Virus genome (UHGV): UHGV-0140636
Direction: 5' to 3' (one strand)
DNA length: 39,875 nucleotides
Source of the DNA: a virus
The notes beneath the pieces are model-generated. The model saw only the letters and a list, made by a program, of their open reading frames with translations, was not told the origin of the DNA and made no database searches. The position numbers were made by a program, and so were the translations under genes. Of this stretch, positions 1 to 39,875 are shown in pieces. Numbering within the stretch: position 1 is the first letter of the stretch; the number at the start of each line of letters is the position of its first letter.

Positions 1-1905
1 TGACCCGGCTATCTTTATGTAAACAATATCACCAACTACGGCAGACACTTTATCCAGCTCAATTGAATAGGTGAAGGCACCTGTACCAGCACTCATGATG
101 ATGTAGTACCTGGAGGGGTCAAGCCTTGGTTCTATTGTTAAAGTCCCAGCTGCTGCCACAGTGTAGTCGAGAAAGGTTCTCACCTGGAGGCTTGTATTTT
201 GTGGAAACCTCGCCCTTGCCCTGTTGAAAGCGGAATCCATCACTGCGTAAAGTGGGCGAACGTTGTTTCTGTAGGATCTAACCAGAACATCACTACCGTG
301 GAAGTCGTTGCTTTGTGATCCAGAAAGTGAGTGAACTGCCTCGACCTGGTTAATTGTCCCCTCTCCGACATAGCAGTCAGGGCTATTAACCACAAAATCG
401 ACGAACCTGATGTTTTGCGCAAAGTATGAGTTCAGGCGGAATGTGCTGTTTGTCGAGTTAACTACTGACTGAGCATTTGTGATTGAGTTGCCGACGATTG
501 CGTGAATAGAGTTGATAGTCACTTCCTGGCAGTCAACCAGAAGCACCGCATCGTAAACAAGGTCAGTGGCAAATCCATCACTTTTATAGACTTCAATGTT
601 TCCGATTTGCAGGGATGGCCTGTTTCTGGCTCGTACTCCGTTTTGCTTAACGTTGACGTGTACGTTATCGATAAATCCACCTGGCTCGCTGGCTGGGTTG
701 GTTAGGTCGATTCCAACAAATGCCCCAAGCCCTTCGCTGTCCTTGACAACAAACCCTTCAACGCCGTCACTCAGTTCGACAAACTTCCACCAGTTGTTTG
801 TGTTGAATCTGATGTCTACACCTACGTTACCTCGAACGGACTTCATCTTAACGGCCACGCACTGGAATTGCGTACCTTCAACCTGCTGCACGTTATAGCT
901 GCCGTATCCAGTGACATGCACTGAGCCGCTAAAAGCGTCGCCAATCAGCATGCCATTTACCCACGAATACTGTAGCACCGTCAGGTCATCACGCCCCTGT
1001 TGAGGACCGAAATGCGCTCCTAATTTGAACTTCGCCCGGTGCGCAGTGAACATTTCCTCCCTGAGTGGAGTAAGAATACCGTACCGACCATTTCCGTTTT
1101 CCAGGCGAATCATGAATTTTCCGATGTCGGTTTCTCCCTGGGAATAACTTGACTCCGGGTAGCTAACGGCCAGACCTACGGTCGATGCTGAGTCAGCATC
1201 CTTCACGCATAACTGGGTTTCTGTCCCAGCCGTATAAATTTTCACGCCATAGGGAACGGTTACGCACGCCGTTAGTGCGGAATCCCCTGTATGGTAGTTA
1301 TCCATATCCAGAGAAACACCATTTGTAGGGCTCACCAGATATTTTCCTGCTGGCCAATAGAGTACCTTAGCTCCGCAATTGGACCAGCGGTTTAGGGCAA
1401 GAGTGTCATCTGCAATACCATCTCCCTTTGCTCCGAAGTGGTAAGGGGTAAGGAGATAGGTGTTGTGCTGATGTTGAGTAATAGGTACAGAATCAGCATA
1501 TGGCTGTTTAACAATAACAAGCGCATCTCCTAGGCCAGTGTCAGGGTTTAATAATTGCTGTCGCAACTGATCCGGGTCATACTTCAGCACATTAGGAAAA
1601 TAGAACTGCTGCACACCGTATGCATCATAAACAGCCATCGAATGGCCTTGCACAGTTACGAACTTGGCAATCTGTCCGTTATATACCGGGTAACCAGCCG
1701 CATTAATGATGATTGGTTGCGAAACAGGAACGTGAGAACCGTCTTCGTTCTCTATATAAACCTGAATCTGGTTTTCAGGATTTACCGGGTCAGTGTCAAT
1801 TTTACCGATATAGATTTTGCCATTGGCTACGGCTTTAAAAGAACGAGCCATAGTGAAGAGTTGCGAAGGCATGCTCACTACAACATTGGCTGTAATGTCT
1901 GTCAT
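1..1905 (-). CDS. gp9: Tailspike protein, partial (start at 1905, 3' end beyond window start)
   Basis: Minus-strand ATG at 1905; N-terminus [34 protein letters not shown] matches the P22-family tailspike head-binding domain as recalled; open frame continues to position 1. Confidence 0.85.
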
Positions 1906-1963
1906 TTAATTTGCTCCAGATACAAGGAATCGCCGCAGCGTGGCTACGGTGAATTTTGGGCAT

Positions 1964-1990
1964 AAAAAAACCCAGCCGAAGCTGGGTCGT
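1964..1990 (-). terminator. Intrinsic terminator after ant, before tailspike
   Basis: Minus-strand hairpin CCCAGC-TTCG-GCTGGG followed by TTTTTTT. Confidence 0.7.
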
Positions 1991-2005
1991 TGCGTTGGTT
2001 ATCTG

Positions 2006-2884
2006 TCAGTAGTTATGTACTGAAGGAGGTAATTCTTTATTCTTAAGTCTCATCCATGCGGAAAGATTCGTTGGTCCGTCTGGCTCATTGATATCAACAT
2101 CTCGTGAGTGATTGATTAAAACGTCTCTCGCTATATCGATAATACGGGAGAACTCATAACCGCAGTCATGACATCTGCCGGAATAGTTCGATTGAATTTG
2201 TTTCAGCGCCGGATACAGTTCGCGGAATAATGCTTGTGAGCGGTTGGCATAATCCCATAGCCATACAAGGCTGTTTGCTTCTTTTTCAGAAAGCTCGTTG
2301 GTTTTCTTCTCTTGTTTGCCGATAAACTCGCCTTCAAGCACTACCCTGTGGATGTACTCTACGGCCAGCGGGATTTGTTCAATTGAAAGTTCATCAATGT
2401 TGTCAATACCAAAACGCTGATGAACCATATTGTATGCATCGTCATAGCGAAGTCCTTTCTTTCCTACCAGCATGTTTACTGCATCGCGTAGCGGTGTTCT
2501 TTCCTCAACAGTGGTTTTCTTTCCTTTTACATACTCGCCATGTTTGCGAATTGAAGGCAGAACTTCTGCTGTTACCCACTTGCGGAATTTGTGCGGGACT
2601 GAACCTTTATTGACTGCATCGCGGCAGCGCAGAACCAATGTATACATACCTGATTCGCTCACAATGCTTAGATTCTGCTCACCACCAAGGGTGTAACTTA
2701 AAGTTACTCCCTTTTCATCGTCATCAAGTGCAGTAAGCGCCTTGCGTGAGTTAGTCAAATCTAAAGCATCACAAACATCTTTAGCTACAAACCACAGCTC
2801 ACCGCACTTGTTGATGACGCGGATTTCACTGTCGCCGAATTTGAAGATGGTGAAATCGTTTTGTGCCTTTGCTATACTTTTCAT
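2006..2884 (-). CDS. ant: Antirepressor Ant, Bro-N type N-terminal domain
   Basis: 292 aa ORF in the position of P22 ant downstream of arc; N-terminal [30 protein letters not shown] resembles Bro-N domain. Confidence 0.75.
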
Positions 2885-2952
2885 GTCAATATTTCCTAAT
2901 CCGATTTGTTGATGCCGAAGCCCTGACTGTTACAGCAGTTGGGGCTTCAACT

Positions 2953-3114
2953 TTACGCACCAATGCGCCCTTCCTTCTTAAAGCTTTCCATTACTCGCTG
3001 ATAAATCTCAGAATTAACAGACCGACCATTTTCTTCCGCCACCTTGCGTACCAAATCCAATACTTCTTTAGGCCACCGCAAATTGAACTGTGGCATTTTG
3101 CTCATTCCTTTCAT
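2953..3114 (-). CDS. arc: Arc repressor
   Basis: MKGMSKMPQFNLRWPKEVLDLVRKVAEENGRSVNSEIYQRVMESFKKEGRIGA is near identical to P22 Arc as recalled; start taken at internal ATG 3114 preceded by GAGGTG. Confidence 0.9.
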   Translation of the reverse strand: MKGMSKMPQFNLRWPKEVLDLVRKVAEENGRSVNSEIYQRVMESFKKEGRIGA

Positions 3115-3128
3115 GTTCACCTCACAAT

Positions 3129-3177
3129 ATAGGTCCACAGTGGACCTATTGAGAATATAGTAGAGTGCTTCTATCAT
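3129..3177. promoter_or_regulatory. Divergent Pant/Pmnt control region with O_mnt (3129-3149) and O_arc (3157-3177)
   Basis: Palindrome ATAGGTCCACAGTGGACCTAT and ATAGTAGAGTGCTTCTATCAT match P22 mnt and arc operator sequences as recalled. Confidence 0.7.
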
Positions 3178-3204
3178 GTCAATACACTAACTTGGAGTGA
3201 TGGC

Positions 3205-3459
3205 ATGGCTAGAGATGATCCGCACTTTAACTTCCGTATGCCTTTGGAAGTAAGAGAAAAATTGAAATTAAGAGCCGAGGCTAACGGAAGGTCAATGAAC
3301 TCTGAGTTATTACAAATCGTTCAGGATGCACTATCAAAACCATCACCGATTACAGGATATCGCGACGAAGCTGAACGCTTGGCTGATCAGCAGGCTGAGC
3401 AGTTCAAGGCTATAGTGTTTGAGACACTTAAAAAGATTTATGAAAAGGATTTGAAATGA
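3205..3459 (+). CDS. mnt: Mnt repressor
   Basis: MARDDPHFNFRMPLEVREKLKLRAEANGRSMNSELLQIVQDAL matches P22 Mnt. Confidence 0.9.
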   Translation: MARDDPHFNFRMPLEVREKLKLRAEANGRSMNSELLQIVQDALSKPSPITGYRDEAERLADQQAEQFKAIVFETLKKIYEKDLK

Positions 3460-3791
3460 GATTTCTATCACTGTTCTTGTTAGCAGTTGTCTCTTCTTCC
3501 AGTGCTGAGCTGCGCGAGCTTCAAACGGGTAATGACCTTCTTTACAACATTCAACAAGGTAAAAAGGGTGATGATTTTTCATCGCTTTACATTACTGGAT
3601 ATTTGCGCGGAGTAACTGACTCATTGATACTAATTGGTTCTCTATGTCCTCCTGATGGCGTTGACATGTATCAATACACCGATATCGTTGAGAAATATCT
3701 AAACAAAAACCCAGAATCAAGAAATGAGAGTGCAGTTATACTAACCGCCCTAGCAGTAGGAAAAACATTTCCGTGCAAAAAGAATCAATAA
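3456..3791 (+). CDS. Small secreted protein, unknown function
   Basis: ATGA start-stop overlap with mnt; N-terminal signal peptide MRFLSLFLLAVVSSSSA; two Cys in mature part; AAGGA RBS. Confidence 0.6.
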   Translation: MRFLSLFLLAVVSSSSAELRELQTGNDLLYNIQQGKKGDDFSSLYITGYLRGVTDSLILIGSLCPPDGVDMYQYTDIVEKYLNKNPESRNESAVILTALAVGKTFPCKKNQ

Positions 3792-3806
3792 CAATAAGGG
3801 CTTAAA

Positions 3807-4196
3807 ATGAAATTGATTATAGCAATGGCTTTCCTTGTCTTCTCGTTTTCTGTCTCAGCAGAGTGCTGGGTCGTTGGAGATATGCACGGAATAAGCTATT
3901 CAGAACGAAATAATTTTCAACCGGAAGAAGATGGTTTTAGTGGAACATTCATCATTAAGACAAACGGTGAAGATGCCAGTATCACATATTCTGGGACGGA
4001 TGCGGGCGGCATGGCTTACAAAGCATTGTCTAAAAACTCCATCATTGGAATCGGCGCGAATGGCGAAACTCAACGAGTTATCGACTCATGGGTAATACAT
4101 CCTAATGGAACAGTTTTAATGTCGAAAACCATTTCTGGTTATGGGAATATGGATTCAACCAAAGCTTTTGTTGGAAAAGTAAAAAGAAAATGTTAA
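3807..4196 (+). CDS. Small secreted protein, unknown function
   Basis: Signal peptide MKLIIAMAFLVFSFSVSA followed by mature domain with Cys near both ends; 16 bp downstream of previous ORF. Confidence 0.6.
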   Translation: MKLIIAMAFLVFSFSVSAECWVVGDMHGISYSERNNFQPEEDGFSGTFIIKTNGEDASITYSGTDAGGMAYKALSKNSIIGIGANGETQRVIDSWVIHPNGTVLMSKTISGYGNMDSTKAFVGKVKRKC

Positions 4197-4220
4197 CGAT
4201 TGAATCCAATTCCCCATACG

Positions 4221-6062
4221 TTACTGCTGTGTTGCCTCAGTAGCAAGCAGCGGCCTGATGGCATTTGCAGCGTTACTCAACGCTCTTTCATAGGCTGGCG
4301 TTCCAGCTTTAGTGTTTGCCAGACGTAAGAGAGCATTCCTTGCTGCTTTGGACTCATACAAACGCATCATTGCACCAAAGCCAGCCTCAAGCCCCATTGA
4401 TACACCAAGAGTCGCAGTTGCGCCAATCGTCCTTATCCTGTTGGCTTGTGATTGCCCCGTCTGAGTTACTACATTTGCGGTGTCTGACCTTGCTGTTTGC
4501 TGTAGAACTTCATGAAGAGCATCAAGCTCTTTCATGTGCTTTCCAGAAAAAATAGTGTTGTAAATTTCACCGCCTGACTGAGATTTCAGCTTATTAACTT
4601 CAGTGATGAACTTGGCTGGAGAGTCACCGGCCTTTTCCGCTATTTTGCTGACGTAAGCTGCACGCATAGCATCTTTCCCTTTATCATCCAGGGCGCTCCA
4701 TATTCGTTTCACGTCAGATGGTTTTCTGCTTAATACAACGGTATTTATAAGTTCAGGACTGGCTTCACTGCTTGCCTTGTTGAGCTTGTTAGCAATGTTT
4801 TTATTAAGCACCTTATTATAAACGTTTGCATAATCGGAATTTGCTTTAAGGTATTTTGCTGCGTCTGATGCACCGAGGTTTTTAGCAACTGCGTTACGAA
4901 GGTCTTTTGACATTGCATTCTCTACCATATTGGTAGCTGCTTTTGCCTGGTTGGGGAAGACCATAGCATCTCCCTGAACATTAGATCTAAATGCTGTTCT
5001 GTGCTGACGCAAGAGATCAAACGTAACATCCAAATCAGTTGCAGGGTTTGCTAATTCTTCACGTAGGTTACGCAAGGATGTAAGCAGGCTTTGATTGGCA
5101 GACGTCCCAAGCCGTTCCTGTCTTGCGATCGCTGTATTCAGAGCATTCATGGTATTTGTGGTATCAACTGCGGCATTACCCATTTTATTGGTGACGTCAT
5201 TGATAACAGCGCCAGCGGCATCCTTCCGCCCCCTTAACGTGGTGGTAAGAGATTTCACCACATCATCAGGGTTGTACTCACCAAAACGGTCAAAATAATT
5301 ACTTACCAGCTTACTACGCGTTGCATATTGCTCCGCTCGCTTTGAGCCTGTCCCGAGCAAAGCCCCCTCGGCATCCTGAGTTAGGCCGCGAGTGAAAGCA
5401 TTTTTCGGCGGGATAACATCAGATGTCATTGGTGTCACGCCCATCGATTCTGATGTGGCAATTTTCTTCGCCACTTCTGGCGCAATATCACCTTTTATAG
5501 CCGTTATTCCACGCCCTATTCCCTTTGCTGCTGCGGAAAGAACACCCTGAGTGGCAAGGTTAACTCCGGCATTTTTAGCTGCATTTTGTGCGAAATCGCC
5601 TTTCTGATTTGCGGCCTCTGCCAGTGATCCAATAGCCATGCTTCCTGCCGTTCCAACTCCTGGAACTAAATACCCACCAATTGTTTCACCGGCTTGCGCG
5701 TAGGGGTCTGTCGGTCTGTCTACTGGACGATAAACATCATCCAAAACCTTGGGTCCACCAAGCCCCTGACTGATTGCATTAATCAGACTTGCGCCGCCCT
5801 GCAATACGTCAAATGGTATGTTTACCAGACCACGACCAGCCTGTTCTGCAATTTGCCCTGCACTTTGACCACCAGTGAGCCAATCGCCAGCTTGTTGCAT
5901 CAATGATGGTTCTTCCCGTGTTGGTGCATTATTGGCCTGATTAACTATTTGTTGCTGAACAGCCTGACCAGCAAAATACTCATCAATGGCGGTGCCAATA
6001 TCTTCGGTGCTCGTACCATCAGGAAAGGTAAATGTCTTACCGTTTGCAGTTACTTTCATCAT
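4221..6062 (-). CDS. gp16: Ejection (injection) protein gp16
   Basis: 613 aa; position and size match P22 gene 16; start [16 protein letters not shown]. Confidence 0.8.
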
Positions 6063-7474
6063 TCCACCGTAAATTGAATGCCTGATTTTGAGGTATATGA
6101 TCCAACCTGATTCCGTGGTTCTCCTGAAGGTGTCGAATCTTGTGCTGGCGCTGCGTCAGTATTCATTGACATATACCGCTTAACGGCACTCCCCAATGAT
6201 TCACCTTTTTTAACATCCAACCCCAATATCTGACCGCCATTACGCGATTGTCCAGGGTTGCCATTCGCGCTCATCCACTCGGCTTTAAACTCATTAAACT
6301 GCGCGTTTCGTCGCTCAAGGTTTGCCATTGCATCAAGCCATCTTGCGACCGTCTCAGGGTTATCCATGTCAGTTGGCGCACCCTGTCGAACGATCTCAAC
6401 GTCTTTATCCGTTGCTGGGCCGGGAGGTAGGAATTTAAGAACCTGACTGTTAACAAGGGCATTTTGGCGAATGCGCAAATCACGCAATGTTGTATCGCTT
6501 CCGGTAAGTTTTGCGAACATGTTCTGTGCGTTACCGAACAAACCTGTCGTTGGTTTTTCTGCTCTGAACTGTTGAGCAAGCGCACTCATAGAATTGGCTG
6601 AGTTTGATGATGCTGTAGCATTGTTTACAGCCGTCTCGATGCCTTTTTCCATGTTTACTGACAGCTTAGGTGCTTCGCTAATCAACTGCTGAGCCTTTTC
6701 CTGCGCTTGCTGCATCTTAAACCCGAACTCTTGCTGATCCAGAGCCAAGCGTTGTGCTGCGATATTGTGCCCAGTCATTGCTGACTGATAGGAAAGGTTT
6801 TGCCCTCTCGCCTGAAGTGCTTCACCAGCCTGATTGCTGCGGATTGTCTCTGCCAGCCTGCCTCGGTCAATCTCACGACCAGCCATCTTGTCCTGAACAG
6901 CAAACGCCTTTTCTGGTCCAAGCGCACCGAGAGACATAGTAGTCAGCATGTGTGATAGCTGCTCTGGATTCTGGATACCTGTCTGAATCATCCAGTCAGC
7001 ATTAGCACCAACGCGATTTAACCTGTCCTTGTTGTCAGTAATGAATTTACTGTAGGCTTCCGGTCCCTGAGAAAGAGCGACGTTAGCCCTCATGGCTAAA
7101 TCGCCCATATCGTTGCGTTGCTGCTCATTAAGACCGGAAAACGCCTGTTGTGCCTGTGCAACAAACGCTGGATTTTCCTGGGCAAACTTAAATAGTCCAG
7201 ATGGATCACCAGAAGCCCATGCATCAGCGTGAACCTTATTGAACGCACTAATAGCTTTCTGTTGCTGTTCCTGATTGTAAATATCAGCAACTCCAGCCAG
7301 ACCACGTAACGCGGTCAGACCAATGTTATTTGCACCTGAGCGAGCCAGTTCATTGTTTTCGCGGATCAGACCAAGCGTTGCGTTAATGTCGCTTGCCTTT
7401 GGCGCATTCTCATTTTGCGTACCGATGCCAGCCAGAAAACCACCAGAATTAATACCCTGTTGCCACGTAGCCAT
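6059..7474 (-). CDS. gp20: Ejection protein gp20
   Basis: 471 aa, same length as P22 gp20; synteny. Confidence 0.8.
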
Positions 7475-7484
7475 TGATTACCCC

Positions 7485-8177
7485 TTAAAACAACGAGCCA
7501 AGCAGACCAAGACCGCCGCCGATCGCAGCCCCCCACGGAGTTGATGAACCAATTAATTTCGCAAGTCCGGCCCCAGCAATAGCACCAGACGCACCTCCGC
7601 CAATAGCAGATTGCATTGCTGATGGTCTGTTGGCATTTGCCGCTGCAAGAGCCGCACTTTGCTGAGAAATCTGACTCATGTTGTTGGCATATGTTTGCCC
7701 GGCGTTTGCCTGCCCCTGAAGAGCGCCAAGACCGATATTTGCCAGGTTGTTGTAATTGTTCATTTGTCCAGATAGCCATTGCTGACCTAGCGTTGGTGCG
7801 ATTGTTGCTAACTGATTACTGGTTGCGGTGGAACCTAATCCACCTGTTGCTTCCGCTGCCGCCAGACTCTGATAACGAGCCTGACCAGCAAGATCTTTGT
7901 ACTGCTGAGAGTTGTAATACTGGTTAAGTGCCTGACCTTGCCCTTCCAGAGACGATAAGTTCTCGAGGCTGCCGACATACTTATCAGCCAGAGGAGTAAA
8001 CGGCTTCAGGTTGTTCATGATGGTGTTGAACTGCTGATTTTGCAGGTCTGCGGCATACTTCTGAGCTTCTGCTGCATACTTTGCGCTTTTATCAGAGCTG
8101 CCACCTTTCCCGCCTTTTTCAGGGCAATAAGGTTCCTCGCCGCGCAGTTTTCTGCCCAGCTTAAATGCATATAACAT
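7485..8177 (-). CDS. gp7: Ejection protein gp7
   Basis: 230 aa, Gly/Ala-rich C-terminus; synteny with P22 gene 7. Confidence 0.8.
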   Translation of the reverse strand: MLYAFKLGRKLRGEEPYCPEKGGKGGSSDKSAKYAAEAQKYAADLQNQQFNTIMNNLKPFTPLADKYVGSLENLSSLEGQGQALNQYYNSQQYKDLAGQARYQSLAAAEATGGLGSTATSNQLATIAPTLGQQWLSGQMNNYNNLANIGLGALQGQANAGQTYANNMSQISQQSAALAAANANRPSAMQSAIGGGASGAIAGAGLAKLIGSSTPWGAAIGGGLGLLGSLF

Positions 8178-8179
8178 GG

Positions 8180-8638
8180 CTATCTCCCGTGATTCAGGAA
8201 GTCGATTAGTTCTTCGCGTGTGGCGCTGTAAAACGTCACGTCATCAACGCCTTTGAAGTATTTCTTGATGGTTCCTACACGCTTAAGGCCAATCATTGCG
8301 CAGTACATCTGACCGTGGCGGAATTTGCGTGCAGCGAACGATGTGACGCACTGAACAGTGGTGTTAGTCAGAATGTATCGCCAGAACGCCAGCCCGATTT
8401 CCTTGCTGAAGCCACGAACCTCTGGCAGGTACATGGCGTGGCAATCGAATGTCAGCGGCTGAATCTCCTGATAGTAAACAATGCCGCCAAACTGACCGTG
8501 CACGTTAACCTCAAAGTAACGGCATTCAGGCTTGTAGTCGTATCCATCACCGTTGTTGCTCCCGGCAATAATGTCAGGGTGATTTCCGACTGCTTCGATC
8601 AGGTCGATGTTTCGCGTTGGTTTGAACTGAATCATCAC
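8180..8638 (-). CDS. gp14: gp14-like virion protein
   Basis: 152 aa ORF between needle and gp7 as in P22. Confidence 0.7.
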
Positions 8639-9588
8639 TGCTCCGCGATTATCTTGATGGTTGTGGCAGTAAACGCCGCCCCATTTGACTGAATGGTTAA
8701 CGTGCTGCCATTTGTGGCAAGAAAGCCGTCTTTATCCACGCTGAAGAACGTAGCTAACAGGATGTTATCGGTTGTTGTCGCCGAGTTACGACTGCTTACC
8801 AGTGTGTCAGGTACAGAACCGGAAAATGTTAGCTGCATTGACCTGTTGGAGGTTCCGCTGGGCCACGTCCCGACAATCGACAGCTTGAAGAACAGGGTTT
8901 TGTTCTCGTTGAACACAACCATCTTGTTGTTAACGGTGTCGAAGAATGGTGCCAACGTGCCTGATGACGGCGTGAGCGTTTTCAGCAGGCTAACAAGGTT
9001 GGTAGGCGCTGTTGGAATGGTTACCGATACTCCTGAGTAAACAACCTCTGATTTCTTGCGCGTGGTGGCATACTCAAGCGCAGATATTCTTGTTGAGTGA
9101 TCACCAACTGTGCTTTGTAGCGTCGAAATACTTCCCTCTGCCGCTGTGAGCCTGGTATCAAGTGCGTTGATATCGGTTGTATTCTGAGTTATTCGCGCAT
9201 CATGGTTTGCTAACTCAGATTCATTGGCAGCAATTCGCGTCTCGTGATCAGCCAGCTCTGTTTCGGCAGCCGTAATCCTTGTTTCATGATCTGCAAGAGT
9301 GCTTTCCGCTGCTGAGATTCTATGTTCATGATTGATGAGAGTTGCTTCAGCAGTTTCAATTCTGGATTCATGGTCTGCAAGGGTGACATCCTGCTCATCA
9401 TTCTTCACCTGTGCATCATAAGCCCCCTTCCCTGCTTCGTTGGCCTTGTTAGCCACATTACCAACATCAGTACCCTGTGCAATAACGTAAAGCAGATACG
9501 ACTGAGAGAAGATATTGCGTGGAAGGACTGATGTATCGAGCCGCGTAGCCTGGATGATTACTGGCTCATTGAGATTCGAATCAGCCAT
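8635..9588 (-). CDS. gp26: Tail needle gp26 with extended C-terminal knob domain
   Basis: N-terminus [43 protein letters not shown] matches P22 gp26; heptad-like ADHExRI repeats; 317 aa versus 233 aa in P22 implies extra C-terminal domain. Confidence 0.8.
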
Positions 9589-11006
9589 TACTCAATCCTT
9601 ATCTGGCAGCCAGACAGAGTTACAGGTGACTTCGTGATAACGCGCAATTTGAAGCCAACATTTTTCCTGATGCGCCCTACTCGCTTCCACAAAACGCGTT
9701 TGTCGTAAACGAACGGTTCATTCTGCTCAATCATCTGCTCACGCCCGTAATTGATGCCGTCAGTGGTTGCAGAGAGGAACAGGCGGTCGGCGTACTGCGC
9801 AACGCCAGTTGACGATTCAACTTCAAGGTCGAAAACTCTGGCGTTATCCGCTTTGAACAACGGAGTAAACAGCAGGTGTTCTTGCTGTAGCCCATACTGA
9901 CTACTGATATCGAACTGCAATTTCCCGGTCACCGATTCCAGCTTATCGCCGCACGTTATCTGATTGCCTTCGTAAATGAAGTCGATAGCGCGGTACACAT
10001 CGTCATACAGGCCTGTTTTCAGTACACACCATTGCGGACCATTGGCGCTTGAAGATGCGTCGTACACCAGAACATGGCGCGGAAGATGGATAATCAGCAG
10101 CTCATGAGCATCAAAGCGCAACGATTCCATCACGCCATCAGCCAGTTCATCAGCAGTGTAGGAGCGGAGGATTTTCTCAATGCTCGCGCTGGCGATTGGT
10201 GACACCTGCCCGGAGCCGATGATATACACAGACGGCGCACCTGTTGCCGGATTGCTGATGAACGCATAAGAATCAGCGAATGGAGTTTTGCAGTAAGTCC
10301 CGGCGATGCCTTTTTGCACCATCAGTGATGGCTGTGCGACATACAAAGCAGCACCAACTGTGGTTGCGCCAGTCAGGGAGAAATACTCAATCGTCGATGA
10401 ACCAAAGCAGACGATGAAGTCTCGCCATGTTCCGATGCCGATGATTCCGTCCGGCTGCGATTCTGCGCGATATTGTGCGCTGTAGCGGTCAGGGTGCGAT
10501 TCATCTTCAGGGTCAGTAATAAACCATGAATCAGTGCCGTCTTTTGACCACGCATAACGCCCACGTAAGCGAGTAATGTCACGAACAGAACCTAACTCAT
10601 ACTGCGTGAATCCGCTGTCTGTAGGCCAGTTTGAGACGGTTTTAACCGTGCCATCATAGCGGTATTCGACCAGTTGCCCGTTAACACCTACCGCCTGTGA
10701 TGTCCGACCATGTGCCATTGATACGCGACCACTTCCGGCAACATCACCGACTTCACTTTCGCCTTTGTACAGCTTGCCACCACACACGCGATAAACAGCA
10801 TTCTGCGCCATGTTGTACTCGACGCCACGCGATACGCCGTTCACATCAGAACGTTTGGCAATGCCCGGGAATGAGCGAAGATATCCGCTGCTGTTAAGGA
10901 TTTCTTTTGGTGTAGCCAACATATTCACTGGCAGATAGTCGATATAGTCGGCGTTTCGGAAGTCTTTGCCGACACCTTTCATAAGCGGAAGTTGCTGAAT
11001 CGGCAT
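9588..11006 (-). CDS. gp10: Tail accessory/hub protein gp10
   Basis: 472 aa, same size and position as P22 gp10. Confidence 0.8.
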
Positions 11007-11506
11007 TATTCGCTCCCGTTATCGCAAGGTTCCTTTCGGTGGAAGTAATTCCAACCGTTCCACTTCGCCAACTGGTTACCGCTACCAACAGGCATACGGT
11101 TTGGATAACCGGACTTACATTTAGCGGCTTTTGCTCTGTCCATTGCAGACAGTTTGACGAGTCGCTCTTTCCCGTATCTGGCAGTGGTTATAAGTTTTGC
11201 AGGCGCTTCCAGCGCATAATCCGGTGCAATGCGGCAGGCAAGGTTGAAAATGACAGCATTGATAGCGTTATTTGATAAACCGTGCTCATCGCCCGGATCT
11301 GGAGCGACATCTGCATCAGCGAAAATGTAACCAACGTTGATACCAGGTGACACATCACCGCCAAGCCATTCAGCCATCATCATTTCAAGGTCGTTGACGC
11401 CGTCTTCCATAGACTGCGGTTCGACATCGGTTAACGTGGCATTTGATGCCACACCGAGCTTACGTAATGCCGCAAGAACTAAATCACCCTTCGTTGTCAG
11501 GTTCAT
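11006..11506 (-). CDS. gp4: Head completion/tail adaptor protein gp4
   Basis: [33 protein letters not shown] resembles P22 gp4 N-terminus; start taken at ATG 11506 rather than the repeat-derived upstream extension. Confidence 0.8.
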
Positions 11507-11744
11507 CTGCTGCCGCCTTAGGTTTTCGACCAGGCTTTTTACGCTGTTTTTCTTCTGGCTCTGGATCTGGCTCTGGCTCTGGCTCTGGATCTGGCTCTGC
11601 AACATCCTTCAGAAGATCATCAGGATGTGCAAACCAGCCAGCATCCAGATATTCCTGAAGCTCTTCGGCTTTCACGATTTCAAAGTCGTAGCCAACGCCT
11701 TTCCACTTCTTCATGTCGCCATGACGAAAGATCATGTGTGTCAT
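11484..11744 (-). CDS. Small protein with acidic Glu-Pro/Asp-Pro repeat linker and basic tail
   Basis: ATG 11744 with GGAG 7 nt upstream directly after coat terminator; 86 aa [16 protein letters not shown]...[27 protein letters not shown]; overlaps gp4 start by 23 nt. Confidence 0.45.
11555..11599. repeat. Tandem hexanucleotide repeat (CTGGCT/CTGGAT), about 7.5 units
   Basis: Directly visible: ctggctctggatctggctctggctctggctctggatctggctctg. Confidence 0.9.
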
Positions 11745-11755
11745 GCTTGTCTCCA

Positions 11756-11780
11756 GATAAAAAAGGGAGCCGAAGCTCCC
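11756..11780 (-). terminator. Intrinsic terminator after coat gene
   Basis: Minus strand GGGAGC-TTCG-GCTCCC followed by TTTTTT immediately 3' of coat stop. Confidence 0.75.
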
Positions 11781-11788
11781 TCTGGTTA

Positions 11789-13084
11789 TCACGCGGTCTG
11801 GTTAGGCAGACCAACACCAATTGCCTCTGGTCGTACAGCACATGCTGAATACCACACAGCAATACGGCACTTACCAGACAGAGTGTTGATATCACCCTGC
11901 GTTGCGAAGATGCCGTTAACACCAATACCAGGAATGCTGAAGGAAGACGTTTTCATGCCAGCAAACAGTTCATGGGTTACCGGGATCGGCTGAGACAGCA
12001 GACGGATTGAGTCATCAGCCCAGAACACGTTAGCGGTGGTTGTTGCCACGTTCAGAACGTTTACCGGAGTGGTATCAGCAAGAGAGGTGTTTACGTTAGC
12101 GTAAGCCTTCTCTTCTTTTGTCAGTGACGCGTCATCCAGTGCAATCGGTTTCGGCGTGATTTCGATGTGAGTACCATCGATCACACGGGTGATTGAGAAA
12201 GTCGCATCATCAGTTAGCACGTTCTTCGCCATCTGAGACAGGAATTTCACACCAGTGAAACTGATTTTGTCGCCGCGCTTAAATCCGGTGGTGGAGGATA
12301 CGGTCACCGTTGCAACACGGTTGTCGACGTTCTCTTTGTTACCATCGGTATCAAGGGTGTATGCCTGCGGCTTAAACTTCTGCGCACCAGAAACAGTTAC
12401 ACCAGTAGCGGTTGACTTGGTAACTGCCGGAAGTTTCGGTGAGCGAAGAATTTCATCAAAGCCAGCAATCTGACGCTGAATAGTACCGTTGCGATACGCT
12501 TCTTCAGGAACGCGCCCGAAGATGTCACCATCTACCAGGTTGCGGCCTGCTTTGCGGTAATCGTCAGGGTTCAGGAAGTAACTGATGCCCATATCGCGGT
12601 TTAGCTCACGGGAGAACATCAGGCGCTCTGCATCAGAAACAAAATCCCAGCCAGACAGGCCAGTAGATGGACCAATTGCGCGGGTATCGTGAACAACAAG
12701 CGAGCCCATTTCAGTTGCCTGTTTGGCAATCGCTGACTCAATGTTATTCGCCAGTTTTTTGGCGGATGCCTGGATGCGGCGACGGTAAGAACGCTCATCA
12801 CGCAGGTCATCTGCACGAAGCTCGAAGAAATCGTTATCCGGATCGCCCATGTTGCATTTCACGGAGAGTTCCAGAATCCCGGTTGCGTTGCCAGTTAAAT
12901 CCCAGCCAGTCTGGGTTGGCGCTTCCTGCTCAACAGGCATCCACACGGTGTTGCTTGAACGCTGCATGGATTCTGCCGGAGGGGTGTATTTTGTCACTTT
13001 AGACGCCATTGGCGTCAGGTTCTGGACGGTTTCGATGATTTCATCCAGAGCATACGTGACCAGTTGACCTTCATTTAATGCCAT
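11789..13084 (-). CDS. gp5: Major coat protein gp5
   Basis: 431 aa; [27 protein letters not shown] and C-terminus [13 protein letters not shown] match P22 coat. Confidence 0.9.
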
Positions 13085-13995
13085 TATCGAATTCCTTTAT
13101 TCAGTTGCGCCTTGAGCTTGCGGTATGTCTCTACATCCCCTTTGTTTGCTGCCGCTTCCATCTGCTTTTCAATCGCAGAGATATTTGCAGCAACAGCGTG
13201 TCCCTGAATGGGTTCATCAGGTAACGGGGCTTCTGAAACAGGCTTGGCTCGAGGCTTGAGAGTTAAACGTTCTGACAGTCGAGTGAGTTCAATCAGCGCG
13301 GATTGCCCGTCCATCGCCAGCAACTGGCGTGTTTTCTCAGGATTAGCACCAAGGTGATACATGAGAGCAGCGGATTTCTCCGGGAAGAGGCGCATGATGT
13401 CGGCACCGACTGCTGGCGGCACCAGTTGCATGAATGCATCCTCTTTCTCCTGATAGTCAGGGATATTGAGCTTTTCCGCTGCGTCGTAGTGCTTACGGGC
13501 TGCCTCGACGTATTGCGCTGATTGCTGGGTGAACTCCTGAGTTTTGCGACCCTGCTCGGCGACAGCCTGGCTTCGTGCGTCCATAGCCTTGATCTGCCAT
13601 TCACTGTTTGCCTGCTGGAAGGCAGCCAGTGCGCGGCTCTGGTCATAGTCGTACTTAGCCAGTGCATCTTCGGAAAGATAATCGTTAGGGTCTGGTTGTT
13701 TTGGTAACTCAGGGTTCACCCGCAGGTGCTCCGGCAACTCTCCACGCTTAACCGCTTCCATCTGCTGCTCAAGCTCACGCTGGCGTTTGCGTTCGATGCG
13801 GCGACGGGCAAATTCAGCATTAGTTGCCGGGTCTTGTTTTGGTTTCTCATCGTCTTTCAGGACAATCTCGAAGCCTTCTTCCTGACCTGCGTTGTCGTTG
13901 GCATTATCGACAACTAAGCCATCAGCAGATGCCGCTGCATGATTGCCGGGCAGGGTTAATTCTTCAGAAGCCTGAATGTCGGTGGTTTGGTCCAT
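13084..13995 (-). CDS. gp8: Scaffolding protein gp8
   Basis: 303 aa; strong similarity to P22 scaffold ([38 protein letters not shown]). Confidence 0.9.
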
Positions 13996-14008
13996 GATTA
14001 ACTCTCTC

Positions 14009-16174
14009 TTATTGAGGTGTCTCGGCTACTCCGCCGGAGGGGATTTGAACTTGACGCATAAGATTCGCGAAATCCATGCGTTGTGAATGAGTCTGGTCTG
14101 CATCTTTAAGAAGCAGCTCAGCGTTAGCACGAGCATCTTTGCTGCGCTGTTGCTGGAATTGACCTACGAGCTTGAGGTACTCACGCAGTTCTGCCTGCTT
14201 GTCGAGGTCCATATTGTTGAAGATTTCCGCAATCTTCGCGGCGTTGAGTTGGTTTTGGGCTTCAACCTTGGCGGCTTCAACCTGAATCTGCGCCTGTTGG
14301 TTCTCTGCCTTGAGCAATTCAGCCTGACCTTGCAGAAGGATACCCTGCGCCTGAATTTGCTCTGCTGATGGCTGCTGCGGCTGCTGTTGAGCCTGCTGTA
14401 CCATCTCCATCTCTTCAGGTGTTTCTGGCTTCTTCAGCCCCATCATCACCAGTTGCTTGTTCGCGTACTCTCGCATCATCTCGACGCCTTTACCGTCAAG
14501 CAGCGTGAAGTATTGCAGCATCAGCATCTGGAACTCTGGAGTACCTTGCGGAACCTTGGTGAGCAACTCCTGAATCTCTGCGCGGTTCTGTTCCTTCATA
14601 CTCTGGAAGGATGGTCCTACGTCTGTATAGCACTCATAGCGACCGCGAATGTCGTTGAGTGTGACCACATTGCCGGACTGGTAATCGACAACTTGCGCAT
14701 AGAGTTGAACGTCTTTCTCGCTTCCGTCTTCAAGAGTCAGCGTTACATGGCGAGGAACGTCATAAATATCGTTGACCATTGAGGCATAAATCTCGCCATC
14801 ACGTCGCATTGCGGTAGCCAGGTTATCCTGAAACACGTATGTCTCAAGGTCTGCCCGCATGTTCAGTTGATTGACGGTATCGAAAGCGACCTGACCATTT
14901 GCCGCCTGCGCATCAACTCCAAGACTAGCCACCTCTTTCACTGCGTTGGTGGCTGCCTCAAGCATGTAAGCGTTGGCTTGCGGCACTTCAGGGTTTTCCA
15001 TGTAGGAGATTGGACCAATCGGCAGGTCGTTACCGTTTTCATCAGTCCTGTTCTGGAGATAGTACGGATAGTCATCATTTCCACCGTACATGTATTCGTA
15101 GCCTTCGATTTGCTCAGGGAAGAAGGTAGGTTTCTTCTTCGGTGAACGAGCAACAATATCGGCGTTGAATGACATGATCATGTTACGAAGGCGTTGACCG
15201 TCTTTCGTCAGCCTTACCACGCCCTCGTAGCACTCCTTGTCACCAGCGAATGACCATTCGCCGTACACAGGAACGATTGGGATATGCTCTCCGGCTATCT
15301 TCTCGCGGTCTTTCAGTATCTGCGTGCAGGTGATGATCGACTTATACACACGCCGACGCTTGACCTTACGCTCTGCTACCTTAATGAATCCACGATTAGC
15401 CAGGTCGTCGATGACGTCTTTGATATCCTGCTGGTAATAGCTGACCGGCTCACCTGTCAGCGGGTCGCGGTAGATGAAGACTTTCTCTTTCTTCTCTTCG
15501 ACCTCGTAATACTCAGCGACGTAGACGACATCATTCGATACCCACGGAAACAGCCATGTATCGTTTGGATTCTGGAAAGATGGCAAGGTGTCCGGATCAA
15601 TACCGTAATCCTCTGCGAACTCTTTCCAGCCATTGCGCGACAAGGCGTTAATCACCGTGCAGTGCTTAGCGTCGCTCTTATCCATCTGCTTGCTGTTGGC
15701 GTCCCATATGACGTGTGAGCAGGCTTCATGAATTGGCAGGCGTCTGATTACCTGATTGTTGCTTGTTGGGTCGTTGTCTTCGTACTGTGTGACCAGACGC
15801 CATGCACCAACGCCGGACTCTATCTGCTCACGAACGCCAACGTTAACGGCAATCTTTGCCGTGTTATGGCGCATATCAGTACGATACATCCCCATCAACA
15901 CATCGGCTGCATCAGGATTAGCGCCGTCTTTGGGTCGGAAGAGAACGTCGATAGGGTTCCGGCGCATCTCTGCGACCAGTTTCCTGACCACCGGGCGAAC
16001 AACATCGAATTGTCCGCGATATTGCAGGGTGGTGTAGTTTGATAGCCAGTCATCCCATTGCGACACTCGGCTAAAATACAGGTCATTTGTCGCCTCGGTT
16101 CTGGCTTCATCGCTCGCCATCCAGTCTGCGTCAAACTTACACAGAATGGAATTGAGTCTGTTTTCGTCGGCCAT
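14009..16174 (-). CDS. gp1: Portal protein gp1
   Basis: 721 aa, synteny and size as P22 portal. Confidence 0.9.
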
Positions 16175-17674
16175 TTAAGTTCTCCGTGCGATGGGCCTGA
16201 TTGGGGCTGGTATCTTTTTCTCTTTTGGTTTTTTGATGTCGCGCATCATTTTGGCGAAGCGGCGCATCATGTATGCATAGCGAACGGCGGAGAGAACGTC
16301 ATCGTTAAGCTTGACGATCTTCCCGTTTTCATCACGGTGATAGAGGCGAAACTCCTCAAAGAATGGCTCACAGGTGTTGAATACTTTGAAGCGACCATCA
16401 AGCATCATGTCTCGCAATTCAGTGATGCCAGGCTCAACAGCATTACCGCCATCAGGCCATGTCGCATGCTCCTGCAACATCATAAAACCAGCATCTGCAT
16501 ACTGCCCTTTGAGCTGCTCACCGCCGCCCTTCTCATGCTGGTTTCCGTCATGAGGCCATGCTGTTGGCACTTTATGCGCCCATGATTTAACAGCTCCCCA
16601 TGCCTGAACGGCTGTTTTTTCTTTCGCCTTCCACACGCGTGAAACGTAGATTGTGTCTGCGTCCTTATCCCACCAAAGCTGAACCTGCGCCTGCGGGTGA
16701 TCCCATCCGAAATCCATCCCGCCAATTACGTAGAAGTGATCAGGACACTCGAACGGCTGACACTTAATCGTCTCTTCCGGTATCTGGAAGATTCGACCAC
16801 TACCCATCGTAGGAATACCGCGAGCACGCGCCTCTCTCTCATGCTCTGGATAGGATGCGATGATTTGCTCTTTCTGCTCGTCGGTATAGTGCTCAGCGTC
16901 ATAGATGGTCATGTTGACCACTTTCTGCGACTTGCTGGGATTCTTCAGGAACTTGGTAACAACGTCAGACATCCCCATCAGCGGGGTAAACGTCAGAATT
17001 GAGAATTGCCCGTATTTGTTGGTACGGGTAAGACCTTCGCCATAAATGCTGTATGGTGGCTCTTCGTCAAACCACACGCCGTGGATTGTGTCACCCTGCC
17101 AGCGAGCGCGGCCTTGCGAGTATGGTTTGAAGTAGCAGATTGAAATGCCATCTTCAACGCCATCAGCCGTGTGATGCTTAACCAGAAGATGATCAACAAG
17201 GTTCGGAAAGAAAGGAGACTTCTTCCAGCTAATGATGTCCTCTTTCGGTATGGAACCGTAGCCTGGCTCATCATTCTCTTCGATACGACCGCACAGGATG
17301 CGTTGAGTCGTTTTGGTTACAGTCTCGTTTGTCTCGCCACCAATCCAGAAGACAACAGGCTCATAGAAACGCTTACCTTTCCACTCACCGCCATATTTAC
17401 CATCAGCAGGATAGCCTTTTGTGCCCGGATAACGACCTGTAAGGTGAAACGCGACTTCAGCAGCACCAGTAAATGACTTACCAAGCTGGTTACCAGCCAT
17501 AAAACATCGCTCTGGGTAGTCATGTCCGGCGTCGATGAACTCACGCTGTTTGCTGTATGGCGTAAATTCATATAGCAGGTGTGTGTTCCGGTAGTTCTCT
17601 TCTTCTTCGAGTAGCTCGAGCAATTCGATTTGCTCTTCGTCGCTCAAGTTATCAAGAATCGCGTCCAGTTCCAC
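16175..17674 (-). CDS. gp2: Terminase large subunit gp2
   Basis: 499 aa; [43 protein letters not shown] matches P22 TerL. Confidence 0.9.
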
Positions 17675-18140
17675 GGTTGAATAGCTCCTTGATACGAGAG
17701 CGCCGCTTATCGCGATCTCCCTTATCAGGTGTCACGTCTTCAACTTGCGACTGCTCTTTGAGGCCCAAATCACGGGCGATGATGTTAGCGTTGAGAAGGT
17801 CAGCGGCTGCGCCAGAGAATTTCTGGTCGTAGATGACCTGCTCTGCTCGCGTAACGACTTCAGATAAATCTTCTCGCAGGCGATATGTGCGCCATGTTTC
17901 AAGCGTCACATCAATGAACAGAGTGAGGCCGGTAATGGTCATCGCTCGCATCTTGGCGATAGGCTCTTGTATCACTTCACCCTGATACGAGAACGCCTTC
18001 ATCTCCCATAGCGGGTTAGCTTCCACCCACTCGAAGTATTCACAACAAGCAGCCCACAGCTCCTCAGGCGATTCGAATTTAGGGTTTCGCCCATGACTAC
18101 TGCGGGCCTCCCAAAATCGGTTGCCCTTTGGTGCTGCCAT
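17652..18140 (-). CDS. gp3: Terminase small subunit gp3
   Basis: 162 aa; [29 protein letters not shown] matches P22 gp3; 23-nt overlap with TerL. Confidence 0.85.
17852..17873 (-). other. pac: pac site within gene 3
   Basis: Minus-strand GAAGATTTATCTGAAGTCGTTA matches the P22 pac sequence as I recall it. Confidence 0.55.
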
Positions 18141-18219
18141 ATTGATTATTTCCCTTCTGCTTGCTTATCCCATTCATCGCGGAATTTGGATGGGTTGTCG
18201 AAACCTTGAGTTGCCATGT

Positions 18220-18462
18220 TTATGCTCCGGTAGTGAACAGGTCTAACGCTTCCTTCGATTTACGCACCGCTTCAAATGTGCGGATCGTGATATCCGAATT
18301 AGCGCCGCCTGACTGGAAGTGAATTTTGAATAGCTCAAGCTTCAGCTCGTCAGTGCCAATGAACTGAAATGCTTCCTCTGCGGCTGCGTTCTGGTTCATG
18401 ACCAGTTTGTAAATCTCTAACTGGAATTTCTGTTCTTCAGTCATGGGAATAATCTCTGCCAT
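18220..18462 (-). CDS. Hypothetical protein (P22 ORF80-like position)
   Basis: 80 aa ORF upstream of gp3 on the same strand. Confidence 0.55.
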   Translation of the reverse strand: MAEIIPMTEEQKFQLEIYKLVMNQNAAAEEAFQFIGTDELKLELFKIHFQSGGANSDITIRTFEAVRKSKEALDLFTTGA

Positions 18463-18814
18463 TGTTGGCTCCGTTTATCCGTTAAAAGGGATATCAGTTA
18501 AGTTATCCCGTGTAGGGTATAAGCCATTGTCGAGACCATTCATTGAATGGCCTCTGCAATAACCGATGTCTTTCCATCAGTCCGCCACCACAAAGAATCT
18601 TTTTTGCCATAAGGCAGGAGGTTCATCTTTCAGTGGCTGCCAGTGTTATTTCCCCACTTACTGGCTTGTGTTGTTTCGCTGTACTGCCGCAACTGGTGGT
18701 GCACAGATTTAGTTAAATCTGTTCTCGCCTGAACTATCTTTTACATACCCGGATTGTGGGGATGTAAATCACGGTTTCATTATCAAGCCCACCCGTAGAT
18801 GGGCTTTGGAATGG

Positions 18815-19333
18815 TCACTTTGGCAGTCCGGGGATCGATATTTGCGCCTGCTGCTCAAGCCTTTTGATTCTTGCTATGAGTTGCGGTTTTTTGATCCTGC
18901 CCCAGCGGTTCAGCAAGCGTCCTGACATACTGGCAACATCCTTTTCCTTCATGAACTCCAGCATTAACTCGTTGTGCTCTCTTTGGTATGAGTGAGCCAT
19001 CTCCATCAGCCTGTCACGCATCCAATTAAATGCTTTGATAAACGCCTCTTTGATGGCGGCAGCTTTTTTGCCGGTAAACGACATGATGATGTACATCGCA
19101 CCGTCTTTGGAAATTTCATATTCAACATACTGATTACCCTTGTGTTCATAGGTAACCCGCGAAAAGTTGCTGGTTAGAAATTCATCCGAACAGTCTAGCT
19201 TTTCGATTTTCTGAATGATGTGGTGATGCTGCTTGTCGAAGTAAGCTGCTACCTTGCGGGAGGTTGTGATCACGCGATCACCAGAAACAACCACCATGTC
19301 CCGGAAATCGAGATTAGCCAATTGATGATTCAT
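18815..19333 (-). CDS. rha: Phage regulatory protein Rha family
   Basis: MNHQLANLDFRDMVVVSGDRVITTSRKVAAYFDKQHHHIIQKIEKL resembles Rha family; start placed at internal ATG 19333. Confidence 0.65.
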   Translation of the reverse strand: MNHQLANLDFRDMVVVSGDRVITTSRKVAAYFDKQHHHIIQKIEKLDCSDEFLTSNFSRVTYEHKGNQYVEYEISKDGAMYIIMSFTGKKAAAIKEAFIKAFNWMRDRLMEMAHSYQREHNELMLEFMKEKDVASMSGRLLNRWGRIKKPQLIARIKRLEQQAQISIPGLPK

Positions 19334-19479
19334 AGCGTCTTTACCTTTTAGAAAGTGAACCTGTCTCACAGAAAAGCCGCCCGAGAGAGGTCGCCACCTA
19401 TAACGGCATTTCTCAGGCTCGCTTACTGAAAGGCTCTCGTTAATATGCGCGTGAGATGCGCTGTGAAATTCAGATATAA

Positions 19480-19503
19480 AAAGCCCCGCGAATGCGAGGC
19501 TAA
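19480..19503 (-). terminator. Candidate intrinsic terminator after lysis cassette
   Basis: Minus strand CCTCGC-ATTC-GCGGGG (one G-U pair) followed by CTTTTTAT. Confidence 0.45.
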
Positions 19504-19675
19504 ATCCTGGTATTTGTAATGAACTGGCTCTTATCTCAACGCAGCCCCTTACTGCGCGCCAGATGCTCAATATCAAGCATCAGCAATGAGATGTTTAATC
19601 TGGATTTACTCCAGAAGTGATCACCACCCTGCCTACAGAGCCAGATGTGAAGGATGATGAGTAAAATTATCGCTA

Positions 19676-20113
19676 TCATCGAAGGCATTGCGTCCTGATG
19701 TACTCCTGCAGGTAGTTAACCTGCGCGGTTATCCTGTCGATTCCACTTCGGAGACGGTAATAATTGAGTTCAGCATCTGCTGTAAGTCTTGGGCTTTCTC
19801 CATCGCCCATGCTGCTGGCTCCGGTCGTTGACTTTGCACAGGTGGCGGCGACTTGCAGGCGCTTACGCCCAGCAGAAACATCAGCACGGAGGCTTTCGAT
19901 AGTCGCGTTAGCATCAGCAAGCTCCTTTGTGTATCTGGCGTCAAGTACTGCTACATCACGTTGACGCTTCTGCATGTCAGCAATTGTGGATGCGGCCTTA
20001 TCGCGCTGCTCTTTGTAGGCGATTGCATTATCACGGTAATGATTGACCGCCCATGACAGGCAAACGATGATGCAGATAACCAGAGCGGAGATAATCGCGG
20101 CTACTCTGCTCAT
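19676..20113 (-). CDS. Rz: Rz i-spanin
   Basis: [32 protein letters not shown]-terminal TM plus coiled coil; follows endolysin. Confidence 0.85.
19729..19914 (-). CDS. Rz1: Rz1 o-spanin, embedded in Rz in +1 frame
   Basis: [20 protein letters not shown] lipobox, Pro-rich mature part. Confidence 0.6.
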
Positions 20114-20586
20114 ACCTCAATCTCTCTGACCGTTCCGCCTGCTTCTTTGAATTTTGCAATCAGGCTGTCAGCCTTATGCTCGAACTGACCATAACCAGCA
20201 CCCGGCAGTGAAGCCCAGATATTGCTGCAACGGTCGATAGCCTGACGAATATCACCGCGATCAATCATCGGTAAAGCGCCACGCTCCTTAATCTGCTGCA
20301 ATGCCACAGCGTCCTGACTTTTCGGAGAGAAATCTTTCAGTCCAAGCTGCTTACGGTAGGCATCCCACCAACGGGAAAGAAGCTGGTAACGTCCGGCTGC
20401 TGTTGATTTGAGTTTGGGGTTTAGCGTGACAAGTTTGCGAGGGTGATCGGAGTAATCAGTGAATAGCTCTCCGCCAACAATGACGTCATAACCATGATTT
20501 CTGGTTTTCTGCCGTCCGTTATCAGTTCCCTCTGACCACGCCAGCATATCGAGGAACGCCTTACGTTGATTATTGATTTCCACCAT
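20110..20586 (-). CDS. R: Endolysin R (lytic transglycosylase)
   Basis: 158 aa essentially identical to lambda R as recalled ([39 protein letters not shown]). Confidence 0.9.
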
Positions 20587-20893
20587 CTTCTACTCCGGCT
20601 TTTTTAGCAGCGAAGCGTTTGATAAGCGAACCAATCGAGTCAGTACCGATGTAGCCGATGAACACGCTCGTTATATAAGCGAGATTGCTACTTAGTCCGG
20701 CGAAGTCGAGAAGGTCACGAATGAACCAGGCGATAATGGCGCACATCGTTGCGTCGATTACTGTTTTTGTAAACGCACCGCCATTATATCTGCCGCGAAG
20801 GTACGCCATTGCAAACGCAAGGATTGCCCCGATGCCTTGTTCCTTTGCCGCGAGAATAGCGGCTAACAGGTCATGTTTTTCTGGCATCTTCAT
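20570..20893 (-). CDS. S: Holin S
   Basis: 107 aa [39 protein letters not shown] matches lambda S107. Confidence 0.9.
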
Positions 20894-21404
20894 GTCTTAC
20901 CCCCAATAAGGGGATTTGCTCTATTTAATTAGGAATAAGGTCGATTTCTGATAGAACAAATCCAGGCTACTGTGTTTAGTAATCAGATTTGTTCGTGACC
21001 GATATGCACGGGCAAAACGGCAGGAGGTTGTTAGCGCGACCTCCTGTCACCCGCTTTCACGAAGATCATGTGTAGAAGGCCGCAGCATAACTATCACTGA
21101 TGAATCCAGGATAGCCAGTGGCTACGGCTCAGTTTGGGTTGTGCTGTTGCTGGTCGGCGATGACGCCTGTACGCATTTGGTGATCCGGTTCTGCTTCCGG
21201 CATTCGCTTAATTAGCCAAATACTCTTAACGTTGCGTTGTGATGGTCGGTGCTGAACTCCGACTCAGGGTTGTAGCAAGCCCCGCAAAGCGCGCACTACT
21301 GTAGTTGCGGCACATCAGCCTGTGCATTCATCACAACGGTAAGAGCACTCGGTGCATTTAAGCCAAGCCCCATAAGGGAGAATGCTCTTACCTGTTACAC
21401 AGAT

Positions 21405-21598
21405 ATAAAAAATCCCGAAACCGTTATGCAGGCTCTAACTATTACCTGCGAACTGTTTCGGGATTGCATTTTACAGACCTCTCAGCCTGCGATGGTTGGA
21501 GTTCCAGACGATGCGTCGAAGTGACCAACTAGGCGGAATCGGTAGTAAGCGCCGCCTCTTTTTATCTCACTACCACAACGAGCGAATTACCCCATCGT
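21405..21598 (-). ncRNA. Late leader 6S RNA ending at tR' terminator
   Basis: Lambda-like pR' leader; tR' hairpin CCCGAAAC...GTTTCGGG followed by ATTTTTTAT at 21405-21462. Confidence 0.6.
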
Positions 21599-21640
21599 TG
21601 GGTCAAATTTACCCAACTTTATTCAAAAAGTCAATATCAT
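21599..21640 (-). promoter_or_regulatory. Late promoter pR' with qut
   Basis: Minus strand TTGACT (-35, 21634-21629) and TAAATT (-10, 21611-21606); sequence matches lambda pR' region as recalled. Confidence 0.7.
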
Positions 21641-21676
21641 GCCGTTAATATGTTGCCATCCGTGGCAATTATGCTG

Positions 21677-22300
21677 CTAACGTGTGACCGCATTCAAAAT
21701 GTTGTCTGCGATTGACTCTTCCTTGTGGCATTGCACCACCAGAGCGTCATACAGCGGCTTAACAGTGCGTGACCAGGTGGGTTGGGTAAGGTTTGGGATT
21801 AGCATCGTTACAGCGCGATATGCGGCGCTTGCTGGCATTCTTGAATAGCCGACACCTTTGCATCTTCCGCATTCTTTCTCAACAACTCTCCCCCACAGTT
21901 CTGTTTTGGCTATATCAACCGCACGGCCTGTACCGTGGCAATCTCTGCATCTTGCGCCCGGCGTCGCGGCACTACGGCAATAATCCGCATAAGCGAATGT
22001 TGCGAGCACTTGCAGTACCTTTGCCTTAGTATTTCCTTCGAGCTTTGCCACACCACGGTATTTCCCCGATACCTTGTGTGCAAATTGCATCAGATAGTTG
22101 ATAGCCTTTTGTTTGTCGTTCTGGCTGAGTTCATGCTTACCGCAGAATGCAGCCATTCCGAATCCGGCTTGTGATTGCGCCATCCCCATAGCAGCCATCA
22201 CATCAGTACCGGAAAGAGAGTCAGAAGCCGTAGCCCGTGGTGAGTCGCTCATCATCGGGCTTTTTGGCGAATGAAATTTAGCTACACTTTCGAGTCTCAT
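21677..22300 (-). CDS. Q: Late antiterminator Q
   Basis: 207 aa matches lambda Q as recalled. Confidence 0.9.
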   Translation of the reverse strand: MRLESVAKFHSPKSPMMSDSPRATASDSLSGTDVMAAMGMAQSQAGFGMAAFCGKHELSQNDKQKAINYLMQFAHKVSGKYRGVAKLEGNTKAKVLQVLATFAYADYCRSAATPGARCRDCHGTGRAVDIAKTELWGRVVEKECGRCKGVGYSRMPASAAYRAVTMLIPNLTQPTWSRTVKPLYDALVVQCHKEESIADNILNAVTR

Positions 22301-22485
22301 GGTCTACCCCTCTTGCCCTGTTTGACCATCAGGACGCCGTTAACTATTACGTGACGCTCGCCTTTGCTGTCTCGGTTGTACTTGAGCACTGTTCCTCTTG
22401 CGCAGGAAAGCATCCTCGCCACTTCGGTCTGATTGCCTCGTGTCTGGATAAGAAGCTCTGGTATCGTTTGAATTGTGGCGTTCAT
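22297..22485 (-). CDS. ninH: NinH-like small DNA-binding protein
   Basis: TIPELLIQTRGNQTEVARMLSCARGTVLKY resembles lambda NinH. Confidence 0.7.
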   Translation of the reverse strand: MNATIQTIPELLIQTRGNQTEVARMLSCARGTVLKYNRDSKGERHVIVNGVLMVKQGKRGRP

Positions 22486-22844
22486 ACGTTCTCCAGTTCG
22501 GTGATTTTTATTCCAAGCCTTCCGCCTGGTACTTTCACACCACGAATTACGCGAATGTCATCGAATTGCTCGTCGTCTTCCGCAAATCCGGCGTGGATAA
22601 GGGAGTCGAGTAAACCTTTCAGGATGTTGTCGAGGTCGCGGCGGCGGGAGTCTGGAACGTCTGCGATGACTTTGATGCGGAGTCGTGATTTGGTGAAAAT
22701 GTCTAACTTAAGTTGGCGGATGATTTGCTGAACGTCTTTTCGGTATTTCTGGCCTTTATCGCTGATGTAGTATTGGCTTCCCCGTCTTCGCCAGTAGGTA
22801 TTCACCGACGGCGGGTAAGGAAGCACAAACTGATATTCGTTCAT
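22482..22844 (-). CDS. rusA: Holliday junction resolvase RusA
   Basis: 120 aa; PPSVNTYWRRR...DSRRRDLDNILKGLLDSL resembles RusA. Confidence 0.85.
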   Translation of the reverse strand: MNEYQFVLPYPPSVNTYWRRRGSQYYISDKGQKYRKDVQQIIRQLKLDIFTKSRLRIKVIADVPDSRRRDLDNILKGLLDSLIHAGFAEDDEQFDDIRVIRGVKVPGGRLGIKITELENV

Positions 22845-23131
22845 GGCTTAATCTTTCCCTCCTTCAGCAGTATCGCCTGCGTCCTGATCACGCCTTCGAG
22901 GTGGTAAAGTCTGGCGTCTTTGTTGTCGAGATTATGGGTGCGTCGGTCGATTTCATCGTGACACGCGCTACAAGCCCATGCGCCGATCAGGTCGTCAGGC
23001 TTCATCCCCGTTCCGCAAATTCCAGCCATCCGGTAATGTGCCAGAACTGTAGTTTCAGGATTGCCATTGCATACGCCGTAAATACGTACCTGGCATTCTC
23101 TGCCGCGCGCTTCTTTGCGTAGATTAGCCAT
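22841..23131 (-). CDS. YbcO-like Cys-rich protein (DUF1364-like)
   Basis: 96 aa with CxxC pairs (CQVRIYGVC, CSACHDE); position upstream of rusA as in DLP12. Confidence 0.55.
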   Translation of the reverse strand: MANLRKEARGRECQVRIYGVCNGNPETTVLAHYRMAGICGTGMKPDDLIGAWACSACHDEIDRRTHNLDNKDARLYHLEGVIRTQAILLKEGKIKP

Positions 23132-23853
23132 TAAGCAGCCTCCCCTGTTACTTTCAGCATTCCGTTATCGAGCAGCTTTCTGGTCAGCCACTGTTGACCA
23201 CGCCCGGTGATTTTTGTGGTGAACGATATCTGTATTCCGTGATTTGTGTTGACCGCTGTTTCTTTCACTGTGAAATAGCCGCGATCCATATATTCCTGCA
23301 TTGGCACATTGCGCCGGGAACCTGAAGCAATAAGGATTTTGTGATCGCGCATCCACGCAAACAGTTTGTTTGGACCAATACCGACAACCTTTGCAAAGTT
23401 TCCAATCAAAATTCCGCTGGCTTCGCCAACTCGATCGGCAAACTCAACTTTAGGTGCGGCAATTGCGAGCTGGTTTTCCAGTTGCATTTTCTGCTCAGCA
23501 AGATCAGCAGCAAGGCGCAACGCTTCTGGTAGCGTTTTGGGGATATTAACCGCAGTTTCTTCAAGCTCTCGCCAACGGTCAACAAGACGAGCGGTGAATT
23601 CCGGCGACAACTGGGCTACAACGACAATACTGTCTCGCTTTCCTTGTTCGCCTTCGAATACATACACACAAAAACTTTGATTTAAGCCTAACCCATTGAT
23701 TCTTCCACAATCCTCAATTTGAGGAAGCCGGATAACACCATTTTTAGCCAGCGTTTCGATGGTACGTTTCACATTGTCATGACGCTTACCCACCAACTCA
23801 GCGATTTCAATGCTTGTCATTTTGATGGCATTGCCATTTATTAACTCATTCAT
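23131..23853 (-). CDS. Antirepressor-type protein, Rha-like N-terminus plus KilA-C/ANT-like C-terminus
   Basis: MTSIEIAELVGKRHDNVKRTIETL Rha-type motif; C-terminal region typical of antirepressors. Confidence 0.7.
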   Translation of the reverse strand: MNELINGNAIKMTSIEIAELVGKRHDNVKRTIETLAKNGVIRLPQIEDCGRINGLGLNQSFCVYVFEGEQGKRDSIVVVAQLSPEFTARLVDRWRELEETAVNIPKTLPEALRLAADLAEQKMQLENQLAIAAPKVEFADRVGEASGILIGNFAKVVGIGPNKLFAWMRDHKILIASGSRRNVPMQEYMDRGYFTVKETAVNTNHGIQISFTTKITGRGQQWLTRKLLDNGMLKVTGEAA

Positions 23854-24016
23854 CGCCTTCTTCCTCGTACATTGAGCTATTCGGATCGCTCATCAGTTCT
23901 GCGCAGCAATCGGAGCACACGTGAACTTCCAGCACATGCAGCTTCTGACCGCAGTTAGCGCACGTTAAAGCTCGCTCGACACTTCCTTGTTCGTAACTTC
24001 GATTTTGGTCAATCAC
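23846..24016 (-). CDS. ninF: NinF-like zinc-ribbon protein
   Basis: GTG start overlapping ninE stop (GTGA); [38 protein letters not shown] resembles lambda NinF; not in ORF track because under 60 aa. Confidence 0.6.
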
Positions 24017-24195
24017 CTTGTTTTCCTCGCACGTTCTCTAAGCCACCGGATATCCCACAGGTGAGCCGTGTAGTTGAAGGTTTTTACGTCAGATTCTTTT
24101 GGGATTGGCTTGCGTTTATTTCTGGAGCGTTTCGTTGGAAGGTATTTGCAGTTTTCGCAGATGATGTCGGTGAAACTTCGTCGCTGTCGTCTCAT
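24013..24195 (-). CDS. ninE: NinE
   Basis: [52 protein letters not shown] matches lambda NinE. Confidence 0.85.
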
Positions 24196-24602
24196 TCGTA
24201 CCTCCTGTCGGTAAATCTGACACCCTGACCAATAGCCCAGGCTGTTGTGTACTCGATCAGACTTGCCATGCGCTTCACGCTCATCTGCGCGCTGCTTTCG
24301 CGAATGTTGACGTATTCACCTTCAAGGCCGGGCAAAACATCAGCTTCCTGCTTTGTTGCCACTGCATGACCGCTGATCAACAAAACCTTCCATTGTTCTG
24401 GTTTTAACCATTTATCGCGCCACTGAACTTGCCTAGCGATATCTGCGACCATCGCGTGAAATTTTGCGTTCTGGTCAAGGTTGCGCTTGTAGTCAGTAAT
24501 GCGGATGGTGACTGGCTTGTCTTTATCGAGTGGTGTTGCGAGGATGGCATTTATTGCAGCTTGCTGTTGTTGCTTAGTTCGGAGGAAGATTGTTTGCTTC
24601 AT
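24192..24602 (-). CDS. ninB: NinB recombination protein
   Basis: 136 aa, similarity to lambda NinB N-terminal region. Confidence 0.8.
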
Positions 24603-24930
24603 CGAAATTCTTCTCTTTAATTCCAGCGGCTCTGATAGCTTTCATTACTGCAATTACCGTTTTGTCTCTCCCATCCTCATAACCCATCGCATAAGCACCT
24701 TCTTCACCATCTTTCCAAAAGTCGTCATTCGATTCTGGCCAGTCGATATCCAGTTCAATAGCTGCTCGCGATGCCTGCCATAAAGCCCACCACTCATTTA
24801 AGGAGTGACGAATATCCATGCTTGAAAATGCAAAGTACCTATCACCATTTCTTGCCTCGGTTATCATCTCGAATGGTAATCTCAATTTTTTGGCAACGTA
24901 TTCCTCAAACTGCTTTCTTGATTCGTCCAT
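24574..24930 (-). CDS. Hypothetical protein
   Basis: 118 aa ORF; overlaps ninB start by 29 nt. Confidence 0.5.
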   Translation of the reverse strand: MDESRKQFEEYVAKKLRLPFEMITEARNGDRYFAFSSMDIRHSLNEWWALWQASRAAIELDIDWPESNDDFWKDGEEGAYAMGYEDGRDKTVIAVMKAIRAAGIKEKNFDEANNLPPN

Positions 24931-24944
24931 ATCAATCCCCGTTA

Positions 24945-25142
24945 TTACAGGTTAATTTTCACCCAACCCTTCCCACGCACATTTGCAACAAGCCCTTTCT
25001 TTCTCAGGTATTGCATACGGCGATCGATGGTTTCGATATACATTCCATTGCTCCGCCATTTAAGCCAGATATCAAAAACAGGTGTTGGTCTTTCACTCAG
25101 CATTGAAAGAATGTTTTGATCTAATTTTTCGTACTTGCTCAC
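24945..25142 (-). CDS. Hypothetical small protein
   Basis: 65 aa ORF, start-stop overlap with upstream ORF. Confidence 0.5.
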   Translation of the reverse strand: MSKYEKLDQNILSMLSERPTPVFDIWLKWRSNGMYIETIDRRMQYLRKKGLVANVRGKGWVKINL

Positions 25143-25465
25143 AAATACCCTCTCTCACTTAATCGCGCCCACGCTTCGTTAAACTCTTCTCGGGTTGCGC
25201 CGGATTTTCTTTCTTCAAACATCATGCATTCGCTGATGTCTCCCCATGACTTTGGTCGCTTTTCAGCGAACAGATCATCCCATTCGAATACCCAGCGGCC
25301 TGATTTTCGGTAGTGGTAAATGGTCAGCCATGTTGTGCTGTTCGCTGGATACCCATAGAGAACTTCGACTTTTTGATCACGGTCTTTATGCTTTTTCAGC
25401 AGGATAAAGCCAGCAACCAGCGAAGCTCCGGAAAGAATGATGATTGGAATTTGCCAGTCAGCCAC
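25139..25465 (-). CDS. Hypothetical membrane-anchored protein
   Basis: 108 aa; N-terminal hydrophobic segment IPIIILSGASLVAGFILL. Confidence 0.5.
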   Translation of the reverse strand: MADWQIPIIILSGASLVAGFILLKKHKDRDQKVEVLYGYPANSTTWLTIYHYRKSGRWVFEWDDLFAEKRPKSWGDISECMMFEERKSGATREEFNEAWARLSERGYL

Positions 25466-25537
25466 ACTTCCCTCTCCCCCAAATAAAAAGGCCTGCGATT
25501 ACCAGCAGGCCTGTTATTAGCTCAGTGATGTAGATGG

Positions 25538-26914
25538 TCATACGTCCGCCCCTTGTGCATATCGTCTGCCACGCGCAGCAGGTGCATTTGATGCTGTGCA
25601 AATCTGTCTGGCTTCATCCTGGTCACATGCAACAAAGTGTCCGTTACAGAACCGCTGGTAAACCGTACCAAGTGAGCCAAAACGGTTTTTCGTCACGATG
25701 ATTTCAGCAAATGGTGCGGCGCTACTGTTCTCGTCATATACCGCTTCCCGATAGAGCATGATGATTGAGTCTGCGTCCTGTTCAATGCTTCCTGAATCAC
25801 GCAAATCTGCGTTTGTCGGGCGTTTGTTTGGTCGCTTCTCAACATCGCGCGAAAGCTGACTCAGGGAGATAACAGGCGTTTTCAGGTCTTTCGCCATCGC
25901 CTTCAGGCTTCCGGAGATGTGAGCAATTGCGAGGTCGTTGCGATCTGCTTTCGGCTTCTCAATCAGGCCAAGATAATCCGCCATGATGAGTGACAGGTTT
26001 GGATTTTCCTGTTTGTGCCGTTCTGCGATTGAGCGAATTTCTTCGACCGATAACCGCGAGGCATCGACTACCCATACATCCAAATCTGCAAGCTGACTCA
26101 TGCCGTTAGCAACACGCGCCCAGCCTTCGTCATCCATCGATGCAGGATTTCGCAGTACGCTAACCGACATCCTCCCGGCGTTGGCAATGCTTCGCTCTGC
26201 AATCTGCAATGCGCTCATTTCCATCGAGAAAATCAACACTCCGCGCCGGACGTCAGAACCAGGAATAACGCGGCTTGCAACGCCTTCGGCAATCTTCAGC
26301 GCCAGTTCGGTTTTCCCCATACCAGGACGAGCAGCGATTATCACCAGGTCTTCCGCGTTCATCCCTCCGGTGATGGCATCAAGTTCTTCGATTCCGGTCT
26401 TCAGGGTATCTGACTCTTCTCCGTTCCTCAGACGCCTGTCAAGCGTGTCAGTGTAGTCAGTAATGATTTCCCCTAACCGTACAGGTTTTACTTCGTCACG
26501 GGGCTTTCTGATGGCTGAAAGACGCTTTACAAGCTCATCCATCGCCTGACTCGATGCGTCGATTGTCCCGCTCTGAATTGGTTCACGCATTTCATCCATG
26601 ATTTCCAGCACCAGACGGCGGTGATAGTTATCCGCGACCATTCCGGCATATCCTTTCAGGTTTGCGGCACTCGGGCAGTTTTTGCTGGTCATCAGGATTG
26701 ACGTGAAATGCTCCTCTCCGCACGCCTCGGCAACCATCAGCGCGTCGATTAGGTTTCTGTTTCTCGCCTGCTTGCGGATAACCTCGAAGGCTTTCCGGTA
26801 GAGCGGAATTGAAAACGCTTCCGGCTCCAGTGTTGCCAGAACGTCGCTGGCGGTTGGAGTTAATCCACCAATCAGCAGGCCACCGATAACGCTCGCTTCG
26901 ATATCCTGTCTCAT
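25538..26914 (-). CDS. gp12: Replicative DNA helicase (DnaB-like, P22 gp12 type)
   Basis: 458 aa; Walker A GMGKT, DnaB-like motifs. Confidence 0.9.
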
Positions 26915-27858
26915 GCAATCCCCCTGTCTGCAAACTTCCCTTCCCGAACTCCCGTTAACGAATCTTCCCTCAGCAGGTAATCAAAATCTGCCGTCCATCC
27001 CGTGTCGTTGTCTCCGAAGTAAAACGGCTTGGCCTGATGTACAAACGCCCTGACATACGCTCTGAAACCGTCCACGTTTGGCGTTTTCAGTTGCGGGATG
27101 ATTTTCTTCAGGCGGCGTTTGCGTTTCTCGTTGACTGCAACAGCGTGTGGCAGTCTGTCACCGACTTCGGTGTTGTAGGCGTTCAGGAAGGATTCGTAGT
27201 CGATTCGTTCTGCCTTGCGACGTTCAGGTTTAACCTGCCCATCGCCTCCCCCATTGGGGGGTAGGGGGGTATTATTTATATTCTTGTTAATACCTTCTTG
27301 TTCATGATGTGCGGTTTTTTGTGCGGCATCATGTGCGCTTTCATGTGCGGCATGTGCGCTGAAAGCCGCGCCATTACTGTCTTCGTCATGTGCGGCATCA
27401 TGTGCGGTTGTTTGTGCGGCATCATGTGCGGGTGAATTGTCCATTTTTTGAGCGTATTCATGGTAATTTGTGATGGTGATCACACGACCTTTTTGCTTCT
27501 CTCCATCAATGGAGATCATCCCCTCTTTCACAAAAACCTGAAGCATCCGCTCAACCTGATCACGGCTTGCCGGCTTGCCATGCCTGTCGCATAACTGAAG
27601 ACCTAAATCAGCTGCTGTCACAACCAGTTGACCGGGTTGCAGATGCCATTCATGACCTTTGAAATTCGCTTTGTATGGCTTTCTGGCGGCATTCAGGAGA
27701 AGGTTTTCCCACAGGGTGCGAAGATAAACATCTTTCGCCCATGACTGTTTCAGAATGCTCCGGTACAACGGAATGTAACCAGTTTTCTGGTTCTCCATCC
27801 TGTTGCTCCTGCGCTCGTGTGCGGCGCTGAAATCGTAGATTTTTGCTGTATTGCTCAT
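26911..27858 (-). CDS. gp18: Replication initiator (O-like, P22 gp18 type) containing ori
   Basis: N-terminus [10 protein letters not shown] like lambda O; internal iteron-encoded AHDAAQ repeats. Confidence 0.8.
27300..27432. repeat. Origin iterons (CATCATGTGCGG-type repeats, 5 or more copies) flanked by AT-rich tracts
   Basis: Directly visible repeats inside initiator gene. Confidence 0.75.
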
Positions 27859-27860
27859 AA

Positions 27861-28133
27861 CTACCTGCCTTGACGAAAGACCTTAAGAACATCGTTAAAC
27901 TGACTTACGGATATGTCTTCTTTGAGCAGCTTTTCCAGAAATGCGTTTGGAATGAACGTATATCCCTCCTCTTTTGGTAGAGACGGGAGCAACGCCCTCG
28001 CCTCAGCCTTCAGAAGCTCAGTTCTGGCAACTTTCACAAAAGAGATTTGAGTTCTTTCATCAATGGAACGAAGGAAGCGCAAACGCTTAGCTTCTTTGTG
28101 TGTATCAGGTGGATTAAAGCCTTTGTTTCGCAT
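27861..28133 (-). CDS. Hypothetical protein between cII and initiator
   Basis: 90 aa, ATG 28133 with GAGG 7 nt upstream. Confidence 0.45.
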   Translation of the reverse strand: MRNKGFNPPDTHKEAKRLRFLRSIDERTQISFVKVARTELLKAEARALLPSLPKEEGYTFIPNAFLEKLLKEDISVSQFNDVLKVFRQGR

Positions 28134-28209
28134 ATAATTACCTCGTTGGATGTTGTTAAAATTCCATTTGTATTTGATCAGAACGCTCGGTTGCCGCCGG
28201 GCGTTTTTT
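28133..28209 (+). ncRNA. oop: oop-like antisense RNA with terminator overlapping cII 3' end
   Basis: Plus-strand GCTCGGTTGCCGCCGGGCGTTTTTTATT matches lambda oop terminator as recalled; 5' end approximate. Confidence 0.55.
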
Positions 28210-28449
28210 ATTGGTGAGAATCGAAGCAACTTGTCGTGCCAATCGAGCCATGTCGTCGTCAACGACGCCCCATTCAAGAACAGCAAGCAGCATTGAGAAC
28301 TTTGGAATCCAGTCCCTCTTCCACCTGCTGATCTGCGACTTATCAACTCCCACAGCTTCCGCTGTCTTCTCAGTTCCAAGCATTGCGATTTTGTTAAGCA
28401 ACGCACTCTCGATTCGTAGAGCCTCGTTGCGTTTGTTTGCACGAACCAT
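28156..28449 (-). CDS. cII: CII transcriptional activator (lambda type)
   Basis: 97 aa MVRANKRNEALRIESALLNKIAMLGTEKTAEAVGVDKSQISRWKRDWIPKF matches lambda CII. Confidence 0.9.
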   Translation of the reverse strand: MVRANKRNEALRIESALLNKIAMLGTEKTAEAVGVDKSQISRWKRDWIPKFSMLLAVLEWGVVDDDMARLARQVASILTNKKRPAATERSDQIQMEF

Positions 28450-28505
28450 ATGTAAGTATTTCCTTAACAAATAAGAAGTTATGCGCATCAACTTATGCGC
28501 GTTGT

Positions 28506-28552
28506 ATTCCCGCATTTCGGCGGGAATGAGGACCATGACTGTTAAAGAGCAA
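28506..28552 (-). promoter_or_regulatory. nutR: nutR (boxA GCTCTTTAACA, boxB hairpin CCCGCCGAAATGCGGG)
   Basis: Same boxA and boxB sequence recurs at nutL. Confidence 0.65.
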
Positions 28553-28557
28553 TTTGC

Positions 28558-28743
28558 TTATGCCGCTTTGCGGTAAGCGCTTTCTTGATACTTCAGGGCG
28601 CCAGCTGTAACGACTTCCAGTCGATAGGCGTCTTTCTCTGGGATGACTTCCTTCCACTGAGAGACTGCTGCGTCGCTAATGCCTAACGCTTTAGCTACAG
28701 CACGCTGGGTTCCGAAGTGGTCGATAACATCTTTCTTGTACAT
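28558..28743 (-). CDS. cro: Cro repressor (P22 type)
   Basis: 61 aa MYKKDVIDHFGTQRAVAKALGISDAAVSQWKEVIPEKDAYRLEVV matches P22 Cro. Confidence 0.9.
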   Translation of the reverse strand: MYKKDVIDHFGTQRAVAKALGISDAAVSQWKEVIPEKDAYRLEVVTAGALKYQESAYRKAA

Positions 28744-28823
28744 AGACTCGCTCCGAAATTAAAGAACACTTAAATTATCCACTAAAGGAATCTTAAGTCA
28801 AGTTTATTTAAGATGTCTTAACT
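28744..28823. promoter_or_regulatory. OR operators with PR/PRM
   Basis: Three P22-type operator-like half-palindromes (AATTAAAGAACACTTAAATT, CTTAAGT, ATTTAAGATGTCTTAA) between divergent cro and c2. Confidence 0.65.
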
Positions 28824-29474
28824 ATGAAAACTCAATTGATGGGAGAGCGCATTCGCGCTCGGAGAAAAGAACTCAAGATCAGGCAGGCCGCACTTGGAAA
28901 GATGGTCGGCGTGTCTAATGTTGCCATATCTCAGTGGGAACGCTCTGAGACAGAGCCAAATGGAGAGAATCTTCTCGCCCTGGCTAATGCGTTGAAGTGT
29001 TCCCCTGACTATCTGATGAAAGGAGAGGAAAGTCTTTCAAACATTGCCTATCACAGTAGGCATGATCCAAGAGGGTCATTCCCTCTGATTAGCTGGGTGA
29101 GCGCAGGATGCTGGATGGAAGCTGTAGAACCATATCATAAGCGTGCAATAGATAACTGGTACGATACAACCGTAGACTGTTCAGAAGATTCGTTTTGGTT
29201 GGACGTGAAGGGAGACTCAATGACGGCTCCGGCCGGTCTCAGTATCCCTGAAGGAATGATAATACTCGTCGATCCTGAAGTAGAGCCGCGTAACGGGAAA
29301 CTGGTAGTTGCAAAGCTCGAAGGAGAAAACGAGGCAACTTTCAAGAAGTTAGTTATTGATGCAGGCAGGAAGTTTCTAAAACCACTTAACCCACAATATC
29401 CGATGATCGAGATCAACGGAAACTGCAAAATCATCGGCGTAGTTGTCGATGCAAAACTAGCAAACCTTCCATAA
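28824..29474 (+). CDS. c2: C2 repressor (P22 type, LexA-like autocleavage domain)
   Basis: 216 aa MKTQLMGERIRARRKELKIRQAALGKMVGVSNVAISQWERSETEPNGENL matches P22 C2. Confidence 0.9.
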   Translation: MKTQLMGERIRARRKELKIRQAALGKMVGVSNVAISQWERSETEPNGENLLALANALKCSPDYLMKGEESLSNIAYHSRHDPRGSFPLISWVSAGCWMEAVEPYHKRAIDNWYDTTVDCSEDSFWLDVKGDSMTAPAGLSIPEGMIILVDPEVEPRNGKLVVAKLEGENEATFKKLVIDAGRKFLKPLNPQYPMIEINGNCKIIGVVVDAKLANLP

Positions 29475-29475
29475 G

Positions 29476-29500
29476 GGGGCATTCGCCCCTTTTTTTTATT
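29476..29500 (+). terminator. Intrinsic terminator after c2
   Basis: GGGGC-ATTC-GCCCC followed by TTTTTTTT. Confidence 0.75.
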
Positions 29501-29514
29501 TCCTTTAAAAATCA

Positions 29515-29600
29515 AAGCCAAACTTAAGTTACGAAAGAAAATTTAAGTTTTCTTCAAAAATACTCTTGACCATTAATTAAAGAGATCTTAAATTTAAGCC
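29515..29600 (+). promoter_or_regulatory. OL operators and PL promoter
   Basis: TTGACC (29566-29571), 17 nt spacer, TAAATT (29589-29594); operator-like ATTAAAGAGATCTTAAAT overlaps spacer. Confidence 0.6.
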
Positions 29601-29640
29601 ATCAGCAGGACGCTGGAAGCCAAACGGAACAGATTGGCAG

Positions 29641-29681
29641 GCTCTTTAACATTGATGGGATTGTCCCGCCGAAATGCGGGA
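29641..29681 (+). promoter_or_regulatory. nutL: nutL (boxA GCTCTTTAACA, boxB CCCGCCGAAATGCGGG)
   Basis: Identical boxA/boxB to nutR on the opposite strand. Confidence 0.65.
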
Positions 29682-29995
29682 ACCAAAGAGTAGTTGGCTT
29701 TGGGGTGACGTGAAGTGCAGCTGCACGACGGCAACCGGAAGATAAGCACCCGGCGCGTCACCGCCAAAGTCAATTCCATAGGCGTTATGCAGCCGCCACC
29801 ATATTCAAGAAAGCTGCACAAGAGGTAGGAGGATTTATGTGAATACTTACATTCAGTTGAGAGATTAATTAAATAGAACTGATCGAGCAGAGTCCATGAA
29901 GGCTCATAAATGCTCTTCCATCCCCGTCTAATTGGCGGGGAAGGAAACCACTTTGTAATAAAAAAAATTCCAAAGTTGTTTCATCGGAGGTCAAC

Positions 29996-30295
29996 ATGAC
30001 AGTCGTCATTACATATCTGGCTGACGATAACGCCAGAAATCGCCGCAGAGCACGCAGACAGGCTCAACGTGAGCAGGCAATGCAAGAACAGCGACTGGCG
30101 CGAAAAATTGCGCTAAAGCTCTCTGGTTGCGTCAGAGCAGATAAAGCAGCATCACTCGGAAGCCTTCGCTGCAAGAAGGCAGAAGAAGTCGAGAGTAAAC
30201 AGAATCGTATTTACTACCGCAAGCCACGCAGTGAAATGGGTGTGACTTGTGTTGGTCGCCAGAAAATGAAATTAGGCAGCAAACCACTTATTTGA
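29996..30295 (+). CDS. N: N-type transcription antiterminator (phage 21-like)
   Basis: Arg-rich N-terminal motif NARNRRRARRQAQREQ; C-terminus RKPRSEMGVTCVGRQKMKLGSKPLI resembles lambda/21 N. Confidence 0.8.
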   Translation: MTVVITYLADDNARNRRRARRQAQREQAMQEQRLARKIALKLSGCVRADKAASLGSLRCKKAEEVESKQNRIYYRKPRSEMGVTCVGRQKMKLGSKPLI

Positions 30296-30373
30296 GGTGA
30301 TATATGGAAGAAGAATTTGAAGAGTTCGAAGAGCATCCTCAGGATGTGATGGAACAATACCAGGACTACCCTT

Positions 30374-30574
30374 ATGACTACGACTATTGATAAGAATCAA
30401 TGGTGTGGACAATTCAAGCGATGCAATGGATGCAAGCTGCAATCGGAATGCATGGTTAAGCCTGAAGAAATGTTTCCTGTGATGGAAGATGGGAAATATG
30501 TCGATAAATGGGCAATGCGAACGACGGCAATGATTGCCAGAGAACTTGGTAAACAGAACAACAAGGCTGCCTGA
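30374..30574 (+). CDS. ral: Restriction alleviation protein Ral
   Basis: 66 aa MTTTIDKNQWCGQFKRCNGCKLQSECMVKPEEMFPVMEDGKYVDKWA matches lambda Ral. Confidence 0.85.
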   Translation: MTTTIDKNQWCGQFKRCNGCKLQSECMVKPEEMFPVMEDGKYVDKWAMRTTAMIARELGKQNNKAA

Positions 30575-30613
30575 TGGTGGCCTTTATTTTTGGCGTAAAC
30601 AATAGAGGTGAAG

Positions 30614-30748
30614 ATGAACGCAGTTGAATTCACAAAATGGATGGCAGAGCAAGATATCACAGGAGCCGACGAAAAGGCTGTGTACTACATGGCTCTGCTA
30701 TGGATTCACAAAGCAAAAGAGGCTGCAAATGCTCTTGGAGGTGAGTGA
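30614..30748 (+). CDS. Small hypothetical protein (44 aa)
   Basis: ATG with AGAGGTGA upstream; ATGtg overlap coupling to next ORF. Confidence 0.4.
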   Translation: MNAVEFTKWMAEQDITGADEKAVYYMALLWIHKAKEAANALGGE

Positions 30749-30948
30749 TGTGCGAGTTTTATGAAGCAGATATCAAACGCCCAGAAATGGCAAGTGATGC
30801 GACATTACGTGATTACTTCGCGGCAAAGGCTATGCAAGCAATGATTAGCAATCCATCGATTATCGATAATGATTCTGATGGAGCTGTTAATTATGCAGCA
30901 AGCGCTGCATATAAGTTTGCAGACGCAATGCTCAAAGCTCGCGAATAA
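30745..30948 (+). CDS. Hypothetical protein
   Basis: 67 aa ORF. Confidence 0.5.
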   Translation: MMCEFYEADIKRPEMASDATLRDYFAAKAMQAMISNPSIIDNDSDGAVNYAASAAYKFADAMLKARE

Positions 30949-31042
30949 GCACTGTGTATTCATTCCAACGAGTGAATACACGGAGCAATGTCGCTCGTAA
31001 CTAAACAGGAGCCGACTTGTTCTGATTATTGGAAATCTTCTT

Positions 31043-31068
31043 TGCCCTCCTATGTGAGGGCTTTTTTA
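31043..31068 (+). terminator. Intrinsic terminator in early-left operon
   Basis: GCCCTC-CTATGT-GAGGGC followed by TTTTTTAT. Confidence 0.7.
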
Positions 31069-31133
31069 TATGCATACCAATAACGCTTCACTCGAGGCGT
31101 TTTCGTTATGCAATCAAATATAAGGAGTTACCC

Positions 31134-31268
31134 ATGATGCACTTTCAGCTCGCGGGTAGCGGCGTCATGTCCGCTTTCTACCCGCACGAATCTGAATTAT
31201 CACGCCGAGTTAAACAATTAATCAGAGCAGCAAAGAAACAACTGGAGGCGTTATGCGCAATGAAATAG
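31134..31268 (+). CDS. cIII: CIII-like FtsH inhibitor
   Basis: 44 aa MMHFQLAGSGVMSAFYPHESELSRRVKQLIRAAKKQLEAL resembles lambda CIII central region; AAGGAG RBS. Confidence 0.65.
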   Translation: MMHFQLAGSGVMSAFYPHESELSRRVKQLIRAAKKQLEALCAMK

Positions 31269-31404
31269 CCATCAATCACCAGATGCTTCGTGCTGCACAG
31301 AACAAAGCAGTAATAGCCAGATTTATTGGTGATTCAAAAATGTGGCTTGAAGCAAATAAAACGATGAAATCAGCTATCAACCTTCCGTGGTATCGCAGGA
31401 AATG
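31252..31404 (+). CDS. kil: Kil-like host division inhibitor
   Basis: 50 aa with IARFIGDSKMW motif similar to lambda Kil; GGAGG RBS. Confidence 0.55.
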
Positions 31405-31508
31405 AGTTTTACAGATAACTGGTCAGACGAAGAATTCATTCGTCAGATGAACAAAATGCTCAATCAGCACAAAGAACAGGAGAAAGATGATGATTCTGAC
31501 TCTGAATG
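31401..31508 (+). CDS. Small acidic hypothetical protein (35 aa)
   Basis: ATGA overlap with kil stop. Confidence 0.3.
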
Positions 31509-31798
31509 ATAAGCGTGAAATATCGCAAATAATCGCAAGTTTTACTGATGAAGATTACGAACGAATCAACAGTGAAGTTGATCGCCTCTGCAAACGTTGC
31601 GACCCAATAAGCGAAATGCTTCGCTCATATAAACCAGATGAACACACTAAGGACGCTATCGACTGGCTGGAAGATGATGACTGTGACTATCAGGAAAAAG
31701 CCGCTGAATGGTTCTGGGATGCAATAACCGAAAGAGTTAAGGCTGAATATGCCTTCGCAATATTCAAACGCAGACACATTTATGGAGAAGCAGCATGA
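31487..31798 (+). CDS. Hypothetical protein
   Basis: 103 aa ORF upstream of recT. Confidence 0.55.
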   Translation: MMILTLNDKREISQIIASFTDEDYERINSEVDRLCKRCDPISEMLRSYKPDEHTKDAIDWLEDDDCDYQEKAAEWFWDAITERVKAEYAFAIFKRRHIYGEAA

Positions 31799-32706
31799 GC
31801 AATATCGTTGAATTCGTTAAACAGCAGGAGCAGTTATTCTGCGGAGCATTGACTGAACAGACGGTGACATGGGCTAAGGAAAGCCAGTTTGCAATTCAGT
31901 ATTTCCAGAAAAATGATTACCTGGCTAAAACGGCACTGGCAAATCCAACCAGCGCACAGAACGCCATCATCAATGTTGCGGCGATCGGCATCACCTTAAA
32001 CCCGGCCAGCAAACTTGCTTATCTAGTTCCGCGCGACGGCATGGTGTGCCTTGATATCAGTTATATGGGATTGCTCCATATTGCAATGGAGTCTGGTGTT
32101 ATCTCATGGGGTCAGGCAAAACTTGTTCATGCTAACGATACCTATGAGTCAAACGGGCTTGATAAAGCACCAACCCATAAATACAACGCCTTCGGTGATC
32201 GTGGTGATATCGTTGGCGTTTACTGCACAGTTAAGACGCCAGCAGGTGATTATCTAACGGAAGAGATGAGTCTGGCTGAAATTGAGGCTGTAAGGAAAAC
32301 AAGCAAGGCGGCATTCAGCGATAAAGGACCATGGGTAAATCACTGGAATGAGATGGCGCGAAAGACGGTCGTAAAGCGTGCAAGCAAGTATTGGCCTAAG
32401 GCATCACGTCTTGATAGTGCTATTCACGTACTAAACGAAGAAGAAGGTGTGTGGACTGAACCAGTTATGCCGCACAAATCAGAGGAAGATATCCGCGAAG
32501 ATGAACGGAAACGCCAGCAGGAAATAACGGATAAAGCACAACTTCTTTGTGATGAAATGGCTCAGGCTGAAAACATGGATGATTTGAAGCGATATTTTGC
32601 AGAAGCATATCGCCTGACATCTGGAATGAAATTGCAGCAGAACGTACAAGCCATTTACGCAGAATGCAAAGAGAAACTGGAGGTTGCCAGTGAGCAAACT
32701 ATATGA
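31795..32706 (+). CDS. recT: RecT-family single-strand annealing recombinase
   Basis: GPWVNHWNEMARKTVVKRASKYWPKAS resembles RecT conserved region. Confidence 0.85.
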   Translation: MSNIVEFVKQQEQLFCGALTEQTVTWAKESQFAIQYFQKNDYLAKTALANPTSAQNAIINVAAIGITLNPASKLAYLVPRDGMVCLDISYMGLLHIAMESGVISWGQAKLVHANDTYESNGLDKAPTHKYNAFGDRGDIVGVYCTVKTPAGDYLTEEMSLAEIEAVRKTSKAAFSDKGPWVNHWNEMARKTVVKRASKYWPKASRLDSAIHVLNEEEGVWTEPVMPHKSEEDIREDERKRQQEITDKAQLLCDEMAQAENMDDLKRYFAEAYRLTSGMKLQQNVQAIYAECKEKLEVASEQTI

Positions 32707-33172
32707 AATTGCCAATGAATACGCAAAATTGATGGATTCAGATTTAGAGCCAGAGATGATTGCTGACACAATAGAAGGCATGGAAGGAGAATTTACCGAT
32801 AAAATAGAGCAACTTCTTGCCATTATTAAAAATGAATCTGGTTATGCTGAACGCCTCAAGGAAGAGGCAAAGTCACTGAATGAACGAGCTGCAGTAATTC
32901 AAAATAAGATTGACAGCATTATGGCGTATATAGCGTCATCGCTTGAAATGGTTGGCAAGAAAAAGATTCGAGCAGGTATTCACCAGGTAACAATCCGCAA
33001 ACCGTCAGAAACTGTAGAAATCATCGACTCAAGCGCCCTTCCTCCTGAATACGTTGAGTTTGAAACGACAATTAAAGCCGACAAACTGGCAATCAAACAC
33101 CAACTAAAAGCAGGAATAAATATCCCCGGCGCTCAACTCAAAGTTGGGAAACCTTCACTTCTTATCAAATAA
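32690..33172 (+). CDS. Hypothetical protein (Gp157-like, often next to recT)
   Basis: GTG start with GGAGG upstream; alternative ATG at 32732. Confidence 0.5.
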   Translation: MSKLYEIANEYAKLMDSDLEPEMIADTIEGMEGEFTDKIEQLLAIIKNESGYAERLKEEAKSLNERAAVIQNKIDSIMAYIASSLEMVGKKKIRAGIHQVTIRKPSETVEIIDSSALPPEYVEFETTIKADKLAIKHQLKAGINIPGAQLKVGKPSLLIK

Positions 33173-33183
33173 CGGTATCGCCT

Positions 33184-33498
33184 ATGAAAAAGACTCCATG
33201 GGAGAAATGGGAAGTCGATTTCTTGCGCGAAGTAGCGGCGACAATGCCAGTTGAAGTTATCGCTGAAAAACTGGAAAGGACTGAGAAAGCAGTAATGGCG
33301 AAAGCAACAAGGATTGGCGCTGACATTGTTAGCCGACTTCGTGGAAGACGATGGACAAGAGCCGAAGTATCACTTTTCGGTAAGTTCTCCGCAGAAGAAA
33401 TAGCAATTGCAACCTGCCGCTCAATTTATTCGGTAAGAGCTATGCGATACAAGCTAAAAAAACTCGATGAAAAAAGAGCAGGCATACAAATAAATTAA
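33184..33498 (+). CDS. Hypothetical protein with internal duplicated helix motif
   Basis: 104 aa ORF. Confidence 0.5.
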   Translation: MKKTPWEKWEVDFLREVAATMPVEVIAEKLERTEKAVMAKATRIGADIVSRLRGRRWTRAEVSLFGKFSAEEIAIATCRSIYSVRAMRYKLKKLDEKRAGIQIN

Positions 33499-33514
33499 CA
33501 TGGAGTAATTAACA

Positions 33515-33796
33515 ATGAAGCTAAACATCGACCTCGGAAAATACGTTATTACCGGAACCAAACACGATCTGATTCTTAGCGAAAGAGGAATTATCAAAGA
33601 AGGTGAGAATGCAGGGAAAGAAACACTAAGCCGTATCGGTTATTACAGCAAGTTTGAGCATCTGGTTAAAGAGTTATGCAACCGTGAAATTCTGTTATCT
33701 CAGGCGCGGACGCTACAGGATATTCAGCAGCATATCGAGACTTTAGGTGTGTCACTTAGCATGGCCGTTGACCAGTTCGTGGAGAGTAAATCATGA
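33515..33796 (+). CDS. Hypothetical protein
   Basis: 93 aa ORF. Confidence 0.5.
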
Positions 33797-33957
33797 GAGG
33801 ACTTGCATACAATCCCGGCATTCTTCCGGCAGAAATGATTATTCGCCAACGCGTAAAACCAATGCCATCGAGAGAGGAATTGCTTAAGAGAAATTCTTTT
33901 CCATCAGTGAATCAAAACAAATATCTGAATGCGATGTGGCGGAGTGGGAAGAAATGA
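33793..33957 (+). CDS. Small hypothetical protein (54 aa)
   Basis: ATGA overlaps with flanking ORFs. Confidence 0.35.
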
Positions 33958-34511
33958 AACAAATGTCACTAATTGAGATGGATGGTTTTCTGAAAGGTAA
34001 ATGCATCCCAAGTGATTTAAAGGTTGACGAAACAAACGCTGAATATCTTGTCCGTAAGTTCGGTGAGCTTGAATCAAAACTAGAAACGGCGTTGCGGGAG
34101 TGTCGTTCTGCTGGAATCACGATTGATAACCTTGAGGCTAAATGCGCGAAGATGGCTGCTGAAAATTCCTCGCTTAAGCAATCTGAGAAGGAATTTAATG
34201 ACTTTTGTCGTGAGGAGTTTAGCGAATGGGAAGATGATATTACTGAAACCCCAGCCACCGATGCTTTTCTGGCTGAAGGGAAGACTGAAGCACGCAAGGA
34301 GGGAGCTTACTTTGTGGCGAACAGAATGCTGGCTGCCTGGGAAGCTGGTTTTATTGATGATACTGCGAAGAACGCCGCGGATATTGCCAGGATGATTCTT
34401 ACCTCTACTGAGTTTATGGCTAATGCGCCGGAAGGCGATTTTGATCGCTCATTCTCTGATGGCGTTCTCGAAGATATCGCCGAACAGCTTCGTAAAGGAG
34501 TCATCCAATGA
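33954..34511 (+). CDS. Hypothetical coiled-coil protein
   Basis: 185 aa from ATG 33954. Confidence 0.5.
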
Positions 34512-35323
34512 GCAAGATTGACTATCAGGCACTGCGTGAAAAGGCAGAGAAAGCAACGTGTGGCGTGTGGTCGCTCGAATATGGAGAGAGCCGATTTGAT
34601 GGTGATGATGCGCTAATTCATCGTGAAGTTGCTGGATATATTCCCATTTGCAGAATTGAAGGAGCGCATCCAGAAAGCGGTTTCGATGAAGATTTCCAAA
34701 TGGAACAGCAGGCCAATGCTGAATTCATCGCCGCCGCCAATCCGGCTACTGTGCTGGCGCTTCTGGATGAACGGGAAAGAAACCAGCAATACATCAAACG
34801 CCGTGACCAGGAGAACGAGGATATTGCTCTTACGGTTGGGAAGCTGAGAGTTGAGCTTGAGGAAGTAAAACAACACGCTGAAGAATTATCCGAAACCAAG
34901 GCTGTTCGTAACCAATGGCGGCCAGATATTTGCCCAATAACCGGACGTGCATTTTTCATGTGGATTGAGCATCCAACATTGGGGAATGTGCCGACATATG
35001 GTGGCCCATTAGATAGTTACACCATTCCAACAAAGGACGGTGACGGTGAGTTTTCATGTGAGCGTTACGATCATGATTTTGGCGGTTGGGTAGAAAGCGA
35101 ATGTCTTGGGTTATATCTGATTGATGATAGAGAACAATGCAGGGTCTACGAACTGGAGGAACGCGTTAAGGAACTGGATGCTCGGGAAATATCGCTCCCG
35201 GAACGTAGCAGCATGCTTCATCGAACAGATTTTCACGATGATTACCAAACGGTAATGGCATACAAAGTTTCTGAAGTCATCGCTGCAATCCGCGCCGCTG
35301 GCATTCGCATCAAAGGAGAGTGA
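34508..35323 (+). CDS. Ead/Ea22-like protein
   Basis: 271 aa; N-terminal ATCGVWSLEYGE...ANAEFIAAANPATVLALLDE typical of Ead/Ea22-like prophage proteins. Confidence 0.6.
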   Translation: MSKIDYQALREKAEKATCGVWSLEYGESRFDGDDALIHREVAGYIPICRIEGAHPESGFDEDFQMEQQANAEFIAAANPATVLALLDERERNQQYIKRRDQENEDIALTVGKLRVELEEVKQHAEELSETKAVRNQWRPDICPITGRAFFMWIEHPTLGNVPTYGGPLDSYTIPTKDGDGEFSCERYDHDFGGWVESECLGLYLIDDREQCRVYELEERVKELDAREISLPERSSMLHRTDFHDDYQTVMAYKVSEVIAAIRAAGIRIKGE

Positions 35324-35324
35324 G

Positions 35325-36164
35325 ATGACCACTATGAACAGAGAAGAACAAAAGCAAGTTCTCATAGATACAGCTAATCACATAATCCATCGTGATAATA
35401 CTTCACCATATAGCGAAAATCTTAGGGAACTGGCACGAATTGCACTGGCATCGCTGGAAGCAGAGCCTGTTCTGTATCAGTCCTGCACTCGCCCCACCTG
35501 GAATAGCGGTGTTCCGTGGACGGAATGGAAAGAACGAAGTCGTGATTGCTACGAAGACGATTTGCGCTTTACAGACACGCCTGACCATGCCGGTTGGATA
35601 TACAAATGTCGAAAACTATATACCACTCCGCCAGCGCCGATAGCGTTAGAGGCCATTGAAAACGCAATTGAATACATCCGCAGTATCGCTTTTCACATCG
35701 ATGAAGACGATTACCACGGCAAGCATATTGCGTATTTCATGCGACAAGCACTGGCCTGGCTGGAAGGGCATTCATGCAGCGACGACAGACTGGGTAAAGC
35801 CGAGAATCAAACAGTATACGGCAACCTGGCTGTCGAATCCAATCGCGGTAATGAGTGGACCGGCAATCCTGATATTGATAACGCAATCATCATGCTCGAC
35901 CGCATAGATACGCTGGAAAGTTGCGATGATGACCGTATTGATGCGATTAAGGCTGTTTTGCGTAGACTGGCTGGCAACTATCCGGTAACTCCGGATGGTT
36001 GGGTTATGGTGCCGAAGGAGTTAACACCGGAAATGATGAGAGCCGTTCAGATTAGAAGTGAGCTTGGAGGGTATGCCACTTCCAATCTATCTGGTGCATA
36101 CAATATGTTTTCTGAGTTCTGGAATGTTGCTGTCTCAGCTGCGCCTAAGGTGGGTGATTTATGA
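35325..36164 (+). CDS. Hypothetical protein
   Basis: 279 aa ORF. Confidence 0.5.
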   Translation: MTTMNREEQKQVLIDTANHIIHRDNTSPYSENLRELARIALASLEAEPVLYQSCTRPTWNSGVPWTEWKERSRDCYEDDLRFTDTPDHAGWIYKCRKLYTTPPAPIALEAIENAIEYIRSIAFHIDEDDYHGKHIAYFMRQALAWLEGHSCSDDRLGKAENQTVYGNLAVESNRGNEWTGNPDIDNAIIMLDRIDTLESCDDDRIDAIKAVLRRLAGNYPVTPDGWVMVPKELTPEMMRAVQIRSELGGYATSNLSGAYNMFSEFWNVAVSAAPKVGDL

Positions 36165-36463
36165 ATCTATATCGCTGCCCATTCTGTGGTTCCACTGTGC
36201 TTAACATCGGATACTCATTCAGTATCAGAGGGAAAATGCGCTATGTGTCATGCAAATGTGGTGCCCAAGGACCAGAAAAACGAACTAGATCTGAAGCGAT
36301 TTCTTCATGGAATAGTCGAATGAAAGTATGGGTTTATGATCCAGAAACAATATTAAACGTTGAAGAGCGCAGGAGAACAGAAGTCTATATTCATAACCTT
36401 AATGAAGATGGATTTACACCAGTGCTTGTAAAAGCTACTCCGCAGGAGGTTAACCGTGGCTAA
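36161..36463 (+). CDS. Lar-family restriction alleviation-like Zn-ribbon protein
   Basis: MNLYRCPFCGS...CKCGAQGP motif. Confidence 0.5.
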   Translation: MNLYRCPFCGSTVLNIGYSFSIRGKMRYVSCKCGAQGPEKRTRSEAISSWNSRMKVWVYDPETILNVEERRRTEVYIHNLNEDGFTPVLVKATPQEVNRG

Positions 36464-36740
36464 CCTGCAACTTGCCGTCAAAGGTGAATACTTCGATGCC
36501 ATGATTCGCGGAGAGAAAACGGAAGAGTATCGCTTGTGTAATGACTACTGGAATAAGCGAATTATGTTCCGGGAGTATGACCGCCTGATTATCACAAAGG
36601 GATATCCGAAGCGCGACGATTCCAGCCGAAGAATTGATGTTCCGTATGACGGATATGAAATCAAGATAATCACGCATCCGCACTTCGGTGATAAACCGGT
36701 AAAGGTGTTCGCGATAAAGGTAAATATCGGCAATGAATAA
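36456..36740 (+). CDS. ASCH-domain-like protein
   Basis: 94 aa. Confidence 0.45.
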   Translation: MANLQLAVKGEYFDAMIRGEKTEEYRLCNDYWNKRIMFREYDRLIITKGYPKRDDSSRRIDVPYDGYEIKIITHPHFGDKPVKVFAIKVNIGNE

Positions 36741-36813
36741 CAATCCTCGCACTCGCGGGGATTTCTTTTATCTGAACTCGCTACTGCGAGTTTTGTTTTA
36801 TGGAGATGATAAA

Positions 36814-36981
36814 TGCACTTCCGAGTTACAGGTGAATGGAATGGAGAACCATTCAACAGAGTTATCGAAGCAGAGAACATCAATGACTGCTATGACCACT
36901 GGATGCTGTGGGCGCAGATAGCACATGCAGACGTAACCAATATTCGAATTGAAGAACTGAAAGAACATCAAGCCGCCTGAT
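36814..36981 (+). CDS. Small hypothetical protein (55 aa)
   Basis: GGAG RBS, followed by terminator. Confidence 0.4.
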
Positions 36982-36987
36982 GGCGGT
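36961..36987 (+). terminator. Intrinsic terminator
   Basis: CCGCC-TGAT-GGCGG followed by TTTTTTATT. Confidence 0.7.
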
Positions 36988-37037
36988 TTTTTATTGCCTG
37001 ATTTGCAGGTTCGATTCCCTATTCGGAGATAGCACTC

Positions 37038-37238
37038 ATGCAACACGAACTACAACCTGATTCACTGGTTGATTTGAAATTCATCATGGCCGATACTGGC
37101 TTCGGTAAAACCTTCATCTATGACCGGATTAAGTCCGGCGACCTGCCTAAAGCCAAAGTTATCCACGGGCGAGCAAGATGGTTATATCGTGACCATTGTG
37201 AATTCAAAAATAAGCTCTTAAGCCGCGCCAATGGGTAA
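37038..37238 (+). CDS. xis: Excisionase / recombination directionality factor (TorI/AlpA-like)
   Basis: 66 aa MQHELQPDSLVDLKFIMADTGFGKTFIYDRIKSGDLPKAKVIHGRARWLY, helix-turn-helix; matches E. coli TorI as recalled. Confidence 0.75.
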   Translation: MQHELQPDSLVDLKFIMADTGFGKTFIYDRIKSGDLPKAKVIHGRARWLYRDHCEFKNKLLSRANG

Positions 37239-37487
37239 AATAGCGGGTAAAATATTTCTCACACCTAAAAAACACCATTCCAATCAATCCCCTGCCGCTT
37301 CAAGTAGATGTCTGCAGGGGACACCATTTATCAGTTCGCTCCCATCCGTACCAGTCCGCAAAATCCCCTGAATATCAAGCCTTCCGTAGATTCACAGTTC
37401 GTAATGGTTCGCGTCAGATCGTTGACAGCCGCACTCCATGACGGGTAAAAAGTGGATAAAATAATTTTACCCACCGGATTTTTACCC
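37233..37487. other. attP: attP region: core matching tRNA-Arg 3' end (37312-37326) flanked by GGGTAAAA/TTTTACCC arm-type repeats
   Basis: CTGCAGGGGACACCA equals the 3' end incl. CCA of argW as recalled; 8-mer repeats at 37233, 37246, 37443, 37466, 37480. Confidence 0.6.
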
Positions 37488-38645
37488 ATGCTCACCGTTA
37501 AGCAGATTGAAGCAGCAAAGCCGAAAGAAAAACCATACCGCCTTCTCGATGGTAATGGCCTGTACCTTTATGTTCCTGTATCCGGGAAAAAGGTATGGCA
37601 GCTTCGCTACAAGATTGACGGTAAGGAGAAAATCCTGACCGTCGGAAAATATCCGCTTATGACTTTGCAGGAGGCAAGAGATAAAGCATGGACCGCGAGG
37701 AAAGACATCTCGGTTGGCATCGATCCGGTAAAAGCGAAAAAGGCTTCGTCTAACAACAATTCCTTTAGTGCGATTTACAAGGAATGGTACGAGCACAAGA
37801 AGCAAGTCTGGTCAGTAGGGTATGCGACTGAACTTGCAAAAATGTTTGATGACGACATTTTACCTATCATCGGCGGCCTTGAAATTCAGGATATTGAGCC
37901 GATGCAACTGCTGGAAGTAATCCGTAGATTTGAAGATCGCGGTGCAATGGAGCGAGCCAACAAAGCCCGCAGAAGATGCGGCGAGGTTTTCCGTTACGCT
38001 ATTGTCACTGGTAGGGCTAAATATAACCCGGCACCTGACCTTGCTGACGCCATGAAGGGATACCGCAAGAAGAACTTCCCATTTTTACCTGCCGACCAGA
38101 TCCCGGCATTCAACAAAGCACTTGCAACATTTTCAGGAAGTATCGTATCGCTCATTGCGACCAAAGTTTTACGCTACACAGCCCTAAGAACAAAAGAGCT
38201 TCGTTCCATGCTATGGAAGAACGTCGATTTTGAAAACAGGATTATCACCATCGACGCCAGTGTGATGAAGGGACGCAAAATTCATGTTGTCCCGATGTCA
38301 GACCAGGTGGTTGAACTTCTCACTACACTAAGCTCAATCACTAAACCAGTATCAGAGTTTGTTTTTTCCGGGCGCAACGATAAGAAGAAGCCAATCTGCG
38401 AGAACGCGGTGCTACTTGTGATCAAACAAATCGGCTATGAAGGTCTGGAAAGCGGTCACGGATTCAGGCATGAATTCAGCACGATTATGAACGAGCACGA
38501 ATGGCCTGCCGACGCCATTGAAGTGCAACTGGCACATGCCAACGGCGGATCTGTACGTGGAATTTACAACCATGCTCAGTATCTCGATAAGCGCAGAGAA
38601 ATGATGCAATGGTGGGCGGACTGGCTTGATGAAAAGGTAGAGTGA
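37488..38645 (+). CDS. int: Tyrosine integrase, P4/IntS type
   Basis: N-terminal arm-binding-like domain MLTVKQIEAAKPKEKPYRLLDGNGLYLYVPVSGKKVWQLRY; C-terminal catalytic HxxR...Y region; alternative upstream ATG 37452 lies within repeat region. Confidence 0.85.
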   Translation: MLTVKQIEAAKPKEKPYRLLDGNGLYLYVPVSGKKVWQLRYKIDGKEKILTVGKYPLMTLQEARDKAWTARKDISVGIDPVKAKKASSNNNSFSAIYKEWYEHKKQVWSVGYATELAKMFDDDILPIIGGLEIQDIEPMQLLEVIRRFEDRGAMERANKARRRCGEVFRYAIVTGRAKYNPAPDLADAMKGYRKKNFPFLPADQIPAFNKALATFSGSIVSLIATKVLRYTALRTKELRSMLWKNVDFENRIITIDASVMKGRKIHVVPMSDQVVELLTTLSSITKPVSEFVFSGRNDKKKPICENAVLLVIKQIGYEGLESGHGFRHEFSTIMNEHEWPADAIEVQLAHANGGSVRGIYNHAQYLDKRREMMQWWADWLDEKVE

Positions 38646-38798
38646 GCGACCTTAAACTATCGAATAGCACAAAGTCTTGCAATCCAGTGCAAAGCTTTGT
38701 GCGCCTCAGTTTTGTCTAAGCATTCTACTGAAAACATAGTAAAATCGGTAACGGCTGGAAATCATTCAATACTCGCACTATCGGAAGTTCACCAGCCA

Positions 38799-38840
38799 GC
38801 CGCAGTATTCTGCCATGACAAGTTGCTGCGGCTTTTATGT
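38799..38840 (+). terminator. Candidate terminator downstream of int
   Basis: GCCGCAG...CTGCGGC stem with large loop followed by TTTTAT. Confidence 0.4.
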
Positions 38841-39134
38841 TGAACGGATCAACAGCCAGACCAGCAGACACGCCACCACTGGCACAGAAAAATCCATAAG
38901 GCTTGCCAAATCCCACACGCGCGGATCAAAACCGCCCCACCACGGCATATTCATACGCTTGCCATGTCCGAACATTTCAATCCAGCGATATTCTGCCTGG
39001 GTGTGTTCACGCGCAATGAAGAACGTACAACCGGCTATCGCTCCGTAAGCCCAGTTCCCGGTAAAAAGACCAATCAGTAGCTGCGCAGCCACAGCACAAA
39101 GTGCATGAAGTAAGGGTGTTATATCCATTTTCAT
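38835..39134 (-). CDS. Small hydrophobic membrane protein, unknown function
   Basis: About 97-100 aa, two or three hydrophobic segments; start ATG 39134 or 39128 (AGGA upstream of the latter). Confidence 0.5.
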   Translation of the reverse strand: MKMDITPLLHALCAVAAQLLIGLFTGNWAYGAIAGCTFFIAREHTQAEYRWIEMFGHGKRMNMPWWGGFDPRVWDLASLMDFSVPVVACLLVWLLIRST

Positions 39135-39170
39135 CCTACCCAATAAAACGGGGCGCTCGGCCCCTTAATA

Positions 39171-39350
39171 TTATTTAGACGCAAGCGCCGCCTCAATTGC
39201 AGATAACATTTGTCTTAATTCTGCGTTTTCTTCTTCCAGTGCTGTTATTCTGTCGTCTGACTCTCTGGCTACCTGAACAAGCAAGCCAGTAACACCAGAA
39301 TAATCTACAGTGTAATACCGTTCACCTTCTTTACCTAAAGGATGACAAAA
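39171..39350 (-). pseudogene. Orphan 3' gene fragment without start codon
   Basis: 59 codons ending ...YTVDYSGVTGLLVQVARESDDRITALEEENAELRQMLSAIEAALASK, preceded by in-frame stop; followed by hairpin GGGGC-CGAGC-GCCCC plus GTTTTATT on the minus strand. Confidence 0.35.
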
Positions 39351-39711
39351 TCACATAAATAATTTAAAAATCATAGCATTAGATTACTTAATGATTAAAT
39401 AATAGACTGCAAAACGCGACAAAACACAACATATCCAGTCACTATGAATCAACTACTTAGATGGTATTAGTGACCTGAGACAGAGCATTAGCGCAAGGTG
39501 ATTTTTTGTCCTCTTGCGCTAATTTTTTGCCACACAACAGTCACATCTTCAAAAAATATGCAAAGCTTAGGGTTAATCGGCGGATGATTTTTGTCCATTC
39601 ATTTTGCGCGGGTAAGTTATGTGGTGGGTTATCGGCATCCTTTCCGTGGTTGTCATCGTGGCGACGCTTGTCGTTAGGTCACTTCTGCAGGATATTGATA
39701 ATGACTATTAG

Positions 39712-39875
39712 CCATAAGTGGTTTCAACGCTTTGGGTAATGTAGTAGGCCACCCAGTTACCTGACTCATTAAATCTGTAAGCACAATTCAAACGAATCGG
39801 ACCGATATTATTGAATGTGCTGAGCGTTGTCCCACCAATACCATTTTTAACCAAAACTGTTGGGTTAGCAGATGA
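39712..39875 (-). CDS. 3' end of a minus-strand ORF running off the window end (possibly tailspike C-terminus if the genome is circular here)
   Basis: 54 stop-free codons ending ...NESGNWVAYYITQSVETTYG; same codon phase (mod 3) as the tailspike at window start; weak support. Confidence 0.3.

Follow-up and report, generated by a model that had tools for sequence, protein, structure and literature searches.

The window, which is the whole 39,875-nucleotide stretch of viral DNA analysed here (UHGV virus genome UHGV-0140636), is a P22-like prophage, and database comparison found a 100% identical copy of it in E. coli chromosomes. Its immI region has the P22 layout, running from ant through sar, arc and the divergent promoters to mnt (Table 1). 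The arc–mnt DNA is around 90% identical to that of P22, and a 517-bp ungapped megablast alignment (window 2915–3431, 90.3% identity) allowed the two promoter-like sites to be mapped to P22: the Pmnt site falls exactly on the annotated mnt promoter (P22 14798–14826), and the Pant site exactly on the annotated arc/ant promoter (P22 14793–14821).

Table 1. Features of the immI region and of the slot between mnt and gene 16, with positions in the window.
Feature	Position	Strand	Basis and remarks
ant (antirepressor)	2006–2884	-	292-aa ORF; RefSeq "phage repressor protein/antirepressor Ant" in the E. coli C copy
sar antisense RNA	2886–2952	+	Rfam RF00262, 65.6 bits (gathering score 43), E 1.5e-11, full-length model
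arc repressor	2953–3114	-	RefSeq CDS, 53 aa, Arc family; mapped from 5498–5659 of locus L001
Pmnt, promoter-like site	3149–3177	+	TTGAGA-17-TATCAT; promoter scan
Pant, promoter-like site	3182–3154	-	TTGACA-17-TATATT; promoter scan; overlaps Pmnt
mnt (maintenance repressor)	3205–3459	+	84 aa; Pfam Arc 3.7e-28, Repressor_Mnt 1.3e-11
orfA	3456–3791	+	111 aa; Rap1a/Tai4a family; predicted signal peptide aa 1–17 (3456–3506), mature aa 18–111
orfB	3807–4196	+	129 aa; Hex/Sf6 gp38 family; predicted signal peptide aa 1–18 (3807–3860), mature beta-barrel (predicted) aa 19–129
Right mosaic junction	3856		Codon 17 of orfB, end of the predicted signal peptide; blastn
Gene 16 homologue (ejection protein)	4221–6062	-	613-aa ORF; homologues in related loci have Pfam Phage_P22_gp16

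In P22, the slot between mnt and gene 16 contains, according to the annotation BK000583, orf59a, the mnt terminator, the sieA promoter and sieA, in agreement with a preliminary description of the present DNA that placed sieA there. In the window, that description had found two ORFs of 111 and 129 amino acids at 3456–4196, each with a leader and two cysteines, and both the coordinates and the residues proved correct; they are called orfA and orfB here. The ATG of orfA (3456–3458) overlaps the TGA of mnt (3457–3459) in an ATGA, as had been read before, with AAGGA 6 nt upstream. The start of orfB comes 15 nt after the stop of orfA and has AAGGG 6 nt upstream, and gene 16 converges on orfB, 24 nt beyond its end. 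A scan of the plus strand from mnt to orfB found no terminator-like site. Since the Pmnt and Pant sites match those of P22 and nothing terminator-like comes before orfB, the co-transcription of orfA and orfB from Pmnt is plausible, as far as sequence can tell. A promoter-like site inside orfA (3661–3688) could also drive orfB. A 79-aa antisense ORF (3343–3582) was considered and rejected as a real gene: it recurs only in the 13 loci with near-identical orfA DNA. A second Hex or Rap1a copy was searched for elsewhere in the window and not found.

The N-terminus of the orfA product reads MRFLSLFLLAVVSSSSA, followed after the predicted cut by ELRE, and its cysteines are C64 and C107; that of the orfB product reads MKLIIAMAFLVFSFSVSA, followed by ECW, and its cysteines, C20 and C129, lie at the two ends of the predicted barrel. 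On inspection, the orfA leader has the canonical n/h/c pattern, in which S-S-A precedes the predicted cut. Of the 51 members of the orfA family, 50 have a hydrophobic core at the N-terminus, as do all 97 aligned members of the orfB family, where the leader is usually followed by AxA-x-Cys-[WYF]. The export of both products via Sec-type leaders is thus predicted from these sequences. orfA and orfB were rejected as paralogues when a profile–profile comparison of the two families aligned the leaders only.

Both genes have HMM matches, which range from 1e-15 to 2e-60. For orfB, dN/dS lies between 0.18 and 0.44, while for orfA, dS is saturated and dN is far below dS; both genes are under purifying selection. 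Since there are HMM matches and non-synonymous change is far below synonymous change, orfA and orfB are real genes and not chance ORFs. Their GC content of 39–40%, compared with 47.7% for the window, is typical of acquired cargo. Neither gene gave a match in PADLOC or NCBIfam.

The preliminary description had recognised neither protein, yet both belong to known families. The orfA product matches Pfam PF18602 (Rap1a) over positions 1–90 of the 90-position model, with 55.3 bits against a cut-off of 27.7 (E 9.7e-15), and its RefSeq entry (WP_001211768.1) is already named "Rap1a/Tai family immunity protein". A profile built from 51 orfA relatives matches the crystal sequences of AtTai4 (1.5e-7) and Rap1a (1.1e-5), and both cysteines and the C-terminal FPCK motif align with those of the two proteins. 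Structure prediction followed by Foldseek, which had been proposed as a check on both proteins, was informative for orfA: the AF2 model (pLDDT 90.4) has four mature-domain helices after the leader, and its top seven PDB matches are Rap1a/AtTai4 entries (4bi8, 3zfi, 6ije and 6ijf; probability 1.00, TM 0.72–0.75), with every match after these having a probability below 0.4. Hence, orfA is established, by family and predicted fold, as a member of the Rap1a/Tai4a family of T6SS amidase-immunity proteins. Srikannathasan et al. described Rap1a as a periplasmic dimer that has a signal sequence of 26 residues and a C78–C122 disulfide and that obstructs the active site of the Tae4-family endopeptidase Ssp1 (PMC3852654). 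The C64–C107 pair of orfA has almost the same spacing, and a disulfide between these cysteines is predicted.

No Tae4-type effector was found in the window or beside any of the approximately 10 orfA relatives examined and, because no effector gene is nearby, orfA is considered an orphan immunity gene. All the close relatives of orfA that could be placed (55–82% identity) adjoin the downstream end of mnt, or of what remains of it, in P22-like prophages or their remnants, in Serratia, Tatumella, Silvania, Buttiauxella and E. coli. At the loci with an intact mnt, the orfA relative starts within the end of mnt, with a 4-nt overlap; the exception is Serratia sp. JSRIV002, where a Rap1a gene starts 17 nt after mnt and is followed by gene 16. 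Serratia fonticola has two Rap1a genes in tandem, the order being mnt, Rap1a (4-nt overlap), a second Rap1a gene (32% identical) and gene 16; the order in Tatumella is mnt, Rap1a and gene 16. A Hex-like gene (49%) follows the Rap1a gene both in a second E. coli lineage (Rap1a 65%) and, after a partial mnt, in a prophage remnant of Silvania confinis (Rap1a 67%), and a prophage remnant in Buttiauxella has an mnt fragment beside the orfA relative. A scan of the genome contigs with the orfA clade gave only one locus, that of Silvania. E. coli C keeps the orfA-orfB cassette in a prophage from which the genes beyond gene 16 have been lost; the cassette has been retained in two decayed prophages, this one and that of Silvania confinis. 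The gene is nevertheless rare, occurring in 25–26 of 5,426 complete E. coli genomes. The literature search, within the library that it covered, found no paper linking Rap1a meaningfully to prophages.

More distant Rap1a-like proteins (33–40%) are also found in phage or mobile-element contexts, and Rap1a-like genes occur in two unrelated phages, DSL-LC04 and one recorded as infecting Bacillus; in none of these cases did a Tae4-type effector adjoin the gene. Such genes, in phages without an obvious lysogeny context, fit a T6SS-immunity role poorly. They are more in line with another reading, in which orfA is not directed against a T6SS at all and the Rap1a-like proteins of phages inhibit the wall hydrolases of incoming virions, a form of superinfection exclusion. 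In accordance with this, the orfA clade and the relatives at 33–40% were encountered only in phages and mobile elements, never beside an effector, and some adjoin P22-like gene 16 homologues with an SLT lytic-transglycosylase domain. However, the family, the fold and the disulfide match those of proteins for which the neutralisation of Tae4-family T6SS effectors has been demonstrated (PMC3852654), and no Tae4-type phage hydrolase was identified in the approximately 10 contexts sampled. An action of orfA on virion hydrolases is consequently judged improbable.

The orfB product has no match in Pfam, NCBIfam or PADLOC; it matches PHROG 2651 at 2.3e-60. In tblastn searches, it is 87% identical to orf129 of the Salmonella phage Emek, a gene that is likewise beside gene 16 and whose record already notes a likeness to Sf6 gp38. 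It is also 29% identical to both Sf6 gp38 and the Hex protein of phage 434 (100% query cover, E 3e-7); the 434 gene lies downstream of cI and is annotated as a "repressor protection protein", which is Hex. The alignment is collinear, the leader and the ECW start are kept, and C20, W21, W95 and C129 are invariant. Judging from these alignments, orfB is a member of the Hex/Sf6 gp38 family. An exhaustive profile search extended this family to 140 clusters, almost all of 120–150 aa, and none of these clusters matched a Pfam family. Elsewhere, Hex-family genes are placed downstream of cI, next to an integrase, next to RexAB inside a siphophage tail cluster and, in one case, by themselves in a chromosome; all of these but the lone chromosomal one are typical prophage cargo sites.

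The orfB model is all-beta after the leader, and its product is predicted to be an exported, disulfide-closed beta-barrel of around 110 residues. Here, the proposed structural check gave no lead: Foldseek against the BFVD viral models returned nothing significant for orfB, and a PDB sequence search with orfB and its family produced chance-level matches only. Several other identities were considered and set aside. A homologue of SieA is not supported by BLASTP against P22 SieA (E 3.2) or by the all-beta model; orfA, for its part, is assigned to a family unrelated to SieA. A lipoprotein does not fit a family without a lipobox, in which the residue before the Cys varies (E, D, K, N, Q, T and others). 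An outer-membrane barrel is unlikely, the strands being short, the sequence charged and the KRKC end carrying a conserved terminal Cys rather than an aromatic residue. Finally, a periplasmic lysozyme inhibitor of the MliC/PliC type found neither a family-model match nor a specific structural match in orfB.

What might an exported barrel of this sort do? The preliminary description had suggested superinfection exclusion or an orphan immunity function for the two proteins, and homology supports both, apportioning orphan immunity to orfA and, via Hex, exclusion to orfB. One could also imagine orfB as a second immunity or inhibitor protein, directed against an exogenous envelope-targeting toxin such as another T6SS effector, a bacteriocin or a lysozyme, so that the lysogen would have a double antibacterial shield and orfB no anti-phage role. 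This seems unlikely, though less so than the other alternatives considered here.

The homology to Hex itself requires discussion. In the account that Shkilnyj et al. (PMC3564112) give of Susskind and Botstein (1980), P22 is excluded by Salmonella lysogens of lambda imm434 but not by hex- lysogens, hence the term "heterologous exclusion". Shkilnyj et al. reported that hex is co-transcribed with cI from PRM, that the deletion of hex raises spontaneous induction only in recA+ hosts, and that, in vitro, a Hex fragment inhibits RecA-stimulated cleavage of both the 434 and the P22 repressor (PMC3564112). It could therefore be argued that orfB, as a full-length Hex homologue, acts in the cytoplasm by blocking the RecA-stimulated autocleavage of a C2/CI-type repressor, so as to stabilise lysogeny without any exclusion at the envelope. 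This is difficult to reconcile with the Sec-type leader and the AxA-x-Cys in 97 of 97 family members, and the conserved pair of cysteines at the barrel ends points to an oxidising compartment. Moreover, the active fragment, "sHex", begins at ECW, which is the predicted mature N-terminus, and covers only half of the barrel; a signal peptide is mentioned nowhere in the paper (PMC3564112). A cytoplasmic role for orfB thus appears distinctly doubtful. The preliminary description had allowed that one of the proteins might turn out to have clear homology to a characterised family of unrelated function; no such family was found, and the sole discordant point is this cytoplasmic, RecA-related activity of the Hex fragment.

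The preliminary description had called the two proteins a pair; the comparison of loci shows that the pair is not an obligate one. In a set of 80 IMG/VR loci with orfB at 87–100% identity, orfB lies directly beside gene 16, in convergent orientation, in nearly all (the exceptions include L047, L051, L058, L061 and L074), and orfA is present in only 13. Other loci have different cargo between mnt and orfB, namely lipoproteins, a SocA/Panacea protein, a ClpP-like protein or a P63C protein. The edges of the homology lead to the same conclusion. On the left, the homology to P22 ends at around 3431, in the last codons of mnt (megablast). On the right, a blastn comparison of window 3100–4400 with eight loci gave alignments that start at 3856 in all eight, from where there is 94–98% DNA homology to the orfB alleles of other P22-like prophages; seven of these alignments continue into gene 16, and in the eighth, L047, the match to gene 16 resumes around 1.8 kb further along the locus. 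The swapped module therefore comprises the mnt tail, orfA and the orfB leader, which implies that the donor also had a Hex-like gene after its Rap1a gene.

It might still be supposed that the products are subunits of a single two-component system that functions only when both are present, in view of the adjacency of the genes, their probable co-transcription and their co-occurrence in three diverged lineages. Several observations go against this: orfB is without orfA in approximately 66 of the 80 viral loci and is found in 148 complete E. coli genomes, as against the 25–26 with orfA; orfA is without orfB in Serratia and Tatumella; the recombination junction falls between the two mature domains; and Rap1a-family proteins act alone, as homodimers (PMC3852654). 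An obligate two-component system is very improbable, more so than any other alternative raised here, and orfA and orfB are, on the distribution of their sequences, independent modules.

The explanation that we favour, and consider reasonably probable, is that, in the lysogen, the Pmnt transcript yields both proteins and that both are exported, orfA neutralising an incoming T6SS endopeptidase of the Tae4 family and orfB excluding P22-like phages at the envelope. The slot would then contain two independent genes of lysogenic conversion, each for an exported protein; Pmnt would probably drive them together with mnt in the lysogen, with orfA translationally coupled to mnt via the ATGA overlap. The orfA product would be a periplasmic, disulfide-bonded, all-helical protein of the Rap1a/Tai4a family that, by analogy with Rap1a–Ssp1 and AtTai4–Tae4, is expected to form a dimer and to obstruct the active site of a Tae4-family peptidoglycan endopeptidase delivered by the T6SS of a rival; as an orphan, it would protect the lysogen from other bacteria. 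The orfB product would be a periplasmic beta-barrel, with a disulfide between its first and last strands, that occupies the position of sieA in P22; most likely, it acts at the envelope to keep out superinfecting P22-like phages, as a functional analogue of SieA, plausibly by interfering with the conduit that the ejection proteins form across the periplasm. Given a T6SS antidote gene and a relative of Hex, the lysogen is therefore probably protected from both rival bacteria and rival phages.

Certain facts weigh against this explanation. Immunity proteins of the T6SS are usually highly specific (PMC3852654), and a Tae4-family effector is lacking beside the orfA relatives examined. The only biochemical study of Hex reports a cytoplasmic activity, that of a fragment (PMC3564112), and orfB is only around 30% identical to Hex. 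A bolder combination would be that the Rap1a-like proteins of phages are periplasmic inhibitors of virion peptidoglycan hydrolases and that, together with a conduit-blocking Hex-like barrel, they constitute a two-layer, periplasmic superinfection-exclusion module. We give this little credence; if it were true, the use of a leaderless fragment would account, as an artefact, for the cytoplasmic, RecA-directed mechanism published for Hex.

Both families were already known, and RefSeq had given orfA its name automatically. Three points appear to be new: firstly, an orphan Rap1a gene coupled to mnt and recurring in the P22-like prophages of several genera; secondly, a Hex-type protein in the sieA slot of many coliphages; and thirdly, the conflict between the published mechanism of Hex and its predicted export. 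If orfA works as predicted, the message of the lysogeny-maintenance repressor also bears, in P22-like prophages from five or more enterobacterial genera, an antidote to a contact-dependent cell-wall toxin. Lysogeny would then alter bacterial warfare, for example, between E. coli and Salmonella, Enterobacter or Serratia armed with Tae4-family effectors, and this would be a simple instance of a phage that repays its host by shielding it from competing bacteria. In many coliphages, the "sieA slot" of P22 is taken by a Hex-type protein that is unrelated to SieA and probably periplasmic, and orfB could offer a second entry point, beside SieA, for the study of how DNA delivery by short-tailed phages is blocked. 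The whole Hex family looks exported on sequence grounds, which conflicts with the only published mechanism, a cytoplasmic one.

Orphan T6SS immunity genes are carried on mobile elements elsewhere, as in the acquired interbacterial defence clusters of the Bacteroidales and the orphan immunity arrays of Vibrio. In Ralstonia, there are T6SS auxiliary clusters borne by prophages (PMC11481896). Like these, orfA would be an effector-less immunity gene on a mobile element that could protect its recipient from attackers; unlike them, it stands singly, in a P22-like phage, and would share the transcript of the phage's own maintenance repressor. The closest characterised relatives of orfA are Rap1a (Serratia marcescens SMA2260, of the "Tai4a" class) and Tai4 of Agrobacterium tumefaciens, which confer T6SS immunity against the Tae4-family endopeptidases Ssp1 and Tae4, respectively (PMC3852654). 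With these, orfA shares PF18602, the disulfide cysteines, the C-terminal FPCK and a mature length of around 95 residues; its predicted fold is likewise compact and helical, the Rap1a crystal structure having five helices, and an N-terminal signal peptide is predicted for it as well. The identity, however, is only around 24–26%, and orfA has no adjoining effector or T6SS gene, its position being that of a phage immI gene translationally coupled to the Mnt repressor.

As for orfB, its likeness to 434 Hex and Sf6 gp38 extends collinearly over the full length (around 30%) and includes the same leader–ECW start and the same terminal pair of cysteines. Both the 434 gene and the present cassette are prophage cargo immediately downstream of a lysogeny repressor, and hex overlaps the stop of cI as orfA overlaps that of mnt. 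The differences are that orfB is in the immI region beside gene 16 and second in its presumed operon, whereas hex comes after cI, and that the published biochemistry of Hex, the inhibition of RecA-dependent cleavage, conflicts with the predicted export of orfB. Leavitt et al. described SieA as an inner-membrane superinfection exclusion protein that blocks DNA delivery via the gp16/gp20 conduit (PMC10883804). P22 sieA has the same position as orfB, between mnt and gene 16 and convergent with the latter; like sieA, orfB would be expressed from the prophage, and a comparable role is proposed for the two. Nevertheless, sieA has its own promoter after the mnt terminator, and its product is described as an inner-membrane protein, whereas for orfB the prediction is a periplasmic, soluble barrel without sequence similarity to SieA.

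The mnt-Rap1a-Hex-like cassette is intact in decayed P22-like prophages of the E. coli C chromosome and of Silvania confinis, from which the neighbouring virion genes are gone. Since the cassette has outlasted these genes, retention of the cargo by the host is suggested. The content of the slot between mnt and gene 16 varies, and other genes that follow the Rap1a gene or take its place are likewise predicted to encode envelope-targeted proteins. In Tatumella and Buttiauxella, the slot holds a conserved lipoprotein of ~76 aa with several cysteines; two further slot genes encode proteins of 135 and 150 aa that are related to each other, the one in L094 being a lipoprotein with an LSGC lipobox and the one in Buttiauxella a secreted protein without the lipobox cysteine. 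None of these proteins has a Pfam match. In a prophage of Serratia fonticola, the whole slot is taken up by two Rap1a-family genes in tandem, whose products of 112 and 119 aa share 32% identity; the arrangement is reminiscent of the Rap1a/Rap2a pairs found in T6SS clusters of Serratia. The gene 16 homologues that adjoin Rap1a genes in Serratia and Tatumella encode proteins of 927-933 aa with an SLT lytic-transglycosylase domain, compared to 613 aa in the window.

Rap1a/Tai4-like genes also occur in two unrelated phages, DSL-LC04 and Dartukuta. One sits among small early-type ORFs, and the other belongs to a phage whose recorded host is Bacillus, which is not known to have a T6SS. A simple T6SS-immunity reading fits neither gene.

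RefSeq (WP_002432306.1) begins orfB, the Hex-family gene beside gene 16, at Met26, which gives 104 aa and loses the signal peptide. This start is probably wrong, because a good ribosome-binding site serves the start at 3807, which gives 129 aa, and because the leader is kept throughout the Hex family. Some transcription of orfB independent of Pmnt, the mnt promoter, could arise from a promoter-like site within orfA, the Rap1a-family gene after mnt. Another Hex-family gene, 31% identical to orfB, lies on the opposite strand within a siphophage tail-gene cluster, directly adjoined by rexB and rexA homologues, and the group resembles a small islet devoted to exclusion or defence.

Coordinates of the features discussed
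Feature	Location	Strand	Remarks
Promoter-like site within orfA	window 3661-3688	+	TTGACA-16-TATCGT, 10/12 matches, consensus-only
orfB, RefSeq start	window 3882-4196; L001:6427-6741 (E. coli C)
Phage 434 hex	L002:2501-2905		compared with orfB, window 3807-4196
Hex-family gene, rexB/rexA	L098:6001-7822
Cassette, Silvania confinis	L104:4903-5742
Tandem Rap1a-family genes, Serratia fonticola	L004:8001-8715
Other slot genes	L090:3815-4042; L087:7379-8048; L094:2002-2454
Gene 16 homologue, Serratia	L006:8536-11337
Gene 16 homologue, Tatumella	L089:7646-10429
Rap1a/Tai4-like gene, DSL-LC04	L105:2432-2758		unrelated phage
Rap1a/Tai4-like gene, Dartukuta	L106:1836-2198		unrelated phage

The leader of phage 434 Hex (MIRIAALLSILLTTSANS, followed by ECW) is canonical, and the protein also carries the terminal cysteine pair typical of its family. 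The published mechanism is cytoplasmic, namely the inhibition of RecA-dependent repressor cleavage, and the paper nowhere mentions a signal peptide (PMC3564112). The first residue of the active fragment described there, sHex, coincides exactly with the predicted signal-peptidase site. The leader and the cysteine pair of Hex are at odds with the cytoplasmic mechanism in print.

What the first reader, a model, noticed from the sequence alone, without database searches (positions are those of the whole stretch)
11484..11744. Small ORF with hexanucleotide-repeat-encoded Glu-Pro/Asp-Pro linker between coat and gp4
Directly after the coat terminator an 86 aa ORF with a good RBS has a folded-looking N-terminal half, an (EP/DP)n tract encoded by about 7.5 tandem CTGGCT/CTGGAT units, and a Lys/Arg-rich tail. 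Hexamer repeats can change copy number without a frameshift, giving a length-variable linker. I do not recall a gene at this position in P22.
Basis: seen in the sequence. Interest (0 to 1): 0.5.

Follow-up and report, generated by a model that had tools for sequence, protein, structure and literature searches.

The report
Small phage gene with stuttering linker
This is a real small gene that P22-like phages carry between their coat and head-completion genes, and its Glu-Pro spacer changes length through DNA-repeat slippage; what the protein does is still unknown.

Summary
On the minus strand, 11744..11484 encodes an 86-aa protein directly after the coat-gene terminator hairpin. It has a GGAG ribosome-binding site, seven (E/D)P dipeptides encoded by a hexanucleotide repeat, and a basic tail.

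P22 has a homologue, orf69, at exactly this position. Phage L orf186 and Sf101 gp06 are homologues too, and all fall in PHROG 1175, "unknown function".

The small ORF is the real product, not an N-terminal extension of gp4:
- Substitutions fall mostly on its third codon positions.
- Solved P22 gp4 starts at the Met encoded at 11506.
- The gp4-frame extension has an ATG only in the close E. coli relatives that share this repeat.

The linker is truly length-variable. Relatives carry 2 to 33 dipeptides, always in frame, and loci with identical 1.4-kb flanks differ in copy number.

The predicted architecture is a 48-residue folded N-terminal module, a disordered acidic spacer and an AT-hook-like basic patch. 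The gp4 Shine-Dalgarno sequence lies inside the ORF's last codons. The N-terminal module resembles repeats in the C-terminal half of a GIY-YIG homing endonuclease, which suggests DNA binding.

Function is inferred, not shown. The finding is ordinary to moderately interesting: a new member of a known but uncharacterised family.

The parts
11484..11744 (-). Small ORF, 86 aa; homologue of P22 orf69 / PHROG 1175
   Evidence: ORF list. phrog_1175 E 1.8e-36 over the whole profile. P22 orf69 and Sf101 gp06 hit the same PHROG. Third-position bias of substitutions.
11601..11744 (-). Codons 1-48: folded N-terminal module (beta-hairpin, helix, short helix) with invariant G36, W37 and P41
   Evidence: AlphaFold2 gives pLDDT 84-92 for residues 1-40, with strands 2-14 and 17-25 and helices 26-34 and 41-48. 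Invariant columns. hhalign probability 96% to the repeats of a GIY-YIG endonuclease.
11556..11597 (-). Seven (E/D)P dipeptides encoded by the hexanucleotide microsatellite GAGCCA/GATCCA; this allele is interrupted by two GAT units
   Evidence: Tandem Repeats Finder: period 6, 7.7 copies. Pattern search: 0 matches expected by chance. Copy number is 2-33 in relatives. pLDDT is about 50, so the segment is predicted disordered.
11517..11549 (-). Basic patch [13 protein letters not shown]-hook-like
   Evidence: Conserved in close relatives. Distant members have KRRGRPPKA, KKRGRRPKG or KRRGRPSV. Pfam AT_hook E 0.047 in P0134, which is below the cut-off.
11513..11520 (-). Shine-Dalgarno sequence TAAGGCGG of gp4, embedded in the small ORF's K-P-K-A codons
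   Evidence: Read from the sequence. The same CCTAAGGCGG lies upstream of gene 4 in P22, L, Enterobacter and Pectobacterium, with close variants in Sf101 (GCTAAGGCGG) and Yersinia (AAAAAGGCGG).
11006..11506 (-). gp4 homologue (head-tail adaptor), 166 aa; its start overlaps the small ORF by 23 nt
   Evidence: Pfam P22_Tail-4 E 5.3e-58 from residue 2. Residue 1 of PDB P22 gp4 aligns to this Met.
11507..11605 (-). Spurious upstream extension of the gp4 frame (MLQSQIQSQ...), annotated as part of gene 4 in IME10, Dewey and Louie
   Evidence: It is open only because the repeat has no stop codon in any frame. No ATG, or closed, in most other lineages. Annotations disagree.
11751..11754 (-). GGAG ribosome-binding site, 6 nt before the ATG
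   Evidence: Read from the sequence. Conserved in relatives.
11756..11783 (-). Intrinsic-terminator-like hairpin with UUCG loop and U-run after the coat gene
   Evidence: Terminator scan. RNA fold -18.9 kcal/mol, z -2.4. The equivalent stem-loop is annotated in P22 and L.
11789..13084 (-). Coat protein gene (P22 gp5 type), 431 aa
   Evidence: Pfam P22_CoatProtein E 2.8e-166.

Best explanation
The ORF is a genuine late gene. It is the E. coli-clade version of P22 orf69 (PHROG 1175), which sits between the coat gene and gene 4 in every P22-like phage and prophage examined here.

The protein has three parts:
1. A 48-residue folded N-terminal module: beta-hairpin plus helix, with invariant Gly-Trp and Pro.
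2. A disordered, strongly acidic Glu-Pro spacer.
3. A short basic AT-hook-like patch. The ORF's last codons carry the gp4 Shine-Dalgarno sequence and overlap the gp4 start.

The spacer is encoded by a GAGCCA microsatellite. It expands and contracts by replication slippage in whole hexamers, and in this allele also in 24-nt higher-order units, so the reading frame is never lost.

Spacers of 4 to 66 residues occur in otherwise identical genes, and some alleles carry a whole WDGH domain upstream of a short Glu-Pro tract in the same position. Spacer length is therefore probably almost unconstrained. I read the variation as a near-neutral by-product of slippage, not a switch.

The most likely activity is nucleic-acid binding by both ends of the protein. 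That would make it a small accessory factor acting on phage DNA late in infection (packaging or head completion, or riding in with the DNA). Translation of the ORF would also feed ribosomes to gp4.

My probabilities:
- Real gene and orf69 homologue: 0.95.
- Slippage-driven length polymorphism: 0.9.
- Variation is near-neutral: 0.6.
- DNA binding: 0.4.
- Role in packaging or head completion: 0.25.
For: Family and synteny:
- phrog_1175 E 1.8e-36. P22 orf69, L orf186 and Sf101 gp06 occupy the same position and hit the same PHROG.
- The coat - small ORF - gp4 order holds in six further lineages, down to 33-43% identity.

Coding:
- Codon-position bias is 6/2/15 in close relatives and 42/24/135 across genera.
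- 86 of 87 loci are intact.
- PGAP calls the ORF in 217 of 5,426 complete E. coli genomes.

Slippage:
- 2-14 units; 16 and 33 units.
- All alleles are in frame, and identical flanks carry different counts.
- Units are homogenised as GAGCCA or GAGCCT, depending on lineage.

Architecture:
- The AlphaFold2 model is confident for residues 1-48 and disordered afterwards.

DNA-binding hints:
- Canonical RGRP motifs occur in distant members.
- A GIY-YIG/NUMOD3 endonuclease carries five copies of the V..EL..YL..GW module. It hits phrog_1175 at E 2.2e-14, and hhalign probability is 96%.

Domain swap:
- WDGH-domain alleles have the same tail and identical flanking genes.
Against: - No experiment on any family member was found. 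The G3 paper on phage L calls orf186 'detailed function unknown' (PMC8022706).
- The window protein has PGRKP rather than RGRP and gives no Pfam AT_hook hit.
- Part of the tail's conservation may come from the embedded gp4 ribosome-binding site and the overlap with the gp4 start.
- The link to the endonuclease module covers only 18 columns and was chosen after the search.
- The N-terminal module is only 38% identical between phages whose coat and gp4 are 97-100% identical. That argues against a specific contact with those proteins and would also fit a host-interaction or counter-defence gene.
Confidence: 0.6

Rival explanations
1. The real product is a long form of gp4 (199 aa) that starts at the ATG at 11605 and has a Ser-Gln repeat N-terminal extension. 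On this view the 86-aa ORF is a by-product of a repeat that has no stop codon in any frame.
For: - The gp4 frame is open from an ATG just before the repeat in the window and in the six close phage relatives checked.
- IME10, Dewey and Louie are annotated this way.
- Polymorphism in the 57 nt before the gp4 start shows no clear frame preference.
Against: - Solved P22 gp4 (166 aa) starts at the residue that aligns with the Met at 11506, and the Pfam model starts there too.
- The extension has no ATG or is closed in P22, L, Sf101, Enterobacter, Yersinia, P0133, P0134 and P0143. In Pectobacterium the only ATG is far upstream, not at the repeat.
- Its residues change from Ser-Gln to Ser-Leu in lineages where the small ORF keeps Glu-Pro.
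- The ATG at 11605 has GAAGG immediately adjacent, which is poor spacing for a ribosome-binding site (read).
- The N-terminal half of the small ORF is under purifying selection.
Confidence: 0.04
2. The ORF matters mainly as a translated leader. After the coat terminator it reloads ribosomes and couples them to the gp4 start, and the peptide itself has little function.
For: - The gp4 Shine-Dalgarno sequence lies inside the ORF, and the ORF's stop codon lies 1-23 nt past the gp4 ATG in most lineages.
- Spacer content is very tolerant, at 2-33 units.
- One locus is truncated at codon 13.
Against: - There is strong third-position bias, and residues are invariant across genera in the N-terminal module.
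- The fold prediction is confident.
- The module recurs in other proteins.
- The basic motif is kept even where it lies upstream of the Shine-Dalgarno sequence (P0133).
- In P0143 the ORF ends 3 nt before the gp4 start, without overlap.
Confidence: 0.1
3. The repeat is an adaptive contingency locus. Frequent changes in spacer length tune the reach between the two ends of the protein and create useful heterogeneity in phage populations.
For: - Copy number changes faster than point substitutions in 1.4 kb of flanking sequence.
- Glu-Pro tracts are kept in many lineages, with lineage-specific homogenised units.
- The range is wide, at 2-33 units.
Against: - No on/off switching is possible, because the unit is 6 nt and all alleles are in frame.
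- Sf101 has no Glu-Pro tract and P22 only a short acidic stretch, and another allele class inserts a folded WDGH domain upstream of a short Glu-Pro tract. Length therefore looks tolerated, not tuned.
- Four units is the commonest class among clusters, with a long tail, as expected for a balance between mutation and drift.
Confidence: 0.15
4. It is a host-interaction or counter-defence accessory gene (moron-like) lodged in the structural operon. It may be carried into the next cell with the DNA, and it is not an assembly factor.
For: - The N-terminal module is only 38% identical between phages with 97-100% identical coat and gp4, which points to cassette exchange or rapid diversification.
- The middle region is swappable: a short or absent spacer, a Glu-Pro tract of variable length, or a WDGH domain followed by a short Glu-Pro tract.
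- The protein is acidic overall: 23 Asp+Glu against 13 Lys+Arg.
Against: - It keeps the same position, with translational overlap with gp4, in every P22-like lineage examined. Typical morons are sporadic.
- It has no promoter of its own.
- It matches no known family in Pfam or NCBIfam. The PADLOC defence-system library was not searched.
Confidence: 0.15

Closest known systems
P22 orf69 / phage L and ST64T orf186 / Sf101 gp06 (PHROG 1175 and 3769)
   Same: - Same position between the coat gene and gene 4.
- Same N-terminal module with invariant GW..P.
- Same basic (K/R)-G-(R/P)-K-P-K-A patch in P22 and L.
- Same overlap with the gene 4 start.
   Different: - P22 orf69 has no Glu-Pro microsatellite, only a short acidic stretch.
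- L orf186 carries a WDGH domain (PF25311) in the position of the spacer.
- Sf101 gp06 lacks the basic patch.
- The window allele has seven (E/D)P units.
Lambda gpFI (DNA packaging chaperone)
   Same: - Encoded directly after the major capsid gene and before a head-completion gene.
- A small protein with folded parts joined by a flexible acidic linker. That is my recollection of Popovic et al. 2012 and was not re-read here.
   Different: - No sequence relationship: hhalign probability 0.3% and BLASTP E 2.8.
- No Pfam Packaging_FI hit.
- The domain order and folds differ.
- Head binding was not tested.
AT-hook minor-groove DNA-binding motif (Pfam PF02178)
   Same: A short basic Gly-Arg-Pro-type patch inside a disordered region. 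Distant family members have KRRGRPPKA and KKRGRRPKG.
   Different: The window protein has K-K-P-G-R-K-P-K, without the R-G-R-P core. It gives no Pfam hit, and the best family member scores E 0.047, below the cut-off.
Repeated module in the C-terminal (presumed DNA-binding) half of a GIY-YIG/NUMOD3 homing endonuclease (P0140; phrog_314)
   Same: The strand-helix-GW motif V..(E/D)EL..YL..GW. hhalign probability is 96%, and the endonuclease hits phrog_1175 at E 2.2e-14.
   Different: - The window protein has no nuclease domain.
- Only 18 columns align.
- The function of the module in endonucleases has itself not been described, as far as I could find.
Glu-Pro / Lys-Pro spacer of TonB and EP procyclin
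   Same: An (EP)n tract. Weak matches driven by composition: TonB E 0.054 and Trypan_PARP E 0.0067. From established knowledge, such tracts form extended polyproline-II-like spacers.
   Different: This is a resemblance in composition only, with no homology. All scores are far below the curated cut-offs.

Membership tests
PHROG 1175 (P22 orf69 family) | Significant match to the family profile over its full length | tested here: met
   E 1.8e-36, residues 1-84 against profile positions 1-72 of 72. P22 orf69 scores E 4.5e-31.
PHROG 1175 (P22 orf69 family) | Located between a P22-type coat gene and a gp4 homologue | tested here: met
   Window; P22, L and Sf101; six further lineages.
PHROG 1175 (P22 orf69 family) | N-terminal module with conserved Gly-Trp and Pro | tested here: met
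   G36, W37 and P41 are invariant in 17- and 31-sequence alignments.
AT-hook (PF02178) | R-G-R-P core flanked by basic residues | tested here: not met
   The window protein has K-K-P-G-R-K-P-K. The core is present only in the distant members P0133 and P0134.
AT-hook (PF02178) | Pfam profile match above the gathering score | tested here: not met
   No hit for the window protein at E <= 1. P0134 scores 14.0 bits against a cut-off of 17.4.
Lambda gpFI packaging chaperone | Sequence or profile homology to gpFI | tested here: not met
   hhalign probability 0.3%; BLASTP E 2.8.
Lambda gpFI packaging chaperone | Gene immediately downstream of the major capsid gene and upstream of a head-completion gene | tested here: met
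   Lambda has E - Fi - Fii. The window has coat - small ORF - gp4.
Lambda gpFI packaging chaperone | Binds the major capsid protein and stimulates DNA packaging | not testable with these tools
   Needs biochemistry. The N-terminal module does not co-vary with the coat protein, which counts weakly against a specific contact.
Phase-variable contingency locus (simple sequence repeat) | Hypermutable repeat tract | tested here: met
   Four of 11 groups with identical flanks differ in copy number. The range is 2-33 units.
Phase-variable contingency locus (simple sequence repeat) | Copy-number change switches expression on and off by frameshift | tested here: not met
   The unit is 6 nt, and all 87 alleles are in the same register.
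Homing endonuclease (GIY-YIG) | Nuclease catalytic domain | tested here: not met
   No GIY-YIG or HNH hit in the window protein. Only the small GW module is shared.

The most novel reading that the evidence does not exclude
The orf69 family could be a modular "DNA-riding" adaptor of P22-like phages. The constant ends (the GW module and the AT-hook-like tail) would hold phage DNA. The middle would be a free cargo slot: a very short acidic stretch, a Glu-Pro rod of 4-66 residues, or a WDGH domain followed by a short Glu-Pro tract. The protein would then either chaperone DNA packaging as lambda gpFI does, or be packaged with the DNA and delivered into the next host.
Probability: 0.15. Interest if true: 0.6.

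Novelty: new member of a known kind. Interest (0 to 1): 0.3.

Why it matters
Practical value comes first. Several deposited genomes (IME10, Dewey, Louie) annotate a false long gp4 and miss this gene. The analysis here shows which call is right.

There is also a biological point. P22 is one of the best-studied assembly systems, yet a gene present in every P22-like phage and prophage examined here, wedged between the coat gene and gene 4, still has no function. The natural series of alleles offers a ready-made set of variants for testing what the protein does:
- spacers of 2 to 33 Glu-Pro units;
- alleles with a WDGH domain in the position of the spacer;
- interchangeable N-terminal modules in otherwise identical backgrounds.

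The repeat could also serve as a fast-evolving marker for typing closely related prophages. None of this is likely to surprise a specialist greatly.

Tried and rejected
Structure and sequence searches that gave nothing useful:
- Profile search of PDB sequences: only chance hits to designed TIM barrels.
- Foldseek against BFVD: only uncharacterised small phage proteins.
- The afdb50 library was not available.
- Pfam and NCBIfam: only composition-driven hits (Trypan_PARP, TonB).
- Homology to lambda gpFI: none.

Literature:
- Searches for orf69, orf186, WDGH, Sf6 gp6 and APC_JM3.2 found no functional data.
- Casjens & Thuman-Commike 2011 is not held in the library.

Technical failure:
- The search for related loci with the broad alignment failed because no stretch was conserved enough. 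I used the single protein instead.

Ideas considered and rejected:
- A frameshift fusion of the small ORF to gp4 within the repeat. The gp4 frame is closed just upstream of its start in P22 and P0133, and GAGCCA is not a slippery sequence.
- The other ORFs across the repeat: GSGS on the + strand (71 aa) and WLWL (218 aa). They exist only because the repeat lacks stop codons in all six frames.
- The 102-aa GTG-started version (11792). It would begin inside the coat gene's 3' end and run through the terminator.

Full report
**What is there**

The window is a P22-like (Lederbergvirus-type) E. coli phage or prophage. Its closest relatives are HZ41, APC_JM3.2 and IME10.

The finding lies on the minus strand. 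The coat gene (11789-13084, Pfam P22_CoatProtein E 2.8e-166) ends and is followed by a terminator-like hairpin with a UUCG loop and a U-run (11783-11756). Next comes GGAG, six bases before an ATG at 11744. That ATG opens an 86-codon frame ending at 11484.

Codons 50-63 are seven (E/D)P dipeptides written as GAGCCA/GATCCA hexamers. Tandem Repeats Finder reports period 6 and 7.7 copies. A four-unit pattern occurs nowhere else in the window, with zero matches expected by chance.

The tail reads [21 protein letters not shown]. The last 23 nt overlap the gp4 homologue (11006-11506, Pfam P22_Tail-4 E 5.3e-58).

**It is a known, uncharacterised gene family**

The protein matches PHROG 1175 ("unknown function") over the full profile at E 1.8e-36. 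Phage L and ST64T have orf186, and Sf101 has gp06. All of them hit the same PHROG.

A search of 1.8 billion representative proteins found only 24 relatives. Members with 33-43% identity to the window protein were traced to their contigs, and all lie between a P22-type coat gene and a gp4 homologue. The Enterobacter, Yersinia and Pectobacterium versions do too.

The gene is present in 217 of 5,426 complete E. coli genomes, where PGAP calls it "hypothetical protein". I found no experimental work on it. The paper on phage L states that the function of orf186 is unknown (PMC8022706).

**Small ORF or long gp4?**

Some records (IME10, Dewey, Louie) annotate a long gene 4 running through the repeat and omit the small ORF. 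Others (APC_JM3.2, Bas106) annotate the small ORF. The evidence favours the small ORF:

- Among 87 close relatives, polymorphic sites in the first 147 nt fall 6/2/15 on codon positions 1/2/3 of the small ORF.
- Across four genera the differences fall 42/24/135.
- P22 gp4 in solved structures (166 residues) begins at the residue that aligns with the Met at 11506, not at 11605.
- The gp4-frame extension has no start codon or is closed in P22, L and Sf101, and likewise in Enterobacter, Yersinia, P0133, P0134 and P0143. The Pectobacterium prophage has a long open upstream frame, but its ATG lies far upstream and not at the repeat.
- Where the repeat unit is GAGCCT instead of GAGCCA, the small ORF still reads Glu-Pro, but the gp4 frame changes from Ser-Gln to Ser-Leu.

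The extension exists only because this repeat has no stop codon in any of the six frames. That also explains the GSGS and WLWL ORFs on the other strand.

**The linker is length-variable**

- The 120 closest protein clusters differ almost only in the number of dipeptides.
- In 87 DNA loci the tract has 2 to 14 dipeptides.
- Two E. coli chromosomes carry 16 and 33 dipeptides; the latter gives a 138-aa protein.
- All alleles keep the same register modulo 6.
- Of 11 groups of loci with identical 747-nt and 657-nt flanks, four contain different copy numbers. Copy number therefore changes faster than point substitution, as expected for replication slippage.
- The window's allele is interrupted by two GAT units and looks like a 24-nt higher-order duplication. 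Cluster P0001 has exactly one more such 8-residue unit.
- Glu-Pro tracts recur in many distant lineages, homogenised to a lineage-specific hexamer. The tract is therefore old and evolves in concert.

**Architecture**

AlphaFold2 with a 31-sequence alignment gives a confident fold for residues 1-48: strands 2-14 and 17-25, helices 26-34 and 41-48, and pLDDT 84-92 up to residue 40. The remainder is disordered, with pLDDT about 50. G36, W37 and P41 are invariant.

The middle region is a variable slot:
- P22 has a short acidic stretch.
- Sf101 has almost nothing.
- This clade has a Glu-Pro tract.
- Phage L and some E. coli prophages have a WDGH domain (PF25311), followed in the E. coli allele by a short Glu-Pro tract and the same tail.

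The basic patch is K-K-P-G-R-K-P-K here. Distant members have KRRGRPPKA, KKRGRRPKG or KRRGRPSV, which is the AT-hook core, although the best Pfam score (E 0.047) is below threshold.

The codons for K-P-K-A contain TAAGGCGG, the gp4 Shine-Dalgarno sequence. It is conserved in P22, L, Sf101 and others, so part of the tail's conservation may be a nucleotide-level constraint. In P0133, however, the RGRP motif lies upstream of the Shine-Dalgarno sequence. The motif is therefore also conserved as protein.

**Hints to function (inference, not demonstration)**

One library-wide hit (E 4.1e-5) is a 428-aa GIY-YIG/NUMOD3 homing endonuclease. Its C-terminal half contains five copies of a V..EL..YL..GW module interspersed with NUMOD3-like motifs. 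It hits phrog_1175 at E 2.2e-14, and profile-profile comparison gives 96% probability over 18 columns. Together with the AT-hook-like tail, this suggests that both ends of the protein touch nucleic acid.

The gene's position mirrors lambda Fi, which lies between E and Fii. There is no sequence relationship, though, so this is an analogy only.

Some evidence counts against a specific contact with coat or gp4. The N-terminal module is only about 38% identical between P22 and L, and between this window and an E. coli WDGH allele, although coat and gp4 are 97-100% identical in those pairs. That pattern fits either a generic ligand such as DNA, or a diversifying host-interaction role.

Structural searches gave nothing informative.

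**Verdict**

The feature is a real member of the orf69/PHROG 1175 family with a slippage-prone, in-frame Glu-Pro microsatellite. The tolerated spacer range is wide and the middle region is swappable. The length variation is therefore most probably a near-neutral consequence of slippage in a disordered spacer, not a regulatory device.

The protein's function remains unknown. A small DNA-binding accessory factor of late infection is the best-supported guess, at about 0.4 for DNA binding and lower for any specific role.

Novelty is modest: a new member of a known, uncharacterised kind, with a useful correction to the annotation.

Noticed in passing
window 27303-27430 (inside minus-strand ORF 26911-27858): A second in-frame tandem repeat (period 12/24, about 5.5 copies). 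It encodes [14 protein letters not shown]-type units in the middle of a 315-aa protein that looks like a replication initiator. It may be another slippage-variable linker.
   Followed up: no
window 8635-9588, minus strand: The ORF after the gp10 homologue (317 aa), in the gp26 tail-needle position, has repeated ADHETRI(T/E)AAE-like heptad units and a long C-terminal domain. It is much longer than my recollection of P22 gp26.
   Followed up: no
L002 3247-3445 and L005 3235-3439 (phages Dewey and Louie): These close relatives carry an HNH endonuclease gene on the opposite strand next to the coat gene, where the window, APC_JM3.2 and IME10 have the scaffold gene directly adjacent.
   Followed up: no
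L098 301-717 (E. coli 98195, NZ_CP173582) and L100 301-900 (E. coli A3, NZ_CP195960): These are extreme alleles of the same gene: 33 Glu-Pro dipeptides (138 aa), and a WDGH-domain allele (199 aa). They sit next to the same gp4 protein accession, WP_021514122.1.
   Followed up: partly
L025 (IMG/VR UViG_2684622552_000004), small ORF: This is the only one of 87 loci in which the small ORF is truncated, with a stop after codon 13. That suggests the gene may be dispensable in at least one prophage, or that the sequence contains an error.
   Followed up: no
P0143 (L093 849-1169): This distant family member lacks the basic tail. Instead it ends in TLEQRAAALGLKIDGRWSPETLAEKIAEAE, which from memory resembles a helix-extended-helix (SAP/Rho_N-like) DNA-binding motif. 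Pfam gives no hit.
   Followed up: partly
H85, H87 (records named E. coli DH5alpha): Two complete genomes labelled DH5alpha contain this P22-like prophage region, which is unexpected for that laboratory strain. The cause could be lysogenisation or mislabelling.
   Followed up: no
P0007 (E. coli, 93 aa): This allele has a 13-residue duplication ([13 protein letters not shown]) at the end of the N-terminal module, so larger in-frame duplications also occur in this gene.
   Followed up: no

What the first reader, a model, noticed from the sequence alone, without database searches (positions are those of the whole stretch)
23131..23853. Second antirepressor-type gene inside the nin region
Besides immI ant (2006-2884) and rha (18815-19333), a 240 aa protein with a Rha-like N-terminus and KilA-C/ANT-like C-terminus sits between ninF and the YbcO-like gene, coupled by overlapping start/stop codons. 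Three antirepressor-class genes in one genome suggests cross-regulation of other resident prophages.
Basis: partly seen in the sequence, partly recalled or inferred. Interest (0 to 1): 0.45.

Follow-up and report, generated by a model that had tools for sequence, protein, structure and literature searches.

The report
roi gene with self-encoded operator
The gene is roi, a common and already described DNA-binding protein of lambda-like prophages rather than a proven antirepressor, but comparing hundreds of relatives shows that it carries its own predicted binding site inside its coding sequence, matched base-for-residue to its DNA-reading helix.

Summary
A 240-aa ORF (23131-23853, minus strand) lies between ninF and a YbcO-like gene, with overlapping start and stop codons. 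It has a weak Phage_pRha N-terminus and a strong ANT/KilAC C-terminus.

It is the known gene roi. It is 88% identical to HK022 Roi, identical proteins occur in many prophages, and it is present in about 20% of complete E. coli genomes.

"Antirepressor" is a label by homology. The only tested activity of Roi is sequence-specific DNA binding inside its own gene next to an IHF site (recalled abstract). Nothing here supports cross-induction of other prophages.

New here:
- A perfect 15-bp palindrome (23711-23725) sits 9 nt from one of only two perfect IHF consensus sites in the window (23689-23701).
- In 231 of 251 distinct homologues across Proteobacteria, a palindrome is centred on the same codon, but its sequence differs between alleles.
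- The base at ±4 is a synonymous Pro/Ala codon position. It tracks residue 27 of the putative recognition helix one-to-one (Asn-T, Lys-C, Ser-A, Asp-G) with no exception in 111 non-redundant sequences.

I infer a self-encoded Roi operator. It is probably IHF-assisted and autoregulatory within the early operon.

The parts
23131..23853 (-). roi coding sequence (240 aa)
   Evidence: ORF. 88% aa identity to HK022 Roi. 100% identical proteins in IMG/VR prophage contigs. 99.7% nt identity in an E. coli chromosome, and present in 1109 of 5426 complete E. coli genomes.
23557..23820 (-). N-terminal Rha-type (Phage_pRha) DNA-binding domain, aa 12-99
   Evidence: Pfam PF09669, E=6e-8, 33.5 bits versus cut-off 29.9. 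Two AlphaFold runs give the same secondary structure, H14-22, H25-37 and a beta hairpin 45-52/58-65, at low confidence.
23749..23787 (-). Codons for the putative recognition helix (aa 23-35, KRHDNVKRTIETL). Residues 23, 27 and 30 are the predicted base-contacting residues.
   Evidence: Residues 23, 27 and 30 covary with palindrome bases -2, -4 and -3. They are spaced i, i+4, i+7, on the opposite face from the conserved hydrophobic V28 and I32 (invariant) and L35 (nearly invariant). That they contact DNA is an inference.
23711..23725 (.). Perfect 15-bp palindrome TCCTCAAaTTGAGGA, gene nt 129-143, codons 43-48 (LPQIED): the predicted Roi operator
   Evidence: Seen. It is the only exact copy in the window, and near-matches occur at chance level. 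A palindrome is centred on the same codon in 231/251 distinct homologues, with allele-specific sequence. Covariation score 0.455 versus 0.120 shuffled and 0.05-0.08 slid.
23689..23701 (-). Perfect IHF consensus AATCAATGGGTTA (WATCAANNNNTTR), gene nt 153-165
   Evidence: One of only 2 perfect matches in 39.9 kb. The other (39447) is identical to a site in the HK022 att/int region. The consensus is kept at the same offset in 42/251 distinct homologues, in 10 allele contexts. HK022 has it 12 nt after its own palindrome.
23665..23790 (-). Mosaic block (aa 22-63) in which this allele differs from HK022 roi. It contains the recognition helix, the palindrome and the IHF site.
   Evidence: DNA alignment A1: about 50% identity in this block against nearly 100% elsewhere in ninF-roi-ybcO.
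23170..23478 (-). C-terminal ANT/KilAC domain, aa 126-228
   Evidence: Pfam PF03374, E=8e-33. AlphaFold pLDDT is about 80 for aa 150-230. No solved relative by sequence or by fold.
23846..24016 (-). ninF, overlapping the roi start codon by 8 nt
   Evidence: Pfam NinF; sequence.
22841..23131 (-). YbcO-family gene whose ATG overlaps the roi stop (TAATG)
   Evidence: Pfam YbcO, E=2e-44; sequence.
21677..22300 (-). Q-type late antiterminator, downstream in the same transcription unit (roi-ybcO-rusA-ninH-Q)
   Evidence: Near-identical to the annotated HK022 gpQ. rusA and ninH identified by Pfam.

Best explanation
The ORF is roi, a delayed-early gene of lambdoid phages. It is transcribed with the nin genes from the early rightward promoter and its start and stop codons overlap those of ninF and ybcO.

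The protein has three parts. The N-terminus is a Rha-type helix-turn-helix/winged domain. A long helix follows, which probably mediates dimerisation. The C-terminus is an ANT/KilAC domain.

Shown here:
- The gene contains, in the codons just after its own recognition helix, a perfect 15-bp palindrome. A perfect IHF consensus lies 9 nt further on.
- Homologues across Proteobacteria keep a palindrome on that same codon. Its bases change in step with helix residues 23, 27 and 30.

Inferred:
- The palindrome is the Roi operator, read by a Roi dimer. Residue 27 contacts the base pair at ±4 (Asn-A, Lys-G, Asp-C and Ser-T on the opposite strand).
- IHF bends the adjacent DNA and stabilises the complex, as reported for HK022.

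Most likely consequence (inferred, least certain): the complex sits in the body of the early operon and limits transcription through roi. This would be negative feedback that holds down the level of Roi, and possibly of downstream Q. When IHF is absent the feedback would fail and excess Roi would block lytic growth, probably through the KilAC domain. That would account for the published phenotype.

It is not an antirepressor in any demonstrated sense.
For: Identity:
- Searches show roi annotations, 88% identity to HK022 Roi and the same nin gene order.

Domains:
-.

Operator:
- The palindrome is unique in the window. The HK022 palindrome is unique in the HK022 genome.
- No second copy of a locus's own core occurs in 304 loci covering 769 kb.
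- A palindrome is centred at in-frame offset +99, +102 or +105 in 231/251 distinct sequences. The median elsewhere is 0%.
- Positions ±2 to ±5 are complementary in 231/231.
- Tool control: 90.8% of cells paired versus 72.3% shuffled, and covariation 0.455 versus 0.120 (0/500). Slid controls give 0.05-0.08. Pair ±4 shows all four Watson-Crick types.

Selection at the DNA level:
- Base -4 is the synonymous third position of the Pro44 (or Ala) codon. It nevertheless always complements the second base of codon 47.

Recognition code (111 non-redundant sequences):
- Residue 27 versus base -4: MI 1.76 bits, N-T 52, D-G 32, K-C 14, S-A 12, T-G 1, no exception, 0/2000 permutations.
- Residue 30: R/Q/L with C in 96, V/I with G in 15.
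- Residue 23: S-C 75, K-A 29; residues A and N also pair with C (4), and 3 sequences are exceptions (S-A, V-A, K-C).
- The Rhodoferax allele KRHDSVKRT carries CCACAAaTTGTGG, combining two elements of the code.
- The His27 class always has one T and one C half-site, in either order.
- The classes are spread over many backgrounds: 19 concordant changes on a rough tree.

IHF:
-.

Published background:
- HK022 Roi binds within its own gene beside an IHF site, and IHF stabilises the binding (abstract recalled; the paper is cited).
Against: - No binding experiment exists for this allele. I could not read the 1996 paper, so I cannot confirm that its footprint is this palindrome.
- The N-terminal domain model has low confidence (pLDDT 32-59). 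The placement of residues 23, 27 and 30 on a DNA-facing helix rests on secondary structure and helical periodicity only.
- Residue 27 and the palindrome lie about 50 nt apart in one mosaic block. Part of the correlation could therefore be co-inheritance.
- Base +4 also fixes residue 47, so a residue 27-47 protein contact combined with a nucleic-acid hairpin could mimic the pattern.
- The gene is usually internal to an operon (53 of 78 loci) and no promoter-like site lies nearby. Any autoregulation would therefore have to act on elongation, which is unproven.
- The abundant 933W-type alleles have a decayed palindrome and no IHF consensus. The site is therefore dispensable for at least some Roi proteins.
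Confidence: 0.6

Rival explanations
1. It is a true antirepressor. The KilAC domain binds and inactivates CI-type repressors of this or of co-resident prophages, like P1 Ant1, giving prophage cross-induction.
For: The ANT/KilAC domain is named after P1 Ant1 and KilA, and PHROG 63 is labelled 'anti-repressor Ant'. E. coli genomes hold up to 4 roi copies. Some Stx phages place a P22-like ant directly upstream of roi.
Against: I know of no experiment showing that Roi binds a repressor. The label is transferred by homology, and the authors of PMC9043618 state that the exact function of these domains is unclear. roi is made only after derepression. This genome already has a dedicated immI Ant with Arc and Mnt control. 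The strong conservation of a self-targeted operator points to DNA binding as the selected activity.
Confidence: 0.1
2. The main job is host-directed. The KilAC domain inhibits the SOS response/RecA (as in Listeria AriS) or cell division/FtsZ (as in CreP, P1 KilA and phi11 Gp07). The N-terminal domain and operator only set the dose. This is compatible with the best explanation as the effector step.
For: In AriS-like proteins the KilAC domain alone blocks SOS induction. That family includes members with a pRha N-terminus (PMC9043618). The single-domain KilAC protein CreP causes filamentation and co-precipitates weakly with FtsZ (bioRxiv 10.1101/2024.01.05.574328). The ANT domain is the better conserved and better modelled half.
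Against: AriS and CreP are distant relatives from other phyla, and nothing has been tested for Roi. The Stx2_14040 homologue keeps the N-domain and the palindrome but has a different C-terminus, so the module also works without KilAC.
Confidence: 0.25
3. The palindrome is not a Roi site. It could be an mRNA or DNA hairpin (pause, processing or recombination signal), or the target of another protein. The link with residue 27 would then reflect co-inheritance or a residue 27-47 contact.
For: Arms that covary are also expected of a hairpin. Some alleles have 21-25-bp palindromes able to form long stems. The local RNA fold does draw the 6-bp hairpin.
Against: - The RNA fold of the region is not unusual (z = -0.94).
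- The palindrome is centred on a single base, as dimer operators are.
- The His27 class carries a C/A mismatch in the would-be stem in 8 of 12 sequences.
- The residue-base pairs are the textbook contacts (Asn-A, Lys-G, Asp-C). The implied residue pairs 27-47 (K-G, D-A, N-E, S-V) make no chemical sense.
- HK022 Roi is reported to bind inside its gene.
Confidence: 0.1

Closest known systems
Roi of coliphage HK022 (Clerget & Boccard 1996)
   Same: 88% identical and the same length to within one residue. Same position and neighbours in the nin region, and the same two-domain build. A palindrome followed by an IHF consensus lies at the same place in the gene.
   Different: Residues 22-63 are replaced by another mosaic block. 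This changes the recognition helix (KRHDNVKRT versus SRHSNVKVS) and the palindrome (TCCTCAAaTTGAGGA versus CTGCAtTGCAG). The predicted DNA specificity therefore differs. The host phage is a P22-like podovirus, not an HK97-like siphovirus.
Rha of phi80 and P22 (orf201), including the window's own rha (18815-19333)
   Same: They share the Phage_pRha DNA-binding domain at profile level. According to PMC4936722, Rha also blocks phage growth in IHF-deficient hosts.
   Different: Only 17% identity. The C-terminus is ORF11CD3, not KilAC. The gene lies in the late region. There is no palindrome at the equivalent codon.
P22 Ant (immI antirepressor; the window's 2006-2884) and P1 Ant1/KilA
   Same: They are grouped under the annotation 'antirepressor'. 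P1 Ant1 and KilA share the KilAC domain that gave PF03374 its name.
   Different: P22-type Ant is Bro-N + P22_AR_C, has no similarity to Roi, and is controlled by Arc and Mnt. Repressor binding is proven for Ant, not for Roi.
AriS-like dual-function regulators (Listeria phi10403S; PMC9043618)
   Same: [quoted passage not shown]
   Different: A distant Firmicutes family. Its SOS-inhibiting activity has not been tested for Roi, and no self-encoded operator has been described for it.
Lambda O protein and ori (binding sites inside the gene of the protein that binds them, with type-specific co-variation among lambdoid phages; established knowledge)
   Same: A DNA-binding protein whose target lies inside its own coding sequence. 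Specificity and site are therefore inherited as one cassette.
   Different: O binds four iterons to start replication. Roi has a single palindrome plus an IHF site, and there is no evidence of a replication role.

Membership tests
Roi (HK022-type) | Full-length homology to HK022 Roi | tested here: met
   88% identity over 240/241 aa, E=1e-157.
Roi (HK022-type) | Located between the replication genes and Q, within the nin cluster | tested here: met
   The order ninB-ninE-ninF-roi-ybcO-rusA-ninH-Q is the same as in HK022.
Roi (HK022-type) | A binding site within its own gene, closely linked to an IHF site | tested here: inconclusive
   The sequence shows a unique perfect palindrome plus a perfect IHF consensus at gene nt 129-165, conserved and covarying.
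Roi (HK022-type) | Inhibits lytic growth in IHF-deficient hosts | not testable with these tools
   This is a phenotype. It needs plating on ihfA/ihfB mutants.
Antirepressor (P22 Ant / P1 Ant1 sense) | Binds and inactivates a prophage repressor | not testable with these tools
   I found no published test for Roi. It needs an interaction or induction assay.
Antirepressor (P22 Ant / P1 Ant1 sense) | Own tight negative control in the lysogen (Mnt/Arc, LexA or C4-type) | tested here: not met
   roi overlaps its neighbours inside the early operon. No promoter-like site lies in 23100-24100. arc and mnt flank only the immI ant.
Antirepressor (P22 Ant / P1 Ant1 sense) | ANT/KilAC domain | tested here: met
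   PF03374, E=8e-33.
Rha (Phage_pRha, PF09669) | pRha domain above Pfam's gathering score | tested here: met
   33.5 bits against 29.9, aa 12-99. This is a marginal score. Some close homologues have no precomputed pRha hit.
Rha (P22 orf201 type) | ORF11CD3 C-terminal domain and late-region location | tested here: not met
   The C-terminus is ANT, and the gene is in the nin region.
AriS-like regulators | N-terminal phage DNA-binding domain plus C-terminal ANT/KilAC | tested here: met
   The architecture is pRha + ANT. The family is described in PMC9043618.
AriS-like regulators | The KilAC domain inhibits the SOS response | not testable with these tools
   Needs expression with SOS reporters.

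The most novel reading that the evidence does not exclude
Roi-type Rha-domain proteins form a large family.

Each gene carries its own dimer operator inside the codons that follow its recognition helix. Protein specificity and target are then inherited as one roughly 100-bp cassette.

The family has diversified into discrete specificity classes that follow a simple residue-to-base code:
- Residue 27: Asn, Lys, Ser or Asp pairs with T, C, A or G at ±4. His accepts either pyrimidine.
- Residue 30: Arg/Gln versus Val/Ile pairs with C versus G at ±3.
- Residue 23: Lys versus Ser pairs with A versus C at ±2.

These classes would act like immunity groups. Co-resident prophages with the same class would cross-regulate each other's early operons, and those of different classes would be insulated.

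I found no description of this in the searchable literature. The 1996 HK022 paper may already give the single HK022 site.
Probability: 0.5. Interest if true: 0.7.

Novelty: already known. Interest (0 to 1): 0.45.

Why it matters
As a gene call this is routine. roi is in a fifth of complete E. coli genomes and in most Stx phages. The main practical point is that the 'antirepressor' label should not be read as function.

The self-encoded operator and its residue-base code matter for three reasons.
- They turn a 30-year-old, poorly understood phage regulator into a system with exact, cheap tests: gel shifts, single-residue swaps and synonymous operator mutations.
- They give a natural set of orthogonal DNA-binding specificities on one small scaffold.
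- They suggest how prophages sharing a cell could sense or ignore each other through roi classes. This is relevant to Stx-phage induction, because roi lies upstream of Q and the toxin genes.

Tried and rejected
- The original Roi paper could not be read, either by PMC id or by DOI. Text searches for Roi, pRha and intragenic operators found nothing further.
- Solved structures: no match by sequence.
- AlphaFold with a shallow alignment failed (pLDDT 40). With 81 diverse homologues the mean pLDDT was 60, but the N-terminal domain stayed below 60. The geometry of residues 23, 27, 30 and 47 could therefore not be checked.
- Foldseek against the PDB found nothing below E=0.1. The weak hits were mostly winged-helix proteins.
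- An mRNA structure at the palindrome is not unusual (z=-0.94).
- No internal sigma-70-like promoter overlaps the operator.
- No further operator copies were found. Matches in the window are at chance level, and no locus among 304 has a second copy. In HK022, one-mismatch copies exceed the shuffles (7 versus 1.2), but this was not pursued.
- The window's rha gene has no equivalent palindrome, so the feature belongs to the Roi-type subfamily and not to all pRha proteins.
- I considered a replication-origin-like role, by analogy with lambda O/ori and P1 kilA-repL. There are no iterons and no supporting evidence, so it is kept only as an analogy.
- The idea that the three 'antirepressor-class' genes are paralogues was rejected.

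Full report
**1. Observation**

The ORF is real. It runs 23131..23853 on the minus strand and encodes 240 aa. Pfam finds ANT/KilAC (aa 126-228, E=8e-33) and Phage_pRha (aa 12-99, E=6e-8, 33.5 bits against a cut-off of 29.9). PHROGs places it in phrog_63, 'anti-repressor Ant'.

The start codon overlaps the ninF stop (ATGAATGA). The stop overlaps the ATG of a YbcO-family gene (TAATG).

The window is a P22-like E. coli podophage read in reverse orientation. Its relatives are Gally, HK620, CUS-3 and Kapi1.

The gene at 2006-2884 is Bro-N + P22_AR_C, with arc and mnt beside it. The gene at 18815-19333 is Phage_pRha + ORF11CD3. The three proteins are not paralogues in any close sense.

**2. Identity**

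The gene is roi.
- It matches 219 phage records, where it is annotated 'DNA-binding protein Roi' or 'anti-repressor'.
- It is 88% identical to HK022 Roi.
- It lies in the same ninB-ninE-ninF-roi-ybcO-rusA-ninH-Q array.
- Identical proteins occur in many IMG/VR prophage contigs.
- The gene is in 1109 of 5426 complete E. coli genomes, with up to four places per genome.

Compared with HK022 the gene is a mosaic. It is nearly identical everywhere except aa 22-63, where DNA identity drops to about 50%.

**3. What is known**

From my memory of the abstract of Clerget & Boccard (J Bacteriol 1996, 178:4077; not held):
- Roi has a helix-turn-helix motif.
- It binds a site within its own gene, closely linked to an IHF site.
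- IHF stabilises that binding.
- Wild-type Roi prevents lytic growth in IHF-deficient hosts.
- Escape mutants have altered binding.
- The C-terminal half resembles P1 Ant1 and KilA.

The title and gist are cited in PMC3430580 and PMC4587872.

Rha was defined by the same kind of IHF phenotype (PMC4936722).

The KilAC domain has since been linked to inhibition of the SOS response in Listeria AriS-like proteins, some of which have a pRha N-terminus (PMC9043618). It has also been linked to a cell-division block, with weak FtsZ co-precipitation, in CreP (bioRxiv 10.1101/2024.01.05.574328). I found no test of repressor inactivation by Roi.

**4. What the sequence adds**

On the sense strand of roi, gene nt 129-143 (window 23725..23711) form a perfect 15-bp palindrome, TCCTCAAaTTGAGGA. 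Nine nucleotides further on, nt 153-165 (23701..23689) match the IHF consensus WATCAANNNNTTR perfectly.

Only two perfect IHF matches exist in the 39.9-kb window. The other, at 39447, is identical to a site in the att/int region of HK022.

HK022 roi has a different palindrome, CTGCAtTGCAG, at the same position, followed by its own IHF consensus. That palindrome is unique in the HK022 genome. The window's palindrome is likewise unique, and near-matches are at chance level.

**5. Family-wide test**

I collected homologous loci from three sources: species-representative genomes (80 loci, from Enterobacterales to Vibrio, Pseudomonas, Acinetobacter, Burkholderiales and Alphaproteobacteria), viral contigs and phage records.

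Of 251 distinct 210-nt segments, 231 have a palindrome with arms of at least 4 bp centred at in-frame offset +99, +102 or +105 from the Met12 codon. At other centres the median frequency is zero. Positions ±2 to ±5 are complementary in all 231.

The sequence differs between alleles. Examples are CCTCAAaTTGAGG, CCCCCAaTGGGGG, CCACCAtTGGTGG, CCGCCAaTGGCGG, CCTGCAtTGCAGG, GCGCCAtTGGCGC and GCTCAAaTTGAGC. Some alleles extend to 21-25 bp.

The pair-counting tool was run on 98 distinct windows.

| Measure | Observed | Shuffled | Slid controls |
|---|---|---|---|
| Cells paired | 90.8% | 72.3% (0/500) | – |
| Covariation score | 0.455 | 0.120 (0/500) | 0.05-0.08 |

Pair ±4 shows all four Watson-Crick types.

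One caveat applies. The windows were cut around the best palindrome within ±12 nt. However, 247 of 251 centres fall on the same three in-frame positions.

**6. Why this is selection on the nucleic acid**

Base -4 is the third, synonymous position of the Pro44 codon (Ala in one subgroup). Its partner at +4 is the second base of codon 47, which makes Glu, Gly, Val or Ala. A synonymous position that always complements a base 8 nt away cannot be explained by the protein sequence.

**7. Why the site is probably read by Roi itself**

The following counts come from 111 non-redundant sequences.

| Helix residue | Palindrome base | Counts |
|---|---|---|
| 27 | -4 | Asn-T 52, Asp-G 32, Lys-C 14, Ser-A 12, Thr-G 1; no exception |
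| 30 | -3 | Arg/Gln/Leu-C 96, Val/Ile-G 15 |
| 23 | -2 | Ser-C 75, Lys-A 29; Ala-C 3, Asn-C 1; exceptions Ser-A, Val-A, Lys-C (1 each) |

- The residue 27/base -4 pair carries 1.76 bits of mutual information, the highest of all residue-base pairs. The next best pair has 0.88 bits. No permutation out of 2000 reached it.
- Residues 23, 27 and 30 lie on one face of the predicted second helix of a helix-turn-helix. They are opposite the conserved hydrophobic V28 and I32 (invariant in both alignments) and L35 (nearly invariant).
- Read on the complementary strand, the residue 27 pairs are Asn-A, Lys-G, Asp-C and Ser-T. These are the classical direct-readout contacts (established knowledge).
- A Rhodoferax allele (KRHDSVKRT, CCACAAaTTGTGG) combines two elements of the code.
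- The 12 sequences with His27 always have T in one half-site and C in the other, in either order. This fits a residue that accepts either purine. It puts a C/A mismatch into any RNA stem in 8 of the 12.
- The classes occur in many different sequence backgrounds (the tree is rough).

**8. Limits**

- The correlation is partly confounded by co-inheritance within one short block.
- Base +4 also encodes residue 47.
- The structure models were too poor to check contacts.
- The 933W-type and PA5 alleles have decayed sites.
- The window's rha gene has no such palindrome.

**9. Mechanism**

The gene usually sits inside an operon (53 of 78 diverse loci), and no promoter-like site lies nearby. A bound Roi-IHF complex would therefore meet elongating RNA polymerase rather than a promoter.

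The model that fits the published phenotype best is IHF-assisted negative feedback. This would cap Roi and possibly delay Q. Without IHF, Roi would be overproduced and the KilAC domain would harm lytic growth. This last step is inference, and I give it about 0.4. I give the operator assignment about 0.8 and the identity of the gene about 0.97.

**10. Verdict**

- Its domain reading is right.
- Its functional reading (an antirepressor, and cross-regulation of prophages by three antirepressors) is unsupported.
- The gene itself is already known and very common.
- The unexpected part came from the comparison: a self-encoded operator with a simple recognition code, conserved across Proteobacteria. 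I could not find this described, and it is directly testable.

Noticed in passing
window 39447-39459 (+): The only other perfect IHF consensus in the window (AATCAACTACTTA) is identical to a site at HK022 20521-20533, just upstream of int. It is probably an attP-arm IHF site.
   Followed up: partly
window 3456-3791 (+) and 3807-4196 (+): Two small proteins with signal-peptide-like N-termini lie between mnt and the 613-aa ORF at 4221-6062, which is probably an ejection/DNA-transfer protein by its position. This is the place where P22 carries sieA (from memory). Their only matches are PHROGs of unknown function (phrog_3870, phrog_2651). They may be moron or exclusion genes.
   Followed up: partly
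L088 (Stx2a phage Stx2_14040) 868-1575: A Roi-type N-terminal domain with its own palindrome (CCCCAaTGGGG) and IHF consensus is fused to an unrelated C-terminus. It sits directly after cro, not in the nin region. The DNA-binding/operator module therefore moves independently of KilAC.
   Followed up: partly
L085, L086, L087 (Stx phages 1717, BP-4795, 933W), roi nt about 125-150: The roi allele of these Stx phages (helix SQHGNVRIS) has only a degenerate palindrome (CTTCAaTGCAA) and no IHF consensus. This suggests that self-binding has been lost or altered in these toxin phages.
   Followed up: partly
L331 (HK022) 31234, 31327, 33662, 3655, 21010: One-mismatch copies of the HK022 palindrome are more frequent than in shuffled sequence (7 versus 1.2, none of 100 shuffles reaching 7). 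Two of them lie in the helicase gene. They may be secondary sites or a compositional effect.
   Followed up: no
L085 (Stx2 phage 1717) 62-826: In this Stx2 phage a gene annotated as a P22-like antirepressor lies immediately upstream of roi. PMC3430580 also notes ant followed by roi in Stx phages.
   Followed up: no
window 1-1560: No P22-like phage record matches this stretch at the nucleotide level; the matches start at about 1564. No long ORF is listed there either, presumably because the tailspike ORF runs off the window end. The receptor-binding part of the tailspike therefore appears divergent.
   Followed up: no
L171-L207 (viral contigs), Roi-type genes with helix ESRHDHVKRSI: All 12 distinct sequences with His at position 27 have an otherwise long palindrome (TTCC-N-CCA...) in which one half-site has T and the other has C at position 4, in both orders.
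   Followed up: yes

Follow-up and report, generated by a model that had tools for sequence, protein, structure and literature searches.

The three open reading frames between the helicase gene and ninB in virus genome UHGV-0140636 (39,875 nt, referred to in full as the window) are likely non-essential, delayed-early accessory genes that are unrelated to one another and can be exchanged independently; they lie in the nin region of an E. coli prophage that is P22/Sf6-like. All three lie on the minus strand, at the positions and with the sizes given in an earlier note made from the sequence: ORF1 (25139..25465; 108 amino acids [aa], GTG start, N-terminal transmembrane [TM] helix), the equivalent of Sf6 gp46; ORF2 (24945..25142; 65 aa, GTG start, basic), the equivalent of Sf6 gp47; and ORF3 (24574..24930; 118 aa, ATG start, acidic), a Phage_phiTE_015 family (PF26207) protein by its homologues. 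The tight coupling described in that note was also borne out. The GTG of ORF1 is directly preceded on the minus strand by GGAGAGGGAAGT, the GTG of ORF2 shares GTGA with the ORF1 stop, the ATG of ORF3 lies 14 nt past the ORF2 stop, and the end of ORF3 lies on the first 29 nt of ninB (24574..24602), an overlap of exactly 29 nt because ninB spans 24192..24602 on the same strand and ORF3 begins at coordinate 24574. The ninB gene, which encodes the Orf recombination mediator, is the downstream limit of a variable slot, and the RefSeq annotation of the E. coli G749 prophage (98.3% identical) supports its identification.

Sequence conservation indicates that ORF1, ORF2, and ORF3 are genes rather than chance frames. 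Homologues of each reach down to 34 to 50% identity while retaining invariant motifs, and 49 distinct alleles of ORF1 carry 36 synonymous versus 27 non-synonymous variant codons; conservation together with this synonymous excess rules out spurious ORFs. No RNA gene turned up here in Rfam and tRNA scans. All three proteins have full-length PHROG matches (ORF1, phrog_5903, E = 2.6e-75; ORF2, phrog_7185, 3.5e-34; ORF3, phrog_343, 5.4e-31), and all three PHROGs are labeled “unknown function.” Searches of ORF1 to ORF3 against Pfam and NCBIfam returned nothing at E < 0.01, including the classical Nin families (Pfam NinB, NinE, NinF, NinG, and NinX) and Ren (NCBIfam “protein ren”). The same Pfam scan recovered NinB (E = 4.6e-53, profile positions 1 to 131 of 131), NinE (1.9e-42), and NinF (7.7e-14) in adjoining genes. 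The earlier statement that the ORFs match no recognizable Nin protein therefore stands as far as Ren and the classical Nin families go, but the proteins are not new: ORF1 and ORF2 correspond to Sf6 gp46 and gp47 (about 98% identity), ORF3 belongs with PF26207, and judged by sequence all three are already catalogued, as early accessory genes labeled hypothetical, in P22/Sf6-like phages and Shiga-toxin phages. A literature search on PF26207, phiTE_015, L0091, and Sf6 gp46/gp47 found nothing relevant, and one paper reporting an accessory-gene screen does not mention these genes.

Immediately upstream lies a hydrophobic 27-aa NinA-like ORF (25458..25541, minus strand), absent from the earlier list, which joins the helicase stop through an ATGA overlap and shares 8 nt with the start of ORF1. 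It matches phrog_5907 (E = 7.6e-19), equals Sf6 gp45 (annotated as “similar to phage 21 NinA” and as boundary sequence bsq6), and is found upstream of ORF1 in 80 of 80 loci. Its variant codons divide into 15 synonymous and 19 non-synonymous, so the frame may be translated or may merely be conserved as terminator and junction sequence. Within it, the terminator scan and RNA folding identify a tR2-type intrinsic terminator (25489..25512, minus strand) with an 8-bp GC-rich stem, an 8-nt loop, and a U-rich tail (−16.8 kcal/mol, z = −2.2). The matching Sf6 sequence is annotated as terminator tR2, and this hairpin upstream of ORF1 was the only convincing terminator in the scan.

Genes of the nin region belong to the PR operon, where they lie close together and are non-essential (PMC8022706, PMC10695390), and the layout of ORF1 to ORF3, coupled and downstream of tR2, is that of a normal non-essential nin region. 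A crude consensus scan, which a weak or non-canonical promoter working in the lysogen could escape, found no sigma-70-like promoter on either strand between 24000 and 26000 (shuffled sequences average 2.1), and no terminator was found after ORF3. Since neither a promoter-like site nor a downstream terminator is present by these scans, expression is probably by read-through from PR during lytic growth. Antitermination would let RNA polymerase cross the tR2 hairpin, so that ORF1 to ORF3 would be transcribed within the early-right (PR) operon, and translation would pass by coupling down the chain from the helicase through the 27-aa ORF, ORF1, ORF2, and ORF3 to ninB. Given this proposed transcription and coupling, the products would act in lytic growth or induction and not from a repressed prophage.

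The earlier note took this slot for a moron site. An autonomous cassette expressed from the prophage and benefiting the lysogen, with ORF1 acting for example in superinfection exclusion or abortive infection, would agree with the high variability of the slot among lambdoid prophages and with a GC content of 41 to 45% over the ORFs (41 to 46% across 24500-25400), lower than in the helicase and initiator genes on one flank (50 to 55%) and in ninB/ninE on the other (about 49 to 50%). A dip of this kind is consistent with DNA gained recently by horizontal transfer, as morons would be. The TM anchor of ORF1 points the same way, as such anchors are present in many Sie-type exclusion proteins. We nevertheless regard a true moron as unlikely: the ORFs follow immediately upon tR2, the scans found neither a promoter-like site of their own nor a terminator past ORF3, start/stop overlaps tie them to operon genes on both sides, and ORF1 and ORF2 have relatives in phages that are strictly virulent and so lack a lysogen in need of protection. 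Screening against PADLOC-DB 2.0 matched no defense model to any of the three; ORF2 alone gave an insignificant CARF-associated match (E = 0.035). What survives of the moron proposal is thus the variable slot and the GC dip; the three families are separable and coupled within the operon.

Comparative genomics of the interval, which the earlier note had suggested, revealed a mosaic slot but not a single unit. Among 80 ORF1-bearing viral contigs, whose loci are 95 to 99% identical, ORF1 and ninB lie between about 0 and 1,300 bp apart, and the interval holds at least eight alternative small-gene cassettes. ORF2 directly follows ORF1 in 49 of these loci and is missing from 31, an ORF3-family gene is present in about 40 to 48, and ORF1 abuts ninB in 9. 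The three families travel independently. E. coli G749 carries the complete 1.3-kb arrangement at 98.3% identity, and 13 of 5,426 E. coli genomes cover at least 80% of it. A conserved ORF1-ORF2 pair was considered and rejected, as the genes that follow one distant homologue of ORF1 show no relationship to ORF2; a 64-aa gene preceding another ORF1 homologue likewise proved to encode a two-TM protein, not ORF2.

These distributions bear directly on the idea that ORF1 to ORF3, perhaps together with the 27-aa peptide, work as a single functional module. Such a module might combine a sensor in the membrane, a regulator that binds DNA, and an acidic antagonist, or it might resemble a toxin-antitoxin set. 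Tight translational coupling, the adjacency of ORF1 and ORF2 in Sf6 and in the 49 loci above, and the presence, in two unrelated contexts, of a phiTE_015-family gene beside or close to a relative of ORF1 would all be expected of such a module. Each family, however, is found without the others: ORF1 stands alone before ninB or lacks ORF2 in the loci counted above, ORF2 occurs without ORF1 in an Enterobacter prophage and in virulent siphophages, and ORF1 relatives located after PolA have unrelated neighbors. Moreover, nin regions are tightly coupled in general (PMC8022706), and because the 80 loci are so closely related, their linkage largely reflects recent common ancestry. A single module is accordingly very unlikely, and we favor three separately exchanged genes.

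ORF1 has a strongly hydrophobic N terminus (Kyte-Doolittle 19-residue maximum of 2.15 at residues 5 to 23), and its AlphaFold2 model (pLDDT 85.7) places a helix at residues 5 to 27, corroborating the TM anchor noted earlier. After this helix come KKHKDRDQK, a four-stranded sheet, and a C-terminal helix. The single TM helix, with positive charges on its C-terminal side, would tether the remainder of the protein to the cytoplasmic face of the inner membrane as a compact beta-sheet-plus-helix domain with no recognizable fold. The family carries the invariant motif YGYP...TWLTIYHxR...FEWDDLF..GRP. A PDB sequence-profile search returned nothing, ORF1 has no solved-structure relative, and a BFVD search recovered uncharacterized ORF1 relatives only, including one from Goslar (E = 2.5e-7); others are found in IME207 and a 112-kb coliphage. 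The soluble domain is common to temperate lambdoid phages, PolA-encoding phages, Shuimuvirus siphophages, the 112-kb coliphage, and jumbo phage Goslar. It would be membrane-tethered in most family members, but the TM helix is missing from the relatives P0032, P0051, and IME207, and tethering is therefore not core to the family.

Because these relatives lie among the early genes of temperate as well as virulent phages, often near replication or recombination genes, ORF1 is most likely a binding factor directed at the host or at replication. Our preferred explanation can be narrowed to make it a replication accessory factor at the membrane, with the replisome or a replication protein of the host as its target. 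ORF1 directly follows the DnaB helicase gene at this locus, and its relatives lie downstream of DNA polymerase A (PolA) in two phage lineages, adjoin primase and helicase genes in IME207, and occupy the replication-to-ninB slot of divergent prophages behind three different replication modules (Toprim/AAA_25, DnaB, or lambda-P). Against this, the lambdoid position is simply the default variable slot, the family gene lies near PhuZ in Goslar and among anonymous ORFs in the 112-kb coliphage, ORF1 has no similarity to any replication protein in sequence or fold, and phages can form plaques without the nin region (PMC10695390); a replication factor in this narrow sense seems quite improbable. The replication-gene neighborhood of the family is also partly a by-product of where variable early genes gather. 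A further, speculative reading, to which we assign a low probability, is that the soluble domain is an undescribed fold used broadly as an early effector against a conserved enterobacterial target, for instance a defense associated with the membrane, or a factor in replication or division. If this were true, the ORF1 family would represent a new class of host-takeover or anti-defense protein.

ORF2 (pI 10.2, net charge +6.5) is probably a minimal winged-helix DNA binder, as suggested by weak but recurrent profile matches. At E < 0.1, the 28 members of the ORF2 family match 13 Pfam families, 9 of which are helix-turn-helix (HTH) or winged-helix families (Crp_2, Rrf2, LexA, MarR_2, ArsR, Trans_reg_C, Rv2175c, HVO_0163, and Cmi2). 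The best single matches were all subthreshold (HTH_Crp_2, E = 0.016; Rrf2, 0.025; PDB 1sfx, 0.085; 1ylf, 0.55), and the PDB profile matches to 1ylf (an Rrf2 protein) and 1sfx (AF2008) span the would-be recognition helix and wing. Two family members also match phrog_2440, “transcriptional regulator.” PDB profile searches with single distant relatives gave noise only, and hhalign put the probability of a match between the family and the 68-aa wHTH protein that neighbors it in phage NX263 at 0.35%. The conserved motif of the family is DRR(M/L)QxL(R/K)KKGL...GxGW, and ORF2 would contact DNA through the helix DRRMQYLRKKG and a GKGW wing. The ORF2 homologues without ORF1 are those of the Enterobacter prophage and the virulent siphophages, in the latter beside ParB-like and MarR-like genes.

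ORF3 has a pI of 4.67, with a net charge of −8 in its C-terminal half. Its assignment to PF26207 is made through homologues: precomputed matches place this family on all 120 ORF3 homologues among the matches listed, including P0079 (98% identity, 100% coverage). The family core reads ESRxQFExW ... WxxWQASRAAIE ... IRAAG(I/V)K. The protein is 98.3% identical to an ORF of Stx1a phage 11KH263 and 94 to 96% identical to ORFs of SH2026Stx1 and mEp213. It is also chimeric: residues 1 to 60 are nearly identical to the same-slot protein, called “phiTE_015 family protein” by PGAP, of E. coli 09A19CPO009, residues 48 to 118 are of the Stx-phage type, and the DNA junction lies near 24758. Fold searches gave no trustworthy match. 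We picture ORF3 as a predicted N-terminal helical module followed by a poorly ordered, acidic, aromatic-rich middle, and it most likely binds a protein partner.

For interpretation of this genome, the interval has little consequence: it displays normal lambdoid nin-region mosaicism and is unlike a defense or virulence cassette. What it still offers is a lead to three unstudied families of compact proteins found phage-wide, of which that of ORF1 spans temperate and virulent phages without a relative of solved structure. Because the genes sit in tractable phages (Sf6, mEp213, and Stx phages), knockouts and partner screens should be easy.

ORF1 to ORF3 share the neighborhood of lambda Ren, NinA to NinH, and HK97-type morons, between the replication genes and ninB and downstream of tR2. 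They have no sequence similarity to lambda Ren or the Pfam Nin families, and the phages with ren (H11 and H41) carry these cassettes in addition to it; classical morons differ in having their own promoter and terminator, which were not found for ORF1 to ORF3. With wHTH domains of the MarR, Rrf2, ArsR, and DeoR types, ORF2 appears to share the order of helix, helix, recognition helix (DRRLQxLRKKGL), and G-x-G-W hairpin, along with a basic pI and repeated subthreshold matches over the same C-terminal stretch; it differs in matching none at a curated threshold and, at 65 aa, in having neither a dimerization nor a ligand domain. Within the Phage_phiTE_015 family, ORF3 is set apart by an acidic DIDWPESNDDFWKDGEEGAYAMGYEDGRDK variant and by a C-terminal extension that runs into ninB. 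The closest system is the block of genes 45 to 48 of Sf6 (NC_005344), annotated as hypothetical proteins with no assigned function. Sf6 has an additional gene 49 before ninB, and its DNA identity to the window ends near 24758, within ORF3, whose C-terminal half is of the Stx-phage type instead. Over window positions 24758-25541, Sf6 DNA is 98.9% identical, gp46 and gp47 are 98.1% and 98.5% identical to ORF1 and ORF2, respectively, and the order and coupling of the genes are shared, from the helicase through the 27-aa NinA-like ORF with tR2 to gp46, gp47, and gp48.

ORF1, ORF2, and ORF3, the three small genes between the replicative helicase and ninB (24574-25465), are genes by three lines of evidence. 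Each has a full-length PHROG match (ORF1, phrog_5903, 2.6e-75; ORF2, phrog_7185, 3.5e-34; ORF3, phrog_343, 5.4e-31). Their homologues extend down to 34 to 50% identity with sharply conserved motifs and number 58 clusters for ORF1, 20 clusters plus 40 representatives at 50% identity for ORF2 (exhaustive search), and 217 clusters for ORF3. Among 49 distinct ORF1 alleles out of 80 viral contigs, third codon positions hold most changes, with 36 synonymous versus 27 non-synonymous variant codons. By both the ORF table and the sequence, every gene from ORF1 to ninB lies on the minus strand, and the coordinates and lengths in the earlier note match exactly. The DnaB-type replicative helicase upstream (25538..26914, minus strand) is annotated in the 98.3%-identical Escherichia coli G749 prophage. 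ORF1 (25139..25465; 108 aa) starts with GTG, immediately preceded by GGAGAGGGAAGT; ORF2 (24945..25142; 65 aa) also starts with GTG, in a GTGA overlap with the ORF1 stop; and ORF3 (24574..24930; 118 aa) begins with ATG 14 nt beyond the ORF2 stop. Because ninB (24192..24602) matches the entire Pfam NinB model (4.6e-53), the 29-nt overlap of ORF3 with its start, as previously proposed, is real. A Pfam scan places ninE and ninF downstream of ninB on the same strand.

The interval had been described as a common moron site, morons being autonomously transcribed accessory cassettes of a prophage, and the part of this claim that holds is the variable slot. GC content falls to 0.41 to 0.46 over the ORFs, compared to 0.50 to 0.55 in the replication genes. 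Across 80 ORF1-bearing IMG/VR contigs, the distance from ORF1 to ninB ranges from ∼0 to 1300 bp, and the space is occupied by ORF2 (48 to 49 loci), phiTE_015-family genes (about 40 to 48), a 78-aa protein (22 loci), a 63-aa membrane protein (5 loci), and others. The same variable pattern recurs in divergent prophages with Toprim/AAA_25, DnaB, or lambda-P replication modules. Both the GC drop and the variable content are consistent with genes acquired horizontally at a variable site. Autonomy, judged by anatomy, is the part that fails: a sigma-70 consensus scan of both strands of 24000-26000 detected no promoter-like site (2.1 expected by chance), there is no terminator 3′ of ORF3, and start/stop overlaps chain the ORFs to their neighbors directly downstream of the terminator tR2. 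Nin-region genes are closely packed, non-essential, delayed-early members of the operon of PR, the early-right promoter, with ATGA junctions (PMC8022706, PMC10695390). The anatomy of ORF1 to ORF3 is this standard non-essential nin-region architecture and not that of an autonomous unit. Strictly virulent phages also carry relatives of ORF1 and ORF2; from this and the operon anatomy, we infer that the three genes would be expressed in lytic growth by read-through of tR2 and not from the prophage. A KilAC-domain antirepressor-like gene (23131-23853, minus strand, 240 aa; annotation taken from the near-identical G749 prophage) lies between ninF and a DUF1364 gene, so that this operon holds a further accessory insertion within the nin region. 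Farther upstream, the replication initiator gene (26911-27858, minus strand) contains tandem 12/24-nt repeats at 27303-27431 (TCATGTGCGGCA-like, ∼5.5 copies of the 24-nt unit) that encode a His/Ala/Asp-rich stretch and look like origin iterons embedded in an O-like gene.

The earlier note overlooked a fourth reading frame, a hydrophobic 27-aa ORF (25458..25541, minus strand; phrog_5907, 7.6e-19) that shares an ATGA with the helicase stop and whose last 8 nt overlap the start of ORF1. Its counterpart is Sf6 gene 45, annotated as "similar to phage 21 NinA." Within it lies a tR2-type terminator (25489..25512, minus strand), a GC-rich hairpin with a U tail (−16.8 kcal/mol); the equivalent Sf6 sequence is annotated as tR2. 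The 27-aa ORF precedes ORF1 in all 80 close loci but is absent 5′ of the distant ORF1 homologues whose gene neighborhoods we compared; the linkage looks like shared junction sequence and not partnership. With 15 synonymous versus 19 non-synonymous variant codons, it may be a translated micro-protein or just conserved terminator/junction sequence. At the opposite edge of the slot, unrelated cassette ORFs at the ninB junction in loci L011 to L090 share their last residues (e.g., ...SHEETNV or ...ESK). A common junction sequence that overlaps the ninB start seems to supply these 3′ ends and would be a mosaic "boundary sequence."

ORF1, ORF2, and ORF3 are three separate genes and not a unit, since their families occur without one another and with unrelated neighbors. 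Of 80 closely related loci, only 49 have ORF2 after ORF1 and 9 have ORF1 directly abutting ninB; the neighbors of distant ORF1 homologues are unrelated. Virulent siphophages of Salmonella and Klebsiella carry ORF2 homologues without ORF1, next to ParB-like and MarR-like genes, and one further ORF1-free homologue, in an Enterobacter prophage (L008), follows a tandem winged-helix protein and is directly coupled to it. The 31 of 80 ORF1 loci missing ORF2 and these ORF1-free homologues speak against a single three-gene unit. Right after DnaB in other lambdoid prophages (L008, 3555-4004; L093, 2770-3228) is a 149- to 152-aa protein with two winged-helix domains (MarR_2, 7.8e-8; HTH_IclR, 8.4e-8).

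For ORF1, AlphaFold2 (28-sequence alignment, pLDDT 85.7) predicts a hydrophobic helix at residues 5-27, in line with the proposed N-terminal transmembrane anchor, then four strands (32-39, 46-52, 57-63, 81-84) and a C-terminal helix (92-104). KKHKDRDQK directly follows the hydrophobic helix, and by the positive-inside rule the C-terminal domain should therefore face the cytoplasm. Invariant residues are Y37, G38, Y39, P40, W46, L47, T48, Y50, H51, R53, F60, E61, D63, D64, L65, F66, and R70. A tblastn search matched 93 phage records, among them that of a 112-kb coliphage and those of many Shuimuvirus-like Salmonella phages. Some relatives lack the transmembrane helix, and the family is present in virulent or non-lambdoid phages too. 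Its genes lie directly after DNA polymerase A (L003, 4001-4312; the downstream position recurs elsewhere), beside primase and helicase genes in IME207 (L100, 2462-2725), directly after a phiTE_015-family gene near rdgC (L101, 3501-3836), and adjoining the PhuZ tubulin in Goslar (gp236; L010, 2453-2773). Such repeated placement within early blocks, frequently next to genes for replication or recombination, is suggestive of an early-acting factor.

ORF2 is small and basic (65 aa, pI 10.2, net charge +6.5), with the family consensus LDxxIL...P..F..I...R.iDRRLQaLRKKGLI...GkGWvK. Its weak database matches, none significant singly, are all to winged-helix families and cover one and the same C-terminal stretch (Pfam HTH_Crp_2 and Rrf2; NCBIfam IscR and Csa3-HTH; PDB 1ylf, an Rrf2 protein, and 1sfx, AF2008, E = 0.085). 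Across 28 family members, 13 Pfam families are touched at E < 0.1, nine of them HTH or wHTH families, and two members touch phrog_2440, "transcriptional regulator." ORF2 probably has a winged-helix DNA-binding role. ORF3 is acidic (pI 4.67; C-terminal half net charge −8), and its family has a core of ESRxQFExW, WxxWQASRAAIE, and IRAAG(I/V)K, in that order, as well as an insert that varies and a middle part that is acidic and rich in aromatic residues.

The window represents a P22/Sf6/HK620-like E. coli prophage, matched best among phages by Gally, HZ41, Kapi1, and CUS-3. It encodes a P22-type sar antisense RNA (2886-2952, plus strand; Rfam RF00262, 65.6 bits, E = 1.5e-11), so a P22-type immI (ant) region is present. 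As previously noted, the three ORFs match no Nin protein: Pfam and NCBIfam scans returned no match to Ren, Nin families, or NCBIfam models, and PADLOC defense models gave none. They are nevertheless not unknown genes, having been catalogued before as hypothetical (Sf6 gp45-48, PF26207, and three PHROGs). All ORF3 homologues among the matches listed carry PF26207, named Phage_phiTE_015 in the neighborhood tables; ORF3 was empty in local Pfam scans because the Pfam copy scanned lacks this model. The interval 24574-25541 holds nothing surprising to a lambdoid-phage specialist, and what remains of mild interest is solely the ORF1 family, common to temperate and virulent enterobacterial phages, with a confident model and no solved-structure relative. 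The exact three-gene combination is uncommon in E. coli: at least 80% of a 1.3-kb query was covered in 13 of 5426 complete genomes and some part in 2067. Sf6 gp46 and gp47 are each ∼98% identical to ORF1 and ORF2, respectively, and Sf6 DNA is 98.9% identical to the window from 24758 to 25541. This high identity ends at 24758, inside ORF3, at the WQASRAAIE motif conserved in the phiTE_015 family; ORF3 is thus a recombinant with N- and C-terminal modules of different type. In this chimera, residues 1-60 are nearly identical to a "phiTE_015 family protein" (PGAP name) that occupies the corresponding slot in E. coli 09A19CPO009, and residues 48-118 are the version carried by Stx phages, including VT2-Sakai, BP-4795, and EDL933-Stx. 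An identical chimera is present in Stx1a phages and mEp213, with full-length counterparts at 98.3% in Stx1a phage 11KH263, 94% in SH2026Stx1, and 96.5% in mEp213.

Follow-up and report, generated by a model that had tools for sequence, protein, structure and literature searches.

The argW attachment site of a complete P22-like phage genome and a candidate control element upstream of torI

Two short pieces of sequence resembling the 3′ part of a tRNA gene lie on either side of a TorI-like excisionase gene in UHGV virus genome UHGV-0140636, which was analyzed here as a single window of 39,875 nucleotides. Do these pieces form the split tRNA end of a phage attachment site, as an original prediction from the DNA had it, and if not, what is the piece that lies beyond the excisionase gene? 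The region is almost certainly the attP of an integration module of the KplE1 (CPS-53)/HK620/Sf6 type in an unintegrated genome. Earlier work has already described such an attP with its tRNA-derived core, the order xis-attP-int, and the arm-type repeats, and the attP itself adds nothing new; the box upstream of the excisionase gene is the one new detail. The best explanation for the locus as a whole, which we regard as likely, is this known argW attP in a complete, unintegrated P22-like (Lederbergvirus) genome together with a T-loop box that would serve as a cis operator.

The attP core and its match to argW

The string CTGCAGGGGACACCA, which had been assigned to the acceptor end of argW, occurs exactly once in the window, at positions 37312–37326. 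Alignment with argW of E. coli K-12 (NC_000913) confirmed this assignment: the string equals nt 61–75 of the gene, its last 15 nt. The att core proper, CTGCAGGGGACACCAT (37312–37327, plus strand), matches the argW 3′ end, is the predicted site of strand exchange, and has the same sequence as the published 16-nt core of KplE1 (PMC2951348). It also has the sequence of the 17-bp att site of phage Kapi1, which is shared with Sf6 and HK620 (PMC8787464). The GenBank records of HK620 and Sf6 annotate the attP core at the homologous position, between hkaC/gene 18 and int. By arithmetic, about 2e-5 occurrences of an exact 16-mer are expected in 2 x 39,875 positions, and shuffled sequences gave 0.05 matches with 2 mismatches allowed.

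The sequences on either side of the core establish which kind of att site this is. The 73 nt from the xis stop codon to the core are identical to the phage side of K-12 attR at 71 of 73 positions, and the 161 nt from the core to the int ATG are identical to the phage side of K-12 attL in 157 of 162 aligned columns. The att flanks bear no resemblance to the host sides of the K-12 sites, with an identity of only ~50%, as unrelated sequences give in an optimized global alignment. The phage sides of attR and attL meet here at one core, which makes the site attP, and the earlier assignment to attP rather than attL or attR is upheld. Most of the 80 IMG/VR loci with an identical TorI run from the core into various host flanks, the form expected of attR; only a few continue past the core as TTTATCAGTTCGCTCC, like the window.

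Both genes adjacent to the core, xis and int, lie on the same strand as had been described. The xis gene (37038–37238, plus strand) is torI; its product, a 66-residue recombination directionality factor (RDF), is identical to K-12 TorI at 66/66 positions. RefSeq names of near-identical loci support this assignment, and the Pfam HTH_17 match in TorI is below threshold only. The int gene (37488–38645, plus strand) is intS and encodes a heterobivalent tyrosine integrase of 385 residues (384/385 identical to K-12 IntS) with the Pfam domains Arm-DNA-bind_3 (PF13356), Phage_int_M (PF22022), and Phage_integrase (PF00589). Every defining feature of the KplE1/HK620/Sf6-type module that can be assessed from sequence is present, among them an IntS-type integrase with N-terminal arm-binding and tyrosine recombinase domains, a TorI-type winged-helix RDF, and an attP, with its core at 37312, between the RDF gene and an integrase gene of the same direction. 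This position of attP places the two genes at opposite ends of the prophage, and in the K-12 prophage intS is indeed found at attL and torI at attR. The arrangement around the TorI-like xis had been called unusual; the order xis-attP-int is in fact the published hallmark of the KplE1/HK620/Sf6/Kapi1 module (PMC2951348, PMC8787464). A 46-residue ORF (37231–37371, plus strand), whose homologues are hkaB in HK620 and gene 17 in Sf6, spans the P arm and the att core and is unlikely to be a real gene, since integration would cut it.

Left of the core, the attP of relatives reads TTCGATGTA and then TGCAGGGGAC, which is the argW T loop with three mismatches, where the window has GTAGATGTC; the E. coli lineage has thus diverged further from the argW T loop than its relatives. 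In loci L012, L013, L015, L136, L200, and others, the stretch left of the core in attP/attR takes the form (G)TTCGATGT(A/T)TGCAGGGGAC, corresponding to argW from the T loop through the acceptor end with just a 3-nt mismatch. Given that the T loop-to-acceptor sequence of these relatives mismatches by 3 nt only, the ancestral block of identity with argW was probably longer than today's.

Integrase and TorI sites around the core

The 8-mer GGGTAAAA (read as TTTTACCC for copies on the opposite strand) is present five times in the whole 39.9-kb window, and all five copies fall within 37233–37487, starting at 37233, 37245, and 37443 on the plus strand and at 37465 and 37480 on the minus strand. Shuffles gave an expectation of 0.7 copies and none of 100 reached five. 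The statement that five such 8-mers flank the core agrees with what we counted. Because the published anatomy of the module is present in full, we presume these copies to be arm-type sites, two in the P arm and three in the P′ arm. The P-arm copies form a direct pair on the plus strand (37233–37240 and 37245–37252), presumably bound by the arm-binding part of IntS, and the first overlaps the torI stop codon. The spaced repeat GGGTAAA-N5-GGGTAAA downstream of xis is kept in distant relatives. The putative IntS sites of the P′ arm are GGGTAAAA at 37443–37450 (plus strand) and TTTTACCC at 37465–37472 and 37480–37487, the last of which abuts the int ATG.

TorI sites carry GTTCG, GTCCG, or GATCG; sites I1 and I2 are separated by 12 nt, and I3–I5, which mediate TorI repression of intS, are three sites separated by 2 nt (PMC2951348). 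Both published spacings recur in the window on the plus strand. The I1–I2 block consists of CAGTTCGC (37332–37339) and CAGTCCGC (37352–37359), 12 nt apart, and the I3–I5 block (37395–37422) consists of CAGTTCGT, TGGTTCGC, and CAGATCGT, which start at 37395, 37405, and 37415 and are each 2 nt apart. The promoter PintS (plus strand) has its −35 element TTGACA at 37422–37427 and its −10 element TAAAAA at 37446–37451, where it overlaps arm-type site P′1. The published PintS likewise has TTGACA and TAaAAa, with P′1 overlapping the −10 box (PMC2951348). A sigma-70 promoter scan of 36700–37600 returned one weak site (37438–37465), a yield that shuffled sequence equals, and did not pick up the published PintS; the scan is therefore uninformative for PtorI, the torI promoter.

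In the KplE1 system, IntS and IHF recombine the core with argW, TorI bound at I1–I5 directs excision, and IntS and TorI repress PintS (PMC2951348, PMC3509656). We carry this mechanism over to the window by its identity to the experimentally studied KplE1 and HK620 substrates. IntS would bind the five arm-type sites and exchange strands within the 16-nt core, while TorI would bind the five GTTCG-type sites of the P′ arm, leading to excision, and together with IntS would repress PintS. Given that the core is identical to the argW 3′ end, integration would regenerate argW and leave intS at attL and torI at attR. From these correspondences we infer that the phage integrates at argW, and is excised from it, by means of IntS, with TorI required in addition for excision.

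The closest known system is KplE1 itself, with an identical TorI, an IntS identical at 384/385 positions, the same 16-nt core and arm-type repeats, the same five TorI sites in two blocks, a PintS overlapping the P′ arm, and a T-arm-like box upstream of torI. KplE1 is, however, a defective 10-kb integrated remnant whose site is split into attL and attR, whereas the window holds the joined attP in a complete 39.9-kb phage. The KplE1 module, comprising intS, torI, and attL/attR at argW, is reportedly the subject of work by Panis et al. in 2007 and 2010. HK620, Shigella phage Sf6, and E. coli phage Kapi1 are P22-like phages that integrate at argW, as predicted for the phage in the window, and share the order xis (hkaC/gene 18)-attP-int with ~97–98% nucleotide identity over the module. 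The attP of Kapi1 lies between int and xis and is identical to those of Sf6, HK620, and KplE1 (PMC8787464). In keeping with a mosaic relationship, the three phages differ from the window in the genes upstream of the module and in those between int and tailspike; the window has a relic of a lambda P arm and lacks gtr/oac genes after int.

Elements with P4-type integrases carry the 3′ end of their target tRNA gene, so that integration restores the gene (Reiter 1989, as cited in PMC8787464). The window likewise carries a tRNA 3′ end, but its contiguous identity extends over only 16–17 nt, and it has an additional, separate T-loop copy upstream of the RDF gene. Like the attP/Int/Xis system of lambda, it combines a heterobivalent tyrosine integrase with both arm-type and core-type sites, and its RDF sites lie in a single arm. 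The int and xis genes of lambda, however, are neighbors on the same side of attP and share a transcript. In the window attP separates the two genes, int is driven by its own autoregulated promoter within the P′ arm, and a tRNA gene supplies the core with its 3′ end (PMC2951348).

One further observation concerns the K-12 attL (L003, 561–679), where 31 bp separate TorI site I1 from the GTTCG in the T loop of argW. The successive spacings of the T loop, I1, I2, I3, I4, and I5 in this attL are 31, 20, 43, 10, and 10 bp, all near whole helical turns, and because of this phasing the T loop might act as a sixth TorI contact in attL.

The state of the genome

When the last 1.5 kb and the first 3 kb of the window are joined, they form an uninterrupted tailspike ORF of 690 residues with a P22-type N-terminus. 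Since the ends close inside this ORF, the window is one complete, circularly closed genome cut within the tailspike gene. Its ORFs run in the order ejection proteins, coat, portal, terminase, lysis, nin, replication, immunity, early-left genes, xis, and int, which agrees with the annotated related phage in L002 and is P22-like throughout. The nearest records are the mosaic E. coli P22-like phages Gally, HZ41, Kapi1, CUS-3, and IME10, with HF4s nearest in the att region. ARAGORN found no tRNA gene in the whole 39,875-nt window, and Rfam gave no tRNA match in 36800–37600, even at E<=10. The only tRNA-like fragments, as judged by comparison with argW, are 16 nt and 15 nt long, and they do not amount to a tRNA that could form a cloverleaf. 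The intact tailspike ORF across the ends and the lack of a tRNA gene both support the original prediction that the sequence is not an integrated prophage.

The same sequence would, however, also result if the window were a single repeat of a tandem (head-to-tail) prophage array, or of a concatemer, within an assembled chromosome. In E. coli, one chromosome assembly (L002; NZ_CP075374.1, 1539183–1580033) does contain a related phage repeated head to tail, with the torI-attP-intS joint intact, and the contiguous joint is present in 14 E. coli genomes. As an intact joint also occurs inside such repeats, attP alone is no proof of a free genome. Against an array, the window spans precisely one genome and its ends meet within one gene, and attL, attR, and host sequence are all absent from it, so that we consider this origin improbable. 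An excised circle, or headful-packaged virion DNA once assembled, would be expected to close on itself in this way over precisely one genome and to lack host DNA. Related phages in E. coli assemblies are found as separate circular records of ~39 kb, and such records account for others of the 14 genomes with the contiguous joint, whereas at least one of the 14 is the head-to-tail repeat. We therefore keep to the reading of the window as a free, complete temperate phage, which should form lysogens at argW. The 40.8-kb stretch in L002 has portal and terminase genes at both ends and many frameshifted genes; it may be either a tandem lysogen or an assembly artefact.

The T-arm-like box upstream of torI

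The second tRNA-like piece, TTGCAGGTTCGATTCC, also occurs exactly once in the window, at 37003–37018 on the plus strand. It corresponds to argW nt 46–61, the stretch directly 5′ of the core in argW and hence the left half of attB, and lies ~29 nt upstream of the xis ATG. The original prediction gave the correct string and placed it correctly upstream of xis; the interval it named, 36992–37007, is 11 nt too far to the left. CTGCAGGGGACACCA and TTGCAGGTTCGATTCC have a single C in common and between them cover the final 30 nt of argW (nt 46–75), but the notion that attP carries them as a split tRNA 3′ end does not hold. The T-arm piece is 294 nt upstream of the core, beyond xis, and outside every att feature annotated in HK620 and Sf6, and it is conserved separately as a box. 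We infer that it does not belong to the crossover site. As a copy of the left attB half, it stands apart from the one that attP itself carries and is the more faithful of the two.

We compared the 16-mer with argW only, and its central 11 nt, GGTTCGATTCC, are generic T-loop sequence; glyT presumably shares GGTTCGATTCCC. Given this generic center, the assignment of the 16-mer to argW rests on its 5′ TTGCA and on argW being the target of the phage. Covariation between box and target tRNA was also considered; argW is the target in all the relatives that were found, with the core TGCAGGGGAC or a close variant.

The box is set in what appears to be a control region. An intrinsic-terminator-like hairpin with a T run (36970–36993, plus strand; stem 36970–36989, 8 pairs) ends the upstream early-left gene (36813–36980) just before the xis control region, and a hairpin of this kind also precedes torI in most E. 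coli relatives. It is followed by TTGC-N5-TTGC (36994–37006, plus strand), whose homologue in HK620 is annotated as the cII-binding site of the "phage integration" promoter pI (AF335538). Downstream of the box, GGAG at 37025–37028 (plus strand) reads as the xis/torI Shine-Dalgarno sequence; GGAG(A/T) is present at equal spacing in most of nine aligned lineages, with the Serratia lineage deviating.

TorI homologues and their loci were gathered from species-representative genomes and viral contigs. A scan of viral contigs with the TorI alignment returned 100%-identical E. coli loci only, and divergent homologues used as queries gave the others. The TTGCAGGTTCGATTCC 16-mer is also found upstream of torI in K-12 KplE1 and in almost all of 80 E. 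coli loci. Within it, GGTTCGATT (37008–37016) is invariant in the nine aligned lineages, which include Enterobacter, Citrobacter, Serratia, Pantoea, Edwardsiella, and a Hafnia-type lineage. In the same nine lineages, third-codon positions of xis are just 48–71% identical to the window and the non-coding flanks cannot be aligned. Across genera, the box upstream of xis takes the form (C)AGGTTCGATT(C/T)C.

A wider survey covered 241 loci, which fell into 33 upstream-sequence groups that are not phylogenetically independent. GTTCGAT is present upstream of xis on the sense strand in 18 of the 33 groups, which represent several enterobacterial genera, where chance would give ~0.003 per group; none of the groups has it on the antisense strand. 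Its distance to the xis ATG is mostly 26–29 nt and exactly 29 nt in 11 of 20 occurrences; the remaining occurrences, at 35 and 42 nt, are in part the upstream members of tandem pairs. Two loci (L138, L139) carry two tandem boxes, CAGGTTCGATTCCCGT CAGGTTCGATTCCCAT, with a period of 16 nt (~555–600), a third (L141, ~555–600) has the same arrangement with a degenerate second copy, and a fourth (L135, ~560–600) has the tandem GTTCGATTCCCGC GTTCGATTACC with a period of 14 nt. In L136 and L137 the box reads CAGTTCGATTTCC. No box was found in the Klebsiella type, in which xis overlaps an upstream traR-like gene, or in Cronobacter, Mixta, Proteus, Arsenophonus, and some Pantoea, together ~45% of the upstream-sequence groups.

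This pattern suggests that the box is under purifying selection. Because its strand and position are fixed, it occurs in tandem copies, and no RNA fold accompanies it, the box appears to behave like a protein-binding site. It probably helps to control xis/torI, and our tentative proposal, which we hold at slightly less than even confidence, is that it is a conserved cis element and specifically a protein operator governing torI expression. Two features of the survey temper this proposal: the ~45% of groups without a box indicate that it is dispensable, and the constant distance between box and ATG could reflect mere common descent.

Could the box instead act at the level of RNA, as a T-arm mimic in the torI 5′ UTR that forms an mRNA-stabilizing hairpin or engages a tRNA-processing or tRNA-modifying enzyme? 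It always lies on the sense strand at a fixed distance from the Shine-Dalgarno sequence, and stems can be drawn in some lineages: ACAGG-TTCGATTC-CCTGT in Edwardsiella and Pantoea stewartii, and CAGG-TTCGATT-CCTG in Serratia. RNAalifold, however, found 0 consensus pairs across the nine lineages. The 3′ half of the stem is unconserved, E. coli, Citrobacter, and Enterobacter can pair at 2–3 positions only, and L136, L137, and L135 lack the first G of the stem. An RNA-level role is thus very improbable. RNA structure was rejected as the main explanation on the strength of the RNAalifold result, with Rfam at E<=10 returning only sub-threshold sRNA noise.

The neighboring TTGC repeat offers another reading, in which TTGC-N5-TTGC is the cII site of a pI promoter and the remainder of the 16-mer is its spacer. 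This is precisely where the GenBank annotations of both HK620 and Sf6 have a cII site and a "phage integration" promoter. In lambda, a canonical cII site consists of TTGC-N6-TTGC with its repeats on either side of a poor −35 element. In the window the spacing is N5 (36994–37006) rather than N6, which departs from the pI/pRE-type definition, and the first TTGC is TTAC in K-12 and in ~18 of 80 (~22%) E. coli loci. Serratia, Pantoea, Edwardsiella, and the Hafnia-type lineage keep the box while lacking the TTGC repeat; it is the supposed spacer, not the repeats, that is conserved. A promoter at this position would also transcribe xis and int together, the wrong product for integration. We consider this reading unlikely as an account of the locus, and the spacing, the polymorphism, and the missing conservation of the repeats argue against a cII site as the reason for conservation of the box.

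A third possibility is historical. The ancestral attP may have carried a longer contiguous 3′ segment of argW, from T loop to CCA, that was split when mosaic recombination brought in torI and the present P arm, by insertion or exchange, leaving the box as a functionless remnant. Such an event would explain why the two pieces tile argW nt 46–75 exactly, why the attP of relatives still has the T loop with three mismatches beside the core, and why lineages keep different extra nucleotides of argW (a 5′ TTGCA in E. coli and a 3′ CCTG in Serratia and Pantoea). The lambda P-arm relic, a clear scar of another att site in the window, indicates that att scars persist. A neutral remnant, however, would not have stayed unchanged over 9 nt while synonymous sites and flanks diverged among the nine lineages, nor would it hold a fixed distance and a single strand in 18 of 33 groups or occur in tandem duplicates. 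Moreover, arm-type sites required for recombination lie within the supposed insertion. A functionless scar is therefore unlikely, though slightly less so than the cII reading; it explains the origin of the box, not its conservation.

If the box is an operator, as we tentatively propose, the candidate proteins are the core-binding domain of IntS and TorI itself. RDFs commonly regulate transcription. IntS must recognize the sequence of the box as the B side of attB, and the box matches the left half of attB at 10/10 positions (GTTCGATTCC), compared with ~6/8 for the C side of the relatives' attP and 5–6/8 for the TorI 8-mers. IntS bound to the arm sites that overlap the torI stop codon might loop to the box, ~225 bp away, and such a loop could block torI expression while integration is wanted. 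TorI may bind the box since it might also recognize the argW T loop in attL, phased 31 bp from I1. The TorI recognition pentamer GTTCG is at the center of the invariant 9-mer GGTTCGATT, but the box 8-mer AGGTTCGA fits the TorI consensus CAGTTCGY at 5–6 of 8 positions only. Binding to the box would in either case set the level of the excisionase, which is the switch for excision. Two points weigh against an operator: an isolated core-type half-site would be a weak target for IntS, and the spacing of the tandem copies, 14 or 16 nt, does not correspond to full helical turns. That the box is a pseudo-attB half-site turned operator, at which IntS or TorI sets the excisionase level, is a possibility we advance with more reserve than the general operator proposal.

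In the literature covered, no description of the box was found; Panis 2007 JBC/2010 Virology, Menouni 2013 PNAS, Clark 2001, and Casjens 2004 may contain one. PtorI has been called "non-characterized," and RDF expression has been named as the remaining control point of excision (PMC2951348). The box is a concrete and cheaply testable candidate for this control point, although a modest lead. If the proposal is correct, the direction of recombination would be coupled to the very sequence that the phage targets, and the box would be the control element that PtorI has so far lacked, in a module distributed among Enterobacterales.

Several minor observations accompany these results. In two relatives (L206 and L214/L220), GTTCGAT was seen by eye ~250–300 nt downstream of the att core, shortly upstream of apparent start codons. 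With so few cases, its presence near neighboring genes downstream of attR may be chance. On the minus strand of the window, 39118–39130 is a 13-nt exact match to the D-loop region of argW (nt 13–25), at the start of a 102-residue ORF (38835–39143, minus strand) with no Pfam match. We set this match aside; ~0.08 such matches are expected by chance, and it is probably a coincidence.

Also on the minus strand, 39360–39545 is a relic of the P arm of a lambda-type attP, without the core, P′ arm, or int of lambda. Near-identity to lambda 27530–27645 extends over about 115 nt, including the annotated Int arm sites "int 1" and "int 2," and the similarity then decays. The relic has the look of a scar left when the IntS/TorI module took the place of a former lambda-type integration module. 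Beside it, at ~39175–39345 (minus strand), lies a reading frame ending, as read by eye, in "...EENAELRQMLSAIEAALASK" and a stop codon; its closest phage matches are annotated as "tail fiber protein," and it looks like a truncated C-terminal fragment of a tail fiber.

Follow-up and report, generated by a model that had tools for sequence, protein, structure and literature searches.

In P22-like phages, the slot between int/attP and the tailspike gene holds gtrABC in P22 and oac in Sf6. In lysogens of phage lambda formed at secondary attachment sites, the attR sites of the prophages are formed at those secondary sites. Integration modules of the IntS type have in KplE1/HK620 a 16-nt core, CTGCAGGGGACACCAT, and are autoregulated and uncoupled from pL, with attL overlapping the int promoter (PMC2951348).

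Overall architecture of the int–tailspike slot

The window, by which we mean the whole stretch of 39,875 nucleotides analysed here (UHGV-0140636), is the whole genome of a P22-like E. coli phage. It is circularly permuted and cut within the tailspike gene, as shown by in-frame translation across its ends: the gene starts at 1905, runs to position 1 and continues in frame from the other end. The int–tailspike slot is 1.06 kb long and lies between the convergent int and tailspike genes. The elements listed for it in an earlier note were all found at or near the positions given there, and most can now be named. The features of the slot and its surroundings are as follows.

37312–37327, plus strand: functional attP core of the IntS module, at the 3′ end of tRNA-Arg argW (only exact match to the 16-nt core in the genome)
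37488–38645, plus strand: int, IntS/P4-type tyrosine integrase of 385 aa from the ATG at 37488 (Pfam Arm-DNA-bind_3, Phage_int_M and Phage_integrase)
38687–38712, plus strand: weak hairpin with T-run, candidate int terminator (pattern scan; HK620 has a terminator annotated just past the int stop, at about the same position)
38741–38808, no strand assigned: ~68-nt element downstream of the membrane-protein gene, also present in the E. coli K-12 chromosome between ykgJ and ecpE (alignment)
38797–38840, plus strand: hairpin GCCGCAG...CTGCGGC followed by TTTTAT, terminator-like for int-direction transcripts (−18.9 kcal/mol, z = −2.87)
38835–39128, minus strand: membrane-protein gene (MP), 97 aa, three predicted helices, phrog_1443 (profile match, AlphaFold2, dN/dS)
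39150–39164, minus strand: GC-only 5-bp hairpin followed by GTTTTATT, terminator of the former tail-fibre gene (−11.7 kcal/mol; pattern scan)
39171–39336, minus strand: pseudogene TF′, last 54–55 codons of a lambda-like distal side-tail-fibre gene of the Peptidase_S74 chaperone type (alignment, phrog_4563)
39323–39343, plus strand: hybrid att core, made up of CACCTTC (tail-fibre side), TTTACCT (7-bp overlap) and AAAGGAT (HK022 attP core-type site) (alignments)
39337–39486, plus strand: orphan P arm of an HK022/lambda-type attP (homology to HK022 attP, arm-type and IHF sites)
39487–39527, plus strand: sib/tI hairpin with T6, co-oriented with int (HK022 homology, fold energy)
39533–39707, no strand assigned: spacer travelling with this tailspike type (genome survey)
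39619–39711, plus strand: 30-aa ORF (open frame; its stop overlaps the tailspike stop)
39708–39875, minus strand: 3′ end (55 codons and stop) of the 690-aa tailspike gene (in-frame translation across the window ends)

Judged from its sequence, the slot is probably a mosaic, in which one functional cargo gene lies amid the scars of past integration-module exchanges. It shares its position, and a content that varies among close relatives, with the accessory slots of P22 (gtrABC), Sf6 (oac) and 611R6 (an O-acetylase), and prophage 611R6 carries the same cassette as the window beside its O-acetylase. Unlike these three, the slot of the window is without a gtr or acyltransferase gene, and its sole live gene codes for 97 aa and belongs to a family that has no annotation and is characteristic of lambda-like tail-fibre modules. 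No slot ORF matched an O-antigen conversion gene (GtrA, glycosyltransferase or acyltransferase; Gtr/Oac) in Pfam or NCBIfam, and Rfam gave no match within the slot. The earlier description of the region as a recombination hotspot is borne out in two ways. Within the slot, a truncated lambda-like tail-fibre gene is fused to an orphan HK022/lambda-type att half-site with sib/tI, and across related phages other cargo (the O-acetylase) and other integrase relics occupy the same place.

The resident integration module

The int gene is 95–97% identical in DNA to those of Sf6, HK620 and CUS-3, and its IntS-type product is the only integrase in the genome. As in the IntS–TorI modules of KplE1, HK620, Sf6 and CUS-3, the identical 16-nt core precedes int and has a small AlpA/TorI-like gene as its neighbour; no difference from these modules was seen. 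The HK620 record likewise has its attP core annotated at the equivalent place, upstream of int, and in prophage 611R6 the argW tRNA ends at the equivalent of 37312–37327. The earlier note had placed int/attP at the slot, which does not hold for the resident integrase, whose core is the upstream one. Since the module matches those of the four relatives, the attP relic inside the slot is foreign to it.

Downstream of int, the hairpin at 38687–38712 is not exceptional in fold energy (−5.4 kcal/mol, z = 0.04). The stronger hairpin at 38797–38840, common to the lambda-like phage PhiR11_1, is placed just before int-direction transcripts would enter the membrane-protein gene in antisense. The equivalent of the ~68-nt element at 38741–38808 is labelled 'attP' in the HK633 annotation owing to its similarity to K-12. 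This label was ruled out, because the KplE1/HK620 core lies upstream of int and the lambda-att prophages carry the element internally, where it is no more than the sequence after the membrane-protein gene.

The 3′ end of a lambda-like side-tail-fibre module

The orphan 3′ gene fragment reported earlier at 39171–39350 is present, with an open frame and no proper start, its only start codon being an internal TTG. The residues encoded by 39171–39335 are identical at 52 of 54 positions to residues 293–346 of the 346-aa tail-fibre protein of PhiR11_1, and the fragment matches phrog_4563, 'tail fiber', with E = 2e-28. In the parent protein the Peptidase_S74 domain occupies residues 227–278 (Pfam), upstream of the part retained, so that TF′, in contrast to a complete Peptidase_S74 tail fibre, keeps residues 293–346 of 346 without the S74 domain. 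On these alignments TF′ is a pseudogene fragment. The terminator attributed to the fragment also exists, as the GC hairpin at 39150–39164 with a minus-strand T-run after TF′; it lies 21 nt upstream of the MP start and is conserved with intact tail-fibre/MP modules.

The membrane ORF is found, as noted before, on the strand opposite to int, with its stop codon at 38835–38837 of the minus strand. A mechanical reading of the frame gives 102 aa from a TTG at 39143, while the conserved start common to the homologues is the ATG at 39128 (MDITPLL..., 97 aa), with AGGA 5 nt upstream. AlphaFold2 predicts three helices (mean pLDDT 94.5), and hydropathy is high over residues 1–27 and 73–96. Residues 1–93 match phrog_1443 with E = 3.9e-56, a family annotated as of unknown function. 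Its homologues (n = 414) share the invariant motif REHTQAEYRW...R...P.WGGF...W...D, and MP has all the invariant residues of a 64-sequence alignment. A dN/dS of 0.09–0.29 indicates purifying selection and speaks for a live gene over a decayed remnant; MP would thus be a functional three-helix inner-membrane protein. It is also accessory and not core, as had been supposed, for only a few P22-like phages have it and it is typical of lambda-like phages. Its usual place in E. coli is behind a side-tail-fibre gene of lambda-like type, as PhiR11_1, VR50 and SMS-3-5 show. Sequence comparison thus identifies MP and TF′ together as the 3′ end of a lambda-like side-tail-fibre module.

A probable fossil attachment half-site

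The AT-rich tract with a strong hairpin, the next element of the earlier description, has a GC content of 25–26% at 39300–39449. Window positions 39323–39532, covering the P arm and sib, are 88.6% identical to the attP/sib region of HK022 and 97% identical to phage Gally, whose Int is 96% identical to that of HK022. The arm-type site CAGTCACTAT at 39436–39445 is the only perfect match to the arm-type consensus in the genome, a second one, AGGTCACTAA, lies at 39467–39476 on the minus strand, and the IHF consensus match at 39447–39459 is one of only two perfect matches in the genome. Homology and site content thus assign both to an HK022/lambda-type attP, the tract as its P arm and the hairpin as its sib/tI terminator.

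Core-type site (attP side), arm-type and IHF sites and sib/tI are ordered, and oriented relative to an int gene, just as in HK022 and lambda. Those attP regions also have a P′ arm, and their phages the cognate int and xis; none of these is present here, and the other flank is the tail-fibre fragment. The resident IntS integrase is unrelated to the lambda/HK022 type and has its own attP upstream of int. With HK022 Int and Xis as queries, tblastn gave no match in the window below E = 0.5. As neither a cognate Int nor a cognate Xis is encoded in the genome, the half-site would be inert.

Where P arm and tail-fibre fragment meet, the alignments place the join inside the 7-bp overlap of an HK022-type att core, leaving the P arm and sib/tI complete but orphan. 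The overlap TTTACCT matches the TTCACCT of HK022 at 6/7 positions (a C-to-T change), and that of phage 611R6 is the exact HK022 sequence (7/7). On the P side, AAAGGAT is identical to the HK022 attP, and on the other side CACCTTC, which comes from the tail-fibre gene, agrees at 6/7 positions with a composite of the attP and attB core-type sites, the HK022 attB being taken from the K-12 torS–torT spacer. With 19/21 matches to the composite, 39323–39343 is the best core-like 21-mer of the whole window. Parentage switches at this core: the left side is of tail-fibre type (CACCTTC, against CAACTTA in attP) and the right side of attP type (AAAGGAT, against TCAGATC in the tail-fibre gene). An intact tail-fibre gene reads CACCTTC/TTCGCCT/TCAGATC at the candidate secondary att site, CACCTTCTTCGCCTTCAGATC. 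Among 16,342 positions of an 8.2-kb locus this is the top-ranked core-like 21-mer, a rank at which two others tie with it on the composite score; its agreement with the B-side core-type site is poor, about 3/7.

Origin of the junction

Two questions arise from this junction. First, was it made by an integrase or by some other kind of recombination? Second, does the sib/tI hairpin still regulate the resident int gene?

For the first question, we consider it likely, from the sequence features of the core, that an integrase recombined the two sequences, that the join is the fossil of the resulting attR-type site, and that the integration module was exchanged afterwards. Like the attR sites of secondary-site lysogens, it has the order P arm, overlap, target flank, with a core-like target (overlap 6/7; one side 6/7 to the composite) and the crossover within the overlap. 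It differs in that the target is a gene of another phage and not the host chromosome, and in that a secondary-site attR stands at a prophage end while the present scar lies inside a viable circular phage genome, with no reciprocal attL-type junction found.

The other answer to this question is that TF′ and the P arm were joined between two phage genomes independently of Int, by illegitimate or short-homology recombination (for example Red/RecT-type, microhomology-mediated), and that the coincidence with an att core reflects local similarity. Lambdoid and P22-like phages are highly mosaic. The two parents share 13/18 bases around the junction, no reciprocal product was found, and other junctions of the slot do not fall at att cores: in Gally the last ~85 nt of an IntS gene stand right after sib, and 611R6 retains 22 nt of the same junction. 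Against such joining, parentage switches within the 7-bp overlap with an intact attP core-type site on one flank, and no sequence in 8.2 kb is more core-like than the site used. Moreover, the overlap of 611R6 is TTCACCT, that of the phage, and not the TTCGCCT of the tail-fibre gene, as expected of strand exchange at the overlap edges. We therefore regard Int-independent joining as unlikely.

If integrase made the junction, the course of events may have been as follows. A P22-like ancestor with an Int of HK022 specificity would have recombined its attP with the secondary att site in the tail-fibre gene of a lambda-like phage or prophage. The product would be an attR-type junction, P arm–O–TF′, by which TF′ and MP were captured. 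A later exchange would have brought in the present IntS/argW module, with its own attP upstream of int and regulated without sib. Next to the P arm and sib/tI come the spacer and tailspike, in exactly the arrangement of P22-like prophages that have inserted at att-lambda, and the cassette is found with three int types, namely IntS (window and 611R6), an int adjacent to sbcB (PEC41) and a lambda-type core (O139 strains). None of 5,426 complete E. coli genomes contains the reciprocal junction, P′–O–5′ part of the tail-fibre gene, so the integration event is deduced from a single scar. Some lambda-like prophages carry both the tail-fibre–MP pair and an HK022-type attP in one genome, which makes an intramolecular route possible and means that the order of events is not uniquely reconstructable.

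The sib/tI hairpin

The strong hairpin of the earlier description folds at 39487–39522 with −23.5 kcal/mol (z = −4.1), and none of 200 shuffled sequences folds as well. The homologous stretch of the HK022 record X51962 is annotated 'sib transcription processing site', and the T-run is present on the plus strand only. An identification with lambda tL3 was ruled out by search in favour of the attP-adjacent sib/tI. From fold and T-run the hairpin probably acts as a plus-strand terminator; in that role it would still stop int-direction transcripts before they enter the tailspike gene in antisense.

As to the second question, sib/tI could retro-regulate the resident int as in lambda, where read-through transcripts from pL are cut by RNase III at sib and the int mRNA is degraded. 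As a sib homologue with a T-run, downstream of and co-oriented with int, the hairpin has the form of a retro-regulator; it is intact, folds strongly, and is 97–99% conserved among the cassette-carrying phages. Nevertheless, 840 nt separate sib from the int stop, with two other hairpins and an antisense gene in between, and the IntS genes are autoregulated from a promoter overlapping attL and are uncoupled from pL (PMC2951348). In addition, attP lies upstream of int, so integration leaves sib and int together and the lambda logic cannot tell the two states apart; accordingly, int, cassette and tailspike stay contiguous in prophage 611R6. Retro-regulation of the resident int is thus very unlikely, and we retain the reading of the hairpin as a probable terminator.

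The tailspike end, the spacer and the 30-aa ORF

Of the overlapping small ORFs described at the window edge, the plus-strand one exists, whereas the minus-strand one is the 3′ end of the tailspike gene and not a small ORF. The PEC41 (DNA match 99.3%) and W13-16 records have the tailspike gene annotated as coding for a 690-aa 'phage head-binding domain' protein. The spacer occurs in 21 of 5,426 complete E. coli genomes and adjoins the same tailspike in every copy inspected.

Could the 30-aa ORF inside it be a real gene for a small membrane peptide (type I toxin-like or polymerase-inhibitor-like, for instance), convergent with the tailspike gene and overlapping its stop? A clean hydrophobic helix ahead of a charged tail, the antisense overlap with the tailspike 3′ end and the constant co-occurrence with this tailspike type would fit such a gene. 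Arguing against it, the ORF has no family match and no tblastn match against phages, PGAP leaves it unannotated in the three genomes inspected (PEC41, W13-16 and EC556), its Shine-Dalgarno sequence is weak and the promoter search was negative. The spacer copies are >99% identical, so conservation of the ORF is uninformative, and the one difference that falls in it is non-synonymous. That it is a gene is highly improbable; the sequence offers no supporting evidence.

Expression and possible role of the membrane protein

Promoter scans gave no convincing lysogen promoter for MP, weak matches being no commoner than in shuffled sequence. The stretch from the tailspike stop to the hairpin at 39164–39150 showed no intrinsic terminator, which makes expression by read-through, as the last gene of the late operon, most likely on sequence grounds; in lysogens MP would be expressed weakly at most.

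A profile search of 1.8 billion representatives found 438 clusters of the MP family at 50% identity, all of them stand-alone proteins of 58–146 aa, with no informative fusions. MP gave only noise in Pfam, NCBIfam and PADLOC, no similarity to GtrA/B/C, Oac, SieA or Imm, and neither a profile match to PDB sequences nor a fold match. Most homologues across Proteobacteria lie in non-phage chromosomal contexts, mostly with housekeeping neighbours, which argues against a phage-specific role, and the neighbourhoods of 56 homologues from other species held no conserved partner gene. MP does directly follow an S74-domain receptor-binding fibre gene in a P2-like Leclercia prophage as well. A constant association with S74-type fibres was ruled out, as only 3 of the 56 homologues outside E. 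coli show it. One Aeromonas homologue adjoins two lipid A acyltransferase genes.

The earlier note took MP for a lysogenic-conversion or superinfection-exclusion factor expressed from the prophage, which would change O-antigen/LPS or block DNA entry, as do the gtr/oac genes of the slot or SieA, Imm and HK97 gp15. MP does occupy the classic conversion slot, with an O-acetylase 300 bp away in 611R6, and its place after S74 receptor-binding fibre genes in E. coli phages and the Leclercia prophage is typical of receptor-linked exclusion genes. The lipid A acyltransferase neighbours in Aeromonas, the small size, the predicted inner-membrane location and the purifying selection point the same way. 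Like MP, P22 SieA, T4 Imm and HK97 gp15 are small multi-helix membrane proteins carried as cargo near tail genes. MP has, however, no detectable sequence or fold relationship to them, nor similarity to any conversion, exclusion or defence family, and its own family is widespread in non-phage chromosomes. The rarity of S74 fibres and the prevalence of housekeeping genes next to homologues in other species, the lack of a significant lysogen promoter and the terminator immediately upstream of MP also count against such a factor. For Kapi1, candidate proteins of the corresponding genomic region left the LPS unchanged when overexpressed; they are different proteins from MP (bioRxiv 10.1101/2021.04.09.439263). 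A prophage-expressed conversion or exclusion factor is thus possible and somewhat doubtful.

Our best guess, a tentative one, is that MP acts at the level of the envelope in connection with receptor-binding fibres, for instance in exclusion or by protecting the infected cell. A more far-reaching proposal, which we hold to be distinctly unlikely as a whole, is that phrog_1443 is a new small inner-membrane family repeatedly placed by temperate phages beside receptor-binding fibres. In this view a conserved component of the envelope would be the target of the family's invariant REHTQxEYRW...PxWGGF motif, with exclusion of related phages or a changed surface receptor as possible outcomes, and the mechanism would have nothing to do with Gtr/Oac, SieA, Imm or Cor. 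The fossil att junction would then document how the cargo was captured, through integrase-mediated recombination of one phage's attP with a pseudo-att site in the tail-fibre gene of another.

Implications

The anatomy of the slot accounts for the recurrent 'orphan tail fiber protein' CDS and AT-rich hairpin region in several phage and prophage records, and it carries a warning for annotation, namely that the attP of IntS-type phages is not to be sought downstream of int. The MP family is widespread, strongly conserved and entirely uncharacterised, which makes it an easy target for a first functional test. More broadly, the slot is a clear sequence-level example of temperate phages trading integration modules and cargo. 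The fusion of half an att site with the tail-fibre gene of another phage suggests integrase itself as the agent of gene capture, and the P22-like lineage appears to have cycled through at least three integration specificities while keeping its tailspike end.

The slot and its flanking genes

The window is a complete, circularly permuted P22-like phage genome (Lederbergvirus) of 39,875 bp. The tailspike gene, on the minus strand, starts at 1905, runs through exactly 635 codons to position 1 and continues in frame from 39875 to its stop at 39708–39710, so that the window is cut inside the gene (1–1905 + 39708–39875), whose product has 690 aa. The minus-strand ORF from 39712 onward, taken in the earlier note for a small ORF at the window edge, is present, and since the tailspike frame crosses the window ends it is the tailspike C-terminus. 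The other features needed here are:

37488–38645, plus strand: int, an IntS/P4-type integrase gene
38835–39128, minus strand: MP, a 97-aa membrane-protein gene (MDITPLL...) with a conserved ATG at 39128
39171–39336: TF′, the last 54 residues of a 346-aa tail-fibre protein
39323–39532: P arm and sib relic, matching the HK022 attP P arm/sib

The 348-bp stretch made up of the last 55 tailspike codons and the spacer beyond them is rare, occurring in 21 of 5,426 complete E. coli genomes. All matches listed are ETEC or O139:H1 strains from pigs or wild boar, a hint that the O139 O-antigen serves as the tailspike receptor. Two plus-strand ORFs with signal-peptide-like N-termini, 3456–3791 (111 aa) and 3807–4196 (129 aa), sit between the gene for a gene-16-like ejection protein and arc/mnt-like genes, at roughly the position of P22 sieA, and are possible further cargo genes.

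The working attP lies upstream of int

The int gene shares 95–97% DNA identity with those of Sf6, HK620 and CUS-3. Modules of this family have their attP core upstream of int, overlapping the int promoter; it corresponds to the last 16 nt of the tRNA-Arg gene argW (PMC2951348). The argW core, CTGCAGGGGACACCAT, has a single exact occurrence in the window, at 37312–37327; the HK620 annotation places attP at the equivalent spot, and the core of prophage 611R6 lies directly beside the argW gene. The slot between the two convergent genes (38646–39707) therefore holds no working attP, and the earlier placement of attP on this side of int is wrong. All the elements that had been listed there are nevertheless present: the membrane ORF, with AGGA before its ATG; the AT-rich tract, with GC down to 25–26% over 39300–39449; a hairpin at 39487–39522 (−23.5 kcal/mol, z = −4.1), with a T6 run behind it only on the plus strand; and a plus-strand 30-aa ORF. 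The fragment described as an orphan, at 39171–39350, is an open frame lacking a start codon.

A probable fossil att junction in a tail-fibre gene

TF′ is identical at 52 of 54 residues to the end of the 346-aa protein (phrog_4563), which carries a Peptidase_S74 chaperone domain (residues 227–278). Lambda-like phages and prophages such as PhiR11_1, VR50, SMS-3-5, FDAARGOS_1249 and M2021-10044802 have the intact gene in the distal part of their side-tail-fibre module, and there it is followed by the GC hairpin that also stands between TF′ and MP in the window, and then by MP. Between MP and attR, the lambda-att prophages PhiR11_1 (L004 1–3456) and FDAARGOS_1249 (L092 1012–4934) encode an FRG-domain protein, a 350-aa hypothetical protein and a HEPN (RiboL-PSP) protein, a region that looks like a defence-gene island in the lambda 'b region'.

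The HK022 attB is a 21-bp B-O-B′ structure (PMC7736782) located in the torS-torT spacer (PMC6814406); in K-12 this attB reads GCACTTTAGGTGAAAAAGGTT.

Table. Junction sequences in window orientation (left site / overlap / right site)
HK022 attP core: CAACTTA / TTCACCT / AAAGGAT
Intact tail-fibre gene: CACCTTC / TTCGCCT / TCAGATC
Phage 611R6 junction: CACCTTC / TTCACCT / AAAGGAT
Window and PEC41 junction: CACCTTC / TTTACCT / AAAGGAT

In the 611R6, window and PEC41 junctions the left site is of the tail-fibre type and the right site of the attP type, and therefore the parentage switches within the 7-bp overlap. Each 21-mer on either strand of the 8.2-kb PhiR11_1 locus was given a score for its match to the attP and attB cores. 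The junction site ranked first among 16,342 positions with a composite score of 15, tied with two others, but it alone had 14/21 matches to attB; it matches 6/7 in the overlap, a value that lower-scoring sites also reach. From these sequences we read the junction as an attR-type scar left by an HK022-type Int at a secondary site within the tail-fibre gene of a different phage. An Int-independent, microhomology-guided join of tail fibre and P arm is possible; however, the switch falls inside the very 7 bp where tyrosine integrases exchange strands. None of 5,426 complete E. coli genomes contains the reciprocal junction that this reading predicts, so the proposed Int-mediated event would be old and known only from its window-type product.

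The AT-rich tract and the hairpin belong to the relic at 39323–39532, which shares 88.6% identity with the P arm and sib site of HK022, 83.5% with lambda 27534–27708 and 97% with the P22-like phage Gally, whose Int is 96% identical to that of HK022. Its arm-type Int site at 39436–39445 is the only perfect one in the genome, and of the genome's two perfect IHF consensus matches one lies here too (39447–39459); no HK022-type int or xis was found in the window. A spacer of ~180 bp separates sib from the tailspike stop. The right end of P22-like prophages at att-lambda (porcine O139:H1 and ETEC strains) carries near-identical copies of this spacer, of the sib hairpin and of the distal P arm; in these prophages the core-proximal part is of lambda type and abuts ybhB.

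Turnover of integration modules

The cassette of MP, TF′, overlap, P arm and sib accompanies IntS in the window and in 611R6, which has an O-acetylase gene inserted before the tailspike gene, and a different integrase in the PEC41 remnant, whose int adjoins sbcB. Gally carries a working HK022-type int-attP-sib, directly after it the 3′ end (~85 nt) of an IntS gene with the 3′ UTR (3205–3400), and then MP; this IntS remnant after an HK022-type sib is the mirror image of the window relic, and 611R6 retains 22 nt of the Gally sib/IntS junction (~3200–3225). The different int types beside one cassette, together with the Gally remnant, therefore indicate repeated, reciprocal replacement of integration modules, which supports the earlier description of the slot as a recombination hotspot. 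PEC41 (L009/L012, sbcB-dacD) is a heavily deleted P22-like prophage remnant with the same tailspike and the cassette adjoining dacD; a umuD-like pseudogene lies alongside, and early-left genes are joined straight to the tailspike gene.

Predicted transcription across the slot

In the int direction, the plus strand carries a weak hairpin (38687–38712), a stronger one (38797–38840, −18.9 kcal/mol) and then tI, the terminator at the sib hairpin. Retro-regulation of IntS by sib is unlikely, because sib and int stay joined on integration and intS genes are autoregulated (PMC2951348). With no terminator-like site found on the minus strand between the tailspike stop and a hairpin at 39164–39150, and with reversed tI lacking a T-run, late, antiterminated transcription would be expected to extend into MP; the promoter-like matches in front of MP are weak, and shuffled sequence yields them at least as often. 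The 30-aa ORF adjoins the same tailspike type in every copy inspected, and the copies are >99% identical with one non-synonymous difference. It had no homologues in family-profile searches or in tblastn against phages and was not called by PGAP in PEC41, W13-16 and EC556, the genomes inspected; its status as a real gene is unsupported.

The membrane protein MP

MP matches phrog_1443, of unknown function (E = 3.9e-56), and nothing in Pfam, NCBIfam, PADLOC or PDB sequences. An alignment of 64 sequences has 21 invariant positions, mostly polar and concentrated in AREHTQAEYRW...R...P.WGGF...W...D. The AlphaFold2 model is confident (pLDDT 94.5) and has helices at 4–23, 26–52 and 74–96, with no specific structural relative in PDB or BFVD. 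Against other E. coli copies dN/dS is 0.09–0.29, so MP is a functional gene. At 50% identity the family falls into 438 clusters, every one of them of stand-alone proteins (~60–146 aa), and it spans gamma-, beta-, alpha- and deltaproteobacteria. Its copies in the phage collection lie mostly in lambda-like coliphages, after side-fibre genes, and in a few P22-like phages, in keeping with the accessory nature proposed for MP.

In a Leclercia P2-like prophage the homologue abuts an S74-type fibre gene, yet only 3 of 56 homologues from other species follow an S74 gene; the neighbours of these 56 are mostly housekeeping genes, with no recurrent partner. A chromosomal, non-prophage homologue in Aeromonas rivipollensis (L006 8001–11645) has as neighbours a gene for a RIO1-like kinase and two LpxL/M-like genes for lipid A acyltransferases, the sole context that hints at a link to LPS. 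MP may act in exclusion or conversion, as suggested, but this is unsupported.

Directly downstream of MP, a ~68-nt element (38741–38808) is ~92% identical to part of the K-12 ykgJ-ecpE spacer (L090). Its counterpart was labelled attP by the HK633 annotators, and PGAP labels such elements in prophages as a 'capsid/nucleocapsid protein' fragment; it could be either a repeated element or the relic of a third att site.

The locus adds a new case to processes already known: mosaic exchange between int and tailspike, probably Int recombination at a secondary site, and the carriage of a moron. It stands out through a well-preserved fossil half att site and through its cargo gene, which belongs to a widespread but uncharacterised family.
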